IMG/VR virus record: IMGVR_UViG_3300028379_000400
Coordinates: 64,001-112,428 of that record
DNA from: a virus
Lineage: Duplodnaviria; Heunggongvirae; Uroviricota; Caudoviricetes
Direction: 5' to 3' (one strand)
DNA: 48,428 nt
Part shown: one piece after another, positions 1-48,428 of the stretch
Layout of the letters: each line of letters starts with the position of its first letter
Numbering within the stretch: the stretch's first letter is position 1
Notes under the pieces: generated by a model
What the model saw: the letters and a program-made list of their open reading frames with translations, nothing else
What the model was told of the DNA's origin: nothing
The model's database searches: none
Translations under genes and position numbers: made by a program

Positions 1-1
1 G

Positions 2-94
2 CTAGATCGCGACGGAAAGCTCGTCTCGGTCATCGAGACGACTGAGATCGTCGACCTTCAATCCTTCATCGAGAAACTGCATGCACGAGACTAA
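2..94 (+). CDS. 3' end of a gene truncated by the window edge (…LDRDGKLVSVIETTEIVDLQSFIEKLHARD*)
   Basis: Frame +2 is open from base 2 to TAA at 92-94 and overlaps the start of the next gene, as in the rest of this tightly coupled operon. Confidence 0.55.
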   Translation, partial: LDRDGKLVSVIETTEIVDLQSFIEKLHARD

Positions 95-749
95 TCAGGT
101 GTGGCGGCATAAGGTCCGCGGCACGACGTACCGCATCATTGGCACGGCCATTTATCTCGACGACCACGCTGCCGTCGAAGGGCAAGTGATCTCGATCGAG
201 GTCGACAAGCTGAGCGGTCTTTGGATTGCTCGCCTCGCGACGGCCGATGGTCCGGTCAATCACGCTTCGCTGCAGGCGGCCGCGCCGGTGGGCAAGGGCG
301 ACTTCCTAGTGCTCTACCAGAGCAACATCCCCGACGAGGACGAGCGTATCCCCGTGACGTTCCTCCGGCCACTGGCTGAATTTCACGATGGGCGCTTCGA
401 GTTGGTCCCTGTGCCGACGCTCGCGCTAAACAACAGCAAATACAGCGAGGCAGAGCGCGAAGCTCTTATGTCGCTTGGCCAGCATATCCTCGCCCGCGGC
501 GGCGATCGGTTCACCGTCGGCCACGCGAAAACGATCCTAGACCTTCTGGTGAAGTTGGATCGCCCGGCAAAAAGCGCGGCGTGGCGCCCGTGGACAGAAT
601 TCGACCTCATCGACGTGCCCGGCGACTCGATCATTGACGTCCGTACCGGCTCTGACACGCCGGGCGGCGCTCACGTCTATCGCCACCAGCCCCGCAGCAA
701 TTTCTCGCTGGGCGGGGGCAACATCATCGCATGGAGATACGCAGTATGA
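81..749 (+). CDS. Modular phage protein with DUF1653-like N-terminal domain
   Basis: WRHKVRGTTYRIIG...VLYQ...FLRPLAEFHDGRFE matches the HxKxGxxY...RPxxEFxDGRF pattern; the stop overlaps the next ATG (ATGA at 746-749). Confidence 0.65.
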   Translation: MHETNQVWRHKVRGTTYRIIGTAIYLDDHAAVEGQVISIEVDKLSGLWIARLATADGPVNHASLQAAAPVGKGDFLVLYQSNIPDEDERIPVTFLRPLAEFHDGRFELVPVPTLALNNSKYSEAEREALMSLGQHILARGGDRFTVGHAKTILDLLVKLDRPAKSAAWRPWTEFDLIDVPGDSIIDVRTGSDTPGGAHVYRHQPRSNFSLGGGNIIAWRYAV

Positions 750-1438
750 GCGAGACCGGTCCCAAAATTTACGGCGCCGCGCCAATCGACCTCGGCAAAG
801 TCGACCTCTCGCCGACCGAGATGCTGTTCTGGCTGTATTGCCCGATCAAGCTGTCGAACATCGACGAAATCGTCGTCCCGCCCAACCTCGAGCAGTTCTG
901 GCCGATCATCAATGCCTGCTGGGATGCTAGCGACCCGGCCGAGTGGCACAGCCGCTACGTCTACCTCACAGCCAAGACGCTTTGGGTGACCAACGACAAC
1001 CCGGCGCAGCGCCGCGGCTGGCACTGCGACGGCTTCATGACCGATGACGTCAACTTCATCTGGTACGACAGCGAGCCGACCGTCTTTGCGGTGGGGCCGG
1101 AGTTGGTGGCCTTCACCCAAGAGCACAAGAAGGCTCTCGAGGAGATGGATGCAGCCGGCGAGGCATTCCGCAACTTCAGCTATCCCGTGAAGCATCTCCT
1201 CCGGCTCGATCAGACGGTCCTGCATCGCGTCGGCGACTTCGGCGCGCCGGGCATGCGGTCCTTCGTCAAGCTGTCGGTGTCACGCCATCCGTTCAATCTG
1301 GTCGGCAACTCGGTGAACCACGCGCTGGCGCCGGACTGGCAATACGCGAAGCGCAGCGCGACGCGGAATCCGGAAGTCGCCAAGCTCGACGATCACAGCA
1401 ACGCGGCGGGCAAGCAGGGCTGGGGCGAGCAGCATTGA
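746..1438 (+). CDS. Putative 2-oxoglutarate/Fe(II)-dependent dioxygenase-superfamily protein
   Basis: RRGWHCDG (HxD), downstream VLHR (distal His) and RSFVKLS (2OG-binding basic residue); GGAG RBS at 733-736; ATGA coupling supports a start at 746 rather than 731. Confidence 0.65.
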   Translation: MSETGPKIYGAAPIDLGKVDLSPTEMLFWLYCPIKLSNIDEIVVPPNLEQFWPIINACWDASDPAEWHSRYVYLTAKTLWVTNDNPAQRRGWHCDGFMTDDVNFIWYDSEPTVFAVGPELVAFTQEHKKALEEMDAAGEAFRNFSYPVKHLLRLDQTVLHRVGDFGAPGMRSFVKLSVSRHPFNLVGNSVNHALAPDWQYAKRSATRNPEVAKLDDHSNAAGKQGWGEQH

Positions 1439-1719
1439 TCGAGCTCGTCGAGCCCGACGAAGAACACCACTTCCACCAGCCATGTGACCGGTGCGGCGGC
1501 CGCGGCCACGGGCCATCACCTCCGACGGGCCACGGCTGGTGGTGGGACGAGCGAGAACTGTCGCTGTTCCACAGCCTGGAGGCAGCCAAGGCGCCCGATA
1601 GTTGGGATGGCCCGGGCTGGGATGAGAGCGACGACGTGCCGTGCCCGTTCTGCGGCGGCACAGGTCTGATCGAAGGCGGCGACGAAGCCGCTAATGAACC
1701 CGAGGAAATAGCCTTTTGA
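1435..1719 (+). CDS. Small DnaJ-type zinc-finger protein
   Basis: Two CxxCxGxG motifs (CDRCGGRG, CPFCGGTG); TTG start overlaps the upstream stop. Confidence 0.6.
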   Translation: MIELVEPDEEHHFHQPCDRCGGRGHGPSPPTGHGWWWDERELSLFHSLEAAKAPDSWDGPGWDESDDVPCPFCGGTGLIEGGDEAANEPEEIAF

Positions 1720-2078
1720 CTGAGCCAATATTCGTCTTCGGGAGCAATCTCGCCGGCCGTCACGGCAAAGGCGCCGCGCTATGGGCGCTAAAGCATCGCG
1801 GCGCCATCGTAGGGCAGGGGAAGGGCCTTCAAGGCCAGAGCTACGGCATCCCCACGAAGGACGAGAACATCCGCACGCTGCCGATCATTGAGATCCGCGG
1901 CTACGTCAACGAATTCCTCGAGTTCGCTCGCTCCAGGAAGGACCTGCAATTTGAGCTGACGCCGATCGGCTGCGGACTCGCCGGCTATCGGCATAACCAG
2001 ATCGCGCCGCTGTTCGCCAGCGCGCCGTCCAACGTGATCATCCCGCCAGAGTTCGCGGGATTCTTGGGGAACCGCTAG
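1716..2078 (+). CDS. A1S_2505-like phage protein, macrodomain-like fold
   Basis: IFVFGSNLAGRHGKGAA, GQSYGIPTK and TPIGCGLAG motifs. Confidence 0.7.
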   Translation: MTEPIFVFGSNLAGRHGKGAALWALKHRGAIVGQGKGLQGQSYGIPTKDENIRTLPIIEIRGYVNEFLEFARSRKDLQFELTPIGCGLAGYRHNQIAPLFASAPSNVIIPPEFAGFLGNR

Positions 2079-2080
2079 CG

Positions 2081-2677
2081 ATGGCGACTATCGAACTGGC
2101 AACCAGTCGCTTCAACACCATTGTCGACCAGGTCGAGAACCGCTGCATGGCTGCGGACGGCCCGGTAACGCCGACGCTGCAGGAAATCAGCGAGGATGAG
2201 CTCTCCGAGCTTTGGCGCTGCGTCCAGATCATCCGCGCCGGGACGCCTAGCGAAGAGCGTCCATCTGAGACCTCAATGGAGCTAATCGGCGCCGCTACCG
2301 AGCTTCTGCAAGCGATGCTGCTGCCTAACGCTTTTGAGCGAGCCAGCGGCACCGTGGCCTTCGCCGGTATGAAATTGGGCGGCATAATTGCCAACTTCGG
2401 GGTGAAATGGACTGATCTGACCAAGCTGGCAACCCATCGGCATAAGAAGCGAGGCAGCGAATATGTGCTGCTGGGCTACGGCAAGATGCAGGCCGAAGGC
2501 TGGATCGACGTAAGCCAAGTCAAAATGCTTGGCGACGGAGCGCGTTCCGCCGACATGCGAGACGTCGCGATCTACCGCGCTGTCGAGGACGGGTCGCTGT
2601 GGGCGCGCCCGAAAGAAGAGTTCGAGGACGGCAGGTTCGAACCCATCGCTCCAATCCCGCTAGGAGCGCAGGAATAA
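2081..2677 (+). CDS. Modular phage protein with C-terminal DUF1653-like domain
   Basis: THRHKKRGSEYVLLG...AIYRAVEDGSLWARPKEEFEDGRFE; paralogous to the domain in 81-749. Confidence 0.7.
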   Translation: MATIELATSRFNTIVDQVENRCMAADGPVTPTLQEISEDELSELWRCVQIIRAGTPSEERPSETSMELIGAATELLQAMLLPNAFERASGTVAFAGMKLGGIIANFGVKWTDLTKLATHRHKKRGSEYVLLGYGKMQAEGWIDVSQVKMLGDGARSADMRDVAIYRAVEDGSLWARPKEEFEDGRFEPIAPIPLGAQE

Positions 2678-2952
2678 TGGGCCTCCTCCTTTACGGCCTG
2701 CCGATCCTGTTGGGCTTCGTTGTCGGCTATTTCTTCACTCTACCGATCGCTCTAAGCGTTAGCTTCGTCGCGTTGGCCATTGGCATCTATGGCTTGTGGT
2801 CGACTCGTAACGCAGAAATCGGCGGACTGGTCGGCGTCATCGCCATATTCGAGACTGCTATCTTTGCCGTCTCGGTCTGGGTCACCATCGCTCTAGTCAA
2901 TCAGGCATTCCATTACATCAGCCTATCTTGGCTGCTGCGCGGTGTCTCGTGA
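2677..2952 (+). CDS. Small membrane protein (about 3 TM segments)
   Basis: TAATG overlap with the upstream gene, AGGA RBS; MGLLLYGLPILLGFVVGYFF... is hydrophobic throughout. Confidence 0.6.
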   Translation: MGLLLYGLPILLGFVVGYFFTLPIALSVSFVALAIGIYGLWSTRNAEIGGLVGVIAIFETAIFAVSVWVTIALVNQAFHYISLSWLLRGVS

Positions 2953-3161
2953 GCCACGATAAAATGAGGCCGTCGACGCCGCTAGATGACTTCGACCGCA
3001 GCATGCACGTCCTCATCGCTGCCGCCATGTGGGGCGCATCCCGCAAGGCCTTTCTCGCGCTGCCCAGTGGCTCTCCCGATGCCGCCGCCGCGCTTCACAC
3101 CCTGTCAGAAGCCGAGGACGGCCTGCGTGCCGCGCTCGCAGCTTTGGAGAAAACACTTTGA
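2949..3161 (+). CDS. Hypothetical helical protein
   Basis: GTGA overlap with the upstream stop; fills the gap in the coupled operon. Confidence 0.5.
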   Translation: MSHDKMRPSTPLDDFDRSMHVLIAAAMWGASRKAFLALPSGSPDAAAALHTLSEAEDGLRAALAALEKTL

Positions 3162-3352
3162 TCCTCATGCCCATTGGCTGGTGGCTTGCGCCGCTGGCAA
3201 TCACCCTCCTTTCGTTCGGCTGGGCCATCCTCACGCCGGCATCACCCTACAACGGCAGCAAGTATTTCCCTGATCCCATGCCGTTCATTCGGCTGGTCGG
3301 CGCCATCGTCATTTCGCTGGTCGCGTGGCTCGTATGGGCATTGTTCAGATGA
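3158..3352 (+). CDS. Small 2-TM membrane protein
   Basis: TTGA overlap; IGWWLAPLAITLLSFGWAIL...IRLVGAIVISLVAWLVWALF. Confidence 0.6.
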   Translation: MILMPIGWWLAPLAITLLSFGWAILTPASPYNGSKYFPDPMPFIRLVGAIVISLVAWLVWALFR

Positions 3353-4482
3353 CCGAGCAGAAGTCGGGCGCAGAGCCGGCGCTATACGCGGCGCAAGAAA
3401 CGCTTGATCGAGTCCGTCGATACGGAACGGTTTGGCGTGGGCACCTGACACACAAGTCAGGCGAAGTGGCCCTGTACCTCAAACCCTTACCGCCTGAGCC
3501 TACTGCTGAGGTCTTACTCAATCTTGAGGAAGCCATTCTCGCTTGCCGCACGCTCACCGACCTTCGTTCAACGCAGATTACCATTCAGCGCATGAGAGGT
3601 GCGGCCGACGCCTCCCCACCCTTATCCCCGGCGGAGGAGGTGGTAGAGAGCCGGGTATCCGAAATCGCTCTTATCATCGATCCTCACGCGTTCGCTCCCA
3701 TTGCGCCCGACATGGAGCCGCCGTTTGACGACATGGTTCGGCAGGATCGCGAACTTGCACTGAGCAAGGCTCGTCGCATTGCCCCCCTCTGCTCAACCAG
3801 TGCGGAAGATGGCAAGCTCGCCGAACTTGAAGCCGAGGTCACCAAGCTTAAGCGCGTGGCCACAGACCGCCGCTACATGCTCGATGCGTATCGGTCGATG
3901 CTTGGCGAAACCGGGCTCAAGGTCGCCAAGATGTGGGACGAGAAAGGCGTAATACGCACGCATTTCGATTGGGCTTCCGGTGCGCACCGCATGACCGGCG
4001 AGGAGCGGGCACAATTCATTCTGGGTCTCGAAAACCTTCCGTCAACGCAGATCACTAGCGATGCTGATTTCGGCCCGATGACCGGATTTCTGGCCACGCT
4101 TGATGATGAGCAAAAAGAGGCCGCCCTATCGTTCGAGGGCCCTGACCTTCTTGGCGATCCATCCAAACTCGCCGTAGCCCGGCATGCATGCGCCGCCACC
4201 GGGCCATGCTCGGATAATGGTGACGGTTGCTCCTGCACAGACAGCGAGCTATCCGGCGCAGCCGACCGGGCCAGCAATGCCGGTGGTTATGTGCCGGCGC
4301 AGACTGATTCCGGCGCCATCGACGTTGCCATTCGCGTCGAGCGTGCCGCGATTGAGGCAGAGGCGCGGCGGTATGCTGGCTTCTACACCCCACATTCCGA
4401 TGGCTTCAACACGTTCGTGATTTTTGCCGATTGGGTTGCGGGGCGCTTCAAGCAGGAGCCGCCAGGTGGTCTGCAAGGCTGA
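3349..4482 (+). CDS. Mosaic phage accessory protein (multi-module, coiled-coil centre)
   Basis: ATGA overlap at 3349-3352; long ORF with a KLAELEAEVTKLKR coiled coil. Confidence 0.6.
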   Translation: MTEQKSGAEPALYAAQETLDRVRRYGTVWRGHLTHKSGEVALYLKPLPPEPTAEVLLNLEEAILACRTLTDLRSTQITIQRMRGAADASPPLSPAEEVVESRVSEIALIIDPHAFAPIAPDMEPPFDDMVRQDRELALSKARRIAPLCSTSAEDGKLAELEAEVTKLKRVATDRRYMLDAYRSMLGETGLKVAKMWDEKGVIRTHFDWASGAHRMTGEERAQFILGLENLPSTQITSDADFGPMTGFLATLDDEQKEAALSFEGPDLLGDPSKLAVARHACAATGPCSDNGDGCSCTDSELSGAADRASNAGGYVPAQTDSGAIDVAIRVERAAIEAEARRYAGFYTPHSDGFNTFVIFADWVAGRFKQEPPGGLQG

Positions 4483-4542
4483 ATGATCGACGGCCTGGGC
4501 GACATCTCGAAGCTGCATGCGCAACACAGGGAGGGCTGAGTC

Positions 4543-4866
4543 ATGGCCAACAAAAATCTGCGACACGCAGCGATCAGGGCCGGCGTAACCGAAGAGCAGG
4601 CAGAGCGTTTGATGAGGGAGCTCAGCAACTTCACGCACGGAATGGCCGAGGCGGGCGACGTTGCCGTACCCCCGTTTTCTTGGCCGACTGACATGGAGGC
4701 GACTCTGCGAGAGTCGTTCCCCGGTTGGGAGGGCCTGACTCGAGGCGAATACAATGGCACCCGCGCTGCCGTGATATGGAGAGGAATTTGCGAGTATCTT
4801 CTCGCTGACGACCGCCATCTGGGATGGGAACACAAGCCATGGCCCCACCCGGTCGAGCGCGAGTGA
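4543..4866 (+). CDS. Hypothetical protein
   Basis: GGAGGG RBS upstream; co-oriented; the stop overlaps the next GTG. Confidence 0.55.
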   Translation: MANKNLRHAAIRAGVTEEQAERLMRELSNFTHGMAEAGDVAVPPFSWPTDMEATLRESFPGWEGLTRGEYNGTRAAVIWRGICEYLLADDRHLGWEHKPWPHPVERE

Positions 4867-5117
4867 GGCCTTGCATCCACTTCGTCGGCTTCCGCGGCGA
4901 GGAGTGGTGGAGCGCCATCAAGATCTGGGGCTGGCCCGATTTCGTCCACCGCGGATGGGATAGGCGAGCTGCTCGAGAGATCGCGCCCGGCGACGTTCTG
5001 ATCTTTGCCAAGGGCAGCGATCGCCATGCGCCGGCGGAGCGCAATTTCAACGATATCGATGAGGCGTGCTATGACGACGAACGAGAGGGAGGCATCGCCG
5101 ATGAGCACGATGATTGA
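4863..5117 (+). CDS. Conserved-looking phage hypothetical protein (HFVGFRGEEW...PDFVHRGWD)
   Basis: GTGA overlap at 4863-4866; aromatic-rich motif of a kind seen in alphaproteobacterial phage small proteins. Confidence 0.6.
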   Translation: MRPCIHFVGFRGEEWWSAIKIWGWPDFVHRGWDRRAAREIAPGDVLIFAKGSDRHAPAERNFNDIDEACYDDEREGGIADEHDD

Positions 5118-5400
5118 GCGCGTTGAGGCGGCGATCGTGACAGCGCTCGACGCGGCCGACATCGACGGCAAAGGCTACGCCCACATCGAGCGCAATGGCG
5201 AGTTTGTGAGGATCGACGGGAACTTCAGGACAGCCGACGTCGCCCGGGCGGCGATCCTGGCGATGCGCGGCCCGACGGAAGAAATGGCCGAGGCGGGAAA
5301 GACGGCTCAAGATGCAGAGGAGGGCGATCAGGCCACCGTCGAAGGAGTCTCCGCAGCATTTACAGCCATGATCGACAAGGCCGTCTCCGAGAAGCCATGA
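5101..5400 (+). CDS. Phage hypothetical protein with ARAAIxAMRxPTEEM module
   Basis: GAGGGAGG RBS; recurrent phage helical module VARAAILAMRGPTEEMAEAG...AMIDKA. Confidence 0.65.
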   Translation: MSTMIERVEAAIVTALDAADIDGKGYAHIERNGEFVRIDGNFRTADVARAAILAMRGPTEEMAEAGKTAQDAEEGDQATVEGVSAAFTAMIDKAVSEKP

Positions 5401-5597
5401 CGGTCGTCCTGATCACCGGAGGCCGTACCTATTTCAACGAAAACCGCGTCTATCAGGTGCTGGACGCTGCGGTAGAGCGCCTTGGCCTGACTTCGATCAT
5501 CCACGGTGACGCCGACGGCGACGTCGGCACTCGCGACATGGTGCGAAGGGCCAAAAAAGCGGGTTTGAGGGTCATTTTCATCGATTGGGATGGCTAA
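5397..5597 (+). pseudogene. SLOG-superfamily (DUF2493/YspA-like) gene with an apparent internal in-frame deletion
   Basis: N-terminal VLITGGRTY...IIHGDADG is joined directly to C-terminal GTRDMVRRAKKAGLRV; the usual middle part (ADWxxxGKxAGxxRN...AFPGG) is missing; only 66 aa. Confidence 0.55.
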
Positions 5598-5709
5598 AAC
5601 CCCCAAAATGCGAGTTTTCGGTTGAAAGTGCCTGAAAACGCTCATAAATCGCCGATTTGCGCCAAAAACGCCAAAAACGGCCGATTTTCGGTGATTTTCG
5701 GTCAAAAAA
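5596..5709. other. Block of 12 phased A/T tracts (about 10 bp period), predicted intrinsically bent DNA
   Basis: A/T runs start at 5596, 5605, 5615, 5625, 5635, 5646, 5655, 5664, 5673, 5684, 5694 and 5704. Confidence 0.8.
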
Positions 5710-5916
5710 CGTCGCTAATACAGATAACATAGCAGCCGAACTTGACTCAAAACATGAGGACTTTCGGTGGTGGTCTCAGATGGCCTTACTACGTCCACGC
5801 TCGTTCGTGGACGTCCGGAGCGTGCAAAAAAAGTTGGTCGCGCGGAAATACAGAGCGGTCGCTGATTACCGACACACCAGATGAAGCGTATTGGGGCAGG
5901 GCGGTCCTACCACCCC

Positions 5917-5945
5917 TTGCGCATGAGGACTGTGCGAGTCATATA
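5917..5945 (+). promoter_or_regulatory. Putative sigma70 promoter for the tRNA array (TTGCGC-N17-CATATA)
   Basis: Resembles the rhizobial CTTGAC-N17-CTATAT consensus; lies about 100 nt upstream of the first tRNA. Confidence 0.45.
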
Positions 5946-6049
5946 GCCACCAGAAGTTCAAAAAGGGTCCAGAGCGGAATCGCCGCCGGGCCAAATCCTC
6001 TTCGGAAGCCGCCGCCATGTCATCCGACAGTTATCGATCATCGCAAATC

Positions 6050-6137
6050 GGAAGCGTGGCAGAGTGGCTTATTGCGCCTGGTTGCTAACCAGGTAGGTCT
6101 CCGGGCCTCGGGAGTTCGAATCCCCCCGCTTCCTCCA
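6050..6137 (+). tRNA. tRNA-Ser(GCT)
   Basis: GGAAGCG/CGCTTCC acceptor, CCTGG-TTGCTAA-CCAGG anticodon arm, long variable arm, TTCGAAT T loop, encoded CCA; U73. Confidence 0.93.
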
Positions 6138-6140
6138 TAC

Positions 6141-6230
6141 GGAGAGGTGGCAGAGCCTGGTTTATTGCAGCGGCTTCGAAACCCGTCGGATCGAAAGGTC
6201 CCGTGAGTTCAAATCTCACCCTCTCCGCCA
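6141..6230 (+). tRNA. tRNA-Ser(CGA)
   Basis: GGAGAGG/CCTCTCC acceptor, G73, long variable arm GGATC-GAAA-GGTCC, loop TTCGAAA; C31:C39 mismatch. Confidence 0.92.
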
Positions 6231-6240
6231 CACCCCTTTC

Positions 6241-6324
6241 GGGCCGGCTGGGCATGGGTGAGCCCAAGGCGCTGTAAACGCCCCGTGTTAAGCTGAGGTG
6301 GTTCAAATCCATCCCGGCCCACCA
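6241..6324 (+). tRNA. tRNA-Tyr(GTA)
   Basis: GGGCCGG/CCGGCCC acceptor, A73, GGCG-CTGTAAA-CGCC, extended variable region, CCA; C8 and an A27:C43 mismatch. Confidence 0.88.
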
Positions 6325-6390
6325 ATATCGAGGACTGTCGTGACCGACGAAAGCTTCACCTTACGACTTACGCGATTGCTGCTCAGCAGT

Positions 6391-6466
6391 GCGCGCGTAG
6401 GCAAGCGGTAAAGTCGGCGGGCTCAAACCCCGTTCTTCGTCAGTTCGAATCTGACCGCGCGCACCA
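6391..6466 (+). tRNA. tRNA-Leu(CAA) with a short (5-nt) variable loop
   Basis: GCGCGCG/CGCGCGC acceptor, A73, GCGGG-CTCAAAC-CCCGT, variable loop TCTTC, GTCAG-TTCGAAT-CTGAC; 76 nt. Confidence 0.85.
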
Positions 6467-6469
6467 TTT

Positions 6470-6545
6470 GCCCGATTGGCGGAATGGCAGACGCAGGCGT
6501 CTCAGAAACGTAAAGCTCCCGGTTCGAGTCCGGGATCGGGCACCA
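6470..6545 (+). tRNA. tRNA-Leu(CAG) with a short (5-nt) variable loop
   Basis: GCCCGAT/ATCGGGC acceptor, A73, Leu-type D arm GCGGAATGGCAGACGC, loop CTCAGAA, variable loop AAGCT; 76 nt. Confidence 0.87.
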
Positions 6546-6646
6546 CCCCCCAAGGAATTCTAGCATGATCGCTCTCCGCGCGCAGTGGCAACGCCAACAG
6601 ATCACCGCCGCGTAGTAGAGCATCCCCGCTCGGCTACACGGCGTCT

Positions 6647-6721
6647 GCCGGTGTAGCTCAGTGGTAGAGCATGGGTCTCCAAAACCCAGTGTCTTCGGTT
6701 CGATCCCGAACGCCGGCGCCA
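6647..6721 (+). tRNA. tRNA-Trp(CCA)
   Basis: Canonical cloverleaf, TGGGT-CTCCAAA-ACCCA, G73, CCA. Confidence 0.95.
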
Positions 6722-6722
6722 T

Positions 6723-6797
6723 TCCCTCGTGGTGCAACGGTAGCATTCCGGGCCCTGACCCCGGCGATACAGGTTCGAATCCAAGTCGAGGGAACCA
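6723..6797 (+). tRNA. tRNA-Gln(CTG), atypical (C33, distorted T stem, A73)
   Basis: TCCCTCG/CGAGGGA acceptor, CCGGG-CCCTGAC-CCCGG, T stem ACAGG/CCAAGT with a mismatch plus bulge. Confidence 0.75.
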
Positions 6798-6800
6798 ATT

Positions 6801-7232
6801 TTGGCCGATGTGACCTGCAAGGCATGTTCACGCTGCGGCCGAGTTAAACCACTAGAGGAGTTTCGTCGGTGCAGTGCGCACGGCGACGGCCGTACCTCTG
6901 AATGCAAGGCCTGTTTTAGCGCCCGAGAGGCGGAATATTACCGCTCGACGCCTAACAGGCGCGAGGCAATCAAGAATCGCCGGCAAGCGGTTCGAGCTAC
7001 GGCCAAGCAGGTAGTGCGAGCGTATTTGCTCCTGCACCCGTGCGTTGATTGTGGCGAAACCGACTTCGAAGTGCTGGAATTTGATCACCGAGACCCGTCG
7101 TCCAAGGAAAGCGACGTCTCGAAGTTGCTCACATTCTCCGTCGAGAAAGTCATAGCGGAAATCGCAAAATGCGACGTTCGCTGCGCCAATTGCCACAGAC
7201 GCAAAACGCGTAGGCAGTTCGGCTGGGTTTGA
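6801..7232 (+). CDS. HNH endonuclease with N-terminal zinc finger (putative homing endonuclease)
   Basis: CSRC...CKAC zinc finger; CVDCGETDFEVLEFDHRDP...KCDVRCANCHRRKT HNH core; TTG start 3 nt after tRNA-Gln. Confidence 0.85.
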   Translation: MADVTCKACSRCGRVKPLEEFRRCSAHGDGRTSECKACFSAREAEYYRSTPNRREAIKNRRQAVRATAKQVVRAYLLLHPCVDCGETDFEVLEFDHRDPSSKESDVSKLLTFSVEKVIAEIAKCDVRCANCHRRKTRRQFGWV

Positions 7233-7243
7233 GGAGTTTTCTG

Positions 7244-7477
7244 ATGAGCGCAGCGCTACCGCGACCATCTTCCCTGCGTGTGGGGAAGTCTGGTCATCCT
7301 GCCGCACTCGGAATGCGGAGTATCGCGGGTTCGAATCCCGCCACGCAGACCATTTTTGAACCAATGCACATGGCGCCTGCAGATGCCGACTTTATCGGCA
7401 TGCGCAACCGCCTCGAGGCCGATATGTACCGCGTATTCGGCGTGCCGACACCCATGCTGCGAACCCCGACACGGTAG
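7244..7477 (+). CDS. Small ORF running in frame through tRNA-Pro; portal-like C-terminal motif (alternative start at 7364)
   Basis: GAGGAG RBS at 7231-7236; C-terminus DADFIGMRNRLEADMYRVFGVPTPML. Confidence 0.4.
   Translation: MSAALPRPSSLRVGKSGHPAALGMRSIAGSNPATQTIFEPMHMAPADADFIGMRNRLEADMYRVFGVPTPMLRTPTR
7274..7352 (+). tRNA. tRNA-Pro(CGG)
   Basis: CTGCGTG/CACGCAG acceptor, A73, CCGCA-CTCGGAA-TGCGG, GCGGG-TTCGAAT-CCCGC, CCA. Confidence 0.92.
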
Positions 7478-7483
7478 GCATTC

Positions 7484-7559
7484 GCCGCCGTAGCTCAGTT
7501 GGAAGAGCGCCGTCTTCGTAATTCGGATGCCAGGGGTTCGATTCCTCTCGGCGGCACCA
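7484..7559 (+). tRNA. tRNA-Thr(CGT) with a weakened anticodon stem
   Basis: GCCGCCG/CGGCGGC acceptor, loop TTCGTAA; U30:U40 and C31:U39 mismatches. Confidence 0.88.
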
Positions 7560-7645
7560 AAGAATACCCAGAGGCGGCCGTCACGTACGCGCCGCCGGCG
7601 ACCGGGAAGTGTAGTGGCGACGCCCGCTGTCCCGGTCGCTCGTAT

Positions 7646-7723
7646 TGCGGGCAGGCGAGCAAGGTGCACGCGGCGGCCTGTTAAGCCGAGTTTAGGCTGG
7701 TTCGATCCCAGCTCCCGCAGCCA
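7646..7723 (+). tRNA. tRNA-Asn(GTT), atypical (A8, C7:U66, G27:A43)
   Basis: TGCGGGC/TCCCGCA acceptor, G73, CGGC-CTGTTAA-GCCG, GCTGG-TTCGATC-CCAGC, CCA. Confidence 0.82.
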
Positions 7724-7739
7724 TTTTCAGAGGCAATGC

Positions 7740-8045
7740 ATGTCTCAATCTGGCCGTACAACCGCGATGATCCGCGCGTTGCCAGATGCCGGCGCTATTA
7801 TCGTGGTGCCGAGCAAGACCAGCGTCCAGCCGATCAGCGATATGATCCTCGAGCTGCGCGGTCCGGACTTCGACAAGCGCTGTGATGTCGTCGCGGTCAC
7901 CGACCATGACACGGCTCAACAGCTTCTCGGCGCCAAGCGGTGGATCGCCTTCGATCACACCTTTCGCGTCATGACACCGCGGGCATTGGCGGATGAGGTC
8001 TACGCATTGGCGCGGATCTCCAATTACCAGTTCCCGCTCCAGTAA
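7740..8045 (+). CDS. Small protein with a degenerate P-loop-like N-terminus (SQSGRTTAMI)
   Basis: GAGG RBS; fills the spacer between tRNA-Asn and tRNA-Ala exactly. Confidence 0.55.
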   Translation: MSQSGRTTAMIRALPDAGAIIVVPSKTSVQPISDMILELRGPDFDKRCDVVAVTDHDTAQQLLGAKRWIAFDHTFRVMTPRALADEVYALARISNYQFPLQ

Positions 8046-8122
8046 GGGCTCATAGCTCAGTTTGGGAGAGCACCCGCCCTGCAAGCGGGATGTCGTCGGT
8101 TCGATGCCGGCTGGGTCCACCA
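8046..8122 (+). tRNA. tRNA-Ala(TGC) with C33
   Basis: G3:U70 alanine identity pair, A73, CCCGC-CCTGCAA-GCGGG, CCA. Confidence 0.9.
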
Positions 8123-8136
8123 TTTTCGGAGGCGTT

Positions 8137-8388
8137 ATGCAGCGTCGCAACTTCATTGGCGGTGTCGCCGGCGTAGCCGCGGCCGCCTCAATCACCAAAG
8201 CGGTAGCTGAGACTGCGCCCGCATCGGCTGACATGCTCCGCATCCGCATGTCAGGACCGCAGATGGTCATTGCCGACAGCCAGGGCCGGACGGTGACCGA
8301 TATCAGCAACGGCAAGCTGCGCTTTGTGTCGCCTGAGCGCGGTTTCGTGCACGGCTTTCCAGAAGTCCGCGTTCTCGAGCGCGGATAG
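8137..8388 (+). CDS. Small protein with a twin-arginine (Tat) signal peptide
   Basis: GGAGG RBS; MQRRNFIGGVAGVAAAASITKAVA|E gives RRxF, an h-region and an AxA site. Confidence 0.65.
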   Translation: MQRRNFIGGVAGVAAAASITKAVAETAPASADMLRIRMSGPQMVIADSQGRTVTDISNGKLRFVSPERGFVHGFPEVRVLERG

Positions 8389-8389
8389 C

Positions 8390-8464
8390 GTGCCGGGAGC
8401 CAGGTGGGACGGCGGCGGATTGCAAACCCGCAAGGAGCGAGTTCGATTCTCGCCCAGCACTCCA
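8390..8464 (+). tRNA. tRNA-Cys(GCA), atypical (G8, C5:A68, A31:C39)
   Basis: U73 cysteine discriminator, loop TTGCAAA, GCGAG-TTCGATT-CTCGC, CCA. Confidence 0.85.
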
Positions 8465-8469
8465 GTTTC

Positions 8470-8539
8470 GCGGCCTCGTTGGGCGGATACAGGCCCACCA
8501 AGCCAAGTGTCGACGGTTCAACTCCGTTAGGCCGCTCCA
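8470..8539 (+). tRNA. tRNA-Gly-like RNA, anticodon ACC, truncated D arm (70 nt)
   Basis: Perfect GCGGCCT/AGGCCGC acceptor with C2:G71 and U73, intact T arm and CCA; only 3 bp of anticodon stem (GGC/GCC) around loop CCACCAA; the segment between acceptor and anticodon arm is about 6 nt short. Confidence 0.7.
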
Positions 8540-8589
8540 AATCAGCGTCGGCCGGCCTCTGCTTGCAAGCTCCGGCGCTTAGTCACTGA

Positions 8590-8666
8590 TGCGGGATAGA
8601 GCAGCCCGGTAGCTCGTCTGGTTCATACCCAGAAGGTCGGCGGTTCGAATCCGCCTCCCGCTACCA
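8590..8666 (+). tRNA. Initiator-type tRNA-fMet(CAT)
   Basis: U1:U72 mismatch, A11:U24 pair, fMet-type D arm GAGCAGCCCGGTAGCTCG; anticodon stem TCTGG/CCAGA. Confidence 0.88.
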
Positions 8667-8670
8667 GTGA

Positions 8671-8746
8671 TGACGCTTAGCTCAGTCGGTAGAGCGATCG
8701 GCTGATAACCGATAGGCCCCACGTTCGAGCCGTGGAGCGTCAACCA
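8671..8746 (+). tRNA. tRNA-Ile(GAT)
   Basis: TGACGCT/AGCGTCA acceptor, ATCGG-CTGATAA-CCGAT, CCACG-TTCGAGC-CGTGG, A73, CCA. Confidence 0.93.
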
Positions 8747-8953
8747 GTTCAAGCGGGGGCTGCCATTCGTGGCGTAAGTCCCCCTGACAAGCGCCGGTAC
8801 ACTCCCCGGCTAGGCCTGTCCGCGCTACCGCTTCCCCCGGACGAAGCCGAACCATGAGAACGGCGCGCACGGCTCCGCAATAGCGGGCTAGAAGCGCGAG
8901 AATTCGCCCGATCGGGCATTTCCATCGGCGCCCGGCGCGGCAGAGAACAAACC

Positions 8954-9181
8954 ATGAATCTGGTGTTCGATGTCGTCACGCGTGCGCTGCTGGTTTTCGC
9001 AGGCATGGCCTTCGGGTCGGCAATCATGGTGGCCGGCGCGGTCTTCTTGGTGATCTGCGCCATGTGCAGCGGCGACTCGTGGGGCGGCGTCTTGCCGCCG
9101 GCCAACGTCGGTAAGCGAATCGGCTTCGGCATCTGGTTGGCCGGCATCGCTCTCATTCTTTTCTGCGGCTCTCAGCTTTAG
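8954..9181 (+). CDS. Small 2-TM membrane protein
   Basis: Two hydrophobic stretches; AGAG purine tract upstream. Confidence 0.55.
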   Translation: MNLVFDVVTRALLVFAGMAFGSAIMVAGAVFLVICAMCSGDSWGGVLPPANVGKRIGFGIWLAGIALILFCGSQL

Positions 9182-9274
9182 CCGCCTCCTTTCCGCGACC
9201 CCGGCCGCGGTGATGAGACTTAACGCGCCGATCGCTCGGCCTCTGCCGGTTCAAGTTGAACGAAGGAGGCCTTG

Positions 9275-9682
9275 ATGGCCGATGTGACTCAGACGGCGGC
9301 GAACGTCATCGCCGGCGTTGATGCCGTCATTGACGATGGCTACTGCGGCGAGACCCTTGTCCAGGGCAATGTCGTCTATCAGGACGCCACGACCAAGCAG
9401 TGGAAGAAGGGCGATGCCAATGGCGCCGCTGCGCTGCAGGTCGCCAAGGGCATTGCGCTGACCGGCGGTGCTGTGAACCAGCCCTGTCGGATCGCGCGCA
9501 GCGGCACGATCAACGTCGGCGGCACGCTCGTTCCGGGCACCACGTATTGCCTCTCGGCGACAGCCGGCGGCATTTGCCCGCAGGCCGATCTCGTCACCGG
9601 TTGCGCGGTGGCGATCCTTGGCGTCGCCAAGTCAGCATCCCTGCTGGTGCTGAATATCCAGAATCCGGGCGTCGTCCTCTAG
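9275..9682 (+). CDS. Putative capsid decoration/cement protein (DUF2190-like beta fold)
   Basis: AAGGAGG RBS; GETLVQGNVVY...ADA...AKGIALTGG...G pattern of phage cement proteins. Confidence 0.55.
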   Translation: MADVTQTAANVIAGVDAVIDDGYCGETLVQGNVVYQDATTKQWKKGDANGAAALQVAKGIALTGGAVNQPCRIARSGTINVGGTLVPGTTYCLSATAGGICPQADLVTGCAVAILGVAKSASLLVLNIQNPGVVL

Positions 9683-9816
9683 TGGACGGCGTCCTTTTTG
9701 TTATCGCGTGCCTGATGATCGTGAAGATTCTCGCCGACCGCGACATCATTTGCGGTCTGCGTAAGGACCTTAAGGCGCGCGAAGACCTCCTCGACGAGCT
9801 GCAGGGCTTCGATTGA
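9682..9816 (+). CDS. Very small single-TM protein
   Basis: GTG overlaps the upstream TAG; VLFVIACLMIVKILA followed by a charged helix. Confidence 0.4.
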   Translation: MDGVLFVIACLMIVKILADRDIICGLRKDLKAREDLLDELQGFD

Positions 9817-10004
9817 GCGACGCTCCCAACGGCATGCGGACGACGCGGTTCTTTCCGAACAGCCGCGACACCGACTTCGTGAAGAAGCAGGCGTTCCATG
9901 ATCAGCGCATGCTGGTCGTGAATCTCGACGATCCGAAGATCGGCTGGGACGAGCGCCAGCTCCTCGAGAACATCGGCGTGAAGCTCTACGGGAAGCGCTC
10001 CTGA
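9813..10004 (+). CDS. Hypothetical protein
   Basis: TTGA and TGATG overlaps at both ends. Confidence 0.55.
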   Translation: MSDAPNGMRTTRFFPNSRDTDFVKKQAFHDQRMLVVNLDDPKIGWDERQLLENIGVKLYGKRS

Positions 10005-10357
10005 TGCCGATGAAGGCCGGCCGCATCTGCTCTTGCGGCCACCAGGTCGCGAGCAATGCGAAGTGCGCCTGTCAGCTTGCCCGCGAGGCGGCTCGGCAGT
10101 CATCCAGCGATCGCGGCTACAACGCGAAATGGCAGCGTGAAAGCGCGGCGTTTCTAGCCCTACCCAGCAACCAGTTCTGCGCCTGCGGCTGCGGCCGTCC
10201 TGCGGACATGGTCGACCACATCGTCGCCCACAAGGGCAACATGAAGCTCTTCTGGGACAAGAAGAATTGGCAGCCGATGAACCGGCGCTGCAACTCCCGA
10301 AAGGCCGCCAAGTATGAGGGCGGCTTCGGCAATCCACGCCGAGAAAGTGATCTCTGA
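10004..10357 (+). CDS. Terminase-associated HNH endonuclease (HK97 gp74-like)
   Basis: RGYNAKW...CACGC...VDHIVAHKG...FWDKKNWQPM..RCNSRK; immediately upstream of terS. Confidence 0.9.
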   Translation: MPMKAGRICSCGHQVASNAKCACQLAREAARQSSSDRGYNAKWQRESAAFLALPSNQFCACGCGRPADMVDHIVAHKGNMKLFWDKKNWQPMNRRCNSRKAAKYEGGFGNPRRESDL

Positions 10358-10770
10358 TGCGAGGCGGAAAGCCAACCACCCTTCGGGTAATTCAGGGCGG
10401 TATCGTGGACGCAGTTGAGCCGCCGAAGGGCCTGCACGAGGACGCCCACAACGACTGGTACATCGTCACCAAGGATTTGGCCGATCGCCAGCTATTGACC
10501 GACGCCATGCTCGGCGTCGTCGAGATGTATTGCGTGGCGCTGTGGACGGTTCGGATCTGCCAGAAGGCGATCCAAGATCACGGGCTTTTCGTGAAAGGCG
10601 CCGGCGGCGCGCTGAAGACAAATCCAGCGTCGACCAACCTCCAGAAGGCGCAAGATACCGTGTCACGCATGAGCGTTGAGCTCGGTTTGACGCCATCCTC
10701 CCGCGCTCGTCGCGGGTTGGGCGGCCCGGCGCCGAGCGCCGAAAGCGAAGCCGACGCACAGGGCGTTTGA
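10357..10770 (+). CDS. terS: Terminase small subunit (P27 family)
   Basis: MRGGKP N-terminus, KTNPA...ELGLTPSSRAR C-terminus; expected position. Confidence 0.92.
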   Translation: MRGGKPTTLRVIQGGIVDAVEPPKGLHEDAHNDWYIVTKDLADRQLLTDAMLGVVEMYCVALWTVRICQKAIQDHGLFVKGAGGALKTNPASTNLQKAQDTVSRMSVELGLTPSSRARRGLGGPAPSAESEADAQGV

Positions 10771-12480
10771 TTGTCATCGACATATCCGTCGTGGATCTTC
10801 GACGACAGCCCTATTGATGACCCGCTAGGCGAAGGCCAGCGCGCGGTCGATTGGTTCAATTTCCTGCGCCACCCGGCGTCGACGCATCCCGAGAAGCGGC
10901 TGGGTCTCCCGCACTTCTGGGAGCGGATCATTCGGCGCACCTACGGGCCGCGCATGCAGAATGGCCGCCGCAAGGTGCGTCAGGTCTTCATCCTGATGCC
11001 GCGTGGCGCCCGCAAGACGACTTACATCGGCGGCGCGATCGGTCTCTACCATACGATCGGCCGCCCAAAACGTCCTAACGGTTCTGTGCTTCTCGGCGCA
11101 GGTTCCGCCGATCAGGCCGAATTGGCGCTCAATGAAGCCATCGGCATGGTCAAGGCCACGCCGGGGCTGATTTATCCCGACGGCTCCAAGCCGGACAAGG
11201 TCCGCATCCGCGGCGATTATCTGCAACATATCGAGGCCGGCACCAAGCTCGAGGTGATGTCGGCCGACGGCGACAACTCGCACGGCAAGACGCCGTCGGT
11301 ATCGATCTTCGACGAGCTGCACGTCTACAAAAACCGCAAGCTCTGGCGCGCCATGCGTACCGGCCTGCTGAAGATCCCGGATGGCTTGTCGATCGTCACG
11401 ACGACAGCGGGCCGCGGCCAATCGGGCCTGGCATGGGACGAATATCAATACGCTCGAAAGGTGGCGCTTGGCGAAGTCGTCAACGACTCGTACCTCCCGG
11501 TCCTTTTTGAACCCCCGGCGGGCGCCGATTGGGAAGATCCCCATGTCTGGGAACTCGTCAACCCCGGTATGGCCGAAGGATTCCCAGACGTCGAAGCGTT
11601 CGCGCTCGAGGCGCAAACGGTCCGCGACAAGCCAGCCGATCGAGACGACTTCAAGCAATACAACCTGAATTTCTGGCTCGCGCAGTCCCTGTCGCCTTTC
11701 GTCGACATGGAAATCTACGACGAGGGCAAAGAGGCGGTTGACCTCGAGTCGCACGAGACATTCCGCGACCCCTGCTGGGTTGCCATCGACCTTGGCCTCA
11801 ATCAGGACCTTTGCGCCATCGTGGCGTGCTGGCCGGACGGGGAGGGCGGTTACGACGTCTGGGCATGGTTCTTCTGCCCCGAGGACAACCTCGAAAAGCG
11901 CGCCGACCTCGACAAGTTCAACTACCCGGAGTGGGCCAAGAAGGGCTTCATCACTCCAACGCCCGGCAATGTGACCGACTACACGAAGGTCCAGGAATTC
12001 CTTGAAGAGCTCAACGGACGATTCAACGTCCAAGAGTTCGCATTCGACCCCAAGCTCGCCAGTCAGATGATGACGCAGATGAGCGAGAAGGGCCTGCCGG
12101 TCTTCGGCATGCAGCAGGGTTGGATCACGATGGCGCCGGCCATCAAGGAGCTCGAGCGCGCCATCATCTCTCGGCGCCTCCATCACGGCGGCCAGCCGGT
12201 GCTTCGCTGGAACTTCGAGAACGTCAGCGTCAAGACGGACGAAGCCGGCAACATGACGTTTCACAAGGGCCGCAGCCGCGAGCGTATCGACGGCGCGCAG
12301 GCCACTGCCATGGCGGTCGGTCGGGCATTCCTCGGCGAGCTTCTTGAGAAGGCCCAGAAGTCGTTCTGGCAGGAGAAGGACGTCGATATCGACGACCTCC
12401 TCGAAGACTCGCCGGCGGAGGAGGGTGACGAACCGTCCGAGCTTGATGCCGAAATCCGCGCCATGCTGGAGGACGATTAA
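10771..12480 (+). CDS. terL: Terminase large subunit
   Basis: Walker A variant MPRGARKTT, Walker B IFDELH, TTAG coupling motif, nuclease AIDLG...D and RIDGAQA. Confidence 0.96.
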   Translation: MSSTYPSWIFDDSPIDDPLGEGQRAVDWFNFLRHPASTHPEKRLGLPHFWERIIRRTYGPRMQNGRRKVRQVFILMPRGARKTTYIGGAIGLYHTIGRPKRPNGSVLLGAGSADQAELALNEAIGMVKATPGLIYPDGSKPDKVRIRGDYLQHIEAGTKLEVMSADGDNSHGKTPSVSIFDELHVYKNRKLWRAMRTGLLKIPDGLSIVTTTAGRGQSGLAWDEYQYARKVALGEVVNDSYLPVLFEPPAGADWEDPHVWELVNPGMAEGFPDVEAFALEAQTVRDKPADRDDFKQYNLNFWLAQSLSPFVDMEIYDEGKEAVDLESHETFRDPCWVAIDLGLNQDLCAIVACWPDGEGGYDVWAWFFCPEDNLEKRADLDKFNYPEWAKKGFITPTPGNVTDYTKVQEFLEELNGRFNVQEFAFDPKLASQMMTQMSEKGLPVFGMQQGWITMAPAIKELERAIISRRLHHGGQPVLRWNFENVSVKTDEAGNMTFHKGRSRERIDGAQATAMAVGRAFLGELLEKAQKSFWQEKDVDIDDLLEDSPAEEGDEPSELDAEIRAMLEDD

Positions 12481-13892
12481 TGGGTCTCCGCGATACGCTT
12501 GCGCGTTGGATTGGCGGCAGCGGTTACAACAATCAGGTCGAGTTCTCTGACGATCTGCTGCTTGCCCTGCAAAACGGCGGCCGCATGTCGGCCACCGGCC
12601 AGAACATCACTTGGCAGACCGCGCTCCGCGTTTCGACCGTGCTGCGTTGCAGCGCGATTATTGCCGAAGGCATCTGCTCGATTCCGTGGAAGCTCTACCG
12701 CAAAGATGGTGAGCGCAAGGTCGAAGCGATCGACCATCCGCTATGGGACCTGATCAAGTATCGGCCCAACGAGTGGCAGACCAGTTTCGAATTCCGCGAG
12801 ACGATCGGCTTCCATCTCGCCCTCTGCGGCAACGCCTATATTTGGCTCAACCGCGTCGGCAAGAAGATTGTCGAGATGGTGCCGTTCGAGCCCAACATGG
12901 TCTCGGTCTATCGGCACACCGACTGGACGCTAACGTACTACCTGTCGTTCCCGGACGGCTCCAAATTCCAGCTTCCGCAGGAAGACGTTTGGCACATCAA
13001 GAGCCACTCGTGGAACAGCTATAAGGGCCTCGACGTCCTGTCGCTGGCCCGGGATTCAATCGGCCTTTCCCTCGCGATCGAGGAAGGTCAGGCCAAGCTG
13101 CAGAAAGAGGGTGTCCGCCCCTCCGGCATCCTCACCGTCGACCAGGTGCTGGACGCCGAGCAGTTCAAGAAGTTCCGGAAGCTCGTCGACACGCAATATG
13201 CCGGCCGCGTCAACGCCGGCAAGCCGATGATCTTGGACAAGACGACGACGTGGGAGCAAACCGCTCTCTCGAGCGTCGATAGCCAAACCATCGAGACTCG
13301 AGGCTTCCAGGTCGAAGACGTCGCCCGCCAGATGGGCGTGCTGCCGATCATGCTCGGTCACTCCGGCGATAAGTCGGTGACCTACGCGTCTTCCGAGCAG
13401 ATGTTTATCGCCCACCACATCTTCACGACCCGTGTGTGGCAGCGCCGGATCACCGAGAGCGCCGACGTCCACCTGCTGACAAAGGCCGAACGCAAGGCCG
13501 GGTTCTACAACGGATTCGTCGATACCGAGCTGCTGCGCGGCGACACTCAGGCCCGCGGCGAATTCTACAAGCTGCTGTGGATGATCGGCGCCGTCACCGG
13601 CAACGAAATCCGCCGCATGGAGGACTGGGACGACATCGACGGTCTCGATCGTCCGTGGGCGCCGCTCAATGCGGCACCGATCGGCGTCGATGGCATGCCA
13701 ATGGTCAGCGACTCGCAGGCCGCGGCCGGCAACGCCGTCCTCTCGCTTCTGCGCGGGCTCGATCCCGCCAACCTGCCAACAGCCGATGAACTGCCGAAGA
13801 TGATTGCACAGGCGTTCGTCAAGAGCAGCCCGATGGCCCAGCAAATGCTGCTGGCCCATCTGCGCGACATGGGCCCCTCAGAGGCCGACTAG
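12480..13892 (+). CDS. HK97-family portal protein
   Basis: RPNEWQTSFEF, GNAY, PSGIL, IETRGFQVEDVARQMGV, TGNEIRRMED. Confidence 0.96.
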   Translation: MGLRDTLARWIGGSGYNNQVEFSDDLLLALQNGGRMSATGQNITWQTALRVSTVLRCSAIIAEGICSIPWKLYRKDGERKVEAIDHPLWDLIKYRPNEWQTSFEFRETIGFHLALCGNAYIWLNRVGKKIVEMVPFEPNMVSVYRHTDWTLTYYLSFPDGSKFQLPQEDVWHIKSHSWNSYKGLDVLSLARDSIGLSLAIEEGQAKLQKEGVRPSGILTVDQVLDAEQFKKFRKLVDTQYAGRVNAGKPMILDKTTTWEQTALSSVDSQTIETRGFQVEDVARQMGVLPIMLGHSGDKSVTYASSEQMFIAHHIFTTRVWQRRITESADVHLLTKAERKAGFYNGFVDTELLRGDTQARGEFYKLLWMIGAVTGNEIRRMEDWDDIDGLDRPWAPLNAAPIGVDGMPMVSDSQAAAGNAVLSLLRGLDPANLPTADELPKMIAQAFVKSSPMAQQMLLAHLRDMGPSEAD

Positions 13893-13901
13893 GAGCCCTT
13901 C

Positions 13902-15011
13902 ATGAAGAAGAAAGTCGTGAACGCGGCGCTTGCGTCGCGCGTCAACGCTATTTGCGCGCGGCATGCCAAGCTCGCGCCGAACGCCAACGTCGCCAGCTCG
14001 GAACGCCGTAGCTGGTACAATTTCGGCAAGAAGAACGCCGCGACGGATAGCACCGACCTCTTCATCTACGACGAGATCAGCTCCTGGTGGGGCATCAGTG
14101 CCAACGACTTCGTGGGCGATCTGCAGGCCGTCGATACCAAGGCGCTCAACCTCTACATCAACAGCCCGGGCGGCTCGGTGTTCGAGGGTTTCGCCATCTA
14201 CTCAGCGCTTGTGCGTTGGGCGACGCAGAACAAAGCGACGATCACGGTCATCGTCGACGGCTGGGCGGCGAGCATTGCCTCCGTGATCGCTATGGCCGGC
14301 GATACGATTAAGATCAGCGCGCTGGCCAGCTTCATGGTCCACCAGCCATGGGGCGGGGTCGTCGGCACAGCCGATGACATGCGTGCCGAGGCCGAGGTTC
14401 TCGACGAGATCAGCGCGACGCTGGTCGAGATCTATCAGGCCCGCACCGATGGCGATGCCGCCCAGATCGAAGCCTGGATGAACGCCGAGACCTGGTTCAA
14501 GGGTCAGCAGGCCGTCGATGCCGGCTTTGCCGACGAAGTGATCGCCCTGAAGGGCAAACCGGACACCGGCGAGGAAGTTCCCAGCACCGGCGATGACGAC
14601 GGTGACGAGCAGGATAGCGCCCGCCTGGCAGCGTCCCGCGACGTCGAATACTTCGCCACGATTTTCAAGAATCTGCCTGACGAGATCCGCGCCCAGCTCG
14701 GCGCATCCGCCAGCACCAATTCCTCGAAGACTGCGCCCACGGCCGATGCCGTGAAGACGCCGCGTCAGTTCGAGGACTTCCTTCGCGCGAATGGCTTCAG
14801 CAGCAACGCTGCCAAGTCGATCGCGTCCAATGGTTTCAAGTCGAAGACCGAAGCGCGGGAAGCGCCGGCCGTCGAGCCTGAAAAGCCCACCACTACGGAT
14901 CTCCGGGATGGAGCCGAGGAACGGGAACAAGCCGCCGCAGCAATCCGGACCCTGGCGAACGCCACGGCCATCCGCACCGCCGCAGCGAACCTGCTCAAAC
15001 GCTCCAAATAG
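13902..15011 (+). CDS. ClpP-like (S14) head maturation protease with C-terminal extension
   Basis: INSPGGSVFEG, DGWAASIASVIAMAG, FMVHQPW, ETWF. Confidence 0.95.
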   Translation: MKKKVVNAALASRVNAICARHAKLAPNANVASSERRSWYNFGKKNAATDSTDLFIYDEISSWWGISANDFVGDLQAVDTKALNLYINSPGGSVFEGFAIYSALVRWATQNKATITVIVDGWAASIASVIAMAGDTIKISALASFMVHQPWGGVVGTADDMRAEAEVLDEISATLVEIYQARTDGDAAQIEAWMNAETWFKGQQAVDAGFADEVIALKGKPDTGEEVPSTGDDDGDEQDSARLAASRDVEYFATIFKNLPDEIRAQLGASASTNSSKTAPTADAVKTPRQFEDFLRANGFSSNAAKSIASNGFKSKTEAREAPAVEPEKPTTTDLRDGAEEREQAAAAIRTLANATAIRTAAANLLKRSK

Positions 15012-15020
15012 GAGATCCTT

Positions 15021-16271
15021 ATGGATCCGGAACTGAAGAAGGCGCTCGACGCCCTCAATATGTCCTTCACGGACGCTGCTTCTGCGCAGACTAAGGCGCT
15101 GAAGGACTACCAGGAAGCCAACGACGCCAACGTCAAGAAGCACGACGCGCTTTATGACGAGAAGCTCGACAAGCTCAACGCCGAGCTCGACAAGTTCGAG
15201 CCCCTCAGCAAGGCTCTTGCCGACATCGAAGCCCGTCGCAAGACGGACGAAGAGGCCAATGCCGAGCGCGCGGAACAGCTCGATCGTATCGAGGCTCGCC
15301 TCAACCGTCCGGGCACCGGCAGCGCCGCCGAGGATGTTGCCGCCAAGGAATACCGCGATTGCTTCATGGCGTTCGCGCGCCACGGCAACGCGGCCTTCAC
15401 CGACGATCGCAAGAACGTCCTGCAGACCGGTGACAGCACCGCTGCCGGCTATCTCGCTCCTCCGGAGCTGATCGCCGAGATCATCAAGGAGATCGTCGAG
15501 TTCTCCCCGATGCGCAACTACGTGCGTGTCCGCACCACGTCCAACCGCGCGATCCAGGTGCCGCACCGCACCGGCCGCCCCGCAGCAGTGTGGGTTGGTG
15601 AAACCGAGACCCGTCCCGACACCGAGGGCCTGAGCTACGGGATGGATGACATTCCGGTTTGGGAAGCCACGATGGCGGTCCCGATTTCCCTCCAGATGCT
15701 CGAGGACAACGAGTTCAACCTCGACACCGAGATCGCTGAAGCCGTTTCCGAGGGCTATGGCCAGCAGGAAGGGCAGGCGCTCATCTCCGGAAACGCCGTC
15801 AAGAAGCCGCAGGGCTTCCTGAATGCCGCCGGCATCGGTAACGTCGCCAGCGGTGTCACCAACGACGTCACCGCCGACAACCTGATCGACCTCCACTACT
15901 CGATCAAGACCGGCTACGCGGCGCAGGGCCTCTTCGTCCTCAACCGCCTGTCCCTCGCCAAGGTGCGCAAGCTCAAGGACGGCAACGGCCAGTATCTCTG
16001 GGCGTCGGGTCTCGCGGCCGGTCGTGACAACACGATCGACGGCGCTCCCTACGTCGAGATGCCGGACATGCCGAACATCGGCTCCGGCCTCAAGCCCATC
16101 GCCTTCGGCGACTGGAAGCGCGGCTACACGCTGGTGGATCGCCTCGCAATGACGGTGCTCCGTGACGATGTCACGCGCGCCGGCAACGGCCAGGTGCTCT
16201 TCCGCTGGCGCCGCCGCCTCGGCGGTGCGGTCTCGATCGCCGAAGCCATCTCGGCGCTCACCGTCAACTAA
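15021..16271 (+). CDS. Major capsid protein, HK97 fold, with N-terminal coiled-coil delta domain
   Basis: AGYLAPPE, EGQALISGNAVKKPQG, KLKDGNGQYLW, FGDWKRGY; GGAG RBS. Confidence 0.97.
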   Translation: MDPELKKALDALNMSFTDAASAQTKALKDYQEANDANVKKHDALYDEKLDKLNAELDKFEPLSKALADIEARRKTDEEANAERAEQLDRIEARLNRPGTGSAAEDVAAKEYRDCFMAFARHGNAAFTDDRKNVLQTGDSTAAGYLAPPELIAEIIKEIVEFSPMRNYVRVRTTSNRAIQVPHRTGRPAAVWVGETETRPDTEGLSYGMDDIPVWEATMAVPISLQMLEDNEFNLDTEIAEAVSEGYGQQEGQALISGNAVKKPQGFLNAAGIGNVASGVTNDVTADNLIDLHYSIKTGYAAQGLFVLNRLSLAKVRKLKDGNGQYLWASGLAAGRDNTIDGAPYVEMPDMPNIGSGLKPIAFGDWKRGYTLVDRLAMTVLRDDVTRAGNGQVLFRWRRRLGGAVSIAEAISALTVN

Positions 16272-16301
16272 CGGCGCGACCGTCACACAAGGAGTACTAC
16301 A

Positions 16302-16742
16302 ATGCTGGACATCAACCTCCTGCGCGACGTCGAGATCTCTCGCGTCGCCAATGATGCCGTCGCCGGCACCGCCGACGTCGTGACCTCTGCGGTCGATATG
16401 TCGGGCTGGGGCGGGGTCATCTTCGTCGCCGCTCTCGGCGACGTCACCGCCGGATCCGTCCTGAGCCTCGGGGTTCAGGAATGCGACACGAGCGGCGGTT
16501 CCTACTCGCCTGTCACTGGCACCACCGGCAAGACCGCCGGCGCAAGCGACTGCGACAACAACCTTCTGCTCGTCGACGCAACCAAGCCGACCAAGCAGTT
16601 CGTGCAGGGCGTCCTCAAGCGCGGCACGCAGAACGCCGTGGTCGATGGCATCCTCGCCATCAAGTATGGCCCGCTGCATCGCCCTGTGACGCAGGGCGCC
16701 ACGGTCATCGGCGCGCTCACGCTGCCGAACGCCTCGGCCTAA
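16302..16742 (+). CDS. Putative capsid decoration protein (jelly-roll, Bbp16-like)
   Basis: Directly after the MCP, AAGGAG RBS; beta-rich VDMSGW...VQECD...KQFVQ pattern. Confidence 0.55.
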   Translation: MLDINLLRDVEISRVANDAVAGTADVVTSAVDMSGWGGVIFVAALGDVTAGSVLSLGVQECDTSGGSYSPVTGTTGKTAGASDCDNNLLLVDATKPTKQFVQGVLKRGTQNAVVDGILAIKYGPLHRPVTQGATVIGALTLPNASA

Positions 16743-16750
16743 TCGGCTCC

Positions 16751-16773
16751 GGACGGGGCCACGTGCCCCGTCC
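16751..16773 (+). terminator. 9-bp GC hairpin after the capsid/decoration genes (no U tract; mRNA stabiliser or partial terminator)
   Basis: GGACGGGGC-CACGT-GCCCCGTCC. Confidence 0.4.
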
Positions 16774-16843
16774 ACCTCCATTCAACTCCAAAGCGCCACG
16801 GCGCTAGAGGCGCGAAAGCGACCTCGCAGCAAAGGAGTCTCGC

Positions 16844-17314
16844 ATGTCGAGCCACGATACGCTCGTCTACCGCCGTCAGGGCGGCAAGGAAATGGTCGTC
16901 GACGCCGGCGGCCTAATCACCATCATGCCGGGCGGCCAGATCCAGTCGCCCAATGGCACGCCGCTCGTCAACGGTAAGCAGTATCAGACCAAGGCAGTAG
17001 CCGACCTCTCGGCTGAAGCCACCTACTACATGGTGGCCCGCTACGCCGGCCTGATCACGAACCTCTCGTCGATCATCGACGGGGCGATTCAGACCGCGGA
17101 TTGCACCGCGACCTTCTCGATCAATGGTGTCGCCGTCACTGGCGGCGTCTTGACGATGCCGGTTGCTGCCTCCGCCGCTGGCGCCAAGGCAAGTGCCGCT
17201 CCCACCGGCGCCAACACCGTCGCCATTGGCGACGTCATCTCCTTCGTGGTCACCGGTGACGGTTCGGGCGGTTCTCCGCGCGGCGAGATCACCGTCGAGA
17301 TCACCGCCCAGTAA
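16844..17314 (+). CDS. Putative head fibre/decoration protein
   Basis: VYRRQGGKEMVVDAGG N-terminus, beta-rich C-terminus; AAGGAG RBS. Confidence 0.5.
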   Translation: MSSHDTLVYRRQGGKEMVVDAGGLITIMPGGQIQSPNGTPLVNGKQYQTKAVADLSAEATYYMVARYAGLITNLSSIIDGAIQTADCTATFSINGVAVTGGVLTMPVAASAAGAKASAAPTGANTVAIGDVISFVVTGDGSGGSPRGEITVEITAQ

Positions 17315-17395
17315 TCGGGCATTTCAGCAAACGCAGCGGCGGGCCAGTCCCGCCGCATCACCCGCTGCTGAAGTCGGCGGCGCCAGGAGACGTTA

Positions 17396-17941
17396 ATGAC
17401 GGATACCTCCAAGGCCACCGCACTGAAGAGCTTCCTCTTCAGCCACAATGGCTACACCGAGCTTTTCGCCGAGATCGGCAAAGAGGTCGAGATTCCCATT
17501 CACCTGGTCGAGAACCTCGTGAAGGACGGCTACATCAAGCTTGTCACGGCCGTTGAGGGTAAGACTCAGGACCCCGGCAAGAAAGCGGCGACAGCCCCGT
17601 CGACTCAGCAGCCGGCGCCTATTCTGGACCTCGCCGAAGTGCTGGCCGCTCGCGCGCAGGTCGAGATCCCCGAAGATTGGTCCTCGCTGGCATGGTTCGC
17701 CAAGCGCTCGCTGGCCGCCAAGGTCAGTAATCTAACGGTTGACGATCTGACGCCCGACATGGCCACGGCGGCCATTCAGGCCGAACTTGATCGTCGCGCC
17801 GCATTGGCAGCAGCCGCCGCGCCTGCGTCTACCCCGGCCGCTACGTCTCCCGCTGCCGATCCTGCTGCTACCAGCTCGACGCCGGCGGCCGATCCCGCCG
17901 CGACGCCTGCGGCCACCGAGGCTGCCTCAACCGGAGCCTAA
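17396..17941 (+). CDS. Head-region protein with HeH/LEM-like helical motif and Ala/Pro/Thr-rich tail
   Basis: IPEDWSSLAWFAKRSLA...AIQAELDRR; PAADPAAT repeated at the C-terminus. Confidence 0.55.
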   Translation: MTDTSKATALKSFLFSHNGYTELFAEIGKEVEIPIHLVENLVKDGYIKLVTAVEGKTQDPGKKAATAPSTQQPAPILDLAEVLAARAQVEIPEDWSSLAWFAKRSLAAKVSNLTVDDLTPDMATAAIQAELDRRAALAAAAAPASTPAATSPAADPAATSSTPAADPAATPAATEAASTGA

Positions 17942-17944
17942 GCC

Positions 17945-18562
17945 GTGGCCATCATCGTCGTATCGAAGCCGGCGGTGCCGCCGCTCAGTGTGGTGCAGGT
18001 CAAAGACATCCTCCACATCGACTACGACGATGACGACATCGCTGTGGAGACCGCGCTGGACGCCGCAGTCGACAAGCTCGAGCGGCGCTGCGGCCGCGTC
18101 TTCGTGCAGCGCACCCTTGAATATCGGACCGACGAGTTTGAGCGCCAGATCGAGTTGCCGATCTTGCCGGTCCAAAGCGTGTCGTCGATCACCTACTTCG
18201 ACAGCACCGGGGTCCAGCAAACGCTCGACCCGTTGACCTATATCTTCATCTCCGGCGGCGACAACGACTCCTCTGTAGTCATCAGCGCCAGTGAGTGGCC
18301 ATCGCGGGATGCCGTGTTCAAGCGGCCCGACGCGGTTCGCATCCAATTCGCCGCGGGTTATGCGCCGATCATGCCCGATATGGGCGATCCTGACTATGTC
18401 ACCAACGTTCCGGACGGCATCAAGCAGGCGGTGAGTTGGCTTTGCGGCCACTTCCTGTCCAACCGAGAGTCCGTGATCGTGCCGTCCAATCGGCAAGTGG
18501 TGCAAGAGGTGCCCGACACCGTCGCCGAGATGATCGCGCCATTCATCGTCCCCCGTCTGTAG
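17945..18562 (+). CDS. Head-tail connector (gp6/phiE125 gp8-like)
   Basis: LHIDYDDDD...LPVQSVSSITY...VRIQFAAGY...VPDGIKQAV...HFLSNRE. Confidence 0.9.
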   Translation: MAIIVVSKPAVPPLSVVQVKDILHIDYDDDDIAVETALDAAVDKLERRCGRVFVQRTLEYRTDEFERQIELPILPVQSVSSITYFDSTGVQQTLDPLTYIFISGGDNDSSVVISASEWPSRDAVFKRPDAVRIQFAAGYAPIMPDMGDPDYVTNVPDGIKQAVSWLCGHFLSNRESVIVPSNRQVVQEVPDTVAEMIAPFIVPRL

Positions 18563-18571
18563 GACAGCTCG

Positions 18572-18904
18572 ATGCGCGTTGGCGGCCAGAAGACCCGGAT
18601 CGAGATCTGGCACAACGTCAAGACCGGCACGTCGCCCCTCAACGAGGATATCGTTGAGCCGGCGCTCTGGAAGAAGACTTGGGCCGAGATGTCCATGCAT
18701 CTGGGCCGCGAATATCTCGAGGGCAGGGTGCTTTCGCTCACCCTCTTCTACTTCTCGTGCCGCTACTTCTCGGTGGCCGGCATCGACACATCCTACTGGC
18801 TGGTCGTCAAAGGCCAGACCTACGATATCCGGAACGTCAACCCTGACTTCTCGGATAGCGACAACACAATCATCGAAGCACGCGTCCAGGACGTCAAAGC
18901 TTGA
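18572..18904 (+). CDS. Head closure/head-tail adaptor (SPP1 gp16-like)
   Basis: MRVGGQKTRIEI...WAEM...KGQTYDIRNVNP; expected position. Confidence 0.85.
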   Translation: MRVGGQKTRIEIWHNVKTGTSPLNEDIVEPALWKKTWAEMSMHLGREYLEGRVLSLTLFYFSCRYFSVAGIDTSYWLVVKGQTYDIRNVNPDFSDSDNTIIEARVQDVKA

Positions 18905-19257
18905 GCAGCCTGCATTTCGCCGTCCAGCGCCTGATCCGTTCGGGCGAGCTGCAGGACGTGACCGTTTGGCCGATCGCCGCAGGCGACACTAAGCCTGGTG
19001 TCATCGTCAATCGGACCTCTGAATCGGTCGAGAACAGGCTGACGCAAGGCGTGTTGATCATGAGCTGCCAGTCGGTTGAGGCCATGGAGGCTGACGCCAT
19101 CGGCGAGCGCGTCATCAAGGCGCTAACCGGCTGCGTCGACTTTGAGTGCGACGGCGTCAGCGACATCGAGTTTCAGCGCGGGCCGGTCGACGTCACCTCG
19201 CTCGACATGCAGCGCGGCGTCTTCTTGCGCGAGATCGAATACGTAATTTCGTGGTGA
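18901..19257 (+). CDS. Tail completion/terminator-like protein, paralog 1
   Basis: Aligns by eye along its whole length with 19262-19663. Confidence 0.6.
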   Translation: MSSLHFAVQRLIRSGELQDVTVWPIAAGDTKPGVIVNRTSESVENRLTQGVLIMSCQSVEAMEADAIGERVIKALTGCVDFECDGVSDIEFQRGPVDVTSLDMQRGVFLREIEYVISW

Positions 19258-19261
19258 CCCG

Positions 19262-19663
19262 ATGAGTGCCACCGCGATCATCATCCAGAAACTGCTGGCT
19301 GATTCAGACGTTACGAACGTTGTTGGCCAGACAATCCGGCCGGTGCTGTTCGAGAAGACCGACGCGCCGCCGAGCATTCTGGTCAACATCGTCTCTGGCC
19401 GTGACGGCCTCTCGCTCGCTGGCGCCGACCAGTATTTCACCGACCGGATGCAGGTCGAGTGCCTGGCACGATCGGCGACCGATGCCGAGACCCTGAGCAA
19501 GCTCGTCATGAGGACGCTCAACGGCGTCATCAAGGAGTCGATCGCCGGCTGCGTCGATGTCGACATCTGGTTCGCCGGGACGTCCTTCAGCCGATACAGC
19601 GACGACCTGATCACCTTTAGCCGGGTCCTGCAGTTCTACGTGCAGTGGAGAGAGACTCCATAG
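19262..19663 (+). CDS. Tail completion/terminator protein (DUF3168/gp17-like), paralog 2
   Basis: LLADSDVTNVVGQTIRP...RMQVECLA...AETL...LNG pattern. Confidence 0.8.
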   Translation: MSATAIIIQKLLADSDVTNVVGQTIRPVLFEKTDAPPSILVNIVSGRDGLSLAGADQYFTDRMQVECLARSATDAETLSKLVMRTLNGVIKESIAGCVDVDIWFAGTSFSRYSDDLITFSRVLQFYVQWRETP

Positions 19664-20182
19664 ATGGCAGCTCCCGTCATGCGGGGCGATGCCGAGTTGA
19701 CCGCTGCGCTGCGCGAGCTCGGTAAGGGCCCACGCGCCGCTGATATCGATGCCGCGGCAAAGAATTCGCTGGCGCCGATGCTGCAGCAGACCAAAGACGC
19801 GATGCGCGCCAACCGCAACTACGTCGGCAAGTATCCTGCCTTCTTCCCACAACCTGAATCGCCGCGTGACGGCGGTTTCGTGGATGCCGGCGTTGCTATC
19901 AAGCGATCGACGGTCACGCCGACGCGCCGCACCTACAAGATGGGCGCCACGAGCCGCCGTGCTCGCTACCTGCTGCATCTGCTCGAGTTCGGCACGATGC
20001 CTCACTACCAGCCCCACTTCCATGGCGGCTGGCAGCATCCTGGCGCTGCGCCCAACCCCGCAATGGTGCCGGCCTACGAGAACAACAAGGCCGGGGCGAT
20101 CAGCAGCTTCAGCAATGACCTTCTGGCCCGCATCGAGGCCAGAGCCAATGCGATGGGCATGAAGTTCCGTCGCTCCAATTGA
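19664..20182 (+). CDS. HK97 gp10-like neck/tail component
   Basis: MRGDAELTAALREL...HLLEFGT...PNPAMVPAYE. Confidence 0.8.
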   Translation: MAAPVMRGDAELTAALRELGKGPRAADIDAAAKNSLAPMLQQTKDAMRANRNYVGKYPAFFPQPESPRDGGFVDAGVAIKRSTVTPTRRTYKMGATSRRARYLLHLLEFGTMPHYQPHFHGGWQHPGAAPNPAMVPAYENNKAGAISSFSNDLLARIEARANAMGMKFRRSN

Positions 20183-20193
20183 GGAGATCCGGA

Positions 20194-20451
20194 ATGGCTG
20201 ATGCCGCTCCCGCTGCCGCAGCGCAGCCCGCCGTAGTCTCGGCAACCGCAACTGCCGCTCCCGCGCCTGCAGCGCCGGTCGCTGCCTCTGCGCCTGCGAA
20301 GGACGCCCTTGCGGCCGACGCCAAGCCGGAGTCGCGAGACATCGGCACTTGGAAGTTCCGGCCTTGGAATGGCGTCGACCACTGGGTCCATGAGCGGCTC
20401 GGCCTATCGACCTTCAAGGAATCCGAGGCCCGCCGGCAGCGCCGGCTCTAG
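20194..20451 (+). CDS. Hypothetical protein with Ala/Pro-rich N-terminus
   Basis: GAGGAG RBS at 20181-20186; compact C-terminal domain (WKFRPWNGVDHW). Confidence 0.5.
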   Translation: MADAAPAAAAQPAVVSATATAAPAPAAPVAASAPAKDALAADAKPESRDIGTWKFRPWNGVDHWVHERLGLSTFKESEARRQRRL

Positions 20452-20563
20452 CCAACCCCTCCATCGACGAATGCGCCCGTCCTGGCTGACCGCCGGGCCG
20501 GCTCGTCACGCCCAAAAAACCTAGCCGCCCGGGGCAGCGGCCATACCTCCACAGGAGCGACTT

Positions 20564-21019
20564 ATGACGGGCGTAGCATCGACCGGCAAAATTGGTATTG
20601 GCGTTCTGCTTCAGGTTTCCGACGGCAATCCGTCGCCGACCTGGGCGACCGTCGCCAACGTGACCACACTCAGCGGCGGCGGCGCCACGCTGGACATGGT
20701 GGATAGCACCCACCTCAACAGCCCCGACTTCTACGCCGAGATGACTCCCGGCCTGAAGCATTCGACGGCTTGGACTGGCACCGTCCAGTGGGATCCTTCC
20801 GATCCTACCCTGGGCCCGGTCTCTGGCCTCGCCAAGTTCCTCGAGGATCGCTCGATCCAGACCTTCCGCATCAACCCGTCGCAGCTCGGCATCATGACTA
20901 CGCTCGAGTGCGATGCGTATTGCTCGGAGCTGGGCAACATCGACGTGTCCCCGACCGGCCTGATGACTCAGGCTTTTACACTCACGCCGACCGGCGCCAT
21001 CCGCCGCGTTGATCTGTAG
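20564..21019 (+). CDS. Tail tube (major tail) protein
   Basis: GIGVLLQVSDG...VANVTTLSGGG...DSTHLNSP...TPGLK; CAGGAG RBS. Confidence 0.88.
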   Translation: MTGVASTGKIGIGVLLQVSDGNPSPTWATVANVTTLSGGGATLDMVDSTHLNSPDFYAEMTPGLKHSTAWTGTVQWDPSDPTLGPVSGLAKFLEDRSIQTFRINPSQLGIMTTLECDAYCSELGNIDVSPTGLMTQAFTLTPTGAIRRVDL

Positions 21020-21027
21020 GAGCTCGG

Positions 21028-21507
21028 ATGAGCAGACCTGCCAACAAGGCAAGGGGAGAGGTCGCCATCTCCGGATTCGGGGATGGCGCCTTCCTTCAGT
21101 TCACCATCGACTCGATGGAGCGCTTGCAGAGCGCTTACAGCGATAAATGGCTCGACACCGTCCTCGCCGGCCTTGCCGATTTCAACGTCCCAGCCTTCAA
21201 GACTTGCATCGAAGTCTCGCTGATTGGCGGCGTCCGCGCCGACGATAAAGAAGCGCCCCTAGATTTCTCTGGGTTGCGCAATCTCGATGAAACCCGGGAC
21301 GCGATCTACGACGCGCTATTCCTGCAGCTCTACGGCAAGACATTCGCCGAAAAGAAGCTCCAGGAGGAAGCTGAGTATCTCGAGACAACCAAGAAGAGGT
21401 TGAAAGAGATCGACGGCGACCCTCATCTAGCGGCGTTGATTTTCTCACAACAGTTCGGACGGCCGCCTACCGAGCCGGGCTCCGACCTGGAGAAGTCCGC
21501 CGCCTAA
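21028..21507 (+). CDS. Tail assembly chaperone (gpG-like)
   Basis: ANKARGEV N-terminus; lies between the tail tube and tape measure genes. Confidence 0.8.
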   Translation: MSRPANKARGEVAISGFGDGAFLQFTIDSMERLQSAYSDKWLDTVLAGLADFNVPAFKTCIEVSLIGGVRADDKEAPLDFSGLRNLDETRDAIYDALFLQLYGKTFAEKKLQEEAEYLETTKKRLKEIDGDPHLAALIFSQQFGRPPTEPGSDLEKSAA

Positions 21508-21758
21508 CGGTGCTTGAGATTCGTGACTACTGTCACGAGCAGGGCGACGCAGCCTGGGAACGGGTTGTGCAGTCCGCCTGGCTCACAGGCCAATTGGTGA
21601 CCATCGGGCATCACATCCCGAAGGATTACCCCAAGTCCATCGACAAATTGCTTGGCCGCGCCGAACCGGCGCCCAAACCGGCAACGGCTCAGCAATGGGC
21701 TGCGCTCCTCTCCCAAATGAGCGGGGCGCCGGTGAAGATGGCTGAGCCCACACTCTAG
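21438..21758 (+). CDS. gpT-like -1 frame extension of the tail assembly chaperone (ORF track start 21510)
   Basis: The -1 frame is open from 21375 and reads DFLTTVRTAAYRAGLRPGEVRRLTVLEIRDY. Confidence 0.65.
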   Translation, partial: DFLTTVRTAAYRAGLRPGEVRRLTVLEIRDYCHEQGDAAWERVVQSAWLTGQLVTIGHHIPKDYPKSIDKLLGRAEPAPKPATAQQWAALLSQMSGAPVKMAEPTL

Positions 21759-21767
21759 GGGCGATCC

Positions 21768-24700
21768 ATGGCGGCCGATGCAGTCGGCAATATCTACATC
21801 GCCCTGATGGTAGATACGGCTGGCGCTCGTAATTTCACGAGCGCCGCCTCCTCGATCGACCGCGACAGCCAGCGAATCCGGACGTCGCTCAACAACACCT
21901 CTCGTTCGGTTACGTCGCTCCAGTCGTCGATGAACCAGAACCTGCGCGTGAAGCTCTTCAGCAACATGCTGAAGGACGCTTCGACTGCGGGCAGCGAGGT
22001 CGGCAAACTGCGCGCGGCCATGCTTGGTCTCGCCGCAATCACCGGCACGTCTCTGACGTCGGCCTTTGCGGCCACCTTCCTGCTCAAGACGGCCGACGCC
22101 GCCAAGCTGATGAGCAATCAGCTCAAGACGGTGACGGACTCGAGCGAAGATCTCGCGGCGGTCCAGAAGAAGCTCTACGACGTGTCGCAGGACACGCGCT
22201 CCGGCATGGAAGCCACGGTGACCATGTATGCGCGTCTCGCGCGTGCGGCCACCAACTACGGCATGACGCAGGACCAGTTGGTCCGTGTCACCTCCACGGT
22301 GCAGAAGGCGTTCGCCATCGGCGGCGCCACGCCCGAAGAAGCCGCCGGCGCCGCGCTGCAGTTGTCGCAGGGTATCGCGTCCAACCGCTTCAGCGGTGAC
22401 GAATACCGTTCCGTCGCCGAGAACGCGCCAGTGCTGCTGCAGGCCATGGCCAAGCAGCTCGGCGTCACGATCGGCCAGCTTCGCCTGATGGGCCAGGCCG
22501 GCAAGCTGACGGGCGAAGTGGTGGCCAGGGCTATCCTCGGCGCCAGCGACGAGATCGACACCAGCTTTGCCAAGACTTCGGTCACGGTCGGGCAGGCGAT
22601 GACCCGCGTCGGCAATGCCTTTCTCATGTACATCGGCGCCGGCGATAAAACGTACGGCGTAACCGGCAAGCTGGCCGGGGCACTCTCGAGTCTCGCCGAC
22701 AATTTCGACGAGATCGCGAAGTACCTCACCCTGATTGCAGGTCTTTCAGCCGCGGCGTTCGGGGGTAAGCTCCTGGGCGGCGCGACGACGAAGGCCTATT
22801 CCGCGCTCATTCCTAACAAGGCTGAGGTCAAAGCTGCGCAGGCCGAGCTTGAGGGTATTTCGAAGCAGCGTGACGCGATCGCGCAGGCCATTGCCCAGAC
22901 CAACTCGAACCTGGCCACGTCGACGCCAGAGGGCGGTGTCGGCCCGGCGCTGCCCGATGCTTACACCCGCAAGGCGATTGCCGCTCAGCAGCCGGCGATT
23001 GCAAGCGCCACCAATGCGCAGGCGCGGGCGCAGGAAAAACTCAACTCTTTGGAAGTCGAGCGGCTGATCGCCGAGGAGAAGCTCGAAACCGCGCAGGCGA
23101 AGCTCATCGAGAATCTCGACAAGCAGGTAGCCAAGGCTCAGCAGCTCAACGCCGCCGATGCGGAACGCGTCGGCTTGGCCATGAAGGCCGCGGCCGCGGA
23201 AGAGGCGATGACGCACCTCAAGGTCGCGAGCAACGCCAGCGTTGGCACGCAGTCGCTCGAGCAGAGCATGGCGGCCGAAGCCGAGGCGATGTCGCGCTTC
23301 GATTCATCGCTCGGAAAGCTGCAGACCGCCCGCCAGTCATTGTCGCAGGCCGCTGCCGGCGAGTTCGACACCAAGGCGATCACGGCCGCGGCCGCTCAGG
23401 TCAATGATCTCGACCGCCAGATCACCAAGGCGCAAGCCGATGTCGCGGCAGCGGCGACGAATGTCGACAAGGCCTACGTTACCAGCACAGAGTCTCTGAA
23501 GGCTGCCGATGCCGATCGCGCGGCCGCAATCACCAACATCTCGCAGCTTCAGGAAGCCGATACCGCTCTTCGCACCAAGGCGATTGCGGTTACCGATCGG
23601 CTGACGCTGTCGCAGCGCGCCCTAAGCGTTGCCCAGAAGGCCGGCGGTTCGGTGCTGGCATTTCTCGGCGGCTGGACGGGCGTCGCCTTCATGGCGGCGA
23701 TCGCCGGCATCGGGCTCTACGAGTCCAACGTCGAGGCCAGCATCCAGAAGACGGCCGACATCCGCAAGGAGATGGAAGATCTAGGCCTGGTCAGCAAGGA
23801 CACGGCTGACGCCCTCAACGGTGTCGGCAAGTCGATCGCCGATATGACGCAGGACGAGCTGCGCAGCAAGCTCCGCGAAATCAACGACGAAATCGCGAAG
23901 ATGAAGAATGGGCAGAACGCGATCGACGCGGTCTTCCACTACGATCCGCAGAACCTGCAGAACATCCTCAATGCGCTGAATGCGATCACCGCGCCGCGGA
24001 TGAGTCCCAAAGGCGGCAACTACTTCGTTGCTGACCAAGCCTCGCGTGATGCCGCCGCGCAGATCGCCGACATGGTCACCCAGTTCGAGGCCGGCAAGAA
24101 AGACGCCAAGGACGTCAACGATCTGCTCGACCAGATCAGCAAGCAGAACTTGAGCGGGCCGATGGACGATCTGATCGGCCGCCTGCGCACCGCCATCCCC
24201 CTGCTCGCCGGACTGCTCACCTATCAGCAGCACGTCGGCGCGGAAGTCAGCGGCGTCGCGATGATCGACCAGGACACCGACAAGCGCAATGCCGTGGCTT
24301 TCAACAAGGGCCAGGACATCACCGATGCCTACACCGAGAACCTCCTCCGGCAAGCCAACGAGACGGCGCAGCAGCGCCAGATCGAAACCAAGGCAAAGTC
24401 GCTGCAGAAGTCCGTTCCGGCCGGCGGCAATCCGTTGTCCGACGCAACAGCCAAAGCCCTCGCCACAACGATTGTCCAGAAGGAAGCAGCCGAGTCCGCT
24501 GCGCTGAAGTCGGGCACCTCCGACGCGAAGAAGTTCACCGAGGGCATGGAAAAGCTCAACGACGAGATCGCGGCGTCGCCTCTCGACGAATTCGGCCAAA
24601 AGGTTGTCGAGACCGCGCGCACTATGGGCATCGGCGAAAAGGACATCGAGGCATACGCCGCGGCCTTCGCCTCAGATGACATGACCAACGCGCCGAAGAA

Positions 24701-25550
24701 GCTCGTCGAAATCGCGGACGCGATGCGGAAGATCAACGCCGCGAAGATCCAGCAGAACCTGGCCTTTGATAGCAGCCAGCTCTTCGCCTCCGATGCCGAC
24801 CAGAAGATCGCCAGCACGTTGCAGGGATCGGGCCTGTCGGCGACAGACGGGCAGGGCCTGCTGATCGCCAACGAGATCCGTTTCAACGATACCCTGCAAA
24901 AGACGCACGATCTCGCACAGGGTTTTCTCGACGGCTTCCTCAGCGATCTGGAGAACGGCGTCAGCCTCCTCGACGCGCTCAACAACGCCTGCGGCAAGCT
25001 GGCGGAACAGCTCCTTCAGATGGCGCTCGACGCCAGCATCAACAAGCTGTTCCAGGGCCTCCAGGGTCTCGGCAGCGGCAGCGGCGGCCTGTTGGGCGGC
25101 ATTCTGTCGGTCTTCGGGATCGGCGGCAGCAGTGCTGCCGGCACGGGGCTTGGCGAGCTCGGCGGCTACGGTTCGTCCTACGCCGTTGGCGGCTACACAG
25201 GCGACGGCGGTCGTTTCACGCCAGCGGGCATCGTCCACAAGGGCGAATACGTCTTCAATGCAGCGGCAACCGCTCGCATTGGTCGTGCCCGTCTCGACAA
25301 CCTTCAGGGTTACGCCGACGGCGGGTTCGTTGGTGCTGCTGCGAACAGCAACATCGACGGCGGTCTCCGCGTGGAGATCTACAACGAGGGCGGCGATCCG
25401 ATCGCTGCCAAGAGCGCATCGCTCTCCAAGGATGCCAAGGGCATCAACGTCGCCAAGATCGTGGTCGGGGCGATGAAAACCGCAATCGCCGACGGCACCA
25501 TGGATGGCACCATGAGCCAGGTTTATGGCCTCAAACGTCAGGGTCGATAG
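21768..25550 (+). CDS. Tape measure protein (1260 aa)
   Basis: Tape-measure N-terminal domain (QLSQGIASNRFSGDEYRSVAENAP), long Ala-rich helical body, C-terminal GGYTGDGG...PAGIVHKGEYVF. Confidence 0.96.
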   Translation: MAADAVGNIYIALMVDTAGARNFTSAASSIDRDSQRIRTSLNNTSRSVTSLQSSMNQNLRVKLFSNMLKDASTAGSEVGKLRAAMLGLAAITGTSLTSAFAATFLLKTADAAKLMSNQLKTVTDSSEDLAAVQKKLYDVSQDTRSGMEATVTMYARLARAATNYGMTQDQLVRVTSTVQKAFAIGGATPEEAAGAALQLSQGIASNRFSGDEYRSVAENAPVLLQAMAKQLGVTIGQLRLMGQAGKLTGEVVARAILGASDEIDTSFAKTSVTVGQAMTRVGNAFLMYIGAGDKTYGVTGKLAGALSSLADNFDEIAKYLTLIAGLSAAAFGGKLLGGATTKAYSALIPNKAEVKAAQAELEGISKQRDAIAQAIAQTNSNLATSTPEGGVGPALPDAYTRKAIAAQQPAIASATNAQARAQEKLNSLEVERLIAEEKLETAQAKLIENLDKQVAKAQQLNAADAERVGLAMKAAAAEEAMTHLKVASNASVGTQSLEQSMAAEAEAMSRFDSSLGKLQTARQSLSQAAAGEFDTKAITAAAAQVNDLDRQITKAQADVAAAATNVDKAYVTSTESLKAADADRAAAITNISQLQEADTALRTKAIAVTDRLTLSQRALSVAQKAGGSVLAFLGGWTGVAFMAAIAGIGLYESNVEASIQKTADIRKEMEDLGLVSKDTADALNGVGKSIADMTQDELRSKLREINDEIAKMKNGQNAIDAVFHYDPQNLQNILNALNAITAPRMSPKGGNYFVADQASRDAAAQIADMVTQFEAGKKDAKDVNDLLDQISKQNLSGPMDDLIGRLRTAIPLLAGLLTYQQHVGAEVSGVAMIDQDTDKRNAVAFNKGQDITDAYTENLLRQANETAQQRQIETKAKSLQKSVPAGGNPLSDATAKALATTIVQKEAAESAALKSGTSDAKKFTEGMEKLNDEIAASPLDEFGQKVVETARTMGIGEKDIEAYAAAFASDDMTNAPKKLVEIADAMRKINAAKIQQNLAFDSSQLFASDADQKIASTLQGSGLSATDGQGLLIANEIRFNDTLQKTHDLAQGFLDGFLSDLENGVSLLDALNNACGKLAEQLLQMALDASINKLFQGLQGLGSGSGGLLGGILSVFGIGGSSAAGTGLGELGGYGSSYAVGGYTGDGGRFTPAGIVHKGEYVFNAAATARIGRARLDNLQGYADGGFVGAAANSNIDGGLRVEIYNEGGDPIAAKSASLSKDAKGINVAKIVVGAMKTAIADGTMDGTMSQVYGLKRQGR

Positions 25551-25910
25551 ATGGAAGCTTGGCCAGGTGGGGTGCCGTCTAGCCCGGCGCCCAACAGTCT
25601 ATCCACGACTCCGTTTCGGGCTCCGCTCGCGACGGACATGGATGACGGCAATACGCGCCAGCGTCGCTCCACCACCAAGAATATTGCGACGCTGGCGTTC
25701 TCGATCCCGATGACCAACGCGCAGTTCCAAACCTTCAAGGCTTGGGTGCGCGACACACTGGTCGACGGGACGCTGCAGTTCACGGCGCCCATCTGGGATG
25801 GGTCTGCCCACACCACCAAGAACTGCACTTTCACCGCTCCCTACAAGGACAGCATGACCGCGGACTCTCTGCACGTGGTCTCTGTCAGCCTCGATGTTGA
25901 GGACTGGTAA
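25551..25910 (+). CDS. Distal tail protein (lambda gpM-like)
   Basis: TDMDDGNTRQRR...FKAWVRDTLVDGTLQFTAP; follows the TMP. Confidence 0.8.
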   Translation: MEAWPGGVPSSPAPNSLSTTPFRAPLATDMDDGNTRQRRSTTKNIATLAFSIPMTNAQFQTFKAWVRDTLVDGTLQFTAPIWDGSAHTTKNCTFTAPYKDSMTADSLHVVSVSLDVEDW

Positions 25911-26479
25911 TGCCAGATTGGACTGCTGCCCTCGCCGAGGCATACGCTTCGGCGCCGGCGGACGACTATGTTGTCCAAACCCTCGAGCTCCTGCATCCCG
26001 CCTTCGTCGACGGCGACAACAACGCCGACTCCGTGCGTGTTGCGCTCGACGATCGCGACTGGGATCTGACCTACGAGGATGACGCCCCACTGTTCGGCGG
26101 CGAGACCAAGACGTTTTCGTCGCTCGCCATGACGGTGACGTTGCCGGAACAGACCGACAGCAGCTTCGGCTCACTGTCGATGGCGATCGATAATGTCCCC
26201 CGGTCGATCTGGCCCAAGCTGCAGGCGGCGGCTCGAGTCCGCGCGTCTGCCATGGTCATCTACCGGGAATGGGTGGCGATCCGTAACCCGTCGACCGGGG
26301 TGTACACGCCTTCGGCGGCGCCGGACATGAAGATCGACCAGCTTACGATGAAGGTTGTGACGGCGACCCTGTTGCGGCTCGAGGGCTCGGCATCATTCGT
26401 CGACCTCCTCAATGCCCAGTTCCCGCGGCGCAAATTCAGCCGCGATGACTTTCCGGGCCTGTTCGGCGGATCGAACTGA
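25910..26479 (+). CDS. Tail tip protein (DUF1833/gpL-like)
   Basis: LAEAYASAP...TLELLHPAF...FPRRKFSRDDFPGL. Confidence 0.85.
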   Translation: MPDWTAALAEAYASAPADDYVVQTLELLHPAFVDGDNNADSVRVALDDRDWDLTYEDDAPLFGGETKTFSSLAMTVTLPEQTDSSFGSLSMAIDNVPRSIWPKLQAAARVRASAMVIYREWVAIRNPSTGVYTPSAAPDMKIDQLTMKVVTATLLRLEGSASFVDLLNAQFPRRKFSRDDFPGLFGGSN

Positions 26480-26970
26480 TGACCGATCGAGCTGCTCTCA
26501 TCAACGGACTGATCGGCACGCCGTACCGGCTAGGCGGGCAGGGCCCTGGCGAAGTCGATTGCTGGAGCGCTGCGCGCATCTTGCAAAAGGGGCTGGCCGA
26601 TCGAGACATGCCGGCCTTTGAGATGCCGTCGACGGCGGGGCGCATCGCCATCGCCTCGGCGATCGCGGTTCATCCAGAGCGCAATCGCTGGGTCGAGATT
26701 GCGTCCCCGGTGGACGTTTGCTTGGTCACGATGGCCCATCAGCATGTTGGCTATCACATCGGCACATGGGTCGTCGAAGATGGCGGCCTGATAATCCACG
26801 CCATCGAGAAGTGCGGCGTCGTCGCCGATCGCCTCATCGAGCTGCAGGCCATGGGCTGGCGGCGCGTCAGGTTCCACGTTCCGGCCGAGAACAGCGTCCG
26901 CGCCATTGTTGTTGAAGCGGTGAAGACTGCTCTCGCCGCAGGCGAGATGGACGTCGCTCTGCGCGCCTGA
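26479..26970 (+). CDS. NlpC/P60-family tail tip protein (gpK-like)
   Basis: IGTPYRLGG...DCWS...YHIGTW...IIHA. Confidence 0.88.
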   Translation: MTDRAALINGLIGTPYRLGGQGPGEVDCWSAARILQKGLADRDMPAFEMPSTAGRIAIASAIAVHPERNRWVEIASPVDVCLVTMAHQHVGYHIGTWVVEDGGLIIHAIEKCGVVADRLIELQAMGWRRVRFHVPAENSVRAIVVEAVKTALAAGEMDVALRA

Positions 26971-26986
26971 CTTCCGGAAGATTCTA

Positions 26987-29900
26987 ATGCATCCCAACGC
27001 CCCAGAGATTGCCGGCGGCCGCGTTGTGCTGCTCTCGGGCCCGTTTGGCTCGCCTGAGCGCACGATCGAGCTCGAGCGGCCGATGGCAGTCGCCGAGATC
27101 GTGGCGGCCTATGATCTCGCCTTCAACGTGCCGACCGTCGCCGTCATGGATGGCGAGCCCGTTATGCGCGGGACGTGGGCCGTCAAGATGGTGCGCCCCG
27201 GCGAGTCACTGGCGTTCATCGCCGTGCCGCGCGGCGGTGGCAACGGCGGCGGAAAGCAGATCGTTGGCCTAATCGCGGCGATCGCGCTGTCAGTTGCCGC
27301 CCCGCTGGTCGGCGGGTTCGTCGCCGGCGCATTGGGCTTCACGGCGGGCACGGCTGCGTTCACCATCGCATCGTCTGTGACGTCGATCGCGTTCCTGCTC
27401 GGCGGCACGGCGCTTCTCAGCCCGCTGCTGTCGCAGCCGTCGCCTTCGTCGTCGAACGACACCGCAGGTTCGGTTTATTCGGCAAGCGCTGCCAGCAACA
27501 CAGCGGCGCCGCTCGACATCATCCCGGTGCTCTACGGGCGCCTCCGCTACCCGCCGCGCTTCGCGTCGCGCCCCTACGCGGAGTATTCGGGCAACGACCA
27601 ATATCTCTACCAGCTTTTCTGCCTGACGCCGGGGCTGGCCAAGGTCGAGAAGATCGAGATCGATGACACCGAAGCGTGGAACTCCACGGACGGCTACTCG
27701 GCCACCTTTACGGATCTCACCTTCGAATTCATCGAGCCAGGCGACTCGATTACGCTGTTCCCGGCGAACGTCGAGACCTCTTCGGAGGTGTCCGGCCAAA
27801 CGGTGCCGGATCCGCCGGCGGTGCTCGGCCCCTTCGTGGTCAACGCTTCCGGCACGACGATCAATCGCATCGCCGTCGACTTCGCGTTCCCGGCCGGCTT
27901 GGGCCAGTCCGATAGCGGCGGGCAGGGCATCGATACCCTGTCGGTTAAGCTGCGCGCCGAATATCAGCAGGTAGATGACAGCGGGACGCCGATCGGCGGT
28001 TGGTCCGATGTCTTCCGCGAGACGATCTCGTTCGGGACGCGCACGCCGCAGCGGCTGAGTCGCGCGGCTGATGTAACACCGGCTCGCTACCAGGTCCGCT
28101 TCTCGTCGGAACAGGCCTTCAATCCGGACAGCACCACCAAGGTAGACGCCTGCTCGTGGGTAGGCCTGCGCGGCTACCTCACCGGCTTCGTGACGCCGCC
28201 GAATTGCACGATGCTGGCCATGAAGATCAAGGCCAACGATCAGCTCAGCCAGTTCTCGGCGTCCCAGATCAACGTCACCGCTCAGCGTTGGCTGCCGATT
28301 TGGGACGGCACGTCATGGAGCGCTCCGCAGTCGACGCAGTCGATCGCCTGGGCAGCCGCAGACATGCTGCGCGACACGAGCTACGGCATCTCGGTCGCCG
28401 ATACAAAATATGATGTATCAGCTCTTTTGACGCTCGATGCGACCTGGACGAGCCGTGGCGACACCTTCAATGCCATTTTTGATAGCGCTCAGACCGCCAA
28501 GGACGCGCTGACCGCGATCCTGCGCGCCGGTCGCACCCAAGCGGTTCGCATGGCTGGCCGGATCGGCTTTGTCCGCCTTGAGCCCAAGTCGATCAAGCGC
28601 GCGGTCTTCACGCCGCTCAACGTCATCCGCGGCTCGTTCCAGCACAAGCTTGTCCTCTTCGATGATACGGCGCCGGATAGCGTCAATATCTCGTACTTCG
28701 ACAAGACGGTATGGGACACCCGCGAGGTGCTCTGCACCATCGGCGCCATTGGCAGCGAGGATCCGCAGGATGTCACGCTGTTCGGCGTCGACAATCACGA
28801 CCAGGCTTGGCGTGAGGGCATCACCGCCGCTGCGATCAACGCATATCAGCGCGAGTTCGTCAGCTTCACGGCAGAATGGGAAGGCAAGCTTCTCGTTCGC
28901 GGCGACCCCGTGCTTGTCATGCATCCATTTATCGAGGGTGTTGCGCAGGCCAAGGTTGCCTCGCGAACGGCGCGAGTCATTACGATCGATAGAGATGTCG
29001 ATCCGCCGGAAGCCGATGGCTATGTCATTCTTCGCGATGCAACCGGGCAGGAATGGGGACCCTGCCTGATCACGTCAATAGTTGGCCGGGTCATCACTCT
29101 TGATGCCACCGACTTTGGCATCGTCGAAGCCAACATGGGCGATCTTGACGATCTGCTGGCCGGCGATCGCGAAGAAAGTGCCGCCCTCCTGCTATGCGAT
29201 GGCGAGACGAGGCCTTTCAACGGGCTTGTGGTTTCGGCGACACCAGATTCTTCCGGCCACGTCGATCTCCTTTGCGTAATCGACGCGCCGGAGGTCTACG
29301 CCGCCGATCATACCGAGACGATGCCGTCGCCATGGACGACGCCGACGTTGCCACCGGCGACCAACCCTCTGCCGGTGATCTACCAGTTGACCGGCGCCCT
29401 GGTTGCTGCGGTTGGAGGTCTCGAGCTCACGGCGATGTGGTTGCCAGCCGCCGGCGCGACCTCCTATGTGGCTGAAGCATCTTACGATCTAGGCGCGACA
29501 TGGACGCCAGTATACTCGGGCGCCCAGAACCGCTTCACTGCGTCCATAAACCCTCAGCCGCCGATGCTGCGTGTGGCCGGCATCAATGTTGCTCAAGGGC
29601 CGTGGAGCACGCTGACCTTTTCGGTCCTCGATATGCCGCCGGGCGGCGGCTACATCGGCATTCACGGATTCGATCCTCAGCTCCGGGCCCTGCAGTCTTA
29701 CGTTACCCAGTCGATCGCCGATCTCAGCGAAAATCTCGAAGCGGTGTCGTCGACGCTGCAGGACCAGGATATGGCCAACGCCGTCGACAAGCGGCAGGTG
29801 CTCGCAGACTTAAGTTCGCAGGTCGGCAGCGTGTTGGCGACGGTGCAGATCGTCGCGGAAACGCTGGCGACCGCTACTGCCGCCGCTGCCGCCGTTGCGA

Positions 29901-30181
29901 CCCTGGCGCAGGCCACTGCTAATGGTGCGAGTGCCTCCGGTCTCATCAAGATGGAAGTCCAGTCGACGCCATTAGGGGCGGCGGTGAAGGTCATCCAGAG
30001 CCTCCAAACAGATGACAGCGGTGTCGTCGTTAGCGCCATGGAGGCCCTTCAGATCGACGAAGACGGTCTCTCGACGAAGACAATAATCGCCGACATCTGC
30101 CTTTGGACGAACTCCGATGGCACCGCCGCCATGATCTGGGACTCCCGGTTCGGCAATTTCTCTGTGGGATCGGCAACATGA
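26987..30181 (+). CDS. Host-specificity/tip attachment protein J (with fused gpI-like N-terminus)
   Basis: IPVLYG, SIAWAAAD, RMAGRIG, FTPLNVIRGSF, FnIII-like region and C-terminal coiled coil. Confidence 0.92.
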   Translation: MHPNAPEIAGGRVVLLSGPFGSPERTIELERPMAVAEIVAAYDLAFNVPTVAVMDGEPVMRGTWAVKMVRPGESLAFIAVPRGGGNGGGKQIVGLIAAIALSVAAPLVGGFVAGALGFTAGTAAFTIASSVTSIAFLLGGTALLSPLLSQPSPSSSNDTAGSVYSASAASNTAAPLDIIPVLYGRLRYPPRFASRPYAEYSGNDQYLYQLFCLTPGLAKVEKIEIDDTEAWNSTDGYSATFTDLTFEFIEPGDSITLFPANVETSSEVSGQTVPDPPAVLGPFVVNASGTTINRIAVDFAFPAGLGQSDSGGQGIDTLSVKLRAEYQQVDDSGTPIGGWSDVFRETISFGTRTPQRLSRAADVTPARYQVRFSSEQAFNPDSTTKVDACSWVGLRGYLTGFVTPPNCTMLAMKIKANDQLSQFSASQINVTAQRWLPIWDGTSWSAPQSTQSIAWAAADMLRDTSYGISVADTKYDVSALLTLDATWTSRGDTFNAIFDSAQTAKDALTAILRAGRTQAVRMAGRIGFVRLEPKSIKRAVFTPLNVIRGSFQHKLVLFDDTAPDSVNISYFDKTVWDTREVLCTIGAIGSEDPQDVTLFGVDNHDQAWREGITAAAINAYQREFVSFTAEWEGKLLVRGDPVLVMHPFIEGVAQAKVASRTARVITIDRDVDPPEADGYVILRDATGQEWGPCLITSIVGRVITLDATDFGIVEANMGDLDDLLAGDREESAALLLCDGETRPFNGLVVSATPDSSGHVDLLCVIDAPEVYAADHTETMPSPWTTPTLPPATNPLPVIYQLTGALVAAVGGLELTAMWLPAAGATSYVAEASYDLGATWTPVYSGAQNRFTASINPQPPMLRVAGINVAQGPWSTLTFSVLDMPPGGGYIGIHGFDPQLRALQSYVTQSIADLSENLEAVSSTLQDQDMANAVDKRQVLADLSSQVGSVLATVQIVAETLATATAAAAAVATLAQATANGASASGLIKMEVQSTPLGAAVKVIQSLQTDDSGVVVSAMEALQIDEDGLSTKTIIADICLWTNSDGTAAMIWDSRFGNFSVGSAT

Positions 30182-30978
30182 ACTCTCGCGCCGTAGCCCT
30201 TAACGATCTCGACATCGTGGCCATTATCGAGAGCGCACCTGGCGGGGGTAGGCTCACGGAGTCGTCGGCGCCGTGTAATCGCCCGGCCGTCGATCCAGCG
30301 AATTGGCTCGCCAACAACAAGTTTAACACCGCGTTCGATTACTACGAGCTGCTTGTCCCGGTGCAGACTGTTTCGATTACCCATGCGCTGCTCGCAACCG
30401 CGTCGAATCTGGTGTTCTCATCTATCGGCCTGTCGATCACCATCAAAGGTACGCAGGCCGATAGAGACATCGTGCTTTACGCGCACGGCCTGGGGTACGT
30501 CCCGACCTATATGGTTGCGTACAACGGCGCCCGCCTGCCGGCGGGAATGCATACTATTATCCGCGGGTCCGGCACCACTTCACAGCGCAGCCGCGCCATA
30601 TCCCATTGGGCCGACACGACCAACATCTACCTGCGCGAACACTGCACGTCAGGCGATGTCGATCTCGAGGCCGACACTCTCTCGTACCAGGTGCTGATCT
30701 TCACGCGGCCGGCCCGCGATCCGCTGGTGCAGGATCTGCTGTCCTACAATGACACTACCGGTGTCGCGCTTATTGATCACGGCCGCGTCCGCAGTGACCG
30801 CCACTACCTGCGGAAGGCAATAGCCGCGGAAAGCAGCTTCGACATCAATCTTGGCGCGACAATGGATCTCAACGACGGCTTCGTCCGCGTCGTCACCGGC
30901 GGCGTCATCTTTGATGAACCGGGCTACGGCGGCTCGTGGGCCGGCCCCCCGTTCGTACCGGTCAGCGGTGTCTACTGA
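30178..30978 (+). CDS. Putative minor tail protein
   Basis: ATGA overlap with J; beta-rich. Confidence 0.65.
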   Translation: MNSRAVALNDLDIVAIIESAPGGGRLTESSAPCNRPAVDPANWLANNKFNTAFDYYELLVPVQTVSITHALLATASNLVFSSIGLSITIKGTQADRDIVLYAHGLGYVPTYMVAYNGARLPAGMHTIIRGSGTTSQRSRAISHWADTTNIYLREHCTSGDVDLEADTLSYQVLIFTRPARDPLVQDLLSYNDTTGVALIDHGRVRSDRHYLRKAIAAESSFDINLGATMDLNDGFVRVVTGGVIFDEPGYGGSWAGPPFVPVSGVY

Positions 30979-31793
30979 TGGGACGGTTTGCCTACGACAA
31001 TATCGCTGGTGCCTTCGAGCACCTCGATAGTGGGGGCCGCGTCGTATGGCGCAGCGACGCGGCGCCAGCCGCGCTGTTGCCGCCATCGTCGTGGCTAAGC
31101 TATTCGGGAAACGTAGTCTTTCCTGAGTTCTTCCATGGCAACGCCATCTACTACGGATGGAACGGCGGCGTTGGCGGCGGGGCGGTCTATCAGGGAGTTA
31201 GCTTTGCCACGGTCCATCCAGGAACGTGGGGGCCGGATCAAGCCAGTCCTTATAACATCCCTCGCGTCACAATCGGGACAGTGCCGAAGGACTGCAACTA
31301 CATCGATGTGGTCGCCAATCTAACGCAGACCCAAGGCACTTATTCGTTCTTCTTCTCGTTGGTGTCGATCTACCAGAAGCAGGGCCAGAGTACATATCTC
31401 GACGGCGGCTGCGCGGTCTTGGAGGGAACGCACGCCTGGCGCAAGATCATCAAGGTTGTTCTCGCGCCAACCGATAACGGCGATGGTACGCGCAACGTCT
31501 ACCTCGAAGCCTACCAATCGGTGAAATACCAGGCGCAGTTCACCAACGACATCGGCGGCAATATGAAGACCGGCGTGCAAAGCTACGACGGCAGTGCGAC
31601 GGCGGCTTGGCAGAATCTTTGGACGCACGATGGCGATCCCACCGGCTGGTTGAGTTTTCCGCTGGCCGGTAGCGGCAACGACATCCATTCGATGCGCGGC
31701 GGCTCCGGTCAGCCATCAACGTCAGACCCAACGACGTACACCTCAACTTGGGCCGTCACGCTAAGCGTCCGTCCCGGATTCGCGCACCCCTAA
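30978..31793 (+). CDS. Putative minor tail/receptor-binding protein
   Basis: TGATG overlap; aromatic/Gly/Ser/Thr-rich beta protein in the tail module. Confidence 0.6.
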   Translation: MGRFAYDNIAGAFEHLDSGGRVVWRSDAAPAALLPPSSWLSYSGNVVFPEFFHGNAIYYGWNGGVGGGAVYQGVSFATVHPGTWGPDQASPYNIPRVTIGTVPKDCNYIDVVANLTQTQGTYSFFFSLVSIYQKQGQSTYLDGGCAVLEGTHAWRKIIKVVLAPTDNGDGTRNVYLEAYQSVKYQAQFTNDIGGNMKTGVQSYDGSATAAWQNLWTHDGDPTGWLSFPLAGSGNDIHSMRGGSGQPSTSDPTTYTSTWAVTLSVRPGFAHP

Positions 31794-31811
31794 ACTCCTC
31801 GAGGCATCCCA

Positions 31812-34516
<2,705 letters not shown>

Positions 34517-34520
<4 letters not shown>

Positions 34521-35749
34521 TCATCCTTCCCGACAAAAACCGGCCAGTTAGCCGCGGCGTTTTTATGCCGATGCGGCGTAAGGACTGGATGTGGGGTTCG
34601 CAGCGGCGAAGCTGCAGCGATACGGCCGATCAGACCAGATGGCATATCGACGCGCTTCATCCCGATACGCGCGAAGTCATGTGGCGGGGATGGTTCGACG
34701 ATCGCGAGGACGCCGACGCGTTTCTCTTCGCCGCGATCACCGGCTCGATCATCAGTGAGCCATCGATCGCCGCTCTCCCCGTGGAGACGTGGCCATCGTT
34801 TTGGCATCCCGACATTTTCGGCGAAGTGCCGGTTCTCTACGCCGCCACGTCAGTCACATTTCTGACCACCACCGGGGCCGGCAGTTATTCGGTTCCACTC
34901 GATTGGACTAACAACGCCCTCAATTCCGGGAAGACGATAGGAGGCGGAGGGACTGGCGGCATCTCGGGAGCGGCCGGCAACGGCGGCGGCGGCGGCGGCG
35001 CATATTCTTCGACCTCAAATATCACGCTGACACCCGGTGGAACCGCCAGCTATTCAGTAGGCAATACGGCGGGGGACAGCTGGTTCAACGGCGCTTCCCT
35101 GGCGGCTTCGTCGGTGGGTTCCAAAGGTGGAACCAGCGCATCAGTTCTGACGGCCGGCAGCGGTGGTGTAGGCACGAGCGGTGTCGGAACCGTCCGCAAC
35201 AGCGGCGGCAACGGTGGCACCGGCAGCAACAATACCGCAGGCGGCTCGGGCGGCGGGGGTGCCGGAGGTCCAAACGGTCCCGGCGGCGCCGGAGGCAATA
35301 GCTCGAGCAGCAACGTCTCGAATGGTGGCGGCGGCGGCGGAAGCGGCGGCGGCGGAAGCGGCACCGGGGGCGCCTCTGCAAGCGGTGCATCAAATTCCGG
35401 CAGCACCGGTACAGCCGGCGGCAACAACTCCGCAGGCACCGGCGGAGGAACCGCGGGCACAAGTTCGGTTGCGGGCGGCGCGGGCTCGAATGGCGGCGGC
35501 GGCGGCGGTCACGGTGACACTTCCGGCGCAGGCGGTGTCGGCGGAGCAGGCGGCGCCGGTACCGATTTCGACGCGAGTCATGGTCCCGGCGGCGGCGGCG
35601 GCGGCTCTCGAAATGGCAAGGCCGGCGGTGTTGCGGCGCTATATGGCGCCGGCGGCGGTGGCGGCAACTCTCCCGCAACGGGGGCGAAAGGCATCGTTGT
35701 TGTCACCTACGTGCCAATCGTCAACTCGATGCTGATGATGTTTTACTAG
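34517..35749 (+). CDS. Glycine-rich tail-associated protein (putative polyglycine-II bundle adhesin)
   Basis: ATGA overlap; [22 protein letters not shown] and [10 protein letters not shown] motifs. Confidence 0.8.
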
Positions 35750-35964
35750 GAGCCCTTTTGGGCGACTTCTCTCTGCTTTGCTGCAGCCACGGCGTCGTCC
35801 AAAATCTTCAGATACCGCTCGAAGGCGACAAGTTCCTCGGGGCTCATTGGCTCGCCGGGTCGCCAGCTAAATGGGACCGTGTTCGCGAACGCAGTCTTCT
35901 CGTCGTACCCTTGCGACTCGGCGTCGTTCCGATCTGCCGCGCCGTCCTCGACGAGCTTATTCAT
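35746..35964 (-). CDS. Small hypothetical protein (moron-like, antisense)
   Basis: MNKLVEDGAADRNDAESQ...EELVAFERYLKILDDAVAA; fills the gap, stop overlaps the convergent gene's stop; start uncertain. Confidence 0.4.
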   Translation of the reverse strand: MNKLVEDGAADRNDAESQGYDEKTAFANTVPFSWRPGEPMSPEELVAFERYLKILDDAVAAAKQREVAQKGS

Positions 35965-36092
35965 TAGTTTGGTTCGCCCCGGGTTATGTCGTTTCGACGC
36001 GTATACCTTAGTATATTCCAGCATCAGGCAATAGGCCTCCCTTCCGAAACCTTGCAGTCGCAAGGCTTCCCGCGTTCTCCAGAGGAATCTGC

Positions 36093-37244
36093 ATGCGTTT
36101 TCACGTCGTAGCGTTGCCGCATACCCAAACCACATCGGCGTTCTCGGCCTGTGCCTACACCAACAAGGTAGTCGGCTTTTGCAAGATGATGATGGCGCGC
36201 GGTCACGAGGTCTTCCTCTACGCCGGCGAGCAGAACGACGCACCCTGCACCGAACTGATCACCTGCGTCAGCGAGACCAAGCGTGCCGAGATCGTCGGCG
36301 ACAAACCCTATGTCGAGGCCAGTTTCGACTACCTGCTGCCTCATTGGCAGACGTTCAACTACCGTGCGATCGCCGGGATCATCGAACGCCGTCAACCCCA
36401 CGACTTCCTGTGCCTGATCGGCGGCCTTGCTCAAAAGCAGGTGGCGGATGCACTGCCTGGCATGACGGCTGTCGAATGGGGCGTGGGCTACGGTGGCGTA
36501 TTCGCGCCATACCGCGTTTTCGAGAGCTACGCCTGGATGCATACCCACTACGGCGCCGCCGCGAGAAGTCCGACCGACGGTGACGGCAAATGGTACGATG
36601 CCGTGATCCCGGGCTACCTCGACCCTGCCGATTTCCCATTCAAGGGTGATCAGCCGGCACAAGCCAAACCCTATTACCTTTTCATAGGGCGCCTCGTCGA
36701 GCGCAAGGGTTTCCAGATCGCGATCGATGCCTGCAACGCGTTGGGTGCCCATCTTGTGCTTGCCGGTCCAGGCGCGCCTCCGGCTGGCGCCGACTATCGG
36801 GGAGTCGTCGGGCCGGTTGAGCGAGGTCGACTGATGGCCGGCGCGACTGCAGTGTTCGTGCCCACGCGCTATATCGAGCCGTTCGGCAACGTCGCGATCG
36901 AGGCCATGGCCTGCGGCACGCCGGTCATCACCACGGACTGGGGAGCCTTTACCGAAACGGTCGTCGACGGAGTCACAGGCTTCCGGTGTCACACGCTTAG
37001 AGAGTTCGTCGACGCCGCAAAGCGCGCGCCAGAACTCGATTCTTCGGTTATCCGGAAGCATGTCGTCGAGCGTTACTCACTTGAAGTCGTTGGCGCCAAA
37101 TACGAACGCTATTTCAAAAGGCTCGATGGCCTCTGGGGCATCGGGTGGCACGACCTGTCGGGCGTCGAAGCCGAACCGGCGCACCTTGGCGCGCCGGTTA
37201 AATCGCGGCGACGGGCTAAAACTTCCAGTTCAAGCCGACCTTGA
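36093..37244 (+). CDS. Glycosyltransferase, GT-B fold, family 4-like
   Basis: RGHEVFLYAGE, LFIGRLVERKG, EPFGNVAIEAMACGTPVITTDWGAFTETV (EX7E motif). Confidence 0.93.
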   Translation: MRFHVVALPHTQTTSAFSACAYTNKVVGFCKMMMARGHEVFLYAGEQNDAPCTELITCVSETKRAEIVGDKPYVEASFDYLLPHWQTFNYRAIAGIIERRQPHDFLCLIGGLAQKQVADALPGMTAVEWGVGYGGVFAPYRVFESYAWMHTHYGAAARSPTDGDGKWYDAVIPGYLDPADFPFKGDQPAQAKPYYLFIGRLVERKGFQIAIDACNALGAHLVLAGPGAPPAGADYRGVVGPVERGRLMAGATAVFVPTRYIEPFGNVAIEAMACGTPVITTDWGAFTETVVDGVTGFRCHTLREFVDAAKRAPELDSSVIRKHVVERYSLEVVGAKYERYFKRLDGLWGIGWHDLSGVEAEPAHLGAPVKSRRRAKTSSSSRP

Positions 37245-37908
37245 CGGTGTCGAACCCGAGGTTCGTCCAGTTGTCGAACTTGTATCCTGCCGGCGTCGGC
37301 GGGTCGGCCGCGATTGCGGTCTGGTATCCATGCCCGGTTCCGAAGCCGTAGTGGTCGTATTCGACCTTGACGCTAACATTTTCGGTCAACGCTTGCTCGA
37401 GCCCGACTCCGGCAACCCAACCGAGGAAGCCATCGGCCGGCGTTCCGACGTAGTTGGGGTTCGTGGTCTGCTGAAGAGCGCGGCCGCCATATAAAGCTGC
37501 ACCGCCCTTGGCATAGAGCAGAGTATTGCCGAAACCGACGCCGAGGCGCCCCGTGAGATCTGCATAGGCACCTCCGCTAAGCGTCAAGTCCTGATGCGAC
37601 GCGGCGTGAGACGAGCCGATAACGCCGGAGCCGGAGGCCGAGGCATAGCCGACGTCAACTTCGGGGCCGAAGACGATATTGCCAGTCTGGAAGTTGTACC
37701 CGGCCTGTACGCCACCAAGGGCTCCGGCGACCGGATAGTTGAACGGGCCCGGGACGACGCCCGGCGAGGTATCGCTTACCGATGCGCTGCCCCAAGCATA
37801 GCCGCCGTGGACGCCGATATAGCCGCCCGACCAGTCGTGAACGTCACCCGCAAGGGCGGGCCCCATCATCAGGGCAAACACAGTCATCAGGATTGAAATA
37901 AACTTCAT
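37216..37908 (-). CDS. Omp25/RopB-like outer-membrane beta-barrel protein with signal peptide
   Basis: GAAGGAGAG RBS; MKFISILMTVFALMMGPALA signal; DWSGGYIGVHGGY, GYNFQTGNIVFG, VKVEYDHY and terminal VKVGLNWKF. Confidence 0.92.
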   Translation of the reverse strand: MKFISILMTVFALMMGPALAGDVHDWSGGYIGVHGGYAWGSASVSDTSPGVVPGPFNYPVAGALGGVQAGYNFQTGNIVFGPEVDVGYASASGSGVIGSSHAASHQDLTLSGGAYADLTGRLGVGFGNTLLYAKGGAALYGGRALQQTTNPNYVGTPADGFLGWVAGVGLEQALTENVSVKVEYDHYGFGTGHGYQTAIAADPPTPAGYKFDNWTNLGFDTVKVGLNWKF

Positions 37909-38122
37909 GCGCTCTCCTTCTCGCTCGATCTGTCGGGGAGTTGGAAAGACCGCATCTGATGAGGTCCGCATTGACCTTGCAGAAAACGGCCGAGCACGAG
38001 GCGCGGCAGCCCTGTCAATATACGTCAATGCCTCCCCGACAGAGATCGAGGAGCGCGTAGTTCGGTCCTATTAGACCGTCAGATGCGGGGTTTCCACGCC
38101 CCAGAGCACCTGCAGGCGCTCC
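37909..38122 (-). ncRNA. Candidate structured 5' leader of the OMP gene with an RBS-sequestering helix
   Basis: Inverted repeats 37924-37940/38032-38050, 37909-37914/38051-38056, 37943-37966/38074-38095, 37968-37975/38024-38031, and hairpin 38103-38122. Confidence 0.6.
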
Positions 38123-38127
38123 AAGCC

Positions 38128-38159
38128 AATCCATATACGGATTAGCCCTGACGAATCAA
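38128..38159 (-). promoter_or_regulatory. Putative promoter for the OMP moron (TTGATT-N16-TATATG) with palindrome AATCC-N6-GGATT over the -10
   Basis: -35 at 38159-38154, -10 at 38137-38132; inverted repeat 38128-38132/38139-38143. Confidence 0.4.
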
Positions 38160-38201
38160 TCGGCCGACGCGACCTAAGAATACTTACACGGAGCGTCCCT
38201 C

Positions 38202-38504
38202 ATGAGACTCGCCGCCGACTGGCGCCGGGTGCTTCGGCACGCCTGGAGCATCCGTTTCATCATTATTGCCGGCCTGTTCAACGGCGCGTCCGCCGCGGTC
38301 GGCTTCCTCAAACCAGATTTGCTGCCACCGCGCTGGTGGTGGGTGCTGCCGGTCGCGGGCTTCGCGATCGACGCAGCCGCCTTCTGGTCCCGCATCCTCG
38401 CTCAAAAGGAATTGTCTGATGGCGATCAAGATCAAGGGTCGGCACATCGCCGCCCTCGGGGCTGGCGCGCTTGGGCTCGCCGGCTTCTTGATAACTGGCT
38501 TTGA
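38202..38504 (+). CDS. Holin
   Basis: MRLAADWRRVLRHAWSIRF... with 2 TM segments and ...SRILAQK; directly before the endolysin; GGAG RBS. Confidence 0.8.
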   Translation: MRLAADWRRVLRHAWSIRFIIIAGLFNGASAAVGFLKPDLLPPRWWWVLPVAGFAIDAAAFWSRILAQKELSDGDQDQGSAHRRPRGWRAWARRLLDNWL

Positions 38505-38952
38505 AAGCCCGAACGGCGAAGCAGTGCTGCAGGTCTACCCTGACCCTGTCAGCCATGGCGCGCCCTATACGTATTGCGACGGCCTGACGGCCCATCCGAA
38601 ATTCGGCCACCACTACACCAAGGCCGAATGCGACACTGAGACGGCTGCCGAGGTTCGCGCGACCAACTCCGCCGTCCTCGCTTGCACCCGGCCGGTACTC
38701 ACCATCCCCGTTCAAGCCAGCTTCGTGAGCCTGGCTTGGAATATCGGCGTGCCGACGTTCTGCAAGTCGTCGATCGCCTCGAATGCCAAGGCCGGCAATT
38801 TCCCGAAGGCTTGCGCAGCGATCTCCCTCTACGACAAGGCCGGCCCGCGAGGTCACGTCCGCGCGATTCCCGGGCTGACGTTCCGCCGAGGGCAGGAGCG
38901 CCAGGTCTGCGAAGGCCAGATCCCCACCAACTGGATCGTGGCGGTGAACTGA
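38419..38952 (+). CDS. SAR endolysin (GH24 lysozyme)
   Basis: Gly/Ala-rich N-terminal SAR helix, FE...YPDP...YTYCDGLT catalytic region, SLAWNIG, GLTFRRGQERQVC. Confidence 0.92.
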   Translation: MAIKIKGRHIAALGAGALGLAGFLITGFESPNGEAVLQVYPDPVSHGAPYTYCDGLTAHPKFGHHYTKAECDTETAAEVRATNSAVLACTRPVLTIPVQASFVSLAWNIGVPTFCKSSIASNAKAGNFPKACAAISLYDKAGPRGHVRAIPGLTFRRGQERQVCEGQIPTNWIVAVN

Positions 38953-39377
38953 TGCTGACCATCCTCAAAGCAATCCCCGCCGTCCTCGTTCTCGTCATCG
39001 GCCTCGCCGGTGGCGGAGTGCTGACCGGTGGCATTGGGTCGGCGTGGCTGACGTTTATCCACGATCCGGCCCTTAAGAGAGAGGCGACTGCGACCCTGAC
39101 CGTCGAGGTCCGGCGCGCTGCGGATGCTGCGCAGGCAGCGCAAGCATCGCTTCAGTCAACGGCGCTGGCCACGGCTCAGCGTCAATACCAGGAGCAAAAA
39201 GCCAAGGACGACGCCGCGAATGCCGACGCGCTCGAGGCGATGGACAAGGACATCAACCGCTATGAAGCTCAAAAGAAAGCCGACGATGCCGCTAATCCGG
39301 CCGGTCCGCAGCGCACTACTGTTTGCGGCCTCAATCAGTCTGATCTCGATTTCCTTGGTGGGGTGCAAGACCACTGA
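38952..39377 (+). CDS. i-spanin (Rz-like)
   Basis: N-terminal TM followed by a periplasmic coiled coil; TGATG overlap. Confidence 0.8.
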   Translation: MLTILKAIPAVLVLVIGLAGGGVLTGGIGSAWLTFIHDPALKREATATLTVEVRRAADAAQAAQASLQSTALATAQRQYQEQKAKDDAANADALEAMDKDINRYEAQKKADDAANPAGPQRTTVCGLNQSDLDFLGGVQDH

Positions 39378-39621
39378 CCCCTTGACGCAGGCGGCCGATG
39401 ATCTCGGCCGCGCCAATGCTGGTATCCATCTCGATCTTCAGCCGCCGACTTGCTGGAAAGACATTGAGAAGGCCAAGCGTAAGCTCGGCGACGATCCTGT
39501 CGTTATCCTGCATCTCGACGATCATCAGATCGACCTTGCCAACCAGCAGGGCAGGGGGTGCGCCGCCTTCAACGACAACCGTGCCACGCTGCTGGAGAAG
39601 ACCAATGCAGCATCCCGATAA
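39286..39621 (+). CDS. o-spanin (Rz1-like lipoprotein)
   Basis: Starts inside Rz in another frame; lipobox SLVG|C. Confidence 0.8.
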   Translation: MPLIRPVRSALLFAASISLISISLVGCKTTDPLTQAADDLGRANAGIHLDLQPPTCWKDIEKAKRKLGDDPVVILHLDDHQIDLANQQGRGCAAFNDNRATLLEKTNAASR

Positions 39622-40111
39622 GAACTTCGGCATTTACGCGCGCATCGTGCGGGGAGTCGTCCGCCACTTCCCGCTGCGTTACCTCGAATGGATCATGGGG
39701 GTTTGGGCGGTAGCGTGGGGCGCCAAGCTGATCCTCGATCCCGCCGACAATTTCTCCACTACCTCCGGCAGCTTCAACATCTTGGCCGCCATCTTCCATG
39801 CCGATTGGGTGTTCGGCGCCCTTATGGTGTTTTTTGGAGGATGGCGGCTCGTTGCTCTCACAGTCAACGGCACCTTCTCCAACACGATCTATGCCCAATA
39901 CTCGCCGGTCGTTCGAGGCGTCACATCGTTCCTTTGCGGGTTCGGGTGGTTCCTTGTCGCTTTGTCGGCGTTCCCCGCAGCGTCCCTAGCCGCCTTCACC
40001 TTTCCCTTCCCGTTCATAATCGAATTCTTCACGGCCTATTACGTCGTGGCGGAAAGCGGGGACACTTTGCGAGCGCATCGACATGGCAGAAGCAACGTCG
40101 GGGCTAGCTGA
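39605..40111 (+). CDS. 4-TM membrane protein of the lysis region
   Basis: RYLEW...GWRLVAL.VNG...SP.VR pattern; four hydrophobic segments. Confidence 0.7.
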   Translation: MQHPDKNFGIYARIVRGVVRHFPLRYLEWIMGVWAVAWGAKLILDPADNFSTTSGSFNILAAIFHADWVFGALMVFFGGWRLVALTVNGTFSNTIYAQYSPVVRGVTSFLCGFGWFLVALSAFPAASLAAFTFPFPFIIEFFTAYYVVAESGDTLRAHRHGRSNVGAS

Positions 40112-40559
40112 CATCTTCCAGAGCCTGCCGGCGGCCCTCCAGGTCGTTGTCACTTTCGGCGTTGGTATCGGCGGCTCAATCATCCTTTGGCAGCGCTTCG
40201 CTCGAAGCTTTCGAGGCGAGACACCTGACTCGAGAGAGATGTTCATCGGCGGTCCAACAACCTTCGCCGACCTGCAGCCAATCCGGGATCTGACCAAGAG
40301 CGTCGACGCACTCATCCAGCAGGAGATGAAGACCGAGGGCGCCATCCTGACGACGGCTGGTGCCCTCACCGCGATCGCTGCCCAACAGGCAGAGTTCCTG
40401 AAGCTCCTGATCGAGGACCGCGAGAAGCGCGAGCGCGCGGACGAAATCCAAGAGTCGCTTCAGCGAATGCGCATCAAGGAGCTCGAGGAGGAGGCCCTCA
40501 AGCGCCGCCGGCGGCGAGTGAGCAGCGCCCGCACCAGAGCGGCGAAGACAACCACCTAA
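40083..40559 (+). CDS. Membrane-anchored coiled-coil protein
   Basis: One N-terminal TM, then a charged helical C-terminus with a basic tail. Confidence 0.65.
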   Translation: MAEATSGLADIFQSLPAALQVVVTFGVGIGGSIILWQRFARSFRGETPDSREMFIGGPTTFADLQPIRDLTKSVDALIQQEMKTEGAILTTAGALTAIAAQQAEFLKLLIEDREKRERADEIQESLQRMRIKELEEEALKRRRRRVSSARTRAAKTTT

Positions 40560-40608
40560 GCGGGCGCCACCGGCGCTCGCCCCCTTCTTCTGTCCATTGT
40601 GAGGACTC

Positions 40609-41865
40609 ATGCCAACTCTAGGCAAACACCTTTCGCCGAAAGAGCGAGAGGCGATCAAGGCTGCGCTGAAAACAGCGCCTTCGTCAGTATCAGTCGCCAC
40701 TTCTCTAGGCGTCACGGCGGGAACAGTGCAGCGTATCGCTCGTGAAATGCGGGAGCGCGGCGAGCTGCCGCCGGTAGGCCGGGGCATCAACCTCGATGGG
40801 AAGACGGCGGAAGCGCCATCGCCCATTGAGATTCGTGACGCAGCATTCTGGCGGCGCAAGGCGGCGACGCTCGAGAAGCAGGCCGCGGACTCGGATCATA
40901 TCCTCCGGGAAATGTCGGGCATGTTCGCTCGGCCGTTGAATATTCCCGACTGGGCGCTTCCGGTGCCCGGGCGCACGCGGCGCGCGGTGGGGTTGCTTCA
41001 CCTCTCCGACCTTCACGTCGGCGAGGTTGTGCGCGCTGAGGAGACTGGCGGGATCAACGCCTACTCGCCGGAGATCTTCCAGCGTCGGTTCCGCCGCATG
41101 ATCGCGGCCTCGATCAACATCCTGCCGCGCTGGTCGGCGGACTGCGACCTGCAGGGCGTTGTCGTTGCACTCAACGGCGACCTGATCAGCGGCGATATCC
41201 ATGACGAACTGCGCCGCACGAATGCCCTGACCGCGCACGAGCAGGTGGCGCTGGCCACGGATGAGATTGCAGCCGGCATCCTGCAGATCGCCGACCGCTT
41301 CGGGCAGGTACTGGTGACAGTTACGCCGGGCAACCACGGGCGATCGACTGAGAAGACGCATGCCAAGCGCATGGCAGCCCTCTCCTACGACACGATGGTC
41401 GGCAACATCCTGACCCGGCAGTTCGCCAACGATAGCCGGATCACCATCAATCTCTCGTCCGGCCCCGATATCTTGTTCTCGATCTTCGGCTGGTCGATCC
41501 TGCAGACCCACGGCGACAGCATGGGCACCGGCGGCGGGCAGGGCTTCGCTGGCCCTGAGCTGCCCATCGTCCGTGGCGGCAAGAAGGTGAAGCTGGCGGG
41601 CTTCGCGGCCGGCGAGCGCTACGACATCATTCTTACCGCCCACTACCACACGTCGAGCAACCCCGGGACGGTCCTCGCGAACGGCTCCATGGTTGGCTAC
41701 TCGGAATACGCCGTCCGCATCCGCGGCGTGCCTGAGCCGCCCATGCAGTGGCTGGCGCTGATCCACGAGAAGTGGGGCCTTCGGGAGCGCGTCCCGGTTG
41801 TCCTCGAGGATCCGCACCAGCCGGAACGTCCCCGTGTCCGCGTGCCTGCCGGAATGTCCACCTGA
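40609..41865 (+). CDS. HTH-fused calcineurin-like metallophosphoesterase
   Basis: N-terminal HTH (SVATSLGVTAGTVQRI); LSDLHVGE, LNGDLISG, PGNHGR, THGD and TAHYH metal-binding motifs. Confidence 0.88.
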   Translation: MPTLGKHLSPKEREAIKAALKTAPSSVSVATSLGVTAGTVQRIAREMRERGELPPVGRGINLDGKTAEAPSPIEIRDAAFWRRKAATLEKQAADSDHILREMSGMFARPLNIPDWALPVPGRTRRAVGLLHLSDLHVGEVVRAEETGGINAYSPEIFQRRFRRMIAASINILPRWSADCDLQGVVVALNGDLISGDIHDELRRTNALTAHEQVALATDEIAAGILQIADRFGQVLVTVTPGNHGRSTEKTHAKRMAALSYDTMVGNILTRQFANDSRITINLSSGPDILFSIFGWSILQTHGDSMGTGGGQGFAGPELPIVRGGKKVKLAGFAAGERYDIILTAHYHTSSNPGTVLANGSMVGYSEYAVRIRGVPEPPMQWLALIHEKWGLRERVPVVLEDPHQPERPRVRVPAGMST

Positions 41866-42293
41866 TGGACAGGGAAGCAGGCGATATCTCAATGACGCGC
41901 CCGATGCGCTGCGGCCGCGAGCCGACGCTCGAGTCGATCACCGAACTGCCCGGGTACGTCTATCTGGGCAGCCCCTATTCCAAGTTCCCGGCCGGCCTCG
42001 ACGAGGCCTGTCGCCAAGTGCAACTCGCCGCCGCCAACCTGATGCTGGCCGGCGTCCGCATCTTCTGCCCGATCGCCCATAGCCACGGCATCGGCAAGGT
42101 CGGCCACCTCGACAACAAGGATTGGACGTTCTGGCGCGCTCAGGACCATCCGCTGATGGTCGGCGCCTCGGCGATGATCGTTCTCAAGATGGAGGGCTGG
42201 CGTGAATCCGTCGGCCTCAACGACGAGATCGACACCTTTACGCTGGCGGGCAAGCCCATCCTCTACCTCGATCCCAAGGAGGTTGGGCTTTGA
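41865..42293 (+). CDS. DUF1937-like protein (nucleoside 2'-deoxyribosyltransferase/N-glycosidase-like fold)
   Basis: YLGSPYS...FCPIAHSH...W...D..L......VLKMEGWRESVGLNDEI. Confidence 0.8.
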   Translation: MDREAGDISMTRPMRCGREPTLESITELPGYVYLGSPYSKFPAGLDEACRQVQLAAANLMLAGVRIFCPIAHSHGIGKVGHLDNKDWTFWRAQDHPLMVGASAMIVLKMEGWRESVGLNDEIDTFTLAGKPILYLDPKEVGL

Positions 42294-42829
42294 GCCAGAT
42301 CATCGGCCTCACCGGCCGCCGCCACGTCGGTAAATCCGAGAGCGCCATCTGGCTGCAGGAGCTCGGGTTCATCAAATGCCATGCGTTCGAGGGCGGTAAG
42401 GCGGCCGCAGTTGGCTACTTCCGCCACCTCGGCGCCAGCGAGGATGTCGCCCACCGCATGGTGCACGGCGATCTTCGCGATGTCCCATCGCCATTGCTGC
42501 CGGACAACCAGACGCCACGTTATTTCCTCGAGATCTTCGGCAAGTTCATGGGCACGACACTCGGCCCGGAGTGGACCTTGGGCTTGGAGCTGCGCCGCGT
42601 GCGCGCCGCATGCCCGGGCAAGTCGATCATCGTCGAGTCCGTCGTCTACGAGGCCGACTGCTTCCGAGCCGCTGGCGGGACGATCGTGCGGATTATCCGA
42701 CCGGGCCATCAAGGCCCGACCGGGATGATGACCGACGCGGCAGAGGCTGAAATCGCCGCCGATGTCGAGATCATCAACGACGGCAGCCTTGCCGATCTCA
42801 AGGCGAAAGTTTTGGCGCTCGTCGCCTGA
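42290..42829 (+). CDS. Deoxynucleoside monophosphate (dNMP) kinase
   Basis: IIGLTGRRHVGKS Walker A; RYFLEIFG..G; IVRIIRPG...ADVEIINDGSLADLKAKV. Confidence 0.85.
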   Translation: MSQIIGLTGRRHVGKSESAIWLQELGFIKCHAFEGGKAAAVGYFRHLGASEDVAHRMVHGDLRDVPSPLLPDNQTPRYFLEIFGKFMGTTLGPEWTLGLELRRVRAACPGKSIIVESVVYEADCFRAAGGTIVRIIRPGHQGPTGMMTDAAEAEIAADVEIINDGSLADLKAKVLALVA

Positions 42830-42870
42830 CCGAACACCCGGCGGTTCCGGGAAATCAAGAAGAGAGAGTC

Positions 42871-43167
42871 ATGACGCAGATTGCCGAGCCGGCGAAAATG
42901 CGCGCGAAGATGCGCGTTGCCGACATCAATACCTATCCCCGCGGCGAAGGTCCGATCACGCAGCAGACGCTGGTCATGTATGCGGTGGCCCGCAGCGACA
43001 GCTACCCCGCCGATGGCAGCGACGAAAACAACAGCTACGCCCGCTGGTCGCCGAGCGGCCGCCTCGAGCTGACAATCGCCAACCCGGCGTTGTTCGACGC
43101 GTTCGAAGTCGGCGAGGAATATTACCTCAACTTCATCAAGGCGGAGAAGCCGGCACCGACGGCGTAA
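42871..43167 (+). CDS. Conserved phage hypothetical protein (RAKM...ENNSYARWSPSG.LELTIANP...EYYLNF)
   Basis: Recognisable widespread phage small-protein pattern; purine-rich RBS. Confidence 0.75.
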   Translation: MTQIAEPAKMRAKMRVADINTYPRGEGPITQQTLVMYAVARSDSYPADGSDENNSYARWSPSGRLELTIANPALFDAFEVGEEYYLNFIKAEKPAPTA

Positions 43168-43258
43168 CGGCCGAGCATACCAGCGGCTCAAAAATGAGCC
43201 AGTGGCCGCCTGGGCACGTCCCGGCGGCCGCTTCCATCCATCGACATCGGAGATCACG

Positions 43259-43525
43259 ATGACCGACCCCTTTGCAGGGTATGCGGGCAGCCTCGTTTCG
43301 CCTCCCGCCAATGCTTTTGACGTGACGCCCAGCGACACTCAGGACCTCCCGAACTCCGTCCGCGCCATTTACCTCGCCGTTTCGGGCGACGTGAAAGTCG
43401 ACATGGTCGGCGTCGGCACTGGCCTCGTCTACCCGGCCGTGCCGGCCAACCAGTGGTTCGCGCTCCGCGCCAAGCGAATCTACGCCACCGGCACGACGGC
43501 AACCGGCATCAAGGGCGGCTACTGA
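43259..43525 (+). CDS. Head spike base protein (RcGTA Rcc01079/GhsA-like)
   Basis: MTDPF...SPPANAFDVTPSDTQDL...RAIYL...G.V.V...RAKRIYATGTTATGI; GGAG RBS. Confidence 0.85.
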   Translation: MTDPFAGYAGSLVSPPANAFDVTPSDTQDLPNSVRAIYLAVSGDVKVDMVGVGTGLVYPAVPANQWFALRAKRIYATGTTATGIKGGY

Positions 43526-45660
43526 TGTCGCTCGGCGTGGGAATTGGGATCGGGTTCGATTGCGGCCCGGGCGGACCCGGCGCTTGGGATACCACGCCGT
43601 ATTACACCTCGATCAACGCGTTCAATTACGGCTATCCCGAAGCGACGCATCCGCCGGCGATCAAGCTCGACGATGGCCGAGTTGTCCTGCCCATCATGGA
43701 TTACAACTACGGCACGTCGAAGCTTCGGACCAAGCTGTCCACGTGCAAGGGAGGCGTATTCGCCAGCCCGTACACAGTCGGCGACCATGCCAGCGGCACC
43801 GACAATCACGGCGGCCCCAGCAACGCCAAGGATAAGGACGGCTATCTCTATTCAGCCGGCCGAACCCACAATGGCCCCATCACGGTCGCTTCGACGTCGA
43901 CGCCGGGCGACCTGTCGACCTTCACCGATCGCGGCACCATCGCCACGCTCGGCACCTATCCGCATCTGCATTACTTCAACACCGCGCAGGTCGCCCATAA
44001 GCTCTACGCGCTCTGGCGCGAAGCCGACATCCCGAACAACCGCTACGAGGGCTATTTCAGCGCCACCAGCTCGCTGGTGAGCGGCGTTCCGACCTGGAGT
44101 AGCACGACAGGCACCAAGATCATCGATCTCGGCGACGACAGCCGCTGCTACTGGGGACACAGCGAGGAGATCGGAAACGAGATCGTCGCGGTCATCACCC
44201 GCGCCAATGCGGCCGATACCCTGCGCCGCGATTGCTTCGTCGTCCGGTTCGACGTCTCCGCCGGCAAGATCTACAATTTCGACCATAGCGTGAACGTGGC
44301 ATCCGGCTCCTGGCCGCTGACGCTGACACAGCTCAATACGAGCTTCCGCGTCGTCGATCAGACCGACAGCCTAAAGGAAGGGCAGGTCCAGTCCTTCGCT
44401 TACAACTCGACGACCGACGAGTTGGTCATCATTTATTTGGACGGCCTGAGCTCGGGCAACGCTCGAGACATCAATACCCTGTCGATCACCGGCTTCGCAC
44501 GCGGCACCCCGACGCTCGGCTCGCCGGTCAAGATCGGCTCGACGGATATCTCGTGCACCTCTGTGGCTATCCGGTTCCGTGCCGATGGCTCGCTCGACGC
44601 GCTCTTCACGACGCCATCCGTTGCGGTGCCGATCACCGCGACGTCGGGCTCCCATGCTCAGGGCGGCGACATCAATCAGGCTGTCCGCTCGCCGAGCGGC
44701 ACGTGGGGCGCAGCATCGGTCATCCATTCGTGCCGGCGCGAGCATGCGCTTTCGCAGATCTCGGAGGTCAAGTTTGGCACCGATGATGCGGCGTTTATCT
44801 GGTGCGAGACGATTGGCTCGTCGACCTCGGGAATCGAGAACGGCCATAACTGCCGCGGCTACCTATGGTCGCCAACCAAGGGGTTCATTGGCAAGCAATT
44901 CGCCAAGTCGACGGTGACCTCGTCCTACGTGTCTCAGTTCACAACGCCTGAGCCGCTCGCCAATATCAAGGCGATCGACGAGGCGATCCGCAACATCAAT
45001 GACGCCGGCTTCTGGGCCAACTTCGAATTCCTCTATCTCCTGATGCTCGGCTCGCAGCAGGCCAGCCTTATCGATGTTACTGGGCGCCACCCGGCGTTGA
45101 CGATCCACGGGATCGTGACCTTTACGCCCTACAAGGGGTTCAAGGGCGACGGCACCGCCGGCTATGTGGAAAACGCGTGGAATCCCAACACGTCGCCGGG
45201 CGTGACCAGCCTGAACGATATGCTCATCGGCGCGTATCACTACGAGAACGCGCAGTCGGACGCCGCTGACATCGGCAACTTGGTGCAGAGCACTCCCGGT
45301 CTGTCGCAGGTGCCGCGCACGACGTCGAACACGTTCACGGCACGCATCAACTCGGCCACCACGAGCACCGCCTCGAACAGCGACAGCCGCGGCAACTCGG
45401 TGTCGTTCCGCAAGGACAGCGCCAGCCAGTTCGGCATTCGCAACCAGACGATGCTGATCAACGGTGCCGCTGCGGTCTCGACGGCGGTGCCGAACGGGGT
45501 TGAGCGCGCCATGGCGGGTCTCTCCACCTTCAACCCGACGGGGATGTGCGCCTACTACGCTGGCAAGAGCATGCCGGCGGAATTCCTGTATGGTCTCGGC
45601 AACATCCTCACCGGCCTCGCCGGCGATCTCGGCGTCCCGCTCGACCAGATCACGCACTAG
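43525..45660 (+). CDS. Head spike fibre: GhsB-like N-terminus, BNR-4-type beta-propeller, C-terminal lectin-like domain
   Basis: MSLGVGIGIG start; DNHGGPS..KDKDGYLY...HNG and TYP motifs; TGATG coupling to the spike base. Confidence 0.72.
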   Translation: MSLGVGIGIGFDCGPGGPGAWDTTPYYTSINAFNYGYPEATHPPAIKLDDGRVVLPIMDYNYGTSKLRTKLSTCKGGVFASPYTVGDHASGTDNHGGPSNAKDKDGYLYSAGRTHNGPITVASTSTPGDLSTFTDRGTIATLGTYPHLHYFNTAQVAHKLYALWREADIPNNRYEGYFSATSSLVSGVPTWSSTTGTKIIDLGDDSRCYWGHSEEIGNEIVAVITRANAADTLRRDCFVVRFDVSAGKIYNFDHSVNVASGSWPLTLTQLNTSFRVVDQTDSLKEGQVQSFAYNSTTDELVIIYLDGLSSGNARDINTLSITGFARGTPTLGSPVKIGSTDISCTSVAIRFRADGSLDALFTTPSVAVPITATSGSHAQGGDINQAVRSPSGTWGAASVIHSCRREHALSQISEVKFGTDDAAFIWCETIGSSTSGIENGHNCRGYLWSPTKGFIGKQFAKSTVTSSYVSQFTTPEPLANIKAIDEAIRNINDAGFWANFEFLYLLMLGSQQASLIDVTGRHPALTIHGIVTFTPYKGFKGDGTAGYVENAWNPNTSPGVTSLNDMLIGAYHYENAQSDAADIGNLVQSTPGLSQVPRTTSNTFTARINSATTSTASNSDSRGNSVSFRKDSASQFGIRNQTMLINGAAAVSTAVPNGVERAMAGLSTFNPTGMCAYYAGKSMPAEFLYGLGNILTGLAGDLGVPLDQITH

Positions 45661-45682
45661 CCTCTATCTCTCAAAACAGTTT

Positions 45683-45715
45683 GCCCGGTCTCGCTTCGGC
45701 GGGGCCGGGCTTTTT
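45683..45715 (+). terminator. Intrinsic terminator at the end of the late operon
   Basis: 12-bp stem GCCCGGTCTCGC/GCGGGGCCGGGC, cUUCGg loop, TTTTT tail. Confidence 0.9.
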
Positions 45716-45720
45716 GCGTT

Positions 45721-45891
45721 TCAGCGCACCTTTTCCACGCGGTCGACCGATAGCGTGATCCGACTCAAGGACCAGCCGCGTACCTCGACGGTGACTTCCT
45801 CGTCGACGACCCGCGTAACAGTGGCGCGCAGAATGACCTCGTCACCGGGCACAACCTTGCTGCGTTTTCCCTGTACCGGTCGCTTTTCCAT
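45721..45891 (-). CDS. Small beta-rich hypothetical protein (MEKRPVQGKRSKVVPGDEVILRATV...)
   Basis: Converges on the terminator; GDEVILRATVTRV...VTVEV pattern. Confidence 0.55.
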   Translation of the reverse strand: MEKRPVQGKRSKVVPGDEVILRATVTRVVDEEVTVEVRGWSLSRITLSVDRVEKVR

Positions 45892-45930
45892 GCGCCCATA
45901 ATGGCGCGAAGAAGGTTGAGGAGCGGTGAA

Positions 45931-46140
45931 ATGCATGAGCAAAGCGAGCACGCCAAGGCGGTCGAGCCCTATGATGCCGCGCTCAGGATGCTCTGGGATG
46001 CGATCAACGAGCTCTTCGGGCTGGATGCGGCGTTGCCCAACGAGGATGCAGTTCTCATGCCGCGGCCGGAACAGCGAGCCGAGGCGATGATCGAAGGCCT
46101 GCAGCGCGTCGCTGCGGTGAGACCGCGCCGGCGTTCGTAG
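45931..46140 (+). CDS. Small helical hypothetical protein
   Basis: GAGGAG RBS upstream of ATG 45931. Confidence 0.5.
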   Translation: MHEQSEHAKAVEPYDAALRMLWDAINELFGLDAALPNEDAVLMPRPEQRAEAMIEGLQRVAAVRPRRRS

Positions 46141-46145
46141 GGCTT

Positions 46146-46160
46146 GTTCTCTATTTGTTC
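46146..46160 (+). promoter_or_regulatory. Alphaproteobacterial LexA (SOS) box GTTC-N7-GTTC overlapping a promoter
   Basis: GTTC-TCTATTT-GTTC; candidate -35 TTGTTC (46144-46149), 17-nt spacer, -10 region 46167-46172, ATG at 46179. Confidence 0.85.
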
Positions 46161-46178
46161 TCGTGGCAGGTTCTCGCC

Positions 46179-46424
46179 ATGAGCATCCTTCCCTATGGCG
46201 AATTTCCTTGGCACGTCGTCGAGCTGCAGGGCGACAAGATCTACGAGCACATCGCACTCAGCGTGAATTTCACGGCGGCACGCGCCGCGTTCTTCGCCGT
46301 GCTGCCGGATCGAAAGGGCAGGGAGATCGTCCTCAAGCATGGCATCCGGATCATCCTCGAGGCAAAGGAATTTGGCTACAGCGGAATCGACCCCATTTTG
46401 CGCCGCGGTTCGCGCCATGGCTGA
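46179..46424 (+). CDS. SOS-regulated small hypothetical protein
   Basis: FPWHVVEL...ARAAFFA...IVLKHGIRII; no SD sequence, ATG placed as in a leaderless mRNA. Confidence 0.65.
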   Translation: MSILPYGEFPWHVVELQGDKIYEHIALSVNFTAARAAFFAVLPDRKGREIVLKHGIRIILEAKEFGYSGIDPILRRGSRHG

Positions 46425-46704
46425 CGACCCGCTCACCATCGGAACTGCTACCGAACGGCGTTTCTACGTCCGCTGCAGCGTTTGCCCGCGGCGCGGAAGA
46501 TACAGGACGTCGACGCTGGTGAAGCAGTTCGGCGCCGACTTCCAGCTACCCGGCCTCGCCCGGGCGATAGCGACCTGGCGAGGCTGCGAGCACGTAAACG
46601 TTCTGCCGCTGCAAGCTGGCATCGCTTGCGGCGCCCAGATTGACCTGGCTGCCATGTACCTAGAGCTCAAACGCGAGATCTATGAGCACAAGCACCGCCG
46701 GTAG
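46417..46704 (+). CDS. Small zinc-binding protein (CxxC...RGRY...C...C)
   Basis: VRCSVCPRRGRY..TLVKQFG.D..L..LA...GC...C; overlaps the upstream gene by 8 nt. Confidence 0.65.
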   Translation: MADDPLTIGTATERRFYVRCSVCPRRGRYRTSTLVKQFGADFQLPGLARAIATWRGCEHVNVLPLQAGIACGAQIDLAAMYLELKREIYEHKHRR

Positions 46705-46706
46705 TC

Positions 46707-46988
46707 TCAGCCGTCTACCTCCTCCAGAGGTCGATCGGTCGGGGCATATCCGTCGTGAGCAACGTCATCAATGCCGCAGTCCTCTTCAGGTTCAAGGTCG
46801 GGATCGCCGTCCATCCTGTCGAGCATTTCGATGAGGTGTTCGATTGTCGCCGAGATCGCAATTCTAATATATGCGCTCGCACGACTAGCATCCTCTTCTA
46901 GCGTCAGTTCTTGAGTTTCGCCCGCCGTAATCAGTAAAGTTTTTACACCAACAACCGCAACTACCACGTCATTCCCTGTTGTCGTCAT
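46707..46988 (-). CDS. Acidic hypothetical protein (IEHLIEMLDRMDGDPDLE motif)
   Basis: Recurring rhizobial-prophage motif; start uncertain. Confidence 0.55.
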   Translation of the reverse strand: MTTTGNDVVVAVVGVKTLLITAGETQELTLEEDASRASAYIRIAISATIEHLIEMLDRMDGDPDLEPEEDCGIDDVAHDGYAPTDRPLEEVDG

Positions 46989-47126
46989 TACCCGGCCGCT
47001 GCCGCCAGCCGGGGGGTAGTAACCTGCCAATGAGACAGGCCGGACGCTTTTAGGTTTCCCTTGGACAGCACGACCGCCCCCGGCCAAAAGGCCGAGTACG
47101 GAGCCATGCCGCCAAGCACGCCCGCT

Positions 47127-47153
47127 CGCATCTGCGACGCTCAGATGCGTTTT
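47127..47153 (+). terminator. Hairpin with T tail
   Basis: CGCATCTG-CGACGCT-CAGATGCG-TTTT. Confidence 0.45.
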
Positions 47154-47318
47154 CACTGTCCGCTCAATACGCGGAATCGCTCCCGGAAATGGGGAGGCGA
47201 CAGCGATATCATTGGTCCGGGTTACTACGCCCAATCACCAGCAATAGGGCATATGAGCGCATGCTTCAAGCGAGGTAGCGCGGTCTCGAATACTGATGTC
47301 AAATTTTAAGCATCCGGC

Positions 47319-48428
47319 CTAGCACGGCGTCTCACCCGTTAGGATTTTCAGCCATTTCCAGTTCGCATATTTGTCGCCGACTTGCCTTATGTGGGTATAA
47401 CGCTGAAGAGAAGCCCACGACCTGTGCCCGCTGACGCCGGCCGCGCGTGGAATGCTCCAGCCCATCTCGAAGAGTCGCGATACACCTTCATGCCGAAGAT
47501 CATGGAAGTGAAGGCGGTCTTCATCCTCCATTTCCGGCTTGTTGATGCCGAGCGCATAGCACGCCCGGGTAAAGGACGCGCTGATCGCGTCCGCCGTATA
47601 CGGGAAGATCGGCCCCTGCGTTCTGGGCATCGTCCTGATGACCGATAGGGCTTCGGGGACGAGCTCGCACCAGACATCGTTTCCGATCTTCTGGCCGGGA
47701 TGTTTCATGTCCTTGATAAGGACTCGGCTACCATCCTCGTCGAGGTTAGACCACAGTGGACGCACGATCTCGTCTTGCCGACGGGTCGAGAAAATCGCAA
47801 AGGCGATGATCTTGTGCATAGGCGCTGCTTCTGGGCTGCGCACACGACGCTCGTAGAAGAAGGTCATGAGCGCGTTGAGCTCGTCTAGCGTTGGGCGCCG
47901 TTCCCTCTTTTCGGACTTGCCGGTGAGGCCCAATCGTTTTGTGACCGAGAAAGCACCCTTCATGACTTCTGCGTCCAGCGGGATACCCCATGCTGGCTTC
48001 GCTATCGCAAACACCGCCCCGAGGTGGGAAAGGTAGTTCTGGACGGTCTGCGGCTTCATTGATTGCCCTAGCTGTTGGGCTAGGCGCACAATGTCTTCCG
48101 ACGCGACTTCGGACGCCTCAATGTCGGCAATGTCATACTTCTTAAGAGACCGCAGCACCTGAGCCTTGGTGCGGCCGATCTTCTTGACGCTGCTCTCGAC
48201 ATAGCGGTCGATGGTCTCGCCAACCGTGATGCCGCGGATCTTCGCCTTCTCGATGCCGCCAGGTTGCTTGAGCTCGGCCTCGCGGTTTTTCATCCACGCG
48301 ACGGCACCGCCGCGTCTGTCGAAGGTGGCCGCCTCTCGATGGGTCGGCTTTCCCTTGCGCCTCAAGATGATTTGGGCTGTATAGCCGATCGATCCGTCGC
48401 GGCGTTCTCGCTCTCGAATGGTGCCCAT
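47319..48428 (-). CDS. int: Tyrosine integrase (resembles dusA-associated integrases)
   Basis: Catalytic STRRQDEI (R), FHDLRHEG (HxxR), GHRSW and RY (Tyr); MGTI..R.R.DG..GYTAQI N-terminus. Confidence 0.95.
   Translation of the reverse strand: MGTIRERERRDGSIGYTAQIILRRKGKPTHREAATFDRRGGAVAWMKNREAELKQPGGIEKAKIRGITVGETIDRYVESSVKKIGRTKAQVLRSLKKYDIADIEASEVASEDIVRLAQQLGQSMKPQTVQNYLSHLGAVFAIAKPAWGIPLDAEVMKGAFSVTKRLGLTGKSEKRERRPTLDELNALMTFFYERRVRSPEAAPMHKIIAFAIFSTRRQDEIVRPLWSNLDEDGSRVLIKDMKHPGQKIGNDVWCELVPEALSVIRTMPRTQGPIFPYTADAISASFTRACYALGINKPEMEDEDRLHFHDLRHEGVSRLFEMGWSIPRAAGVSGHRSWASLQRYTHIRQVGDKYANWKWLKILTGETPC

Follow-up and report, generated by a model that had tools for sequence, protein, structure and literature searches.

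The phage carries its own tRNA operon at positions 6050-8746 of the window (the whole analyzed stretch of 48,428 nucleotides), with 14 tRNA genes, about 11 of them robust and three weak, and one tRNA-like remnant. We give a probability of about 0.5 to the reading that this operon sustains translation when host tRNAs are in short supply, with demand-responsive leaders on its first blocks. The array is a known kind of element, and the layer of leader control is possibly undescribed.

ARAGORN at default settings predicts 14 tRNA genes in the array, all on the + strand, and none elsewhere in the 112,428-bp provirus record. A preliminary description had listed 15 genes; 14 are recovered with the positions and anticodons that it gave, and the other, Gly-ACC, survives only as a remnant. 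Scores in bits refer to the Rfam tRNA model.

6050..6137, + strand: tRNA-Ser(GCT), 88 nt, long variable arm, atypical U73; 52.4 bits
6141..6230, + strand: tRNA-Ser(CGA), 90 nt, C.C mismatch at 31:39; 44.6 bits
6241..6324, + strand: tRNA-Tyr(GTA), weak, 84 nt, unpaired variable region of 13 nt; from ARAGORN
6391..6466, + strand: tRNA-Leu(CAA), 76 nt, no long variable arm; 57.7 bits
6470..6545, + strand: tRNA-Leu(CAG), 76 nt, no long variable arm; 54.3 bits
6647..6721, + strand: tRNA-Trp(CCA), canonical; 66.6 bits
6723..6797, + strand: tRNA-Gln(CTG), weak, C33; 30.1 bits
7274..7352, + strand: tRNA-Pro(CGG), 79 nt; 57.9 bits
7484..7559, + strand: tRNA-Thr(CGT), mismatches in the two lowest anticodon-stem pairs; 58.5 bits
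7646..7723, + strand: tRNA-Asn(GTT), weak, 78 nt
8046..8122, + strand: tRNA-Ala(TGC); 54.4 bits
8390..8464, + strand: tRNA-Cys(GCA), mismatches at 5:68 and 31:39; 43.9 bits
8470..8539, + strand: tRNA-like remnant "Gly-ACC", upper half intact, lower half eroded
8590..8666, + strand: initiator-type tRNA-Met(CAT); 61.6 bits
8671..8746, + strand: tRNA-Ile(GAT), canonical; 67.3 bits

Twelve of the 14 tRNAs reach the Rfam gathering score of 29 bits (67.3 down to 30.1 bits), 11 of them with 43.9-67.3 bits, and the score range approximates that of the tRNAs of the isolated Mesorhizobium phage Cp1R7A-A1. Asn scores 24.5 bits and the top Rfam match of Tyr is tRNA-Sec (31.8 bits), both sub-threshold. As described earlier, CCA is encoded at the 3′ end (in all 15 elements, remnant included) and several spacers, five by our count, measure 1-5 nt; in order the spacers are 3, 10, 66, 3, 101, 1, 476, 131, 86, 322, 267, 5, 50, and 4 nt. 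The array lacks tRNAs for Lys, Arg, His, Asp, Glu, Phe, and Val and a proper Gly tRNA. "Gly-ACC" was rejected as a tRNA gene: it is detected only at a relaxed ARAGORN threshold, positions 8470-8539 have no + strand Rfam match, and its centroid structure lacks the cloverleaf shape. Its 7-bp acceptor stem, T arm, and CCA are intact, and what is left below is a 3-bp anticodon stem and a residual D arm, with C33 and A34. tRNA-Gln is doubtful (two of five T-stem pairs; thermodynamic fold not a cloverleaf), and signs of erosion, as expected under relaxed constraint, are visible in Gln, Asn, Tyr, and the Gly-like element.

From their sequences, the array tRNAs are likely to be functional. Identity elements are kept: G3:U70 with A73 in Ala, U73 in Cys, G73 in Trp, C1:G72 with A73 in Pro, U1:A72 in Gln and Asn as in hosts (Asn also has the host-type G73), A73 with a Leu-type D arm in Leu, and a 1:72 mismatch (U1.U72) with A11:U24 in the initiator-type tRNA. 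The short tRNA-Leu(CAG) is 79% identical to the short Leu-CAG of Cp1R7A-A1, with compensatory stem changes. The anticodon loop is of the host type in Trp, Cys, Thr, Asn, Ile, and Ser-GCT and changed in about half of the array, for example A37 A38 instead of G37 U38 in Leu-CAG, A37 instead of G37 in Pro, C32 C33 instead of U32 U33 in Ala, and UUCAUAC instead of CUCAUAA in the initiator-type tRNA. The best matches of array tRNAs among the tRNAs of five Hyphomicrobiales genomes do not exceed 83% identity, which argues against recent capture from the host.

Codon usage makes compensation for rare codons unlikely, in agreement with the preliminary description. Codon frequencies of the phage correlate at r = 0.95 with those of a proxy host (63 genes from five genomes), and codons cognate to the array are not enriched in the phage (mean log2 phage/host 0.06 vs 0.08 for others, p = 0.71). 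Most of the tRNAs do read G/C-ending codons, as had been noted (13 of 14 cognate codons), and phage RSCU exceeds 1 for all cognate codons except TTG and GCA. The array covers three of the 14 commonest phage codons.

Short ORFs precede the first blocks of tRNAs.

5598..6016, + strand: non-coding, A/T-richer region before the array, from sequence
6017..6088, + strand: leader ORF A, MSSDSYRSSQIGSVAEWLIAPGC and stop, with RBS-like GGAAG 8 nt upstream
6340..6411, + strand: leader ORF B, GTG start, TDESFTLRLTRLLLSSARVGKR and stop, with RBS GAGGA 5 nt upstream
6565..6615, + strand: leader ORF C, MIALRAQWQRQQITAA and stop, with RBS AAGGA 8 nt upstream
6598..6646, + strand: long imperfect hairpin that begins in the final codons of leader C and ends directly before tRNA-Trp, in the centroid fold of 6546-6650

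A terminator-like hairpin with tandem CGCCAAAAA and GATTTTCGGT repeats occupies positions 5680-5692 of the non-coding region, in which no E. coli-type sigma-70 promoter was found; we infer that the array's own promoter lies here. In leader ORF A, Ser and Tyr together make up six of eight consecutive residues (shuffle test p = 0.0013); the ORF overlaps tRNA-Ser(GCT), and its stop codon falls inside the anticodon loop. Leader ORF B has Leu at five of eight consecutive residues (p = 0.0027), encoded by five different Leu codons with TTG and CTG adjacent, and extends into tRNA-Leu(CAA). The run QWQRQQ in leader ORF C stands just before tRNA-Trp and tRNA-Gln (five of eight Trp or Gln, p = 0.0003). 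Such residue windows are rare among the 1548 short ORFs of the record (A-type in six, 0.39%; B-type in five, 0.32%; C-type in two, 0.13%), and the leader/block swap matrix is diagonal-dominant. The match is by amino acid and not strictly by array anticodon: the leader codons TCA, TCC, TTA, CTT, CTC, and CAA are not decoded by array tRNAs. The hairpin at 6598..6646 is not followed by a U tract, no canonical terminator (hairpin and U tract) was found downstream of leaders A-C, and pairing of leaders with tRNAs is not clearly better than in shuffled or mismatched pairs (p = 0.02, 0.135, and 0.055). The six later blocks have no significant cognate leader in the shuffle test, and such leaders are absent from phage Cp1R7A-A1 and the relative L004. 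Ribosome-dependent attenuation works in Rhizobiales, as in trpL of Sinorhizobium (PMC7968998). Missing from the preliminary description are the leader ORFs, the upstream RNA ligase, and the HNH endonuclease gene within the array.

The HNH gene and small ORFs are interspersed among the tRNAs.

6801..7232, + strand: HNH endonuclease gene (phrog_2255, E = 8e-35), no Pfam match at E 0.01 or better
7244..7477, + strand: ORF reading through tRNA-Pro, strong RBS (GAGGAG), start MSAALPRPSS
7740..8045, + strand: 101-aa ORF, no family match, last base adjoining tRNA-Ala
8137..8388, + strand: 83-aa ORF with a twin-arginine-like signal (MQRRNFIGG...)

The last 35 codons of the 7244..7477 ORF (from ATG 7370) resemble part of a portal protein (phrog_12, E = 7.6e-4), with no similarity to the phage's own portal. 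This ORF ends in VPTPMLRTPTR and a stop codon, 6 nt short of tRNA-Thr, and its cognate enrichment is not significant in the shuffle test. The 83-aa ORF matches PF10518 at 18.2 bits, below the cut-off, and has weak TAT matches.

The element is the provirus of a temperate phage, siphovirus-like and at least 112 kb long, with a single tyrosine integrase at its right end, as the earlier claim of an integrase-bearing phage had it. Its host is probably a soil-type alphaproteobacterium in Hyphomicrobiales. The array sits between early or middle genes and packaging/late genes, and the same rightward block contains, 9.5 kb upstream of the array, an RNA ligase gene (PF09414, 5.7e-13; phrog_548, 2.9e-27). 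In the closest terminase relatives, one to three tRNAs lie upstream of the terminase genes, next to RNA-repair cassettes (PNKP with RlaP and Rnl1, Metallophos with RlaP and HD_4, or RtcB with HD_4); no homologues of these repair genes were found in 80 more distant prophage loci. The initiator-type tRNA-Met is the only array tRNA type also retained in the closest relatives, and searches for relatives found none with the same array. The array had been called unusually large for such a phage. This stands for the terminase clade (0-4 tRNAs within 10 kb of TerL in 80 related prophage loci, one to three in the closest relatives), but large tRNA sets are already known in temperate phages (PMC13015707) and tRNAs are common in large phages (PMC7824862, PMC13015707). 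tRNA sets are common at phage sizes of at least 112 kb.

The preliminary description saw in the array a replacement kit against tRNA-destroying defences, a hypothesis already published (van den Berg 2023; PMC10264068, PMC11555353, PMC11464382). The nuclease targets that it cited are correct at the isoacceptor level, but the data come from Mycobacterium and enterics and not from the phage's own host: VapC toxins target Cys-GCA, Leu-CAG, Leu-GAG, Gln-CTG, Ser-TGA, Ser-CGA, and Trp-CCA (Winther 2016, PMC5175351), and the initiator tRNA is the one targeted in enterics. The array includes six of the eight isoacceptors known as VapC targets (a post hoc hypergeometric test gives p about 0.009), and further points in favor of the idea are the RNA ligase and the repair cassettes of the relatives. 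Against it, Lys (PrrC, PARIS) and Arg, classic targets of phage defence, are missing, as are His and Asp, half of the colicin E5 set, and about half of the anticodon loops are unchanged. Known cleavage sites are altered in the initiator-like tRNA and in Leu-CAG, which has A37 A38 where VapC11 cuts at G37/U38; the loops of Trp and Cys are of the host type. The proxy hosts encode 1-22 PIN-domain genes. The VapC overlap may simply follow from a preference, shared by both sets, for C34 tRNAs that decode the NNG codons common in high-GC genomes, and the link of the array to tRNA nucleases is circumstantial.

The array could instead be a constitutive translation booster that adds tRNAs for moderately common codons in late expression, with non-regulatory leaders and no link to defence or damage; we regard this as possible but doubtful. 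In such hosts, C34 tRNAs for abundant NNG codons usually have a single gene copy. The cognate codons are commoner than average in the phage (20.9 vs 15.1 per 1000, p = 0.011), the array lies directly upstream of packaging and late genes, and large phages often carry tRNAs, as cited above. A booster fits poorly with the similar codon use of phage and proxy host, with an array that misses 11 of the 14 commonest codons, and with late genes that barely exceed early genes in decodable codons (0.384 vs 0.371), and it leaves the RNA ligase, the relatives' repair cassettes, and the three matched leader ORFs unexplained.

It is unlikely that the tRNAs are a selfish or hitch-hiking set of cassettes, gathered by illegitimate recombination and HNH-driven mobility and now decaying in a prophage with little benefit. 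The HNH gene, the portal-like fragment from another phage between Pro and Thr, the eroded elements, and the lack of conservation among relatives upstream of the conserved HNH-TerS-TerL block would fit such an origin, but the 11 well-scoring tRNAs keep their identity elements, CCA is universal, Leu-CAG has compensatory changes, scores range as in Cp1R7A-A1, and the phage protein genes are intact. Least probable, and able to explain one gene only, is tRNA-dependent lysogeny, in which one array tRNA replaces a host gene disrupted by integration. It is documented in actinobacteriophages (PMC10865867), the provirus has its single integrase at the right end, and many related prophages adjoin host tRNA genes; yet it requires one tRNA and not fourteen, the array tRNAs diverge from those of proxy hosts, and the record ends at the integrase start codon, leaving neither an att site nor a host junction to be read.

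For an operon that sustains translation during tRNA shortage, we infer that lytic growth brings rightward transcription that starts in the non-coding region, at about 5.7-6.0 kb. Phage-type tRNAs would then be released by host RNase P together with 3′ processing and would be charged; they keep most aminoacylation identity elements, but their bodies differ from the host's, as does the anticodon loop in half of them. Their most likely role would be to maintain translation once the host runs short of its own tRNAs for these 12 amino acids, a shortage that could stem from tRNA-cleaving defence or toxin nucleases or from host shut-off. The first seven tRNAs form three blocks, each behind a short translatable ORF rich in the amino acids of that block. 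If these ORFs work as leader peptides do elsewhere, slower passage of ribosomes over the leader codons would increase the output of the tRNAs that follow. If the leaders act in this way, the operon would be demand-responsive, and spare tRNAs would be made when decoding slows.

Fourteen tRNA genes lie on the + strand between 6050 and 8746 (ARAGORN, default settings), with the anticodons given in a preliminary description of this DNA: Ser-GCT, Ser-CGA, Tyr, Leu-CAA, Leu-CAG, Trp, Gln-CTG, Pro-CGG, Thr-CGT, Asn, Ala-TGC, Cys, an initiator-type tRNA-Met and Ile. ARAGORN found no tRNAs elsewhere in the 112,428-bp IMG/VR provirus record, whose last 48 kb make up the window, and a search of the gaps at an 80% threshold returned only overlapping or antisense noise. 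The gathering score of the Rfam tRNA model is reached by 12 of the 14 (range 67.3 down to 30.1 bits). The tRNA-Asn scores 24.5 bits, below threshold, and the best Rfam match of tRNA-Tyr is the tRNA-Sec model (31.8 bits, also below threshold). The status of tRNA-Gln as a gene is doubtful because only two of its five T-stem pairs form. The preliminary description had counted a fifteenth gene, “Gly-ACC” (8470-8539), which is confirmed only marginally: ARAGORN calls it only at a relaxed threshold, and there is no + strand Rfam match. It has an intact acceptor stem, T arm and CCA, an anticodon stem of 3 pairs and a centroid fold that is not a cloverleaf; we count it as a tRNA-like remnant and not as a gene. 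A CCA end is encoded in all 15 elements (14 tRNAs and the remnant) and five spacers are 1-5 nt long, both as first described. We conclude that the array is a genuine phage tRNA operon, of a type already known. Transcription, processing and aminoacylation of its tRNAs are predicted, with identity elements checked in the sequence.

By itself such an array is ordinary. What makes it different from ordinary phage tRNA operons is a set of short ORFs, passed over in the preliminary description, that precede the first three tRNA blocks and match them in amino acid content.

Leader ORFs and the tRNA blocks that follow them
6017-6088, leader A: RBS-like GGAAG; MSSDSYRSSQIGSVAEWLIAPGC; followed by Ser-GCT, Ser-CGA and Tyr-GTA; runs into the first tRNA
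6340-6411, leader B: RBS-like GAGGA; (GTG)TDESFTLRLTRLLLSSARVGKR; followed by Leu-CAA and Leu-CAG; runs into the first tRNA
6565-6615, leader C: RBS-like AAGGA; MIALRAQWQRQQITAA; followed by Trp-CCA and Gln-CTG; stop codon 31 nt before the first tRNA

The RBS-like sequences lie 5-8 nt upstream of the starts at 6017, 6340 and 6565. The best 8-residue windows contain six Ser and Tyr residues in leader A, five Leu in leader B (five different Leu codons, with TTG and CTG adjacent) and five Trp and Gln in leader C. Against dinucleotide shuffles of the upstream regions these windows have p = 0.0013, 0.0027 and 0.0003 (A, B and C), and when leader regions and amino-acid sets are swapped against each other in a matrix, the diagonal dominates. 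Windows of this kind are found in 0.39%, 0.32% and 0.13% of 1548 short ORFs (six reading frames of the record). The leaders correspond to their blocks in amino acid, and only in part in the anticodons that the array itself carries. No significant leaders precede the six later tRNA blocks; ORFs before Pro (MSAALPRPSS...) and Thr (...PTPMLRTPTR*) are suggestive only and not significant. Matched leaders were not seen in Mesorhizobium phage Cp1R7A-A1 or in L004, one of the loci of the closest relatives by large terminase subunit (TerL). We regard the matched leaders A to C as a statistically supported observation.

We propose, tentatively and with a probability of about 0.3, that leaders A to C are ribosome-speed sensors within a polycistronic pre-tRNA, forming a self-tuning circuit for tRNA resupply. 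The output of Ser/Tyr, Leu or Trp/Gln tRNAs would then be in proportion to the slowness with which those amino acids are decoded. Nearly every codon family of the respective amino acids occurs in the leaders, beyond those that the array reads, so a sensor of general decoding speed per amino acid fits better than a sensor of a single isoacceptor. Leaders B and C start 5-6 nt after the previous tRNA; therefore the blocks form one transcript, and the leader ORFs double as 5′ leaders of the pre-tRNAs that follow them. No hairpin with a U tract (intrinsic terminator) was found between any leader and its tRNA, and a classical attenuator is lacking. Since the leaders lie directly before or run into the first tRNA of each block and lack terminators, they would act on folding of the downstream tRNA, on RNase P processing or on Rho access. 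In folding predictions the first tRNA contributes its 5′ acceptor strand to hairpins with the codons of leaders A and B, and the codons of leader C are in a long hairpin that ends at position -1 of the first tRNA. In duplex energy, leaders paired with their own tRNAs do not stand out clearly from shuffled leaders or from pairings with non-cognate tRNAs (p = 0.02, 0.135 and 0.055), and because this comparison is unconvincing we do not claim a defined leader-to-tRNA RNA switch. Any switch could operate through tRNA folding or RNase P access, could operate through Rho-dependent termination, or could be nonexistent.

Leader-peptide control is known in Rhizobiales (trpL, PMC7968998), and our literature search found no description of it for tRNA genes. 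The leaders resemble those of the known attenuators (trpL, hisL, leuL and ilv, including Sinorhizobium trpL) in that each is a short, RBS-bearing ORF, rich in the relevant codons and placed directly before the controlled genes. They differ in that the controlled genes are tRNAs and not biosynthetic enzymes, the U-tract terminator hairpin is missing, two of the leaders read into the first tRNA itself, and the blocks belong to one polycistronic tRNA transcript without a promoter per block.

For codon usage we compared 137 phage genes from the record (GC3-based ORF choice) with 63 genes from 30 loci of five Hyphomicrobiales genomes that serve as proxy hosts. Codon frequencies of the two sets are closely correlated (r = 0.95), and codons decodable by array tRNAs make up 37.8% of the phage set and 38.0% of the proxy-host set. 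Cognate codons have a mean log2(phage/host) ratio of 0.06, all other codons one of 0.08 (p = 0.71), and the array covers 3 of the 14 commonest phage codons. Given matched usage and no enrichment of cognate codons, codon compensation is not supported and we consider it unlikely, with the host represented by proxies only; the earlier argument against rare-codon compensation is borne out to that extent. Recent capture of host tRNAs is ruled out by identities of at most 83% to any tRNA of the five proxy genomes, several array tRNAs having no significant match. With phage genes on both sides, the array lies inside the phage genome and not in flanking host DNA, and its members appear from their sequences to be old phage-type tRNAs.

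Replacement of nuclease-depleted host tRNAs is a published hypothesis (van den Berg 2023, PMC10264068, mycobacteriophage cluster C1), and it has been shown experimentally for a T5-like tRNA-Tyr against retron-Eco7 (PMC11555353) and for T5 tRNA-Lys against PARIS (PMC11464382). The preliminary description had read the array as a replacement kit of this kind, and its list of nuclease targets is accurate. VapC toxins cut Cys-GCA, Leu-CAG, Leu-GAG, Gln-CTG, Ser-TGA, Ser-CGA and Trp-CCA (Winther 2016, PMC5175351), and VapCs of enteric bacteria cut the initiator tRNA. The array contains six of these eight isoacceptors (hypergeometric p ~0.009, calculated post hoc and with target lists from other phyla). 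This overlap may instead arise because C34 readers of NNG codons, which are frequent in high-GC genomes, are favoured in both sets. A tRNA-Tyr, the type of target cut in the retron-Eco7 system, is present; Lys, Arg, His and Asp tRNAs are not in the array. VapC11 cleaves Leu-CAG at G37/U38, a dinucleotide that is G37 U38 in the proxy host and A37 A38 in the phage; the Trp and Cys loops are unchanged. The proxy-host genomes each encode 1-22 PIN-domain genes (five genomes). A tRNA-targeting toxin encoded by the prophage itself was considered and rejected: no PIN domain was found in the provirus, and no PrrC- or PARIS-type family is among the 25 commonest PADLOC families listed for the left 64 kb of the record.

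Like the tRNAs studied by van den Berg and in T5, those described here are clustered on one strand of a phage genome, are poorly explained by codon compensation and overlap in part, by isoacceptor, with nuclease targets known from other phyla. Relative to the proxy hosts, several have changed anticodon loops, with the Leu-CAG change at the mapped VapC11 dinucleotide. Unlike those cases, this phage is temperate and alphaproteobacterial, lacks a tRNA-Lys and has half of its loops unchanged.

Other support for replacement comes from genes near the array and in related loci. An RNA-ligase-family gene lies at 59768-60601 (+) of the record (L120:2768-3601; PF09414, 5.7e-13; phrog_548, 2.9e-27), 9.5 kb upstream of the array and 3.4-4.2 kb before the window start, and it opens the rightward block in which the array follows. 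It has weak likeness to the Deinococcus DRB0094 RNA ligase and no sequence match in the PDB. Kinase/phosphatase, RlaP and RtcB homologues were not detected in the record by BLAST. Three of the closest TerL relatives encode RNA-repair genes.

RNA-repair genes in loci of the closest TerL relatives
L003, 1962-4998: PNKP, RlaP and T4-type RNA ligase 1 (Rnl1)
L004, 1388-4232: Metallophos, RlaP and HD_4
L005, 1-580 and 3734-4267: RtcB and HD_4

These genes adjoin the one to three tRNAs of their loci, upstream of the terminase genes; no homologues of them were found in 80 more distant prophage loci. Just downstream of the L003 cassette, at L003:5547-5858, ARAGORN predicts a permuted tmRNA (tag DNDNHPLAVAV*) on this phage-like contig. 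RlaP and ligases of this type have been associated with the repair of damaged tRNAs (PMC12776372, PMC7824862). The relatives' tRNA-adjacent repair genes resemble T4 Pnkp/Rnl1, which acts against PrrC, the RtcB/Rnl/RlaP sets of jumbo phages (Iyer 2021, PMC7824862) and the RlaP system (PMC12776372). The phage described here shares with T4 and the jumbo phages an RNA ligase family gene, located in the rightward block of the array, but its ligase is 9.5 kb from the tRNAs. It seems to rely on tRNA replacement more than on repair. Gene content across the loci gives comparative support for a lineage that invests in tRNA protection, which fits the replacement idea and is no proof for the array itself.

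Taken as a whole, the replacement-kit reading is plausible, with circumstantial support from the nearby RNA ligase, the repair cassettes of relatives and the matched leader ORFs. The six VapC targets and the changed Leu-CAG loop may also favor it. On the other side are the missing Lys, Arg, His and Asp tRNAs and the unchanged Trp and Cys loops, and several of its predictions hold only by half.

Most identity elements of the array tRNAs are retained. Ala has G3:U70 and A73, Pro has C1:G72 and A73, Cys has U73 and Trp has G73; Gln and Asn have U1:A72, as they do in the proxy hosts, and both Leu tRNAs have A73. The initiator-type tRNA has a 1:72 mismatch and A11:U24. Both Leu tRNAs (6391-6545) are 76 nt long, compared with 85 nt in the proxy hosts, and have no long variable arm; Leu-CAG keeps a Leu-type D arm. 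With the patterns tried, no further copies of these arm-less Leu tRNAs were found in viral or metagenome collections. Leu-CAG is 79% identical to Leu-CAG of Cp1R7A-A1, and the compensatory changes between the two in the acceptor and T stems argue that it would be functional. Anticodon loops differ from the proxy-host type in Leu-CAG (G37A, U38A), Pro (U32C, G37A), Leu-CAA (A38C), the initiator type (C32U, A38C), Gln (U33C), Ala (U32C, U33C) and Ser-CGA (U at position 32, C in the proxy hosts). The loops of Trp, Cys, Thr, Asn, Ile and Ser-GCT are the same as in the proxy hosts. In the anticodon stem, 31:39 is a mismatch in both Ser-CGA and Cys, and Thr has mismatches at its two lowest pairs. 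The median Rfam score of the array is ~54 bits, compared with 59-73 bits for proxy-host tRNAs; Cp1R7A-A1 is similar to the array. We also observed A37 in place of the host G37 in tRNA-Pro(CGG) (7274-7352) and tRNA-Leu(CAG) (6470-6545). TrmD modifies G37 to m1G37, and the two phage tRNAs would be independent of this modification.

At the tRNA level the array resembles that of Cp1R7A-A1 (MT188704.1, 131 kb), for which ARAGORN predicts 26 tRNAs. Both phages have a tandem of 76-77 nt Leu(CAA) and Leu(CAG) tRNAs without a long variable arm, adjoining a tRNA-Trp, and both have an initiator-type tRNA with a UUCAUAC loop and at least one tRNA with C33 (one in Cp1R7A-A1). The likeness is confined to tRNAs (69-79%); the genomes are otherwise unrelated except for one SPFH protein, and the Cp1R7A-A1 array contains a GOLLD RNA and lacks visible matched leader ORFs. 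This GOLLD RNA (RF02032, 193.5 bits; L006:7263-7725) encloses a 72-nt “tRNA-Leu(CAG)”. The SPFH/Band-7 gene is just upstream of the Cp1R7A-A1 array, and its homologue in the record described here (G000:5635-6612) is 64 kb from the array.

The contig originates from metagenomes (samples ERZ27251944 and SRR5451461). Terminase-related prophages (~50% identity) occur in alphaproteobacteria, mostly Hyphomicrobiales, among them Mesorhizobium, Bosea, Bradyrhizobium and Xanthobacter. Across 80 such loci of reference genomes there are 0-4 tRNAs per locus within 10 kb of TerL, most of which resemble host genes located at prophage borders. In the four closest relatives (TerL 59-72% identity) the terminase genes are preceded by one to three tRNAs, including an initiator-type tRNA-Met in three of the four (L002, L004 and L005). 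The array is therefore a lineage-specific expansion. The earlier remark that it is unusual for a phage of this class stands, but the phage is at least 112 kb in size, and large tRNA sets in temperate phages have been recorded before (PMC13015707). Single-protein TerL scans of genome and viral collections found no relatives with the same array, and no match to the short Leu-CAG or to tRNA-Trp, sought with exact or degenerate DNA patterns, turned up in viral or metagenome contigs.

Several protein-coding genes are interspersed with the tRNAs.

ORFs within the array
6801-7232: HNH endonuclease gene (phrog_2255, 8e-35)
7244-7477: ORF reading through tRNA-Pro, with a portal-like fragment at its end
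7740-8045: ORF of 101 aa, no assigned function
8137-8388: ORF of 83 aa with a weak twin-arginine signal (start MQRRNFIGG), between tRNA-Ala and tRNA-Cys

The twin-arginine-like start at 8137-8388 is unexpected within a tRNA array. A 35-codon ORF between tRNA-Pro and tRNA-Thr (7370-7477) has a weak match to an internal portal-protein segment (phrog_12, E = 7.6e-4) and no resemblance to the phage's own portal; it is probably a recombination scar. The HNH ORF and an ORF at 9272-9682 have in common a 28-nt start region (6787-6814 and 9261-9288, 75% identity) and both begin MADVT; they may have a common translation-start cassette or be paralogues.

Downstream of the array are, in order, a small HNH gene, the small terminase subunit gene (TerS), TerL (10771-12480), portal, a ClpP-type protease, capsid and tail genes. 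Upstream are phage ORFs (phrog_1843, phrog_2072 and phrog_1735) and the RNA ligase. A 420-nt non-coding stretch with a terminator-like hairpin precedes the array. At 5650-5710 there are two tandem copies of CGCCAAAAA followed by two of GATTTTCGGT, a palindromic terminator-like element that ends the upstream genes and could be a terminator or an operator. No E. coli-type promoters were found, a result that is uninformative for an alphaproteobacterial phage. The 66-aa ORF directly 5′ of the array (5397-5597) contains a YAcAr SLOG domain (PF10686, 29.9 bits, just above the cut-off), and its stop codon is just ahead of the non-coding upstream region (5598). This domain family has been linked to nucleotide/NAD conflict systems (PMC7824862). 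The single tyrosine integrase is at the end of the record. The sequence breaks off at the start codon of this gene and so contains no att site or host flank, the features that bear on tRNA-dependent lysogeny (PMC10865867). Replication and DNA-methylation genes are found in the left 64 kb. Two members there match all three DNA polymerase III beta-clamp domains, and several DNA methyltransferases, a GNAT acetyltransferase and a phosphopantetheine-binding protein are also present.

Phage tRNA arrays are common, and the replacement idea is published and partly proven in coliphages. This locus gives comparative support for a theme of tRNA protection in one alphaproteobacterial phage lineage, and it supplies natural variants of interest to tRNA biology: Leu tRNAs that lack the long arm, Pro and Leu(CAG) tRNAs with A37 instead of G37, and Ala and Gln tRNAs with C33. 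The matched leaders suggest that the phage measures the decoding of the amino acids whose tRNAs it supplies. If this is true, phage tRNA supply would be regulated by demand, and leader-reporter fusions would provide a simple read-out of the collapse of the host tRNA pool during infection.

What the first reader, a model, noticed from the sequence alone, without database searches (positions are those of the whole stretch)
6391..6545. Two tandem leucine tRNAs lacking the long variable arm
Seen: both 76-nt genes have Leu anticodons (CAA, CAG), A73 and class-II-style D arms with a 3-bp stem, but only 5-nt variable loops. Known: bacterial tRNA-Leu is class II with a long variable arm, and E. coli LeuRS depends mainly on A73 and the D/T tertiary core. 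Inference: streamlined Leu tRNAs that may evade V-arm-reading enzymes. Alternatively they may be charged with another amino acid, which would mistranslate UUG/CUG codons.
Basis: partly seen in the sequence, partly recalled or inferred. Interest (0 to 1): 0.7.

Follow-up and report, generated by a model that had tools for sequence, protein, structure and literature searches.

The report
Short-armed leucine tRNAs in a phage
This phage carries two real leucine tRNA genes that lack the long extra arm found on nearly all bacterial leucine tRNAs, and the same shortened design is common in phage and mobile tRNA gene arrays, probably because the leucine-charging enzyme does not need that arm.

Summary
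Window 6391-6466 and 6470-6545 are two tandem 76-nt tRNAs with anticodons CAA and CAG. Both have encoded CCA, A73, a 3-bp D stem with an unpaired 13:22, and a 5-nt variable loop.

They are not isolated. Mesorhizobium phage Cp1R7A-A1 has the same CAA+CAG short pair, and Mycobacterium phage EniyanLRS has two short tRNA-Leu genes. Both records annotate them as tRNA-Leu without comment. Short Leu tRNAs also occur in at least 24 IMG/VR contigs and in long tRNA arrays of many bacterial phyla.

In 31 such arrays, 87 of 94 Leu tRNAs are short, while all 51 Ser and all 22 Tyr tRNAs keep the long arm. Across 113 unique short Leu tRNAs, the known LeuRS identity elements are conserved and the stems covary strongly.

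Alphaproteobacterial chromosomes, the likely host class, almost never carry this form: 1 of 667 pattern matches.

The most likely reading is genuine leucine acceptors charged by host LeuRS. Evasion of a defence nuclease is plausible but untested, and mischarging is unlikely.

Type I tRNALeu is already known in Streptomyces coelicolor (Fan 2019) and in animal mitochondria. This scan has also noted short-arm Leu tRNAs before in other phages.

The parts
6391..6466 (+). Type I tRNA-Leu(CAA), 76 nt with encoded CCA. It has U8, A9, a D arm GGCAAGCGGTAAAGTC (3-bp stem, A13.A22), A14, G15:C48, a 5-nt variable loop TCTTC and A73.
   Evidence: ARAGORN; Rfam 57.7 bits. Its D arm belongs to a subfamily shared with the annotated tRNA-Leu(caa) of Mycobacterium phage EniyanLRS. 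Its nearest whole-molecule neighbour is a type I Leu(TAA) from an acidobacterial tRNA array.
6467..6469 (+). 3-nt spacer (TTT) between the two tRNA genes.
   Evidence: Read directly from the sequence. The tight spacing implies co-transcription and RNase P/3' processing.
6470..6545 (+). Type I tRNA-Leu(CAG), 76 nt with encoded CCA. It has U8, G9, a D arm GCGGAATGGCAGACGC (3-bp stem, G13.A22), A14, A15:U48, a 5-nt variable loop AAGCT, A73, and A37 instead of G37.
   Evidence: ARAGORN; Rfam 54.3 bits. The ten nearest D-region neighbours among 719 reference tRNAs (type I Leu excluded) are all long-arm tRNALeu. Orthologues occur in Cp1R7A-A1, L017 and L026.
6050..8746 (+). The phage tRNA array that holds the pair. 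ARAGORN tRNAs: Ser x2, Tyr, Leu x2, Trp, Gln, Pro, Thr, Asn, Ala, Cys, Met, Ile. The array lies upstream of the terminase small subunit (10357-10770), TerL (10771-12480), portal (12480-13892) and a ClpP-type protease (13902-15011).

Best explanation
Both genes encode functional leucine-accepting tRNAs of type I architecture, meaning no long variable arm. After processing from the phage tRNA array transcript they are most likely charged by the host's bacterial-type LeuRS. That enzyme reads A73, U8-A14, the 15:48 Levitt pair, G18G19/A20a and the D/T elbow, not the anticodon or the variable arm. The charged tRNAs then decode UUG and CUG, about 42% of the phage's Leu codons. They belong to a widespread lineage, or recurrent form, of short-armed tRNALeu found in phage arrays and horizontally mobile long tRNA arrays. 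The arm can be lost in Leu because LeuRS tolerates the loss. It is retained in Ser and Tyr because their synthetases need it. Shown here: the structure, its conservation, covariation, retention of the identity elements, and rarity in host chromosomes. Inferred: charging with leucine and use in translation.
For: - **Real tRNAs.** Both score far above the Rfam threshold.
- **Same pair in a cultured phage.** Mesorhizobium phage Cp1R7A-A1 has the same tandem CAA+CAG short pair, with compensatory stem changes.
- **Identity elements kept.** In 113 unique short Leu tRNAs: A73 in 111, U8 in 110, A14 in 107, A15:U48 in 109, and 13:22 unpaired in nearly all. The four-feature signature occurs in 76% of type I Leu (before correcting ARAGORN off-by-one calls) and 84% of type II Leu. 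It occurs in 0-3% of each of the 17 other isotypes except Ala (18%).
- **Covariation.** 98.2% of cells are paired, against 60.7% in shuffles and 37-44% in slid controls. 19 of 20 pairs show double changes.
- **Leu-CAG ancestry.** Its D region is nearest to long-arm tRNALeu in 10 of 10 neighbours.
- **Leu-CAA ancestry.** Its D arm matches the annotated tRNA-Leu(caa) of phage EniyanLRS, and the Levitt pair covaries (A15:U48 there, G15:C48 here).
- **Internal control.** In 31 arrays, 87 of 94 Leu tRNAs are short, while 51 of 51 Ser and 22 of 22 Tyr are long. In the viral loci, 9 of 9 Tyr and 13 of 14 Ser are long.
- **No phage synthetase.** No class Ia synthetase is found in the phage record.
- **Literature.** E. 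coli tRNALeu variants without the variable arm stay active (PMC9976931). Removing the arm from Aquifex tRNALeu mainly lowers affinity (PMC2377443). S. coelicolor and human mitochondrial LeuRS charge a natural type I tRNALeu(CAA) (PMC6614811).
Against: - No aminoacylation or expression data exist for these tRNAs.
- E. coli LeuRS and one Streptomyces LeuRS did not charge the S. coelicolor type I tRNALeu(CAA) (PMC6614811). Acceptance by an alphaproteobacterial LeuRS is therefore not guaranteed.
- Alphaproteobacterial chromosomes almost never carry type I tRNALeu, so the host enzyme has no known native substrate of this kind.
- Leu-CAA has G15:C48 instead of the E. coli determinant A15:U48, and its D region does not classify with long-arm tRNALeu.
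- Leu-CAG has A37 where host CUN decoders have G37.
- My sample of short Leu tRNAs was gathered with patterns that fix part of the D stem, the anticodon and the T arm.
Confidence: 0.7

Rival explanations
1. The tRNAs are the same leucine acceptors, but the loss of the arm (perhaps together with A37) is an adaptive anti-defence trait. It would make the phage's Leu decoders resistant to a host nuclease or toxin that recognises or cuts the long variable arm of class II tRNAs or of tRNALeu, so translation continues after host tRNALeu is destroyed. This does not exclude the main explanation.
For: [quoted passage not shown]
- Phage tRNAs are known to escape anticodon nucleases by sequence changes (PMC10264068).
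- Human SLFN11 prefers type II tRNAs (citing Li 2018).
- Short Leu tRNAs are concentrated in phages and mobile arrays and are nearly absent from host chromosomes.
- All six Leu anticodons are affected in the arrays.
Against: - None of the papers I found describes a bacterial nuclease that targets the tRNALeu variable arm.
- The bacterial Schlafens characterised so far cut the anticodon arm or the T loop, not type II tRNAs specifically.
- The phage carries no RtcB or CCA-adding enzyme that would point to a tRNA-damage arms race.
- Relaxed constraint alone predicts the same Leu-only pattern.
Confidence: 0.2
2. One or both tRNAs are charged with an amino acid other than leucine, or are ambiguously charged, so that UUG or CUG is mistranslated or recoded during infection.
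For: - Leu-CAA lacks A15:U48, and its D region resembles those of several type I isotypes.
- E. coli LeuRS rejects one natural type I tRNALeu.
Against: - CAA and CAG match no anticodon-reading synthetase's determinant set. There is no G3:U70 for AlaRS and no long arm for SerRS. C2-G71, an E. coli antideterminant against SerRS, is present. These points follow from the identity rules in PMC9976931 and from the sequence.
- A73 and the Leu-type D arm are conserved across the family.
- CUG and UUG make up 42% of Leu codons in the phage's own ORFs, so missense would be costly.
Confidence: 0.05
3. They are decaying or non-translational tRNA-like genes, such as decoys, processing signals or pseudogenes, that are not used for decoding.
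For: - Phage arrays do contain drifted or non-decoding tRNA-like genes; earlier notes of this scan describe some.
- The Leu-CAG anticodon stem begins with a G27.A43 mismatch.
Against: - Both cloverleaves are intact: the acceptor stems are perfect, the T loops are canonical, U33 is present and the anticodon loops have 7 nt.
- The pair is conserved with compensatory changes in a distant phage.
- Family-wide covariation includes the anticodon stem.
Confidence: 0.05

Closest known systems
Streptomyces coelicolor type I tRNALeu(CAA) (Fan et al. 2019, PMC6614811)
   Same: It is a bacterial-world tRNALeu with a 5-nt variable loop, a CAA anticodon, A73 and a Leu-type D arm, and it is charged by a bacterial-type LeuRS. 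My genome scan recovered the same kind of solo chromosomal gene in Frankiales, Mycobacteriales and Spongiactinospora.
   Different: That one is a single chromosomal housekeeping isoacceptor in Actinomycetota, whose LeuRS has a permissive leucine-specific domain. The window's tRNAs are phage-borne, come as a CAA+CAG pair, and sit in a phage of a probable alphaproteobacterial host whose chromosomes lack type I tRNALeu.
Annotated short tRNA-Leu genes of cultured phages: Mesorhizobium phage Cp1R7A-A1 (MT188704) and Mycobacterium phage EniyanLRS (KY385381, Wildcat-like)
   Same: Cp1R7A-A1 has the same tandem Leu(CAA) and Leu(CAG) genes of 77 and 76 nt, with A73 and CCA. EniyanLRS has Leu(tag) of 75 nt and Leu(caa) of 74 nt, and its CAA D arm resembles the window's.
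   Different: Sequence identity is only about 75%. Those records simply label the genes tRNA-Leu, and I found no paper discussing their architecture. Cp1R7A-A1 also keeps an 83-nt Leu(GAG) with an 11-nt mini arm, which the window phage lacks.
Animal mitochondrial tRNALeu
   Same: It is a type I tRNALeu whose identity rests on A73 and A14, and it is charged by a bacterial-type LeuRS without a long arm (PMC9976931).
   Different: It has an organellar, reduced and often floppy structure. The phage tRNAs keep a fully canonical elbow with G18G19 and T54-C56.
Phage T5 tRNATyr with an altered variable loop that resists Retron-Eco7/Septu PtuAB
   Same: It is a phage-encoded class II-family tRNA whose variable region differs from the host's (PMC13096335).
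   Different: In that case the arm is changed rather than deleted, the nuclease is known and resistance was demonstrated. Here no nuclease is known and nothing has been tested.
Long horizontally transferred tRNA arrays (L-arrays; PMC8421152, PMC4758250)
   Same: These are dense arrays of supernumerary tRNAs spread by horizontal transfer and related to phage arrays. The short Leu tRNAs I found in bacterial genomes sit in such arrays.
   Different: The two papers that I searched by keyword do not mention the architecture of the Leu tRNAs. The window's array has only 14-15 genes and lies inside a phage.

Membership tests
tRNA (Rfam RF00005) | Cloverleaf sequence and structure scoring above the curated gathering threshold | tested here: met
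   57.7 and 54.3 bits against a gathering score of 29. ARAGORN cloverleaves agree.
Bacterial tRNALeu (leucine identity set for bacterial LeuRS) | Leu anticodon (NAG or YAA) | tested here: met
   CAA and CAG at positions 34-36 in 7-nt loops with U33.
Bacterial tRNALeu (leucine identity set for bacterial LeuRS) | Discriminator A73 | tested here: met
   Both tRNAs have A73. 111 of 113 family members have it.
Bacterial tRNALeu (leucine identity set for bacterial LeuRS) | U8-A14, G18G19/A20a and a T loop able to form the elbow (U54-A58, U55, C56) | tested here: met
   Both have U8, A14, GG followed by Y-A, and a TTCGA T loop.
Bacterial tRNALeu (leucine identity set for bacterial LeuRS) | A15:U48 Levitt pair (an E. 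coli determinant) | tested here: inconclusive
   Leu-CAG has A15:U48. Leu-CAA has G15:C48, one of only 2 such cases among 113. Its closest named relative has A15:U48.
Bacterial tRNALeu (leucine identity set for bacterial LeuRS) | Class II architecture: variable arm longer than 10 nt | tested here: not met
   Both variable loops are 5 nt. The long arm is a structural hallmark but not an identity element for E. coli LeuRS.
Bacterial tRNALeu (leucine identity set for bacterial LeuRS) | Aminoacylation with leucine by LeuRS | not testable with these tools
   This needs biochemistry.
Type I tRNALeu (S. coelicolor tRNALeu(CAA) kind) | Leu anticodon combined with a 4-5-nt variable loop and a Leu-type 3-bp D stem | tested here: met
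Type I tRNALeu (S. coelicolor tRNALeu(CAA) kind) | A cognate LeuRS shown to accept type I substrates | not testable with these tools
   The host is unknown beyond a probable placement in Hyphomicrobiales. E. coli LeuRS rejected the Streptomyces type I tRNA.
Defence-evading phage tRNAs (T5 tRNATyr / tRNALys kind) | A host nuclease cleaves the host isoacceptor while the phage copy resists | not testable with these tools
   The literature I searched describes no nuclease for the tRNALeu variable arm.

The most novel reading that the evidence does not exclude
Loss of the variable arm, together with the switch from G37 to A37 in CUN decoders, defines a 'stealth' tRNALeu design. On this reading it has been selected in phage arrays and mobile tRNA arrays across many bacterial phyla because it escapes an as yet unidentified host nuclease, toxin or modification-dependent checkpoint acting on class II tRNALeu, while staying chargeable by any bacterial LeuRS.
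Probability: 0.2. Interest if true: 0.75.

Novelty: new member of a known kind. Interest (0 to 1): 0.5.

Why it matters
Reviews still state that tRNALeu carries a long arm everywhere except in animal mitochondria (PMC9976931). The single studied bacterial exception, in Streptomyces, was treated as a rarity.

This window, together with the survey it prompted, shows that short-armed tRNALeu is the usual form in many phage and mobile tRNA arrays. It covers all six Leu anticodons, while Ser and Tyr never lose the arm. That is a natural, replicated experiment suggesting the arm is dispensable for bacterial LeuRS in vivo. It also raises the question of why cells keep the arm.

Cp1R7A-A1 on Mesorhizobium is a culturable system in which charging, decoding and a possible anti-defence role can be tested. 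For annotation, the result means that Leu-anticodon tRNAs of 74-78 nt in phages should not be dismissed as pseudogenes.

Tried and rejected
- **Spacing error.** My first IMG/VR pattern for Leu-CAG had one N too many and found nothing. The corrected pattern found 20 contigs.
- **Relatives through TerL.** megablast of the array against named phages found nothing. The search for related loci with TerL found nothing in genome contigs or viral contigs.
- **Number of arm losses.** A maximum-likelihood tree of 139 Leu tRNAs (67 columns) needs 19 changes between types. However, well-supported branches force only 1, so one origin and many origins cannot be told apart.
- **Window Leu-CAA as a truncation of the 83-nt Leu-CAA of L017/L026.** The anticodon arms match, but that region was fixed by my search pattern, so I dropped the idea.
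- **Promoter scan.** No sigma-70-like site was found near the array, which is uninformative for this host type.
- **Phage-encoded enzymes.** LeuRS, RtcB and CCA-adding enzyme were not found in the record, which is 88% complete.
- **Chance hits.** About half of the genome contigs pattern hits (Pseudoalteromonas and others) are chance matches with no tRNA, and I discarded them.

Full report
**What is there**

The window is the last 48 kb of a 112-kb IMG/VR virus record classed as a provirus and estimated 88% complete. GC content is about 62%.

ARAGORN finds 14 tRNA genes on the + strand between 6050 and 8746. They lie upstream of a terminase small subunit, TerL, a portal and a ClpP-type protease. 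TerL has no close relative among named phages (32% identity or less). Homologues at 50-55% identity carry names from Devosiaceae, Gellertiella, Rhizobium and Stappia, so the host is probably a member of the Hyphomicrobiales (Alphaproteobacteria).

The two genes of the finding are tRNA-Leu(CAA) at 6391-6466 and tRNA-Leu(CAG) at 6470-6545. Rfam's tRNA model scores them 57.7 and 54.3 bits against a gathering score of 29. Each has:
- a perfect 7-bp acceptor stem and U8;
- a 3-bp D stem with an unpaired 13:22;
- G18G19, a 7-nt anticodon loop with U33 and a canonical T arm;
- a 5-nt variable loop, A73 and encoded CCA.

The two Ser tRNAs and the Tyr tRNA in the same array keep long arms.

**Are they leucine tRNAs by descent?**

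For Leu-CAG the answer is clearly yes. I compared its D region (positions 8-26) with 719 other tRNAs from the fetched loci, leaving out all short-arm Leu tRNAs. The ten nearest are all long-arm tRNALeu, although those make up only 26 of the 719.

Leu-CAA is less obvious. Its D region does not classify with long-arm tRNALeu. Its nearest whole-molecule neighbour is a short Leu(TAA) from an acidobacterial array, with the same acceptor stem and the same U8 A9. Its best match among named phages is the annotated 74-nt tRNA-Leu(caa) of Mycobacterium phage EniyanLRS. That tRNA has nearly the same D arm, and its A15:U48 Levitt pair corresponds to G15:C48 in the window, a compensated tertiary pair.

**How widespread is the design?**

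- Mesorhizobium phage Cp1R7A-A1 has the same tandem Leu(CAA) and Leu(CAG) genes of 77 and 76 nt. They are followed by an 83-nt Leu(GAG) with an 11-nt mini arm.
- Two pattern scans of IMG/VR returned 24 viral contigs with Leu tRNAs of 72-79 nt, in several sequence families.
- A capped scan of one genome per bacterial species returned 120 loci. About half are chance matches without a tRNA.
- The real hits fall into two groups. One group is solo chromosomal Leu(CAA) genes in Actinomycetota, the kind studied in Streptomyces coelicolor. The other is short Leu tRNAs inside long tRNA arrays (10-34 genes per 8 kb) in Acidobacteriota, Chloroflexota, Myxococcota, Planctomycetota, Clostridia, Meiothermus and others.

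In the 31 arrays, 87 of 94 Leu tRNAs are 72-79 nt long. All 51 Ser tRNAs (83-92 nt) and all 22 Tyr tRNAs (81-89 nt) are long. Anticodons that my pattern did not select (TAA, GAG, AAG, TAG) split 34 short, 5 intermediate and 5 long.

**Is it the host norm?**

No. I used a pattern that accepts both short and long forms of a Leu-type D arm, a Leu anticodon and a T arm. It matched 667 times in 325 of 401 alphaproteobacterial genomes, and all 150 listed matches have long arms. The same pattern restricted to short arms matched once. That single match lies in a tandem trio of short Leu tRNAs.

Two of the 401 genomes (G241, G042) are flagged unpublished. They contribute 7 of the 667 matches, and the conclusion does not depend on them.

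**Evidence of function**

In 113 unique short Leu tRNAs with a 5-nt variable loop:
- A73 occurs in 111, U8 in 110, A14 in 107 and A15:U48 in 109;
- 13:22 is unpaired in nearly all;
- every stem position is 90-100% paired, mostly with four to six pair types.

The combination A73 + A14 + A15:U48 + unpaired 13:22 occurs in 76% of type I Leu (an underestimate, since it precedes correction of ARAGORN off-by-one calls) and in 84% of type II Leu. It occurs in 0-3% of each of the 17 other isotypes except Ala (18%).

On a MAFFT alignment of 48 diverse members, 98.2% of cells are paired, against 60.7% in shuffles and 37-44% with slid partners. 19 of 20 pairs show changes on both sides.

One caveat applies. 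The sample was gathered with patterns that fix part of the D stem, the anticodon and the T arm. The conserved features listed above mostly lie outside those patterns, apart from A22.

**Mechanism**

The phage record has no class Ia synthetase, so a host enzyme must do the charging.

- For E. coli LeuRS, established work names A73, A14, A15:U48, G18G19, A20a and the D/T elbow as determinants. It excludes the anticodon and the long arm, and variants lacking the arm stay active (PMC9976931).
- Removing the arm from Aquifex tRNALeu mainly lowers affinity (PMC2377443).
- For tRNASer, the size of the arm is the main identity element. That explains why only Leu loses the arm.
- S. coelicolor and human mitochondrial LeuRS charge a natural type I tRNALeu(CAA). 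E. coli LeuRS did not (PMC6614811). Chargeability by the unknown host's enzyme is therefore likely but not certain.
- By elimination, CAA and CAG fit no anticodon-reading synthetase, and there is no G3:U70 and no long arm. LeuRS is the only plausible charging enzyme.
- CUG and UUG make up 32% and 10% of Leu codons in the phage's long ORFs.

**Why was the arm lost?**

There are two non-exclusive readings. The first is relaxed constraint combined with deletion in fast-evolving mobile tRNAs. The second is selection to escape a host factor that reads the arm.

The second has a real precedent: PtuAB of Retron-Eco7 and Septu cuts the variable loop of tRNATyr, and T5 tRNATyr resists (PMC13096335). 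I found no equivalent for tRNALeu. The phage also carries no RtcB or CCA-adding enzyme.

A tree could not resolve how often the arm was lost.

**Novelty**

Type I tRNALeu is known in animal mitochondria and in S. coelicolor. Short tRNA-Leu genes are annotated without comment in cultured phages. Ten literature look-ups found no paper describing them in phages or mobile arrays.

Earlier notes of this scan had already seen short-arm Leu tRNAs in other phages. The window's pair is therefore a new member of a known kind. The systematic, Leu-specific pattern across mobile arrays is the more interesting result.

Noticed in passing
window 6506 (position 37 of tRNA-Leu(CAG), 6470-6545): This CUG decoder has A37, whereas the host-class CUN-decoding tRNALeu listed show G37, the TrmD m1G37 site. 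Among short Leu(NAG) tRNAs, 64 of 70 have A37, against 8 of 17 long-arm ones from the same loci. This is a second systematic departure that accompanies arm loss.
   Followed up: partly
L001:5826-5913; also L017 and L026: ARAGORN-89-nt tRNA-Lys(CTT/TTT) genes with long variable regions in Cp1R7A-A1 and two related IMG/VR contigs. The arm is gained in Lys in the same arrays where Leu loses it.
   Followed up: no
bacterial array loci among L027-L146: Eleven 'tRNA-Ile' calls of 90-92 nt, and a few long Trp, Glu, Asn and Phe calls, occur in the arrays.
   Followed up: no
L001:3135-3217; 83-nt Leu(GAG) and Leu(CAA) in L017/L026: These Leu tRNAs have an 11-nt mini variable arm (3-bp stem plus loop), shorter than the roughly 13-17 nt seen in alphaproteobacterial tRNALeu. 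They may be intermediates on the way to the 5-nt loop.
   Followed up: partly
L152:1483-1740 (G328:C43): This is the only short-arm Leu hit in 401 alphaproteobacterial genomes. It is a tandem trio, Leu(TAA), Leu(CAG) and Leu(GAG), of 75-77 nt. Its surroundings were not examined.
   Followed up: no
L003:2696-3047: A tmRNA gene with tag peptide ANAVANDNDVALPLQAAA sits inside a viral tRNA array, next to short Leu tRNAs.
   Followed up: no
window 6241-6324 and 7646-7723: The Tyr and Asn tRNAs called by ARAGORN do not reach Rfam's tRNA gathering score. Tyr hits only the tRNA-Sec model at 31.8 bits and has C8 instead of U8. Asn scores 24.5 bits.
   Followed up: no

Follow-up and report, generated by a model that had tools for sequence, protein, structure and literature searches.

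A short prophage tRNA-Gly gene with an intact acceptor half and a changed ACC anticodon arm

In staphylococci, the non-proteogenic tRNA-Gly species NP1-3 carry a UCC anticodon and are used by the Fem partners FmhB, FemA and FemB, a system limited to these bacteria (PMC7826273). Mom of phage Mu moves glycine from Gly-tRNA-Gly to adenine in DNA, probably by reading the acceptor end, and phage-encoded donors go unmentioned in the paper on this enzyme (PMC13219725). A tRNA-Gly-like locus within a mom homologue was reported in 2011 as a pseudo-tRNA of Dehalococcoides ssrA islands (PMC3146451). In a further group, loop and stem changes over many members of phage tRNA arrays are predicted to evade nucleases, although tRNA-Gly is not treated there (PMC10264068).

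The element described here is a 70-nt tRNA-Gly-like gene in the tRNA array of a prophage. It shares with NP1-3 the GlyRS identity set (acceptor pairs, U73, C35 and C36), an altered D region and a T-stem pair other than G51-C63, and differs from NP1-3 in its canonical T loop, 13-nt D region, ACC anticodon and the lack of FemAB in the record. The Gly acceptor and the variable wobble base are shared with the mom-embedded pseudo-tRNA and the Mu Mom system, but the element lies in an array, no mom or other transferase gene was detected in its record, and its orthologue carries UCC. The array context and the loop and stem changes over many members are shared with the nuclease-evading tRNAs, but here the wobble base itself has become A and the D arm is minimal. 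The element appears to work most like the non-proteogenic tRNA-Gly, yet without the partner enzyme of that group.

The element and its tRNA array

The window, which is the whole stretch of 48,428 nucleotides analysed, is the right part (positions 64,001–112,428) of a 112,428-base provirus record (IMGVR_UViG_3300028379_000400) with a completeness rated 88%. A GcrA gene in the record points to an alphaproteobacterial host. No close cultured relative of the prophage was found in the phage collection, and nothing was found either by searching for the exact 3'-half DNA or by scanning viral contigs with TerL as the single protein. ARAGORN detected 14 tRNAs at 6050–8746, none of them tRNA-Gly, and no others in the genome. 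Together with the Gly element they form an array of 15 genes on the plus strand, upstream of the HNH-terminase-head genes; the head genes, of HK97-like type, begin at 10004. The element (8470–8539, plus strand) has the anticodon ACC and an encoded CCA, and is the sole tRNA-Gly-like gene detected in the prophage. The tRNA-Cys (8390–8464, plus strand) ends 5 nt before it, and an initiator-type tRNA-Met (8590–8666, plus strand) follows after 50 nt. The same Gly-spacer-Met order is found in L001, the contig of the closest terminase relative.

Other features of this region were also recorded. The spacer (8540–8589) is GC-rich with a possible hairpin, partly conserved in L001:181-231. Non-coding stretches within the array (7570–7645) and after it (8750–8950) have long inverted complementarity and no Rfam match. 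An HNH endonuclease ORF (6801–7232) and a small ORF with a TAT-like signal (8137–8388) lie inside the array, and a TAT-like ORF also follows the tRNA-Met in L001. No sigma-70 promoter-like site was detected for the array, and the 377-aa ORF at 3349 had no informative look-alike.

All sequence features listed in the first-pass annotation were confirmed, namely the 7/7 acceptor stem with Gly identity elements, the T arm, CCA, the shortened D arm, the 3-bp anticodon stem, C33 and A34. The acceptor (8470–8476 and 8529–8539, the latter including U73 at 8536 and CCA) is Watson-Crick throughout and begins with G1:C72, C2:G71 and G3:C70. The set reported for GlyRS substrates (PMC7826273) is complete in the element, as C35 and C36 are also present. 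The T arm (8512–8528) has 5/5 pairs, including G49-U65 as its one G-U pair, A50-U64 and C51-G63, under a canonical UUC-A loop (UUCAACU). The region from the acceptor to the anticodon stem is only 13 nt, versus 18–22 nt in the other 14 array tRNAs. The U8-A9 linker is absent, and a mini D hairpin of 3 bp with a UGG loop starts from base 8 (8477–8485); it is weak and displaced by one base relative to the orthologue. In the anticodon arm (8490–8506), the stem (8492–8494 with 8502–8504) has 3 bp, since C27·A43 and A28·A42 are mismatched, and the loop (8495–8501, CCACCAA) has C33 at 8496 and ACC at 8497–8499. The element thus departs from a canonical elongator by C8 in place of U8, the 13-nt D region, the 3-bp anticodon stem and C33.

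Default ARAGORN missed the element and the Rfam tRNA model RF00005 did not report it, and ARAGORN with relaxed thresholds called it Gly-acc amid about 190 noise calls. A model of other short tRNA-Gly scored it at 47.9 bits (E 7.7e-9). When both strands of the 112-kb genome were scanned for a T arm plus acceptor, matches were confined to the array and included the Gly element, which is therefore no chance match. The D region can form a mini hairpin with a GG loop, as can 57% of its shuffles. In the predicted ensemble the anticodon pairs with the D region (0.66) more than within the anticodon stem (0.33), and intact orthologues also misfold in this program. Taken on its sequence, 8470–8539 is a real gene.

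The idea that C33 is special to this element was abandoned, because C33 and stem mismatches occur array-wide. C33 is also found in the array tRNA-Ala and tRNA-Gln, six other members have anticodon-stem mismatches, and the tRNA-Thr likewise keeps 3/5 anticodon-stem pairs. In the tRNA-Gln(CUG) (6723–6797), C33 occurs with an irregular T stem (a mismatch plus a bulge), that is, with a top-half lesion.

Orthologue, related genes and decoding

The L001 phage has a terminase 72% identical to that of the window phage, and the orthologue of the element (L001:112-180) lies in the same place before the tRNA-Met. The acceptor plus NCCA is identical in the two (0/18 differences) and the D regions have equal length. 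The L001 copy has a normal U33/UCC loop on a 4-bp anticodon stem, and a third copy, L033, has the same acceptor and also UCC. The anticodon arm of the window element departs from both by U28A, U33C and U34A. In the T stem, three pairs have changed relative to L001 and all are still paired; these changes are compensatory and, with the lineage-specific lesions lying in the anticodon arm, random decay is disfavoured (p about 0.07).

The Gly element differs from L001 at 17/70 positions and the neighbouring tRNA-Met at 14/77. Four-fold sites of terminase and portal genes are 52% identical between the two phages, and compared with this neutral level the 53/70 identity of the element is far higher (p between 1e-5 and 3e-4), suggesting that the element has been under purifying selection. 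None of the 32 constrained top-half positions is damaged. The three clearly damaging changes are all in the anticodon arm, with p 0.07 if changes fall randomly over constrained positions, or p 0.03–0.01 if D changes are counted (four or five damaging). There is thus modest support that the damage asymmetry is real, and since only one true orthologue was found, the timing and direction of change are judged from two sequences and L033. The comparison does not show a random decay that extends into the acceptor stem. The proposed selection on the top half agrees with the acceptor/NCCA identity and the compensatory T-stem changes; conservation of the top half only is not shared by related arrays, as the closest homologues retain a normal U33/UCC anticodon arm. 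An unconstrained pseudogene, or an anticodon arm misread in base calling or assembly, would fit the provirus location and the fact that just three arm changes, two of them adjacent, separate the element from its orthologue. Set against the undamaged top half and the excess of identity over the neutral level, this explanation is very improbable.

The conserved acceptor also bears on a possible decoy function, in which the element would divert host defence toxins that recognise the acceptor stem of tRNA-Gly, such as the toxSAS FaRel2 or the GNAT toxins TacT and AtaT. Such toxins are indifferent to the anticodon arm, and the invariant G1-C72, C2-G71 and G4-C69 are three of the four FaRel2 determinants (bioRxiv 10.1101/2024.07.05.602228). 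However, pair 5 is C-G where FaRel2 prefers a purine-pyrimidine pair, the known phage counter-defence tRNAs evade and decode (same source), and a decoy would be a poor sink for a catalytic toxin. This role is considered improbable.

Outside L001, TerL relatives of 43–64% identity have other tRNAs and no such element within 10 kb. The 135-aa gene at 9275 has its homologues in head clusters, and these clusters contain no tRNAs. Upstream of the terminase in L002, L003 and L004, RNA repair or nucleotide genes (RtcB, T4-type ligase, PNKP, RlaP, HD) occupy the place that the large array has in this phage. The related L004 phage, which also encodes tmRNA, RNA ligase and PNKP, has an initiator-type tRNA-Met (L004:5193-5276) that ARAGORN missed; its D region is short and its variable arm contains an additional hairpin.

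To place the short D arm, a class of mini-D phage tRNA-Gly was defined here by pattern scans of IMG/VR, which gave at least 120 matches of 67–72 nt, some of them ordinary tRNAs with a 6-bp acceptor. A hairpin from base 8 or 9 with a GG loop was present in 28/28 picked sequences versus 14 expected from shuffles, although these sequences were hand-picked and the pick itself favours this result. In 22 intact members, two-sided changes occur in all four helices, including all four D pairs. The D hairpin and this covariation suggest that the short D arm is architecture rather than erosion. Of the eroded bottom half originally proposed, the anticodon-arm part (U28A, U33C, U34A) is therefore kept and the D-arm part is rejected. 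The window element shares the class length, the Gly acceptor, the base-8 GG hairpin (weak in this case) and the canonical T arm. It falls outside the intact-decoder subgroup (7-nt loop, U33, UCC/GCC/CCC, at least 4 stem pairs), whose members keep U33, a UCC, GCC or CCC anticodon and 4–5 anticodon-stem pairs. A model of the 22 intact members gave 53–81 bits for held-out intact members, 53–83 for intact members overall, 72.9 for L001, 47.9 for the window element and 32–52 for elements linked to transferase genes. Narrow class patterns found only chance coding matches in metagenome and genome contigs, and no description of the class was found in an incomplete literature collection. Because standard tRNA finders miss mini-D genes, phage tRNA sets are under-counted.

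The element may still decode, with its anticodon arm rewired against host anticodon nucleases and an unmodified A34 reading all four GGN codons. It is the sole tRNA-Gly of the prophage among 14 other tRNAs, the C33 of tRNA-Ala and tRNA-Gln and the 3/5 stem of tRNA-Thr show that its irregularities have company in the array, and it keeps a canonical T loop and the D-loop GG. Consistently, intact-loop mini-D members are conserved in a decoder-type manner, a tRNA-Gly mutant with A34 was able to decode all four Gly codons (PMC3711424), and phage tRNA loop changes are predicted to evade nucleases (PMC10264068). In contrast, the combination of C33, a rare wobble base, a 3-bp stem and a mini D arm is not seen in any other tRNA of the array. 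In simulations the Gly anticodon stem-loop is less stable with A34, and cells hardly ever have a tRNA-Gly(ACC) (PMC6720975). The G51-C63 pair present in 22/24 intact members is lacking here, and 67% of the Gly codons of the phage are GGC. A specific form of this idea, in which A34 superwobble would serve Gly-rich fibres, was rejected: GGC makes up 83/156 and 71/115 of the Gly codons in the fibre genes and is readable by the host tRNA-Gly(GCC), so that these genes do not call for an A34 decoder. A rewired decoder is less likely than not, yet it ranks only a little below the preferred reading given at the end.

Drifted tRNA-Gly genes and transferases in other phages

Short tRNA-Gly genes with drifted anticodon loops were found near transferase genes in other phages. 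Among records with an ACC short element, 13/14 encode Mom, PF22559 (GNAT-phage-like) or DruA, and the remaining one is a 7-kb fragment. Mom or PF22559 is encoded in 16/25 drifted-loop versus 1/25 intact-loop records (Fisher p 1e-5), a p value that overstates the case because these 50 whole records were chosen by hand and include many fragments and some related records. DruA occurs in one further drifted-loop record.

In one group the element, of 69–70 nt, overlaps the start or end of a Mom gene (L007:7579-7647, L022:5345-5413, L034:4989-5057, L049:2110-2178, L074:888-956, L011:836-905, L077, L096, L098, L122, L152, L163). Seven such elements of 69–70 nt have exactly the window acceptor but odd T loops, and six further ones have normal T loops. 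Several Mom-overlapping elements combine 6-nt anticodon loops with non-canonical T loops. In L034 a further Mom-like gene is present, likewise accompanied by a tRNA-Gly of its own.

In a second group, drifted tRNA-Gly genes, often with ACC, lie just upstream or within a few kb of a DAM-like-phage1 plus GNAT-phage-like (PF22555+PF22559) fusion with ParB (L168:1321-1389, L129:4245-4313, L115:7049-7117, L138:12841-12908, L169:3759-3827, L151:13389-13457, L105:6088-6156, L203:10156-10224, L204:9613-9680), and at greater distance from it in L111 and L202. This neighbourhood predicts, by analogy, that the PF22559 GNAT family may use Gly-tRNA-Gly as Mom does. When Mom was compared with a PF22559 protein at the profile level, no similarity was found, so that the GNAT label in Pfam is the only link between the two. 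No report of a phage tRNA-Gly beside GNAT-phage genes was found in the incomplete literature collection. In two complete phage genomes, drifted short tRNA-Gly genes (L134:13101-13171, L097:8293-8364) occur with none of the four tested transferase families, and these are candidates for a further partner family.

The enzyme-linked elements differ from the intact ones in the T stem, as G51-C63 is present in 22/24 intact versus 3/16 enzyme-linked elements. A pair other than G51-C63 marks weak EF-Tu binding, and the C51-G63 of the window element is suggestive of poor EF-Tu binding; C51-G63 is also found in the intact L033. Enzyme-linked elements are enriched in A34, and several share C33-A34-C35-C36 (L105, L011, L203-L205). 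The window element therefore has both traits of the donor group, the drifted loop and the pair other than G51-C63.

These traits raise the explanation of a dedicated glycyl donor, which would be a substrate of GlyRS, avoided by EF-Tu, and would serve an undetected Mom-fold or GNAT transferase, for example in DNA hypermodification. Mom takes its glycine from Gly-tRNA-Gly, probably recognising no more than the acceptor end (PMC13219725). The loop counts given above, from hand-picked and non-independent records, and the T-stem counts are on the side of this explanation. However, most linked elements overlap or abut the enzyme gene, and the window element sits in a tRNA array with a normal UCC tRNA as its orthologue. 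On a model of enzyme-linked elements, it scored 47.4 bits versus 50.9 for L001 and 53.9 for L033. The fall from 72.9 to 47.9 on the intact-class model with no rise on the enzyme-linked one indicates that decoder features were lost and donor features were not gained.

Consistently, searches for a partner enzyme were negative. No Mom (two models and an own profile), PF22559, PF22555, DruA, XF1762, FemAB or PF13480 was found in the provirus record, where the XF1762 model was used without a positive control. No tRNA-dependent transferase family was recognised in thirty further early ORFs. The sole GNAT is a stand-alone protein of 149 aa among the early genes (genome 3205–3654, minus strand, L195), 69 kb from the element, and it looks like an ordinary acetyl-CoA type. 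Methylases of the Dam, MT-A70 and C5 types are already encoded by the phage. Another assembly (ENA ERZ27251944) reaches past the left end of the record and has there an unannotated gene of 151 aa and an excisionase-like gene, after which probable host genes begin, including a probable host PF13480 GNAT at the integration side. As only two small genes seem to lie beyond this end, the absence of the enzyme is probably real, bar the 151-aa gene or an unknown family; that same gene and the PF13480 gene after it are points on the side of a donor, but PF13480 is common, being above cut-off in 10/14 control genomes. The glycyl donor proposed in the first-pass annotation thus gained from the ACC-type short tRNA-Gly genes elsewhere, which almost always occur with Mom-fold or GNAT genes, and lost from the lack of a detected glycyl transferase in this prophage. 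For the window element itself, a donor role is doubtful.

A relaxed decoder and its significance

The preferred reading, held tentatively at a probability of about 0.35, is that the element may be a former UCC decoder with a relaxed anticodon arm that is still processed and chargeable. The ancestor would have been a normal UCC decoder, and the anticodon arm would have been freed from selection in the window lineage. The element is probably transcribed together with the rest of the array. RNase P, recognising the undamaged acceptor/T half, would cut at 8470 and thereby release the 3' end of the tRNA-Cys 5 nt upstream. Host GlyRS would then charge the element, since it retains all of G1:C72, C2:G71, G3:C70, U73, C35 and C36. 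The ribosome would use it poorly or never, given the 3-bp stem, C33, A34 and the lack of G51-C63. The top half would persist because precursor processing and charging read that half alone, and not because of a dedicated enzyme.

The tRNA-Gln of the same array is also lesioned, which supports the relaxed-decoder reading. However, the excess of A34 and the recurring C33-A34-C35-C36 in enzyme-linked elements look more like design than drift, and the C33 and stem mismatches seen across the array may be an adaptation. U28A, U33C and U34A may have switched a decoder to a non-ribosomal ACC glycyl carrier, comparable to those beside Mom, DruA and PF22559 enzymes, that serves an unrecognised family of Gly-tRNA-dependent enzymes, and this switch is considered rather unlikely.

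Only three changes in the anticodon arm separate the ACC copy from its UCC orthologue there, and the two constitute a natural test of decoding by mini-D tRNAs. The same pair bears on the function of A34 in tRNA-Gly and on the origin of non-ribosomal carriers. The PF22555+PF22559/tRNA-Gly neighbourhood may matter more than the window element itself, and its prediction for the GNAT family is testable.

Follow-up and report, generated by a model that had tools for sequence, protein, structure and literature searches.

Genomic setting of the OMP leader

The window, by which we mean the whole 48,428-nucleotide stretch of DNA analysed here, forms the right part of a 112-kb provirus and carries tRNA genes, tail genes, a lysis cassette and an integrase gene at 47319-48428. 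Twelve tRNA genes, lying at window 6050-8743, scored above the Rfam cut-off. An outer-membrane beta-barrel (OMP) gene lies antisense to the late genes and divergent from the genes for a DUF7940 holin and a lysozyme, and is preceded by a structured leader that comprises the 215 bases upstream of its ATG. From 5' to 3', the locus consists of the following elements:

38130-38159, minus strand: candidate promoter, with -35 TTGATT (38159-38154), an 18-nt spacer and -10 TATGGA (38135-38130)
38103-38122, minus strand: first hairpin of a c4-a1b1-like motif, with two G:U pairs; an equivalent hairpin abuts the a1 hairpin in homologues and in c4-a1b1
38087-38102, minus strand: second hairpin (GGGG/CCCC), the loop of which contains site a1 (38097-38091); 100% paired across 35 distinct rows
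38079-38088, minus strand: site b1, the 10-bp core of helix A, with b' as its partner (duplex mapping and homologue comparison)
38063-38078, minus strand: linker hairpin of the predicted fold, with no U-tract behind it
38045-38056, minus strand: anti-SD strand, whose partner is 38040-38032 (hairpin D) in fold A and the SD-ATG flank 37926-37909 in fold B
38032-38043, minus strand: P1 5' strand (helix B core); 99.7% of alignment cells paired
37968-38031, minus strand: P2 domain, made of helix C and an irregular inner stem; 7 of 8 pairs with two-sided changes
37947-37967, minus strand: P3 hairpin with b' (37959-37950), from the predicted fold and pairing in homologues
37942-37947, minus strand: a' (UUUCCA), the complement of a1, in the P3-P1 junction, which is the same junction as in C4 rows
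37929-37940, minus strand: P1 3' strand, of which 37938-37934 doubles as outer partner of helix A
37909-37928, minus strand: P1 extension and ribosome-binding site (RBS), with the Shine-Dalgarno sequence (SD) AGGAG at 37918-37914
37216-37908, minus strand: outer-membrane beta-barrel gene (230 aa, PF13505), the gene under putative control

The ATG at 37908 is backed by an alignment of OMPs, the nearest of which share 50-59% identity and belong to Hyphomicrobiales such as Kaistia, Hyphomicrobium and Bauldia. The protein belongs to a distinct barrel subfamily (GPF-Y, HQDLTL and QATT motifs) that is also found on several phage contigs (L011, L012-L016, L182) and on chromosomes, the majority of its members being without the switch leader. 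A glycosyltransferase ORF on the plus strand (36093-37244) shares 29 bp with the 3' end of the OMP gene; its PHROG match stops at residue 355 of 383, so the remaining tail may represent read-through from the insertion of the moron. Near 37176-37197 there is a GC-rich hairpin without a U-tract.

Architecture of the leader

The leader region folds with a z-score of -5.26, and none of 200 shuffles was equally stable. The first-pass annotation had proposed three minus-strand helices (A, B and C) and a 5' hairpin at 38122-38103, and all four are present where it placed them, the hairpin with its two G:U pairs. Helix B joins 38056-38032 with 37940-37909 (-38.4 kcal/mol) around a perfect 12-bp core (38043-38032/37940-37929); the extended stem of 24 bp is bulged and, as had been claimed, its pairing reaches 37909, the base before the ATG. 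B also encloses the SD, whose core AAGGA (37919-37915) forms a 5-nt bulge between paired blocks and is itself unpaired. Helix C (8 bp, 38031-38024/37975-37968) stacks on B in the MFE fold. Helix A, annotated as about 20 bp crossing B, proved to have 19 bp in blocks of 5, 10 and 4 (38095-38074/37966-37943, -27.9 kcal/mol) plus an outer extension (38103-38099/37938-37934), and because this extension uses bases of B the two helices compete directly as well as topologically. Both duplexes are more stable than 2000 of 2000 dinucleotide shuffles (extended A, -42.1 vs -22.3 kcal/mol; B, -39.2 vs -21.9 kcal/mol). In fold A the anti-SD strand is sequestered in hairpin D (38053-38045/38040-38032), which is predicted for most homologues, while in fold B hairpin P3 (37967-37963/37951-37947) exposes b'. 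The P2 domain of the window is longer and more degenerate than in most homologues.

A strict sigma70 scan found no promoter, and the promoter is therefore placed by position; the -10 box of the candidate is weak. In the window, as in many homologues, promoter-like -35 and -10 elements immediately precede the 5' hairpin, and both the c4-a1b1 alignment and many homologues have a TAnnnT-like box 6-8 nt ahead of the first hairpin. From the position of this element, transcription probably starts near 38123, upstream of helix A rather than downstream of B. No terminator was found after P1, so a free C4-like RNA would require nucleases for its release. Hammerhead-like CUGA...GAA words, seen on both strands, were rejected as a ribozyme since the core is incomplete and not conserved in homologues.

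Folding energetics and predicted RBS access

Fold B is 2.6-4 kcal/mol more stable than fold A in the full window leader. Prefix folding of the growing transcript gave hairpin D, then helix C and then A from 37952, with B appearing only from 37913; A is the lowest-energy fold at nearly all 3' ends between 37952 and 37914, and B from 37913 onwards. The findpath barrier is 34 kcal/mol, which is an upper bound. Temperature, one of the triggers suggested earlier, looks a poor candidate, as the gap between A and B is 3.8 kcal/mol at 15 °C and still 2.3 kcal/mol at 45 °C.

The mean probability that the SD is unpaired separates the two states poorly (0.29 vs 0.19; 17 of 29 members), and for this reason the opening energy of the whole RBS was used, together with a chimera control. 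Across the 20 members with a short spacer, the median cost of opening the RBS was 8.0 kcal/mol in A and 13.0 kcal/mol in B (19 of 20). With the cognate 5' end this cost was 8.3 kcal/mol compared with 13.1 kcal/mol for a non-cognate one, the cognate end being the cheaper in 19 of 20 members. For the window leader, opening required 7.5-7.9 kcal/mol when free, 10.8 kcal/mol with a1b1 blocked and 12.0 kcal/mol with a1b1 removed; the contrast between its folds is small (7.4 kcal/mol in A vs 7.9 kcal/mol in B, the latter constrained on the P1 core only), and the chimera control gave 7.9 kcal/mol for the cognate and 9.3 kcal/mol for non-cognate 5' ends. The trend was reversed in the homologue L182. 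In fold A of several members the P1 3' strand can fold onto the SD, so the ON state may be leaky or require an extra step. In these models A is the predicted ON state and B the predicted OFF state, and the two folds are mutually exclusive.

Homologues and genomic contexts

A search anchored on the OMP (about 135 loci) recovered one homologous leader, L056 (E 4e-8), and later L182; the leader is absent from the OMP-relative loci L004, L005, L006, L008, L011, L184 and L185. Because the close relatives of the OMP that were checked mostly lack the leader, we reject an OMP-specific regulator. Pattern, BLAST and covariance-model searches yielded about 35 distinct copies from viral contigs and genomes, and 30 plasmid records of cultured Alphaproteobacteria carry copies of the leader. 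The copies reside in alphaproteobacterial prophages, plasmids and islands, including those of the cultured strains Methylorubrum extorquens DM4, Afipia carboxidovorans OM5, Ketogulonicigenium vulgare and Paracoccus versutus. BLAST of the window leader against phages and plasmids gave nothing useful, and an 18-nt pattern run on viral contigs and a 23-nt pattern with 3 mismatches run on 401 genomes gave almost exclusively chance matches in coding sequence, G151 excepted. L199 was discarded as a false match within a coding sequence.

The genes downstream of these leaders are four OMPs (window, L056, L182 and L220, the last counted by its N-terminal motif), many small membrane or secreted ORFs, an HTH regulator and a DUF2285 protein. 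As homologues precede unrelated genes, the element is portable and is not tied to OMPs. Among the top 25 families listed, endolysins are the commonest neighbours, and at least five phage copies (window, L202, L210, L218 and L219) sit divergently from a lysin in a moron-like arrangement, as probably does L182. The start codon falls at most 30 nt from P1 in 20 of 29 members. A role for the plus strand was rejected, since the minus strand folds better in 28 of 29 members and the conserved G:U pairs fit the minus strand only.

Individual copies show features of their own. L233:2501-3013, on plasmid pYP1 of K. vulgare, is a family member upstream of a stand-alone DUF2285 gene, and L196 and L237 look similar; all three have an extra short hairpin after P1. 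The DUF2285 domain functions in activation and antiactivation of conjugative element transfer (PMC10359603). L186:1451-3304 holds a member between a divergent IS1-family transposase gene and a 74-aa membrane ORF, which suggests that this copy is carried as IS cargo. L230 is the sole copy with an a1/a' mismatch (4/6) and may be decayed or recombined.

Covariation of the two helices

Covariation in homologous leaders had been put forward as a check, and both crossing helices do covary. In 28 of 29 parsed copies, across six codes, all six a1:a' base pairs are Watson-Crick, compared with 18.6% of non-cognate pairs. For b1:b', with 26 distinct b1 8-mers, the mean energy is -18.9 kcal/mol for cognate and -9.6 kcal/mol for non-cognate pairs (0 of 100000 permutations), a permutation value that overstates independence because some copies are near-duplicates. 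The match of a1/b1 to a'/b' was not demanded by any search pattern. In P1, P2 and P3 (35 rows), 98.6% of cells are paired and 15 of 26 pairs have two-sided changes, counts taken from an alignment fitted to that same structure. Modest covariation (-15.2 vs -13.2 kcal/mol, p = 0.0014) is also seen where P1 is extended over the SD, and five plasmid copies show the same cognate a/b matches, as judged by eye. On this comparative evidence, both exclusive folds are conserved across homologues. The two-state leader of the first-pass annotation, with the RBS predicted to be more open in A and locked in B, is thus supported: both helices covary and the states are close in energy.

A second cassette in the same provirus

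The window carries one further element of this kind:

46999-47260, minus strand: second C4/Xcc1-like cassette behind the integrase gene, with its a1 hairpin at 47233-47220 and its core at 47085-46999

The core matches RF02221 weakly (17 bits), and the 93-aa ORF downstream of the cassette (46988-46707) belongs to no known family; a search for cassettes related to this one found none. The codes of the two cassettes are orthogonal, with cognate duplexes of -25.5 and -29.0 kcal/mol and cross duplexes of -13.1 and -7.8 kcal/mol. Within the linker hairpin of the second cassette (47127-47157, minus strand), an a1-like word is followed by the exact b1 9-mer of the OMP leader (47149-47141). This sharing has a post hoc p of about 0.0015 and is energetically unremarkable, and either cross-talk or chance is possible.

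Proposed mechanism and alternative explanations

Taken alone, the reading of this element as a two-state leader of the C4 type is very probably correct. The fuller proposal, that a C4/CI-type antisense cassette has been rewired as a translational switch for a cargo gene, trans repression included, is drawn by analogy and to our minds stands at even chances. Comparison and computation show the a1b1 region first, followed by the three-stem C4/Xcc1-like core with a' and b' complementary to a1b1. In the predicted fold A, a1b1 pairs with a'b' and the P1 3' strand while hairpin D holds the anti-SD strand, leaving the RBS comparatively open; in the predicted fold B, P1 closes and extends over the SD-ATG region, locking the RBS and displaying a' and b'. 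A fresh transcript would be trapped in A and translated, whereas B-folded or processed copies would accumulate and bind the a1b1 of new transcripts in trans, so that A is blocked and B is left. The outcome would be a burst of expression when the element first enters a cell and low expression afterwards, with the a/b code keeping different cassettes independent. Trans binding of a1b1 and processing are inferred because C4 and CI RNAs (phages P1/P7 and P4) are reported to be processed and to act in trans.

Among the triggers named in the first-pass annotation, an sRNA and 5' processing fit best, the sRNA being the element's own C4-like core. Late plus-strand transcription, which runs antisense to the whole OMP message, could silence that message in lytic growth; nothing was found that links it to the choice between A and B. 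An OMP of lysogenic conversion would be expected to be ON in the lysogen, which simple autorepression leaves unexplained. More speculatively, mobile elements of Alphaproteobacteria may have turned the phage C4 immunity RNA into a portable, protein-free 'arrival timer' for cargo, which would be translated only until its own RNA builds up, with shared codes letting a resident element mute incoming cargo. This timer reading would, just as tentatively, extend to interchangeable codes through which cassettes on phages, plasmids and ICEs ignore or silence one another.

A purely cis-acting kinetic switch, in which metastable A is translated on fresh transcripts and relaxes to B with no RNA acting in trans, would also suit much of the folding data: at almost every 3' end between 37952 and 37914 the most stable fold is A, with B ahead from 37913, the barrier is up to 34 kcal/mol, and the leader has neither an a2b2 nor a terminator to free a small RNA. 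Such a switch, however, has no need for a' and b' in C4-like display loops, for at least six a-codes and 26 b-codes, or for the orthogonal codes of this prophage's two cassettes, and we consider it unlikely. Alternatively, B could be a resting OFF state that is opened at P1, and so turned ON, when a short a1b1 RNA, own or foreign, binds a'b' in trans. There is precedent in IsrK, the seqA homologue of Salmonella Gifsy-1 (isrK-orf45-anrP), which activates its own long transcript in trans (PMC4825925); L194 and L202 have a hairpin and U-tract between b1 and the core, and the second cassette of the prophage bears the b1 9-mer. The window linker hairpin has no such U-tract, though, blocking a'b' and the P1 3' strand in silico made RBS opening no cheaper (7.9 kcal/mol), and the site in the second cassette, itself enclosed in a hairpin, reaches only -16.4 kcal/mol, no better than 2.5% of genome windows, all of which makes activation of this kind decidedly unlikely.

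A shade less probable again is that fold B serves chiefly as a nuclease substrate, cut at the base of P1 by RNase P or in the extended stem by RNase III, and acts through mRNA turnover rather than RBS masking. RNase P cleaves C4 on the 5' side of P1, according to PMC5320573 (citing Hartmann 1995), and the extended B stem offers 24 bp with bulges; cleavage would free a C4-like RNA and inactivate or destabilise the message, which is compatible with the rewired cassette that we prefer. Yet the anti-SD strand that makes up the extension runs right up to the base before the ATG, and in 20 of 29 members no more than 30 nt separate P1 from the start codon. The internal loop of P2, conserved in most homologues, could bind a ligand or protein as part of an OMP-specific metabolite riboswitch or thermometer, but that loop is degenerate in the window, the temperature dependence is small, the downstream genes are unrelated and the close OMP relatives checked mostly lack the leader, so that we regard this as very improbable. 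It is scarcely credible that the element is a C4-like sRNA gene, vestigial or free-standing, that lies next to the OMP gene without controlling it: the family does move among unrelated genes, and C4-like RNAs occur as free chromosomal sRNAs in Acinetobacter, but the anti-SD strand, hairpin D and the spacing from P1 to the start are conserved and a1b1:a'b' is intact in 28 of 29 members.

If the rewired cassette is correct, a C4/CI immunity module has been converted so that one and the same RNA would serve arbitrary cargo genes of phages, plasmids and ICEs as sensor and as SD-masking platform, and sRNA-Xcc1, catalogued as a virulence-linked sRNA, would be tied to the C4 lineage. It also exposes an annotation gap, as no Rfam model recognises this leader family above its cut-off.

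Relationship to C4, sRNA-Xcc1 and IsrK

The classical C4 layout of phages P1/P7 (RF01695) and the c4-a1b1 motif, which is made of two adjacent hairpins with a1 in the second loop, are summarised in Weinberg 2010 (PMC2864571), and competition of a1b1 for a'b' was already proposed there; with a compact 215-nt unit and natural orthogonal codes, that proposal becomes testable. The OMP leader resembles this layout in having a candidate promoter, a two-hairpin a1b1 and then a three-stem RNA whose P3-P1 junction contains a' and whose P3 loop contains b'. The three stems are present in the MFE fold and in the 35-row pair counts, and the two-hairpin a1b1 lies upstream on the same transcript (38122-38079) by eye comparison with the published alignment, and is conserved in homologues. 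The junction sequence around a' matches C4 rows, and the variable a/b codes could confer specificity. The a1 loop of the window is identical to that of c4-a1b1 alignment row NZ_AAKA01000001, and the a1 loop of L056 equals that of row NC_001609 (phage P4). In the homologue L194, a1b1 is followed by a U-tract, the three-stem core and, over the SD, a second copy of the a/b repeat, which is the classical C4 layout, and this retained a2b2 links the family to C4. Together with the c4-a1b1 loop, the junction and the Xcc1 matches, it indicates that helix A corresponds to a1b1:a'b' in cis and helix B to P1 of a C4/Xcc1-like RNA.

The leader also departs from C4. An a2b2 is clearly present in L194 only; downstream of the window leader a1 does not recur within 300 nt (the strongest duplex there is -17.0 kcal/mol, against -25.4 kcal/mol for a1b1), and no second a1b1-like target of equal strength was found on the sense side of the 112-kb record. 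In place of an antirepressor there is an OMP, and icd/ant and replication genes are absent. The leader has gained an anti-SD strand and hairpin D, its P1 is extended over the RBS of the next gene, and its P2 contains an internal loop and, in the window, lacks a tetraloop. RF01695 did not match the window even at E=10. As two defining features (a2b2 and the antirepressor target) are missing, the leader is not a member of the C4 system, although it would work like C4 in part. In the literature searched, the coverage of which was incomplete, no paper joining C4 with Alphaproteobacteria was found and C4 and Xcc1 were co-mentioned only incidentally.

Rfam searches of the window at gathering and E-value thresholds returned only tRNAs and chance matches. 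In the Rfam check suggested earlier, no family matched the window copy, and homologues were sub-threshold to sRNA-Xcc1 (RF02221): seven of them match full-length at 22-36 bits against a cut-off of 53, and the OMP-leader copy itself gives no match to this model. Shared with sRNA-Xcc1 are the three-stem core and carriage on mobile DNA; the Xcc1-like internal loop of P2 is recognisable in L196 and most homologues, and degenerate and lengthened in the window. Xcc1 has been described as a trans-acting, HrpG/HrpX-induced sRNA (in a title cited by PMC12189769), whereas here the core is part of a 5' leader that also contains a1b1 and a stem predicted to mask the SD.

IsrK is similar in that a seqA-type 5' RNA pairs in cis with a downstream complement, a sequence that in IsrK can also work in trans and may do so here. 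Two conformers of similar energy differ in translation in IsrK and are predicted to do so here, where covariation supports both folds. The polarity is the opposite, however: the long-range pairing of IsrK is OFF and a short 5' RNA activates, whereas here the long-range pairing is predicted to be ON. The window also has no terminator after the 5' part and no leader ORF coupled to the gene; a U-tract of the kind that would release a short IsrK-type 5' RNA is missing from the window linker and present in L194 and L202.

The suggestion that this leader is undescribed as a class does not survive these comparisons, as its parts map one to one onto a C4/CI cassette and homologue cores match sRNA-Xcc1, if weakly. 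Judged by sequence and alignment, the OMP leader is a rewired, uncatalogued relative of the C4/sRNA-Xcc1 antisense RNAs and not a new class and, as modelled, it is a translation-type, SD-masking form of these RNAs in a phage moron.
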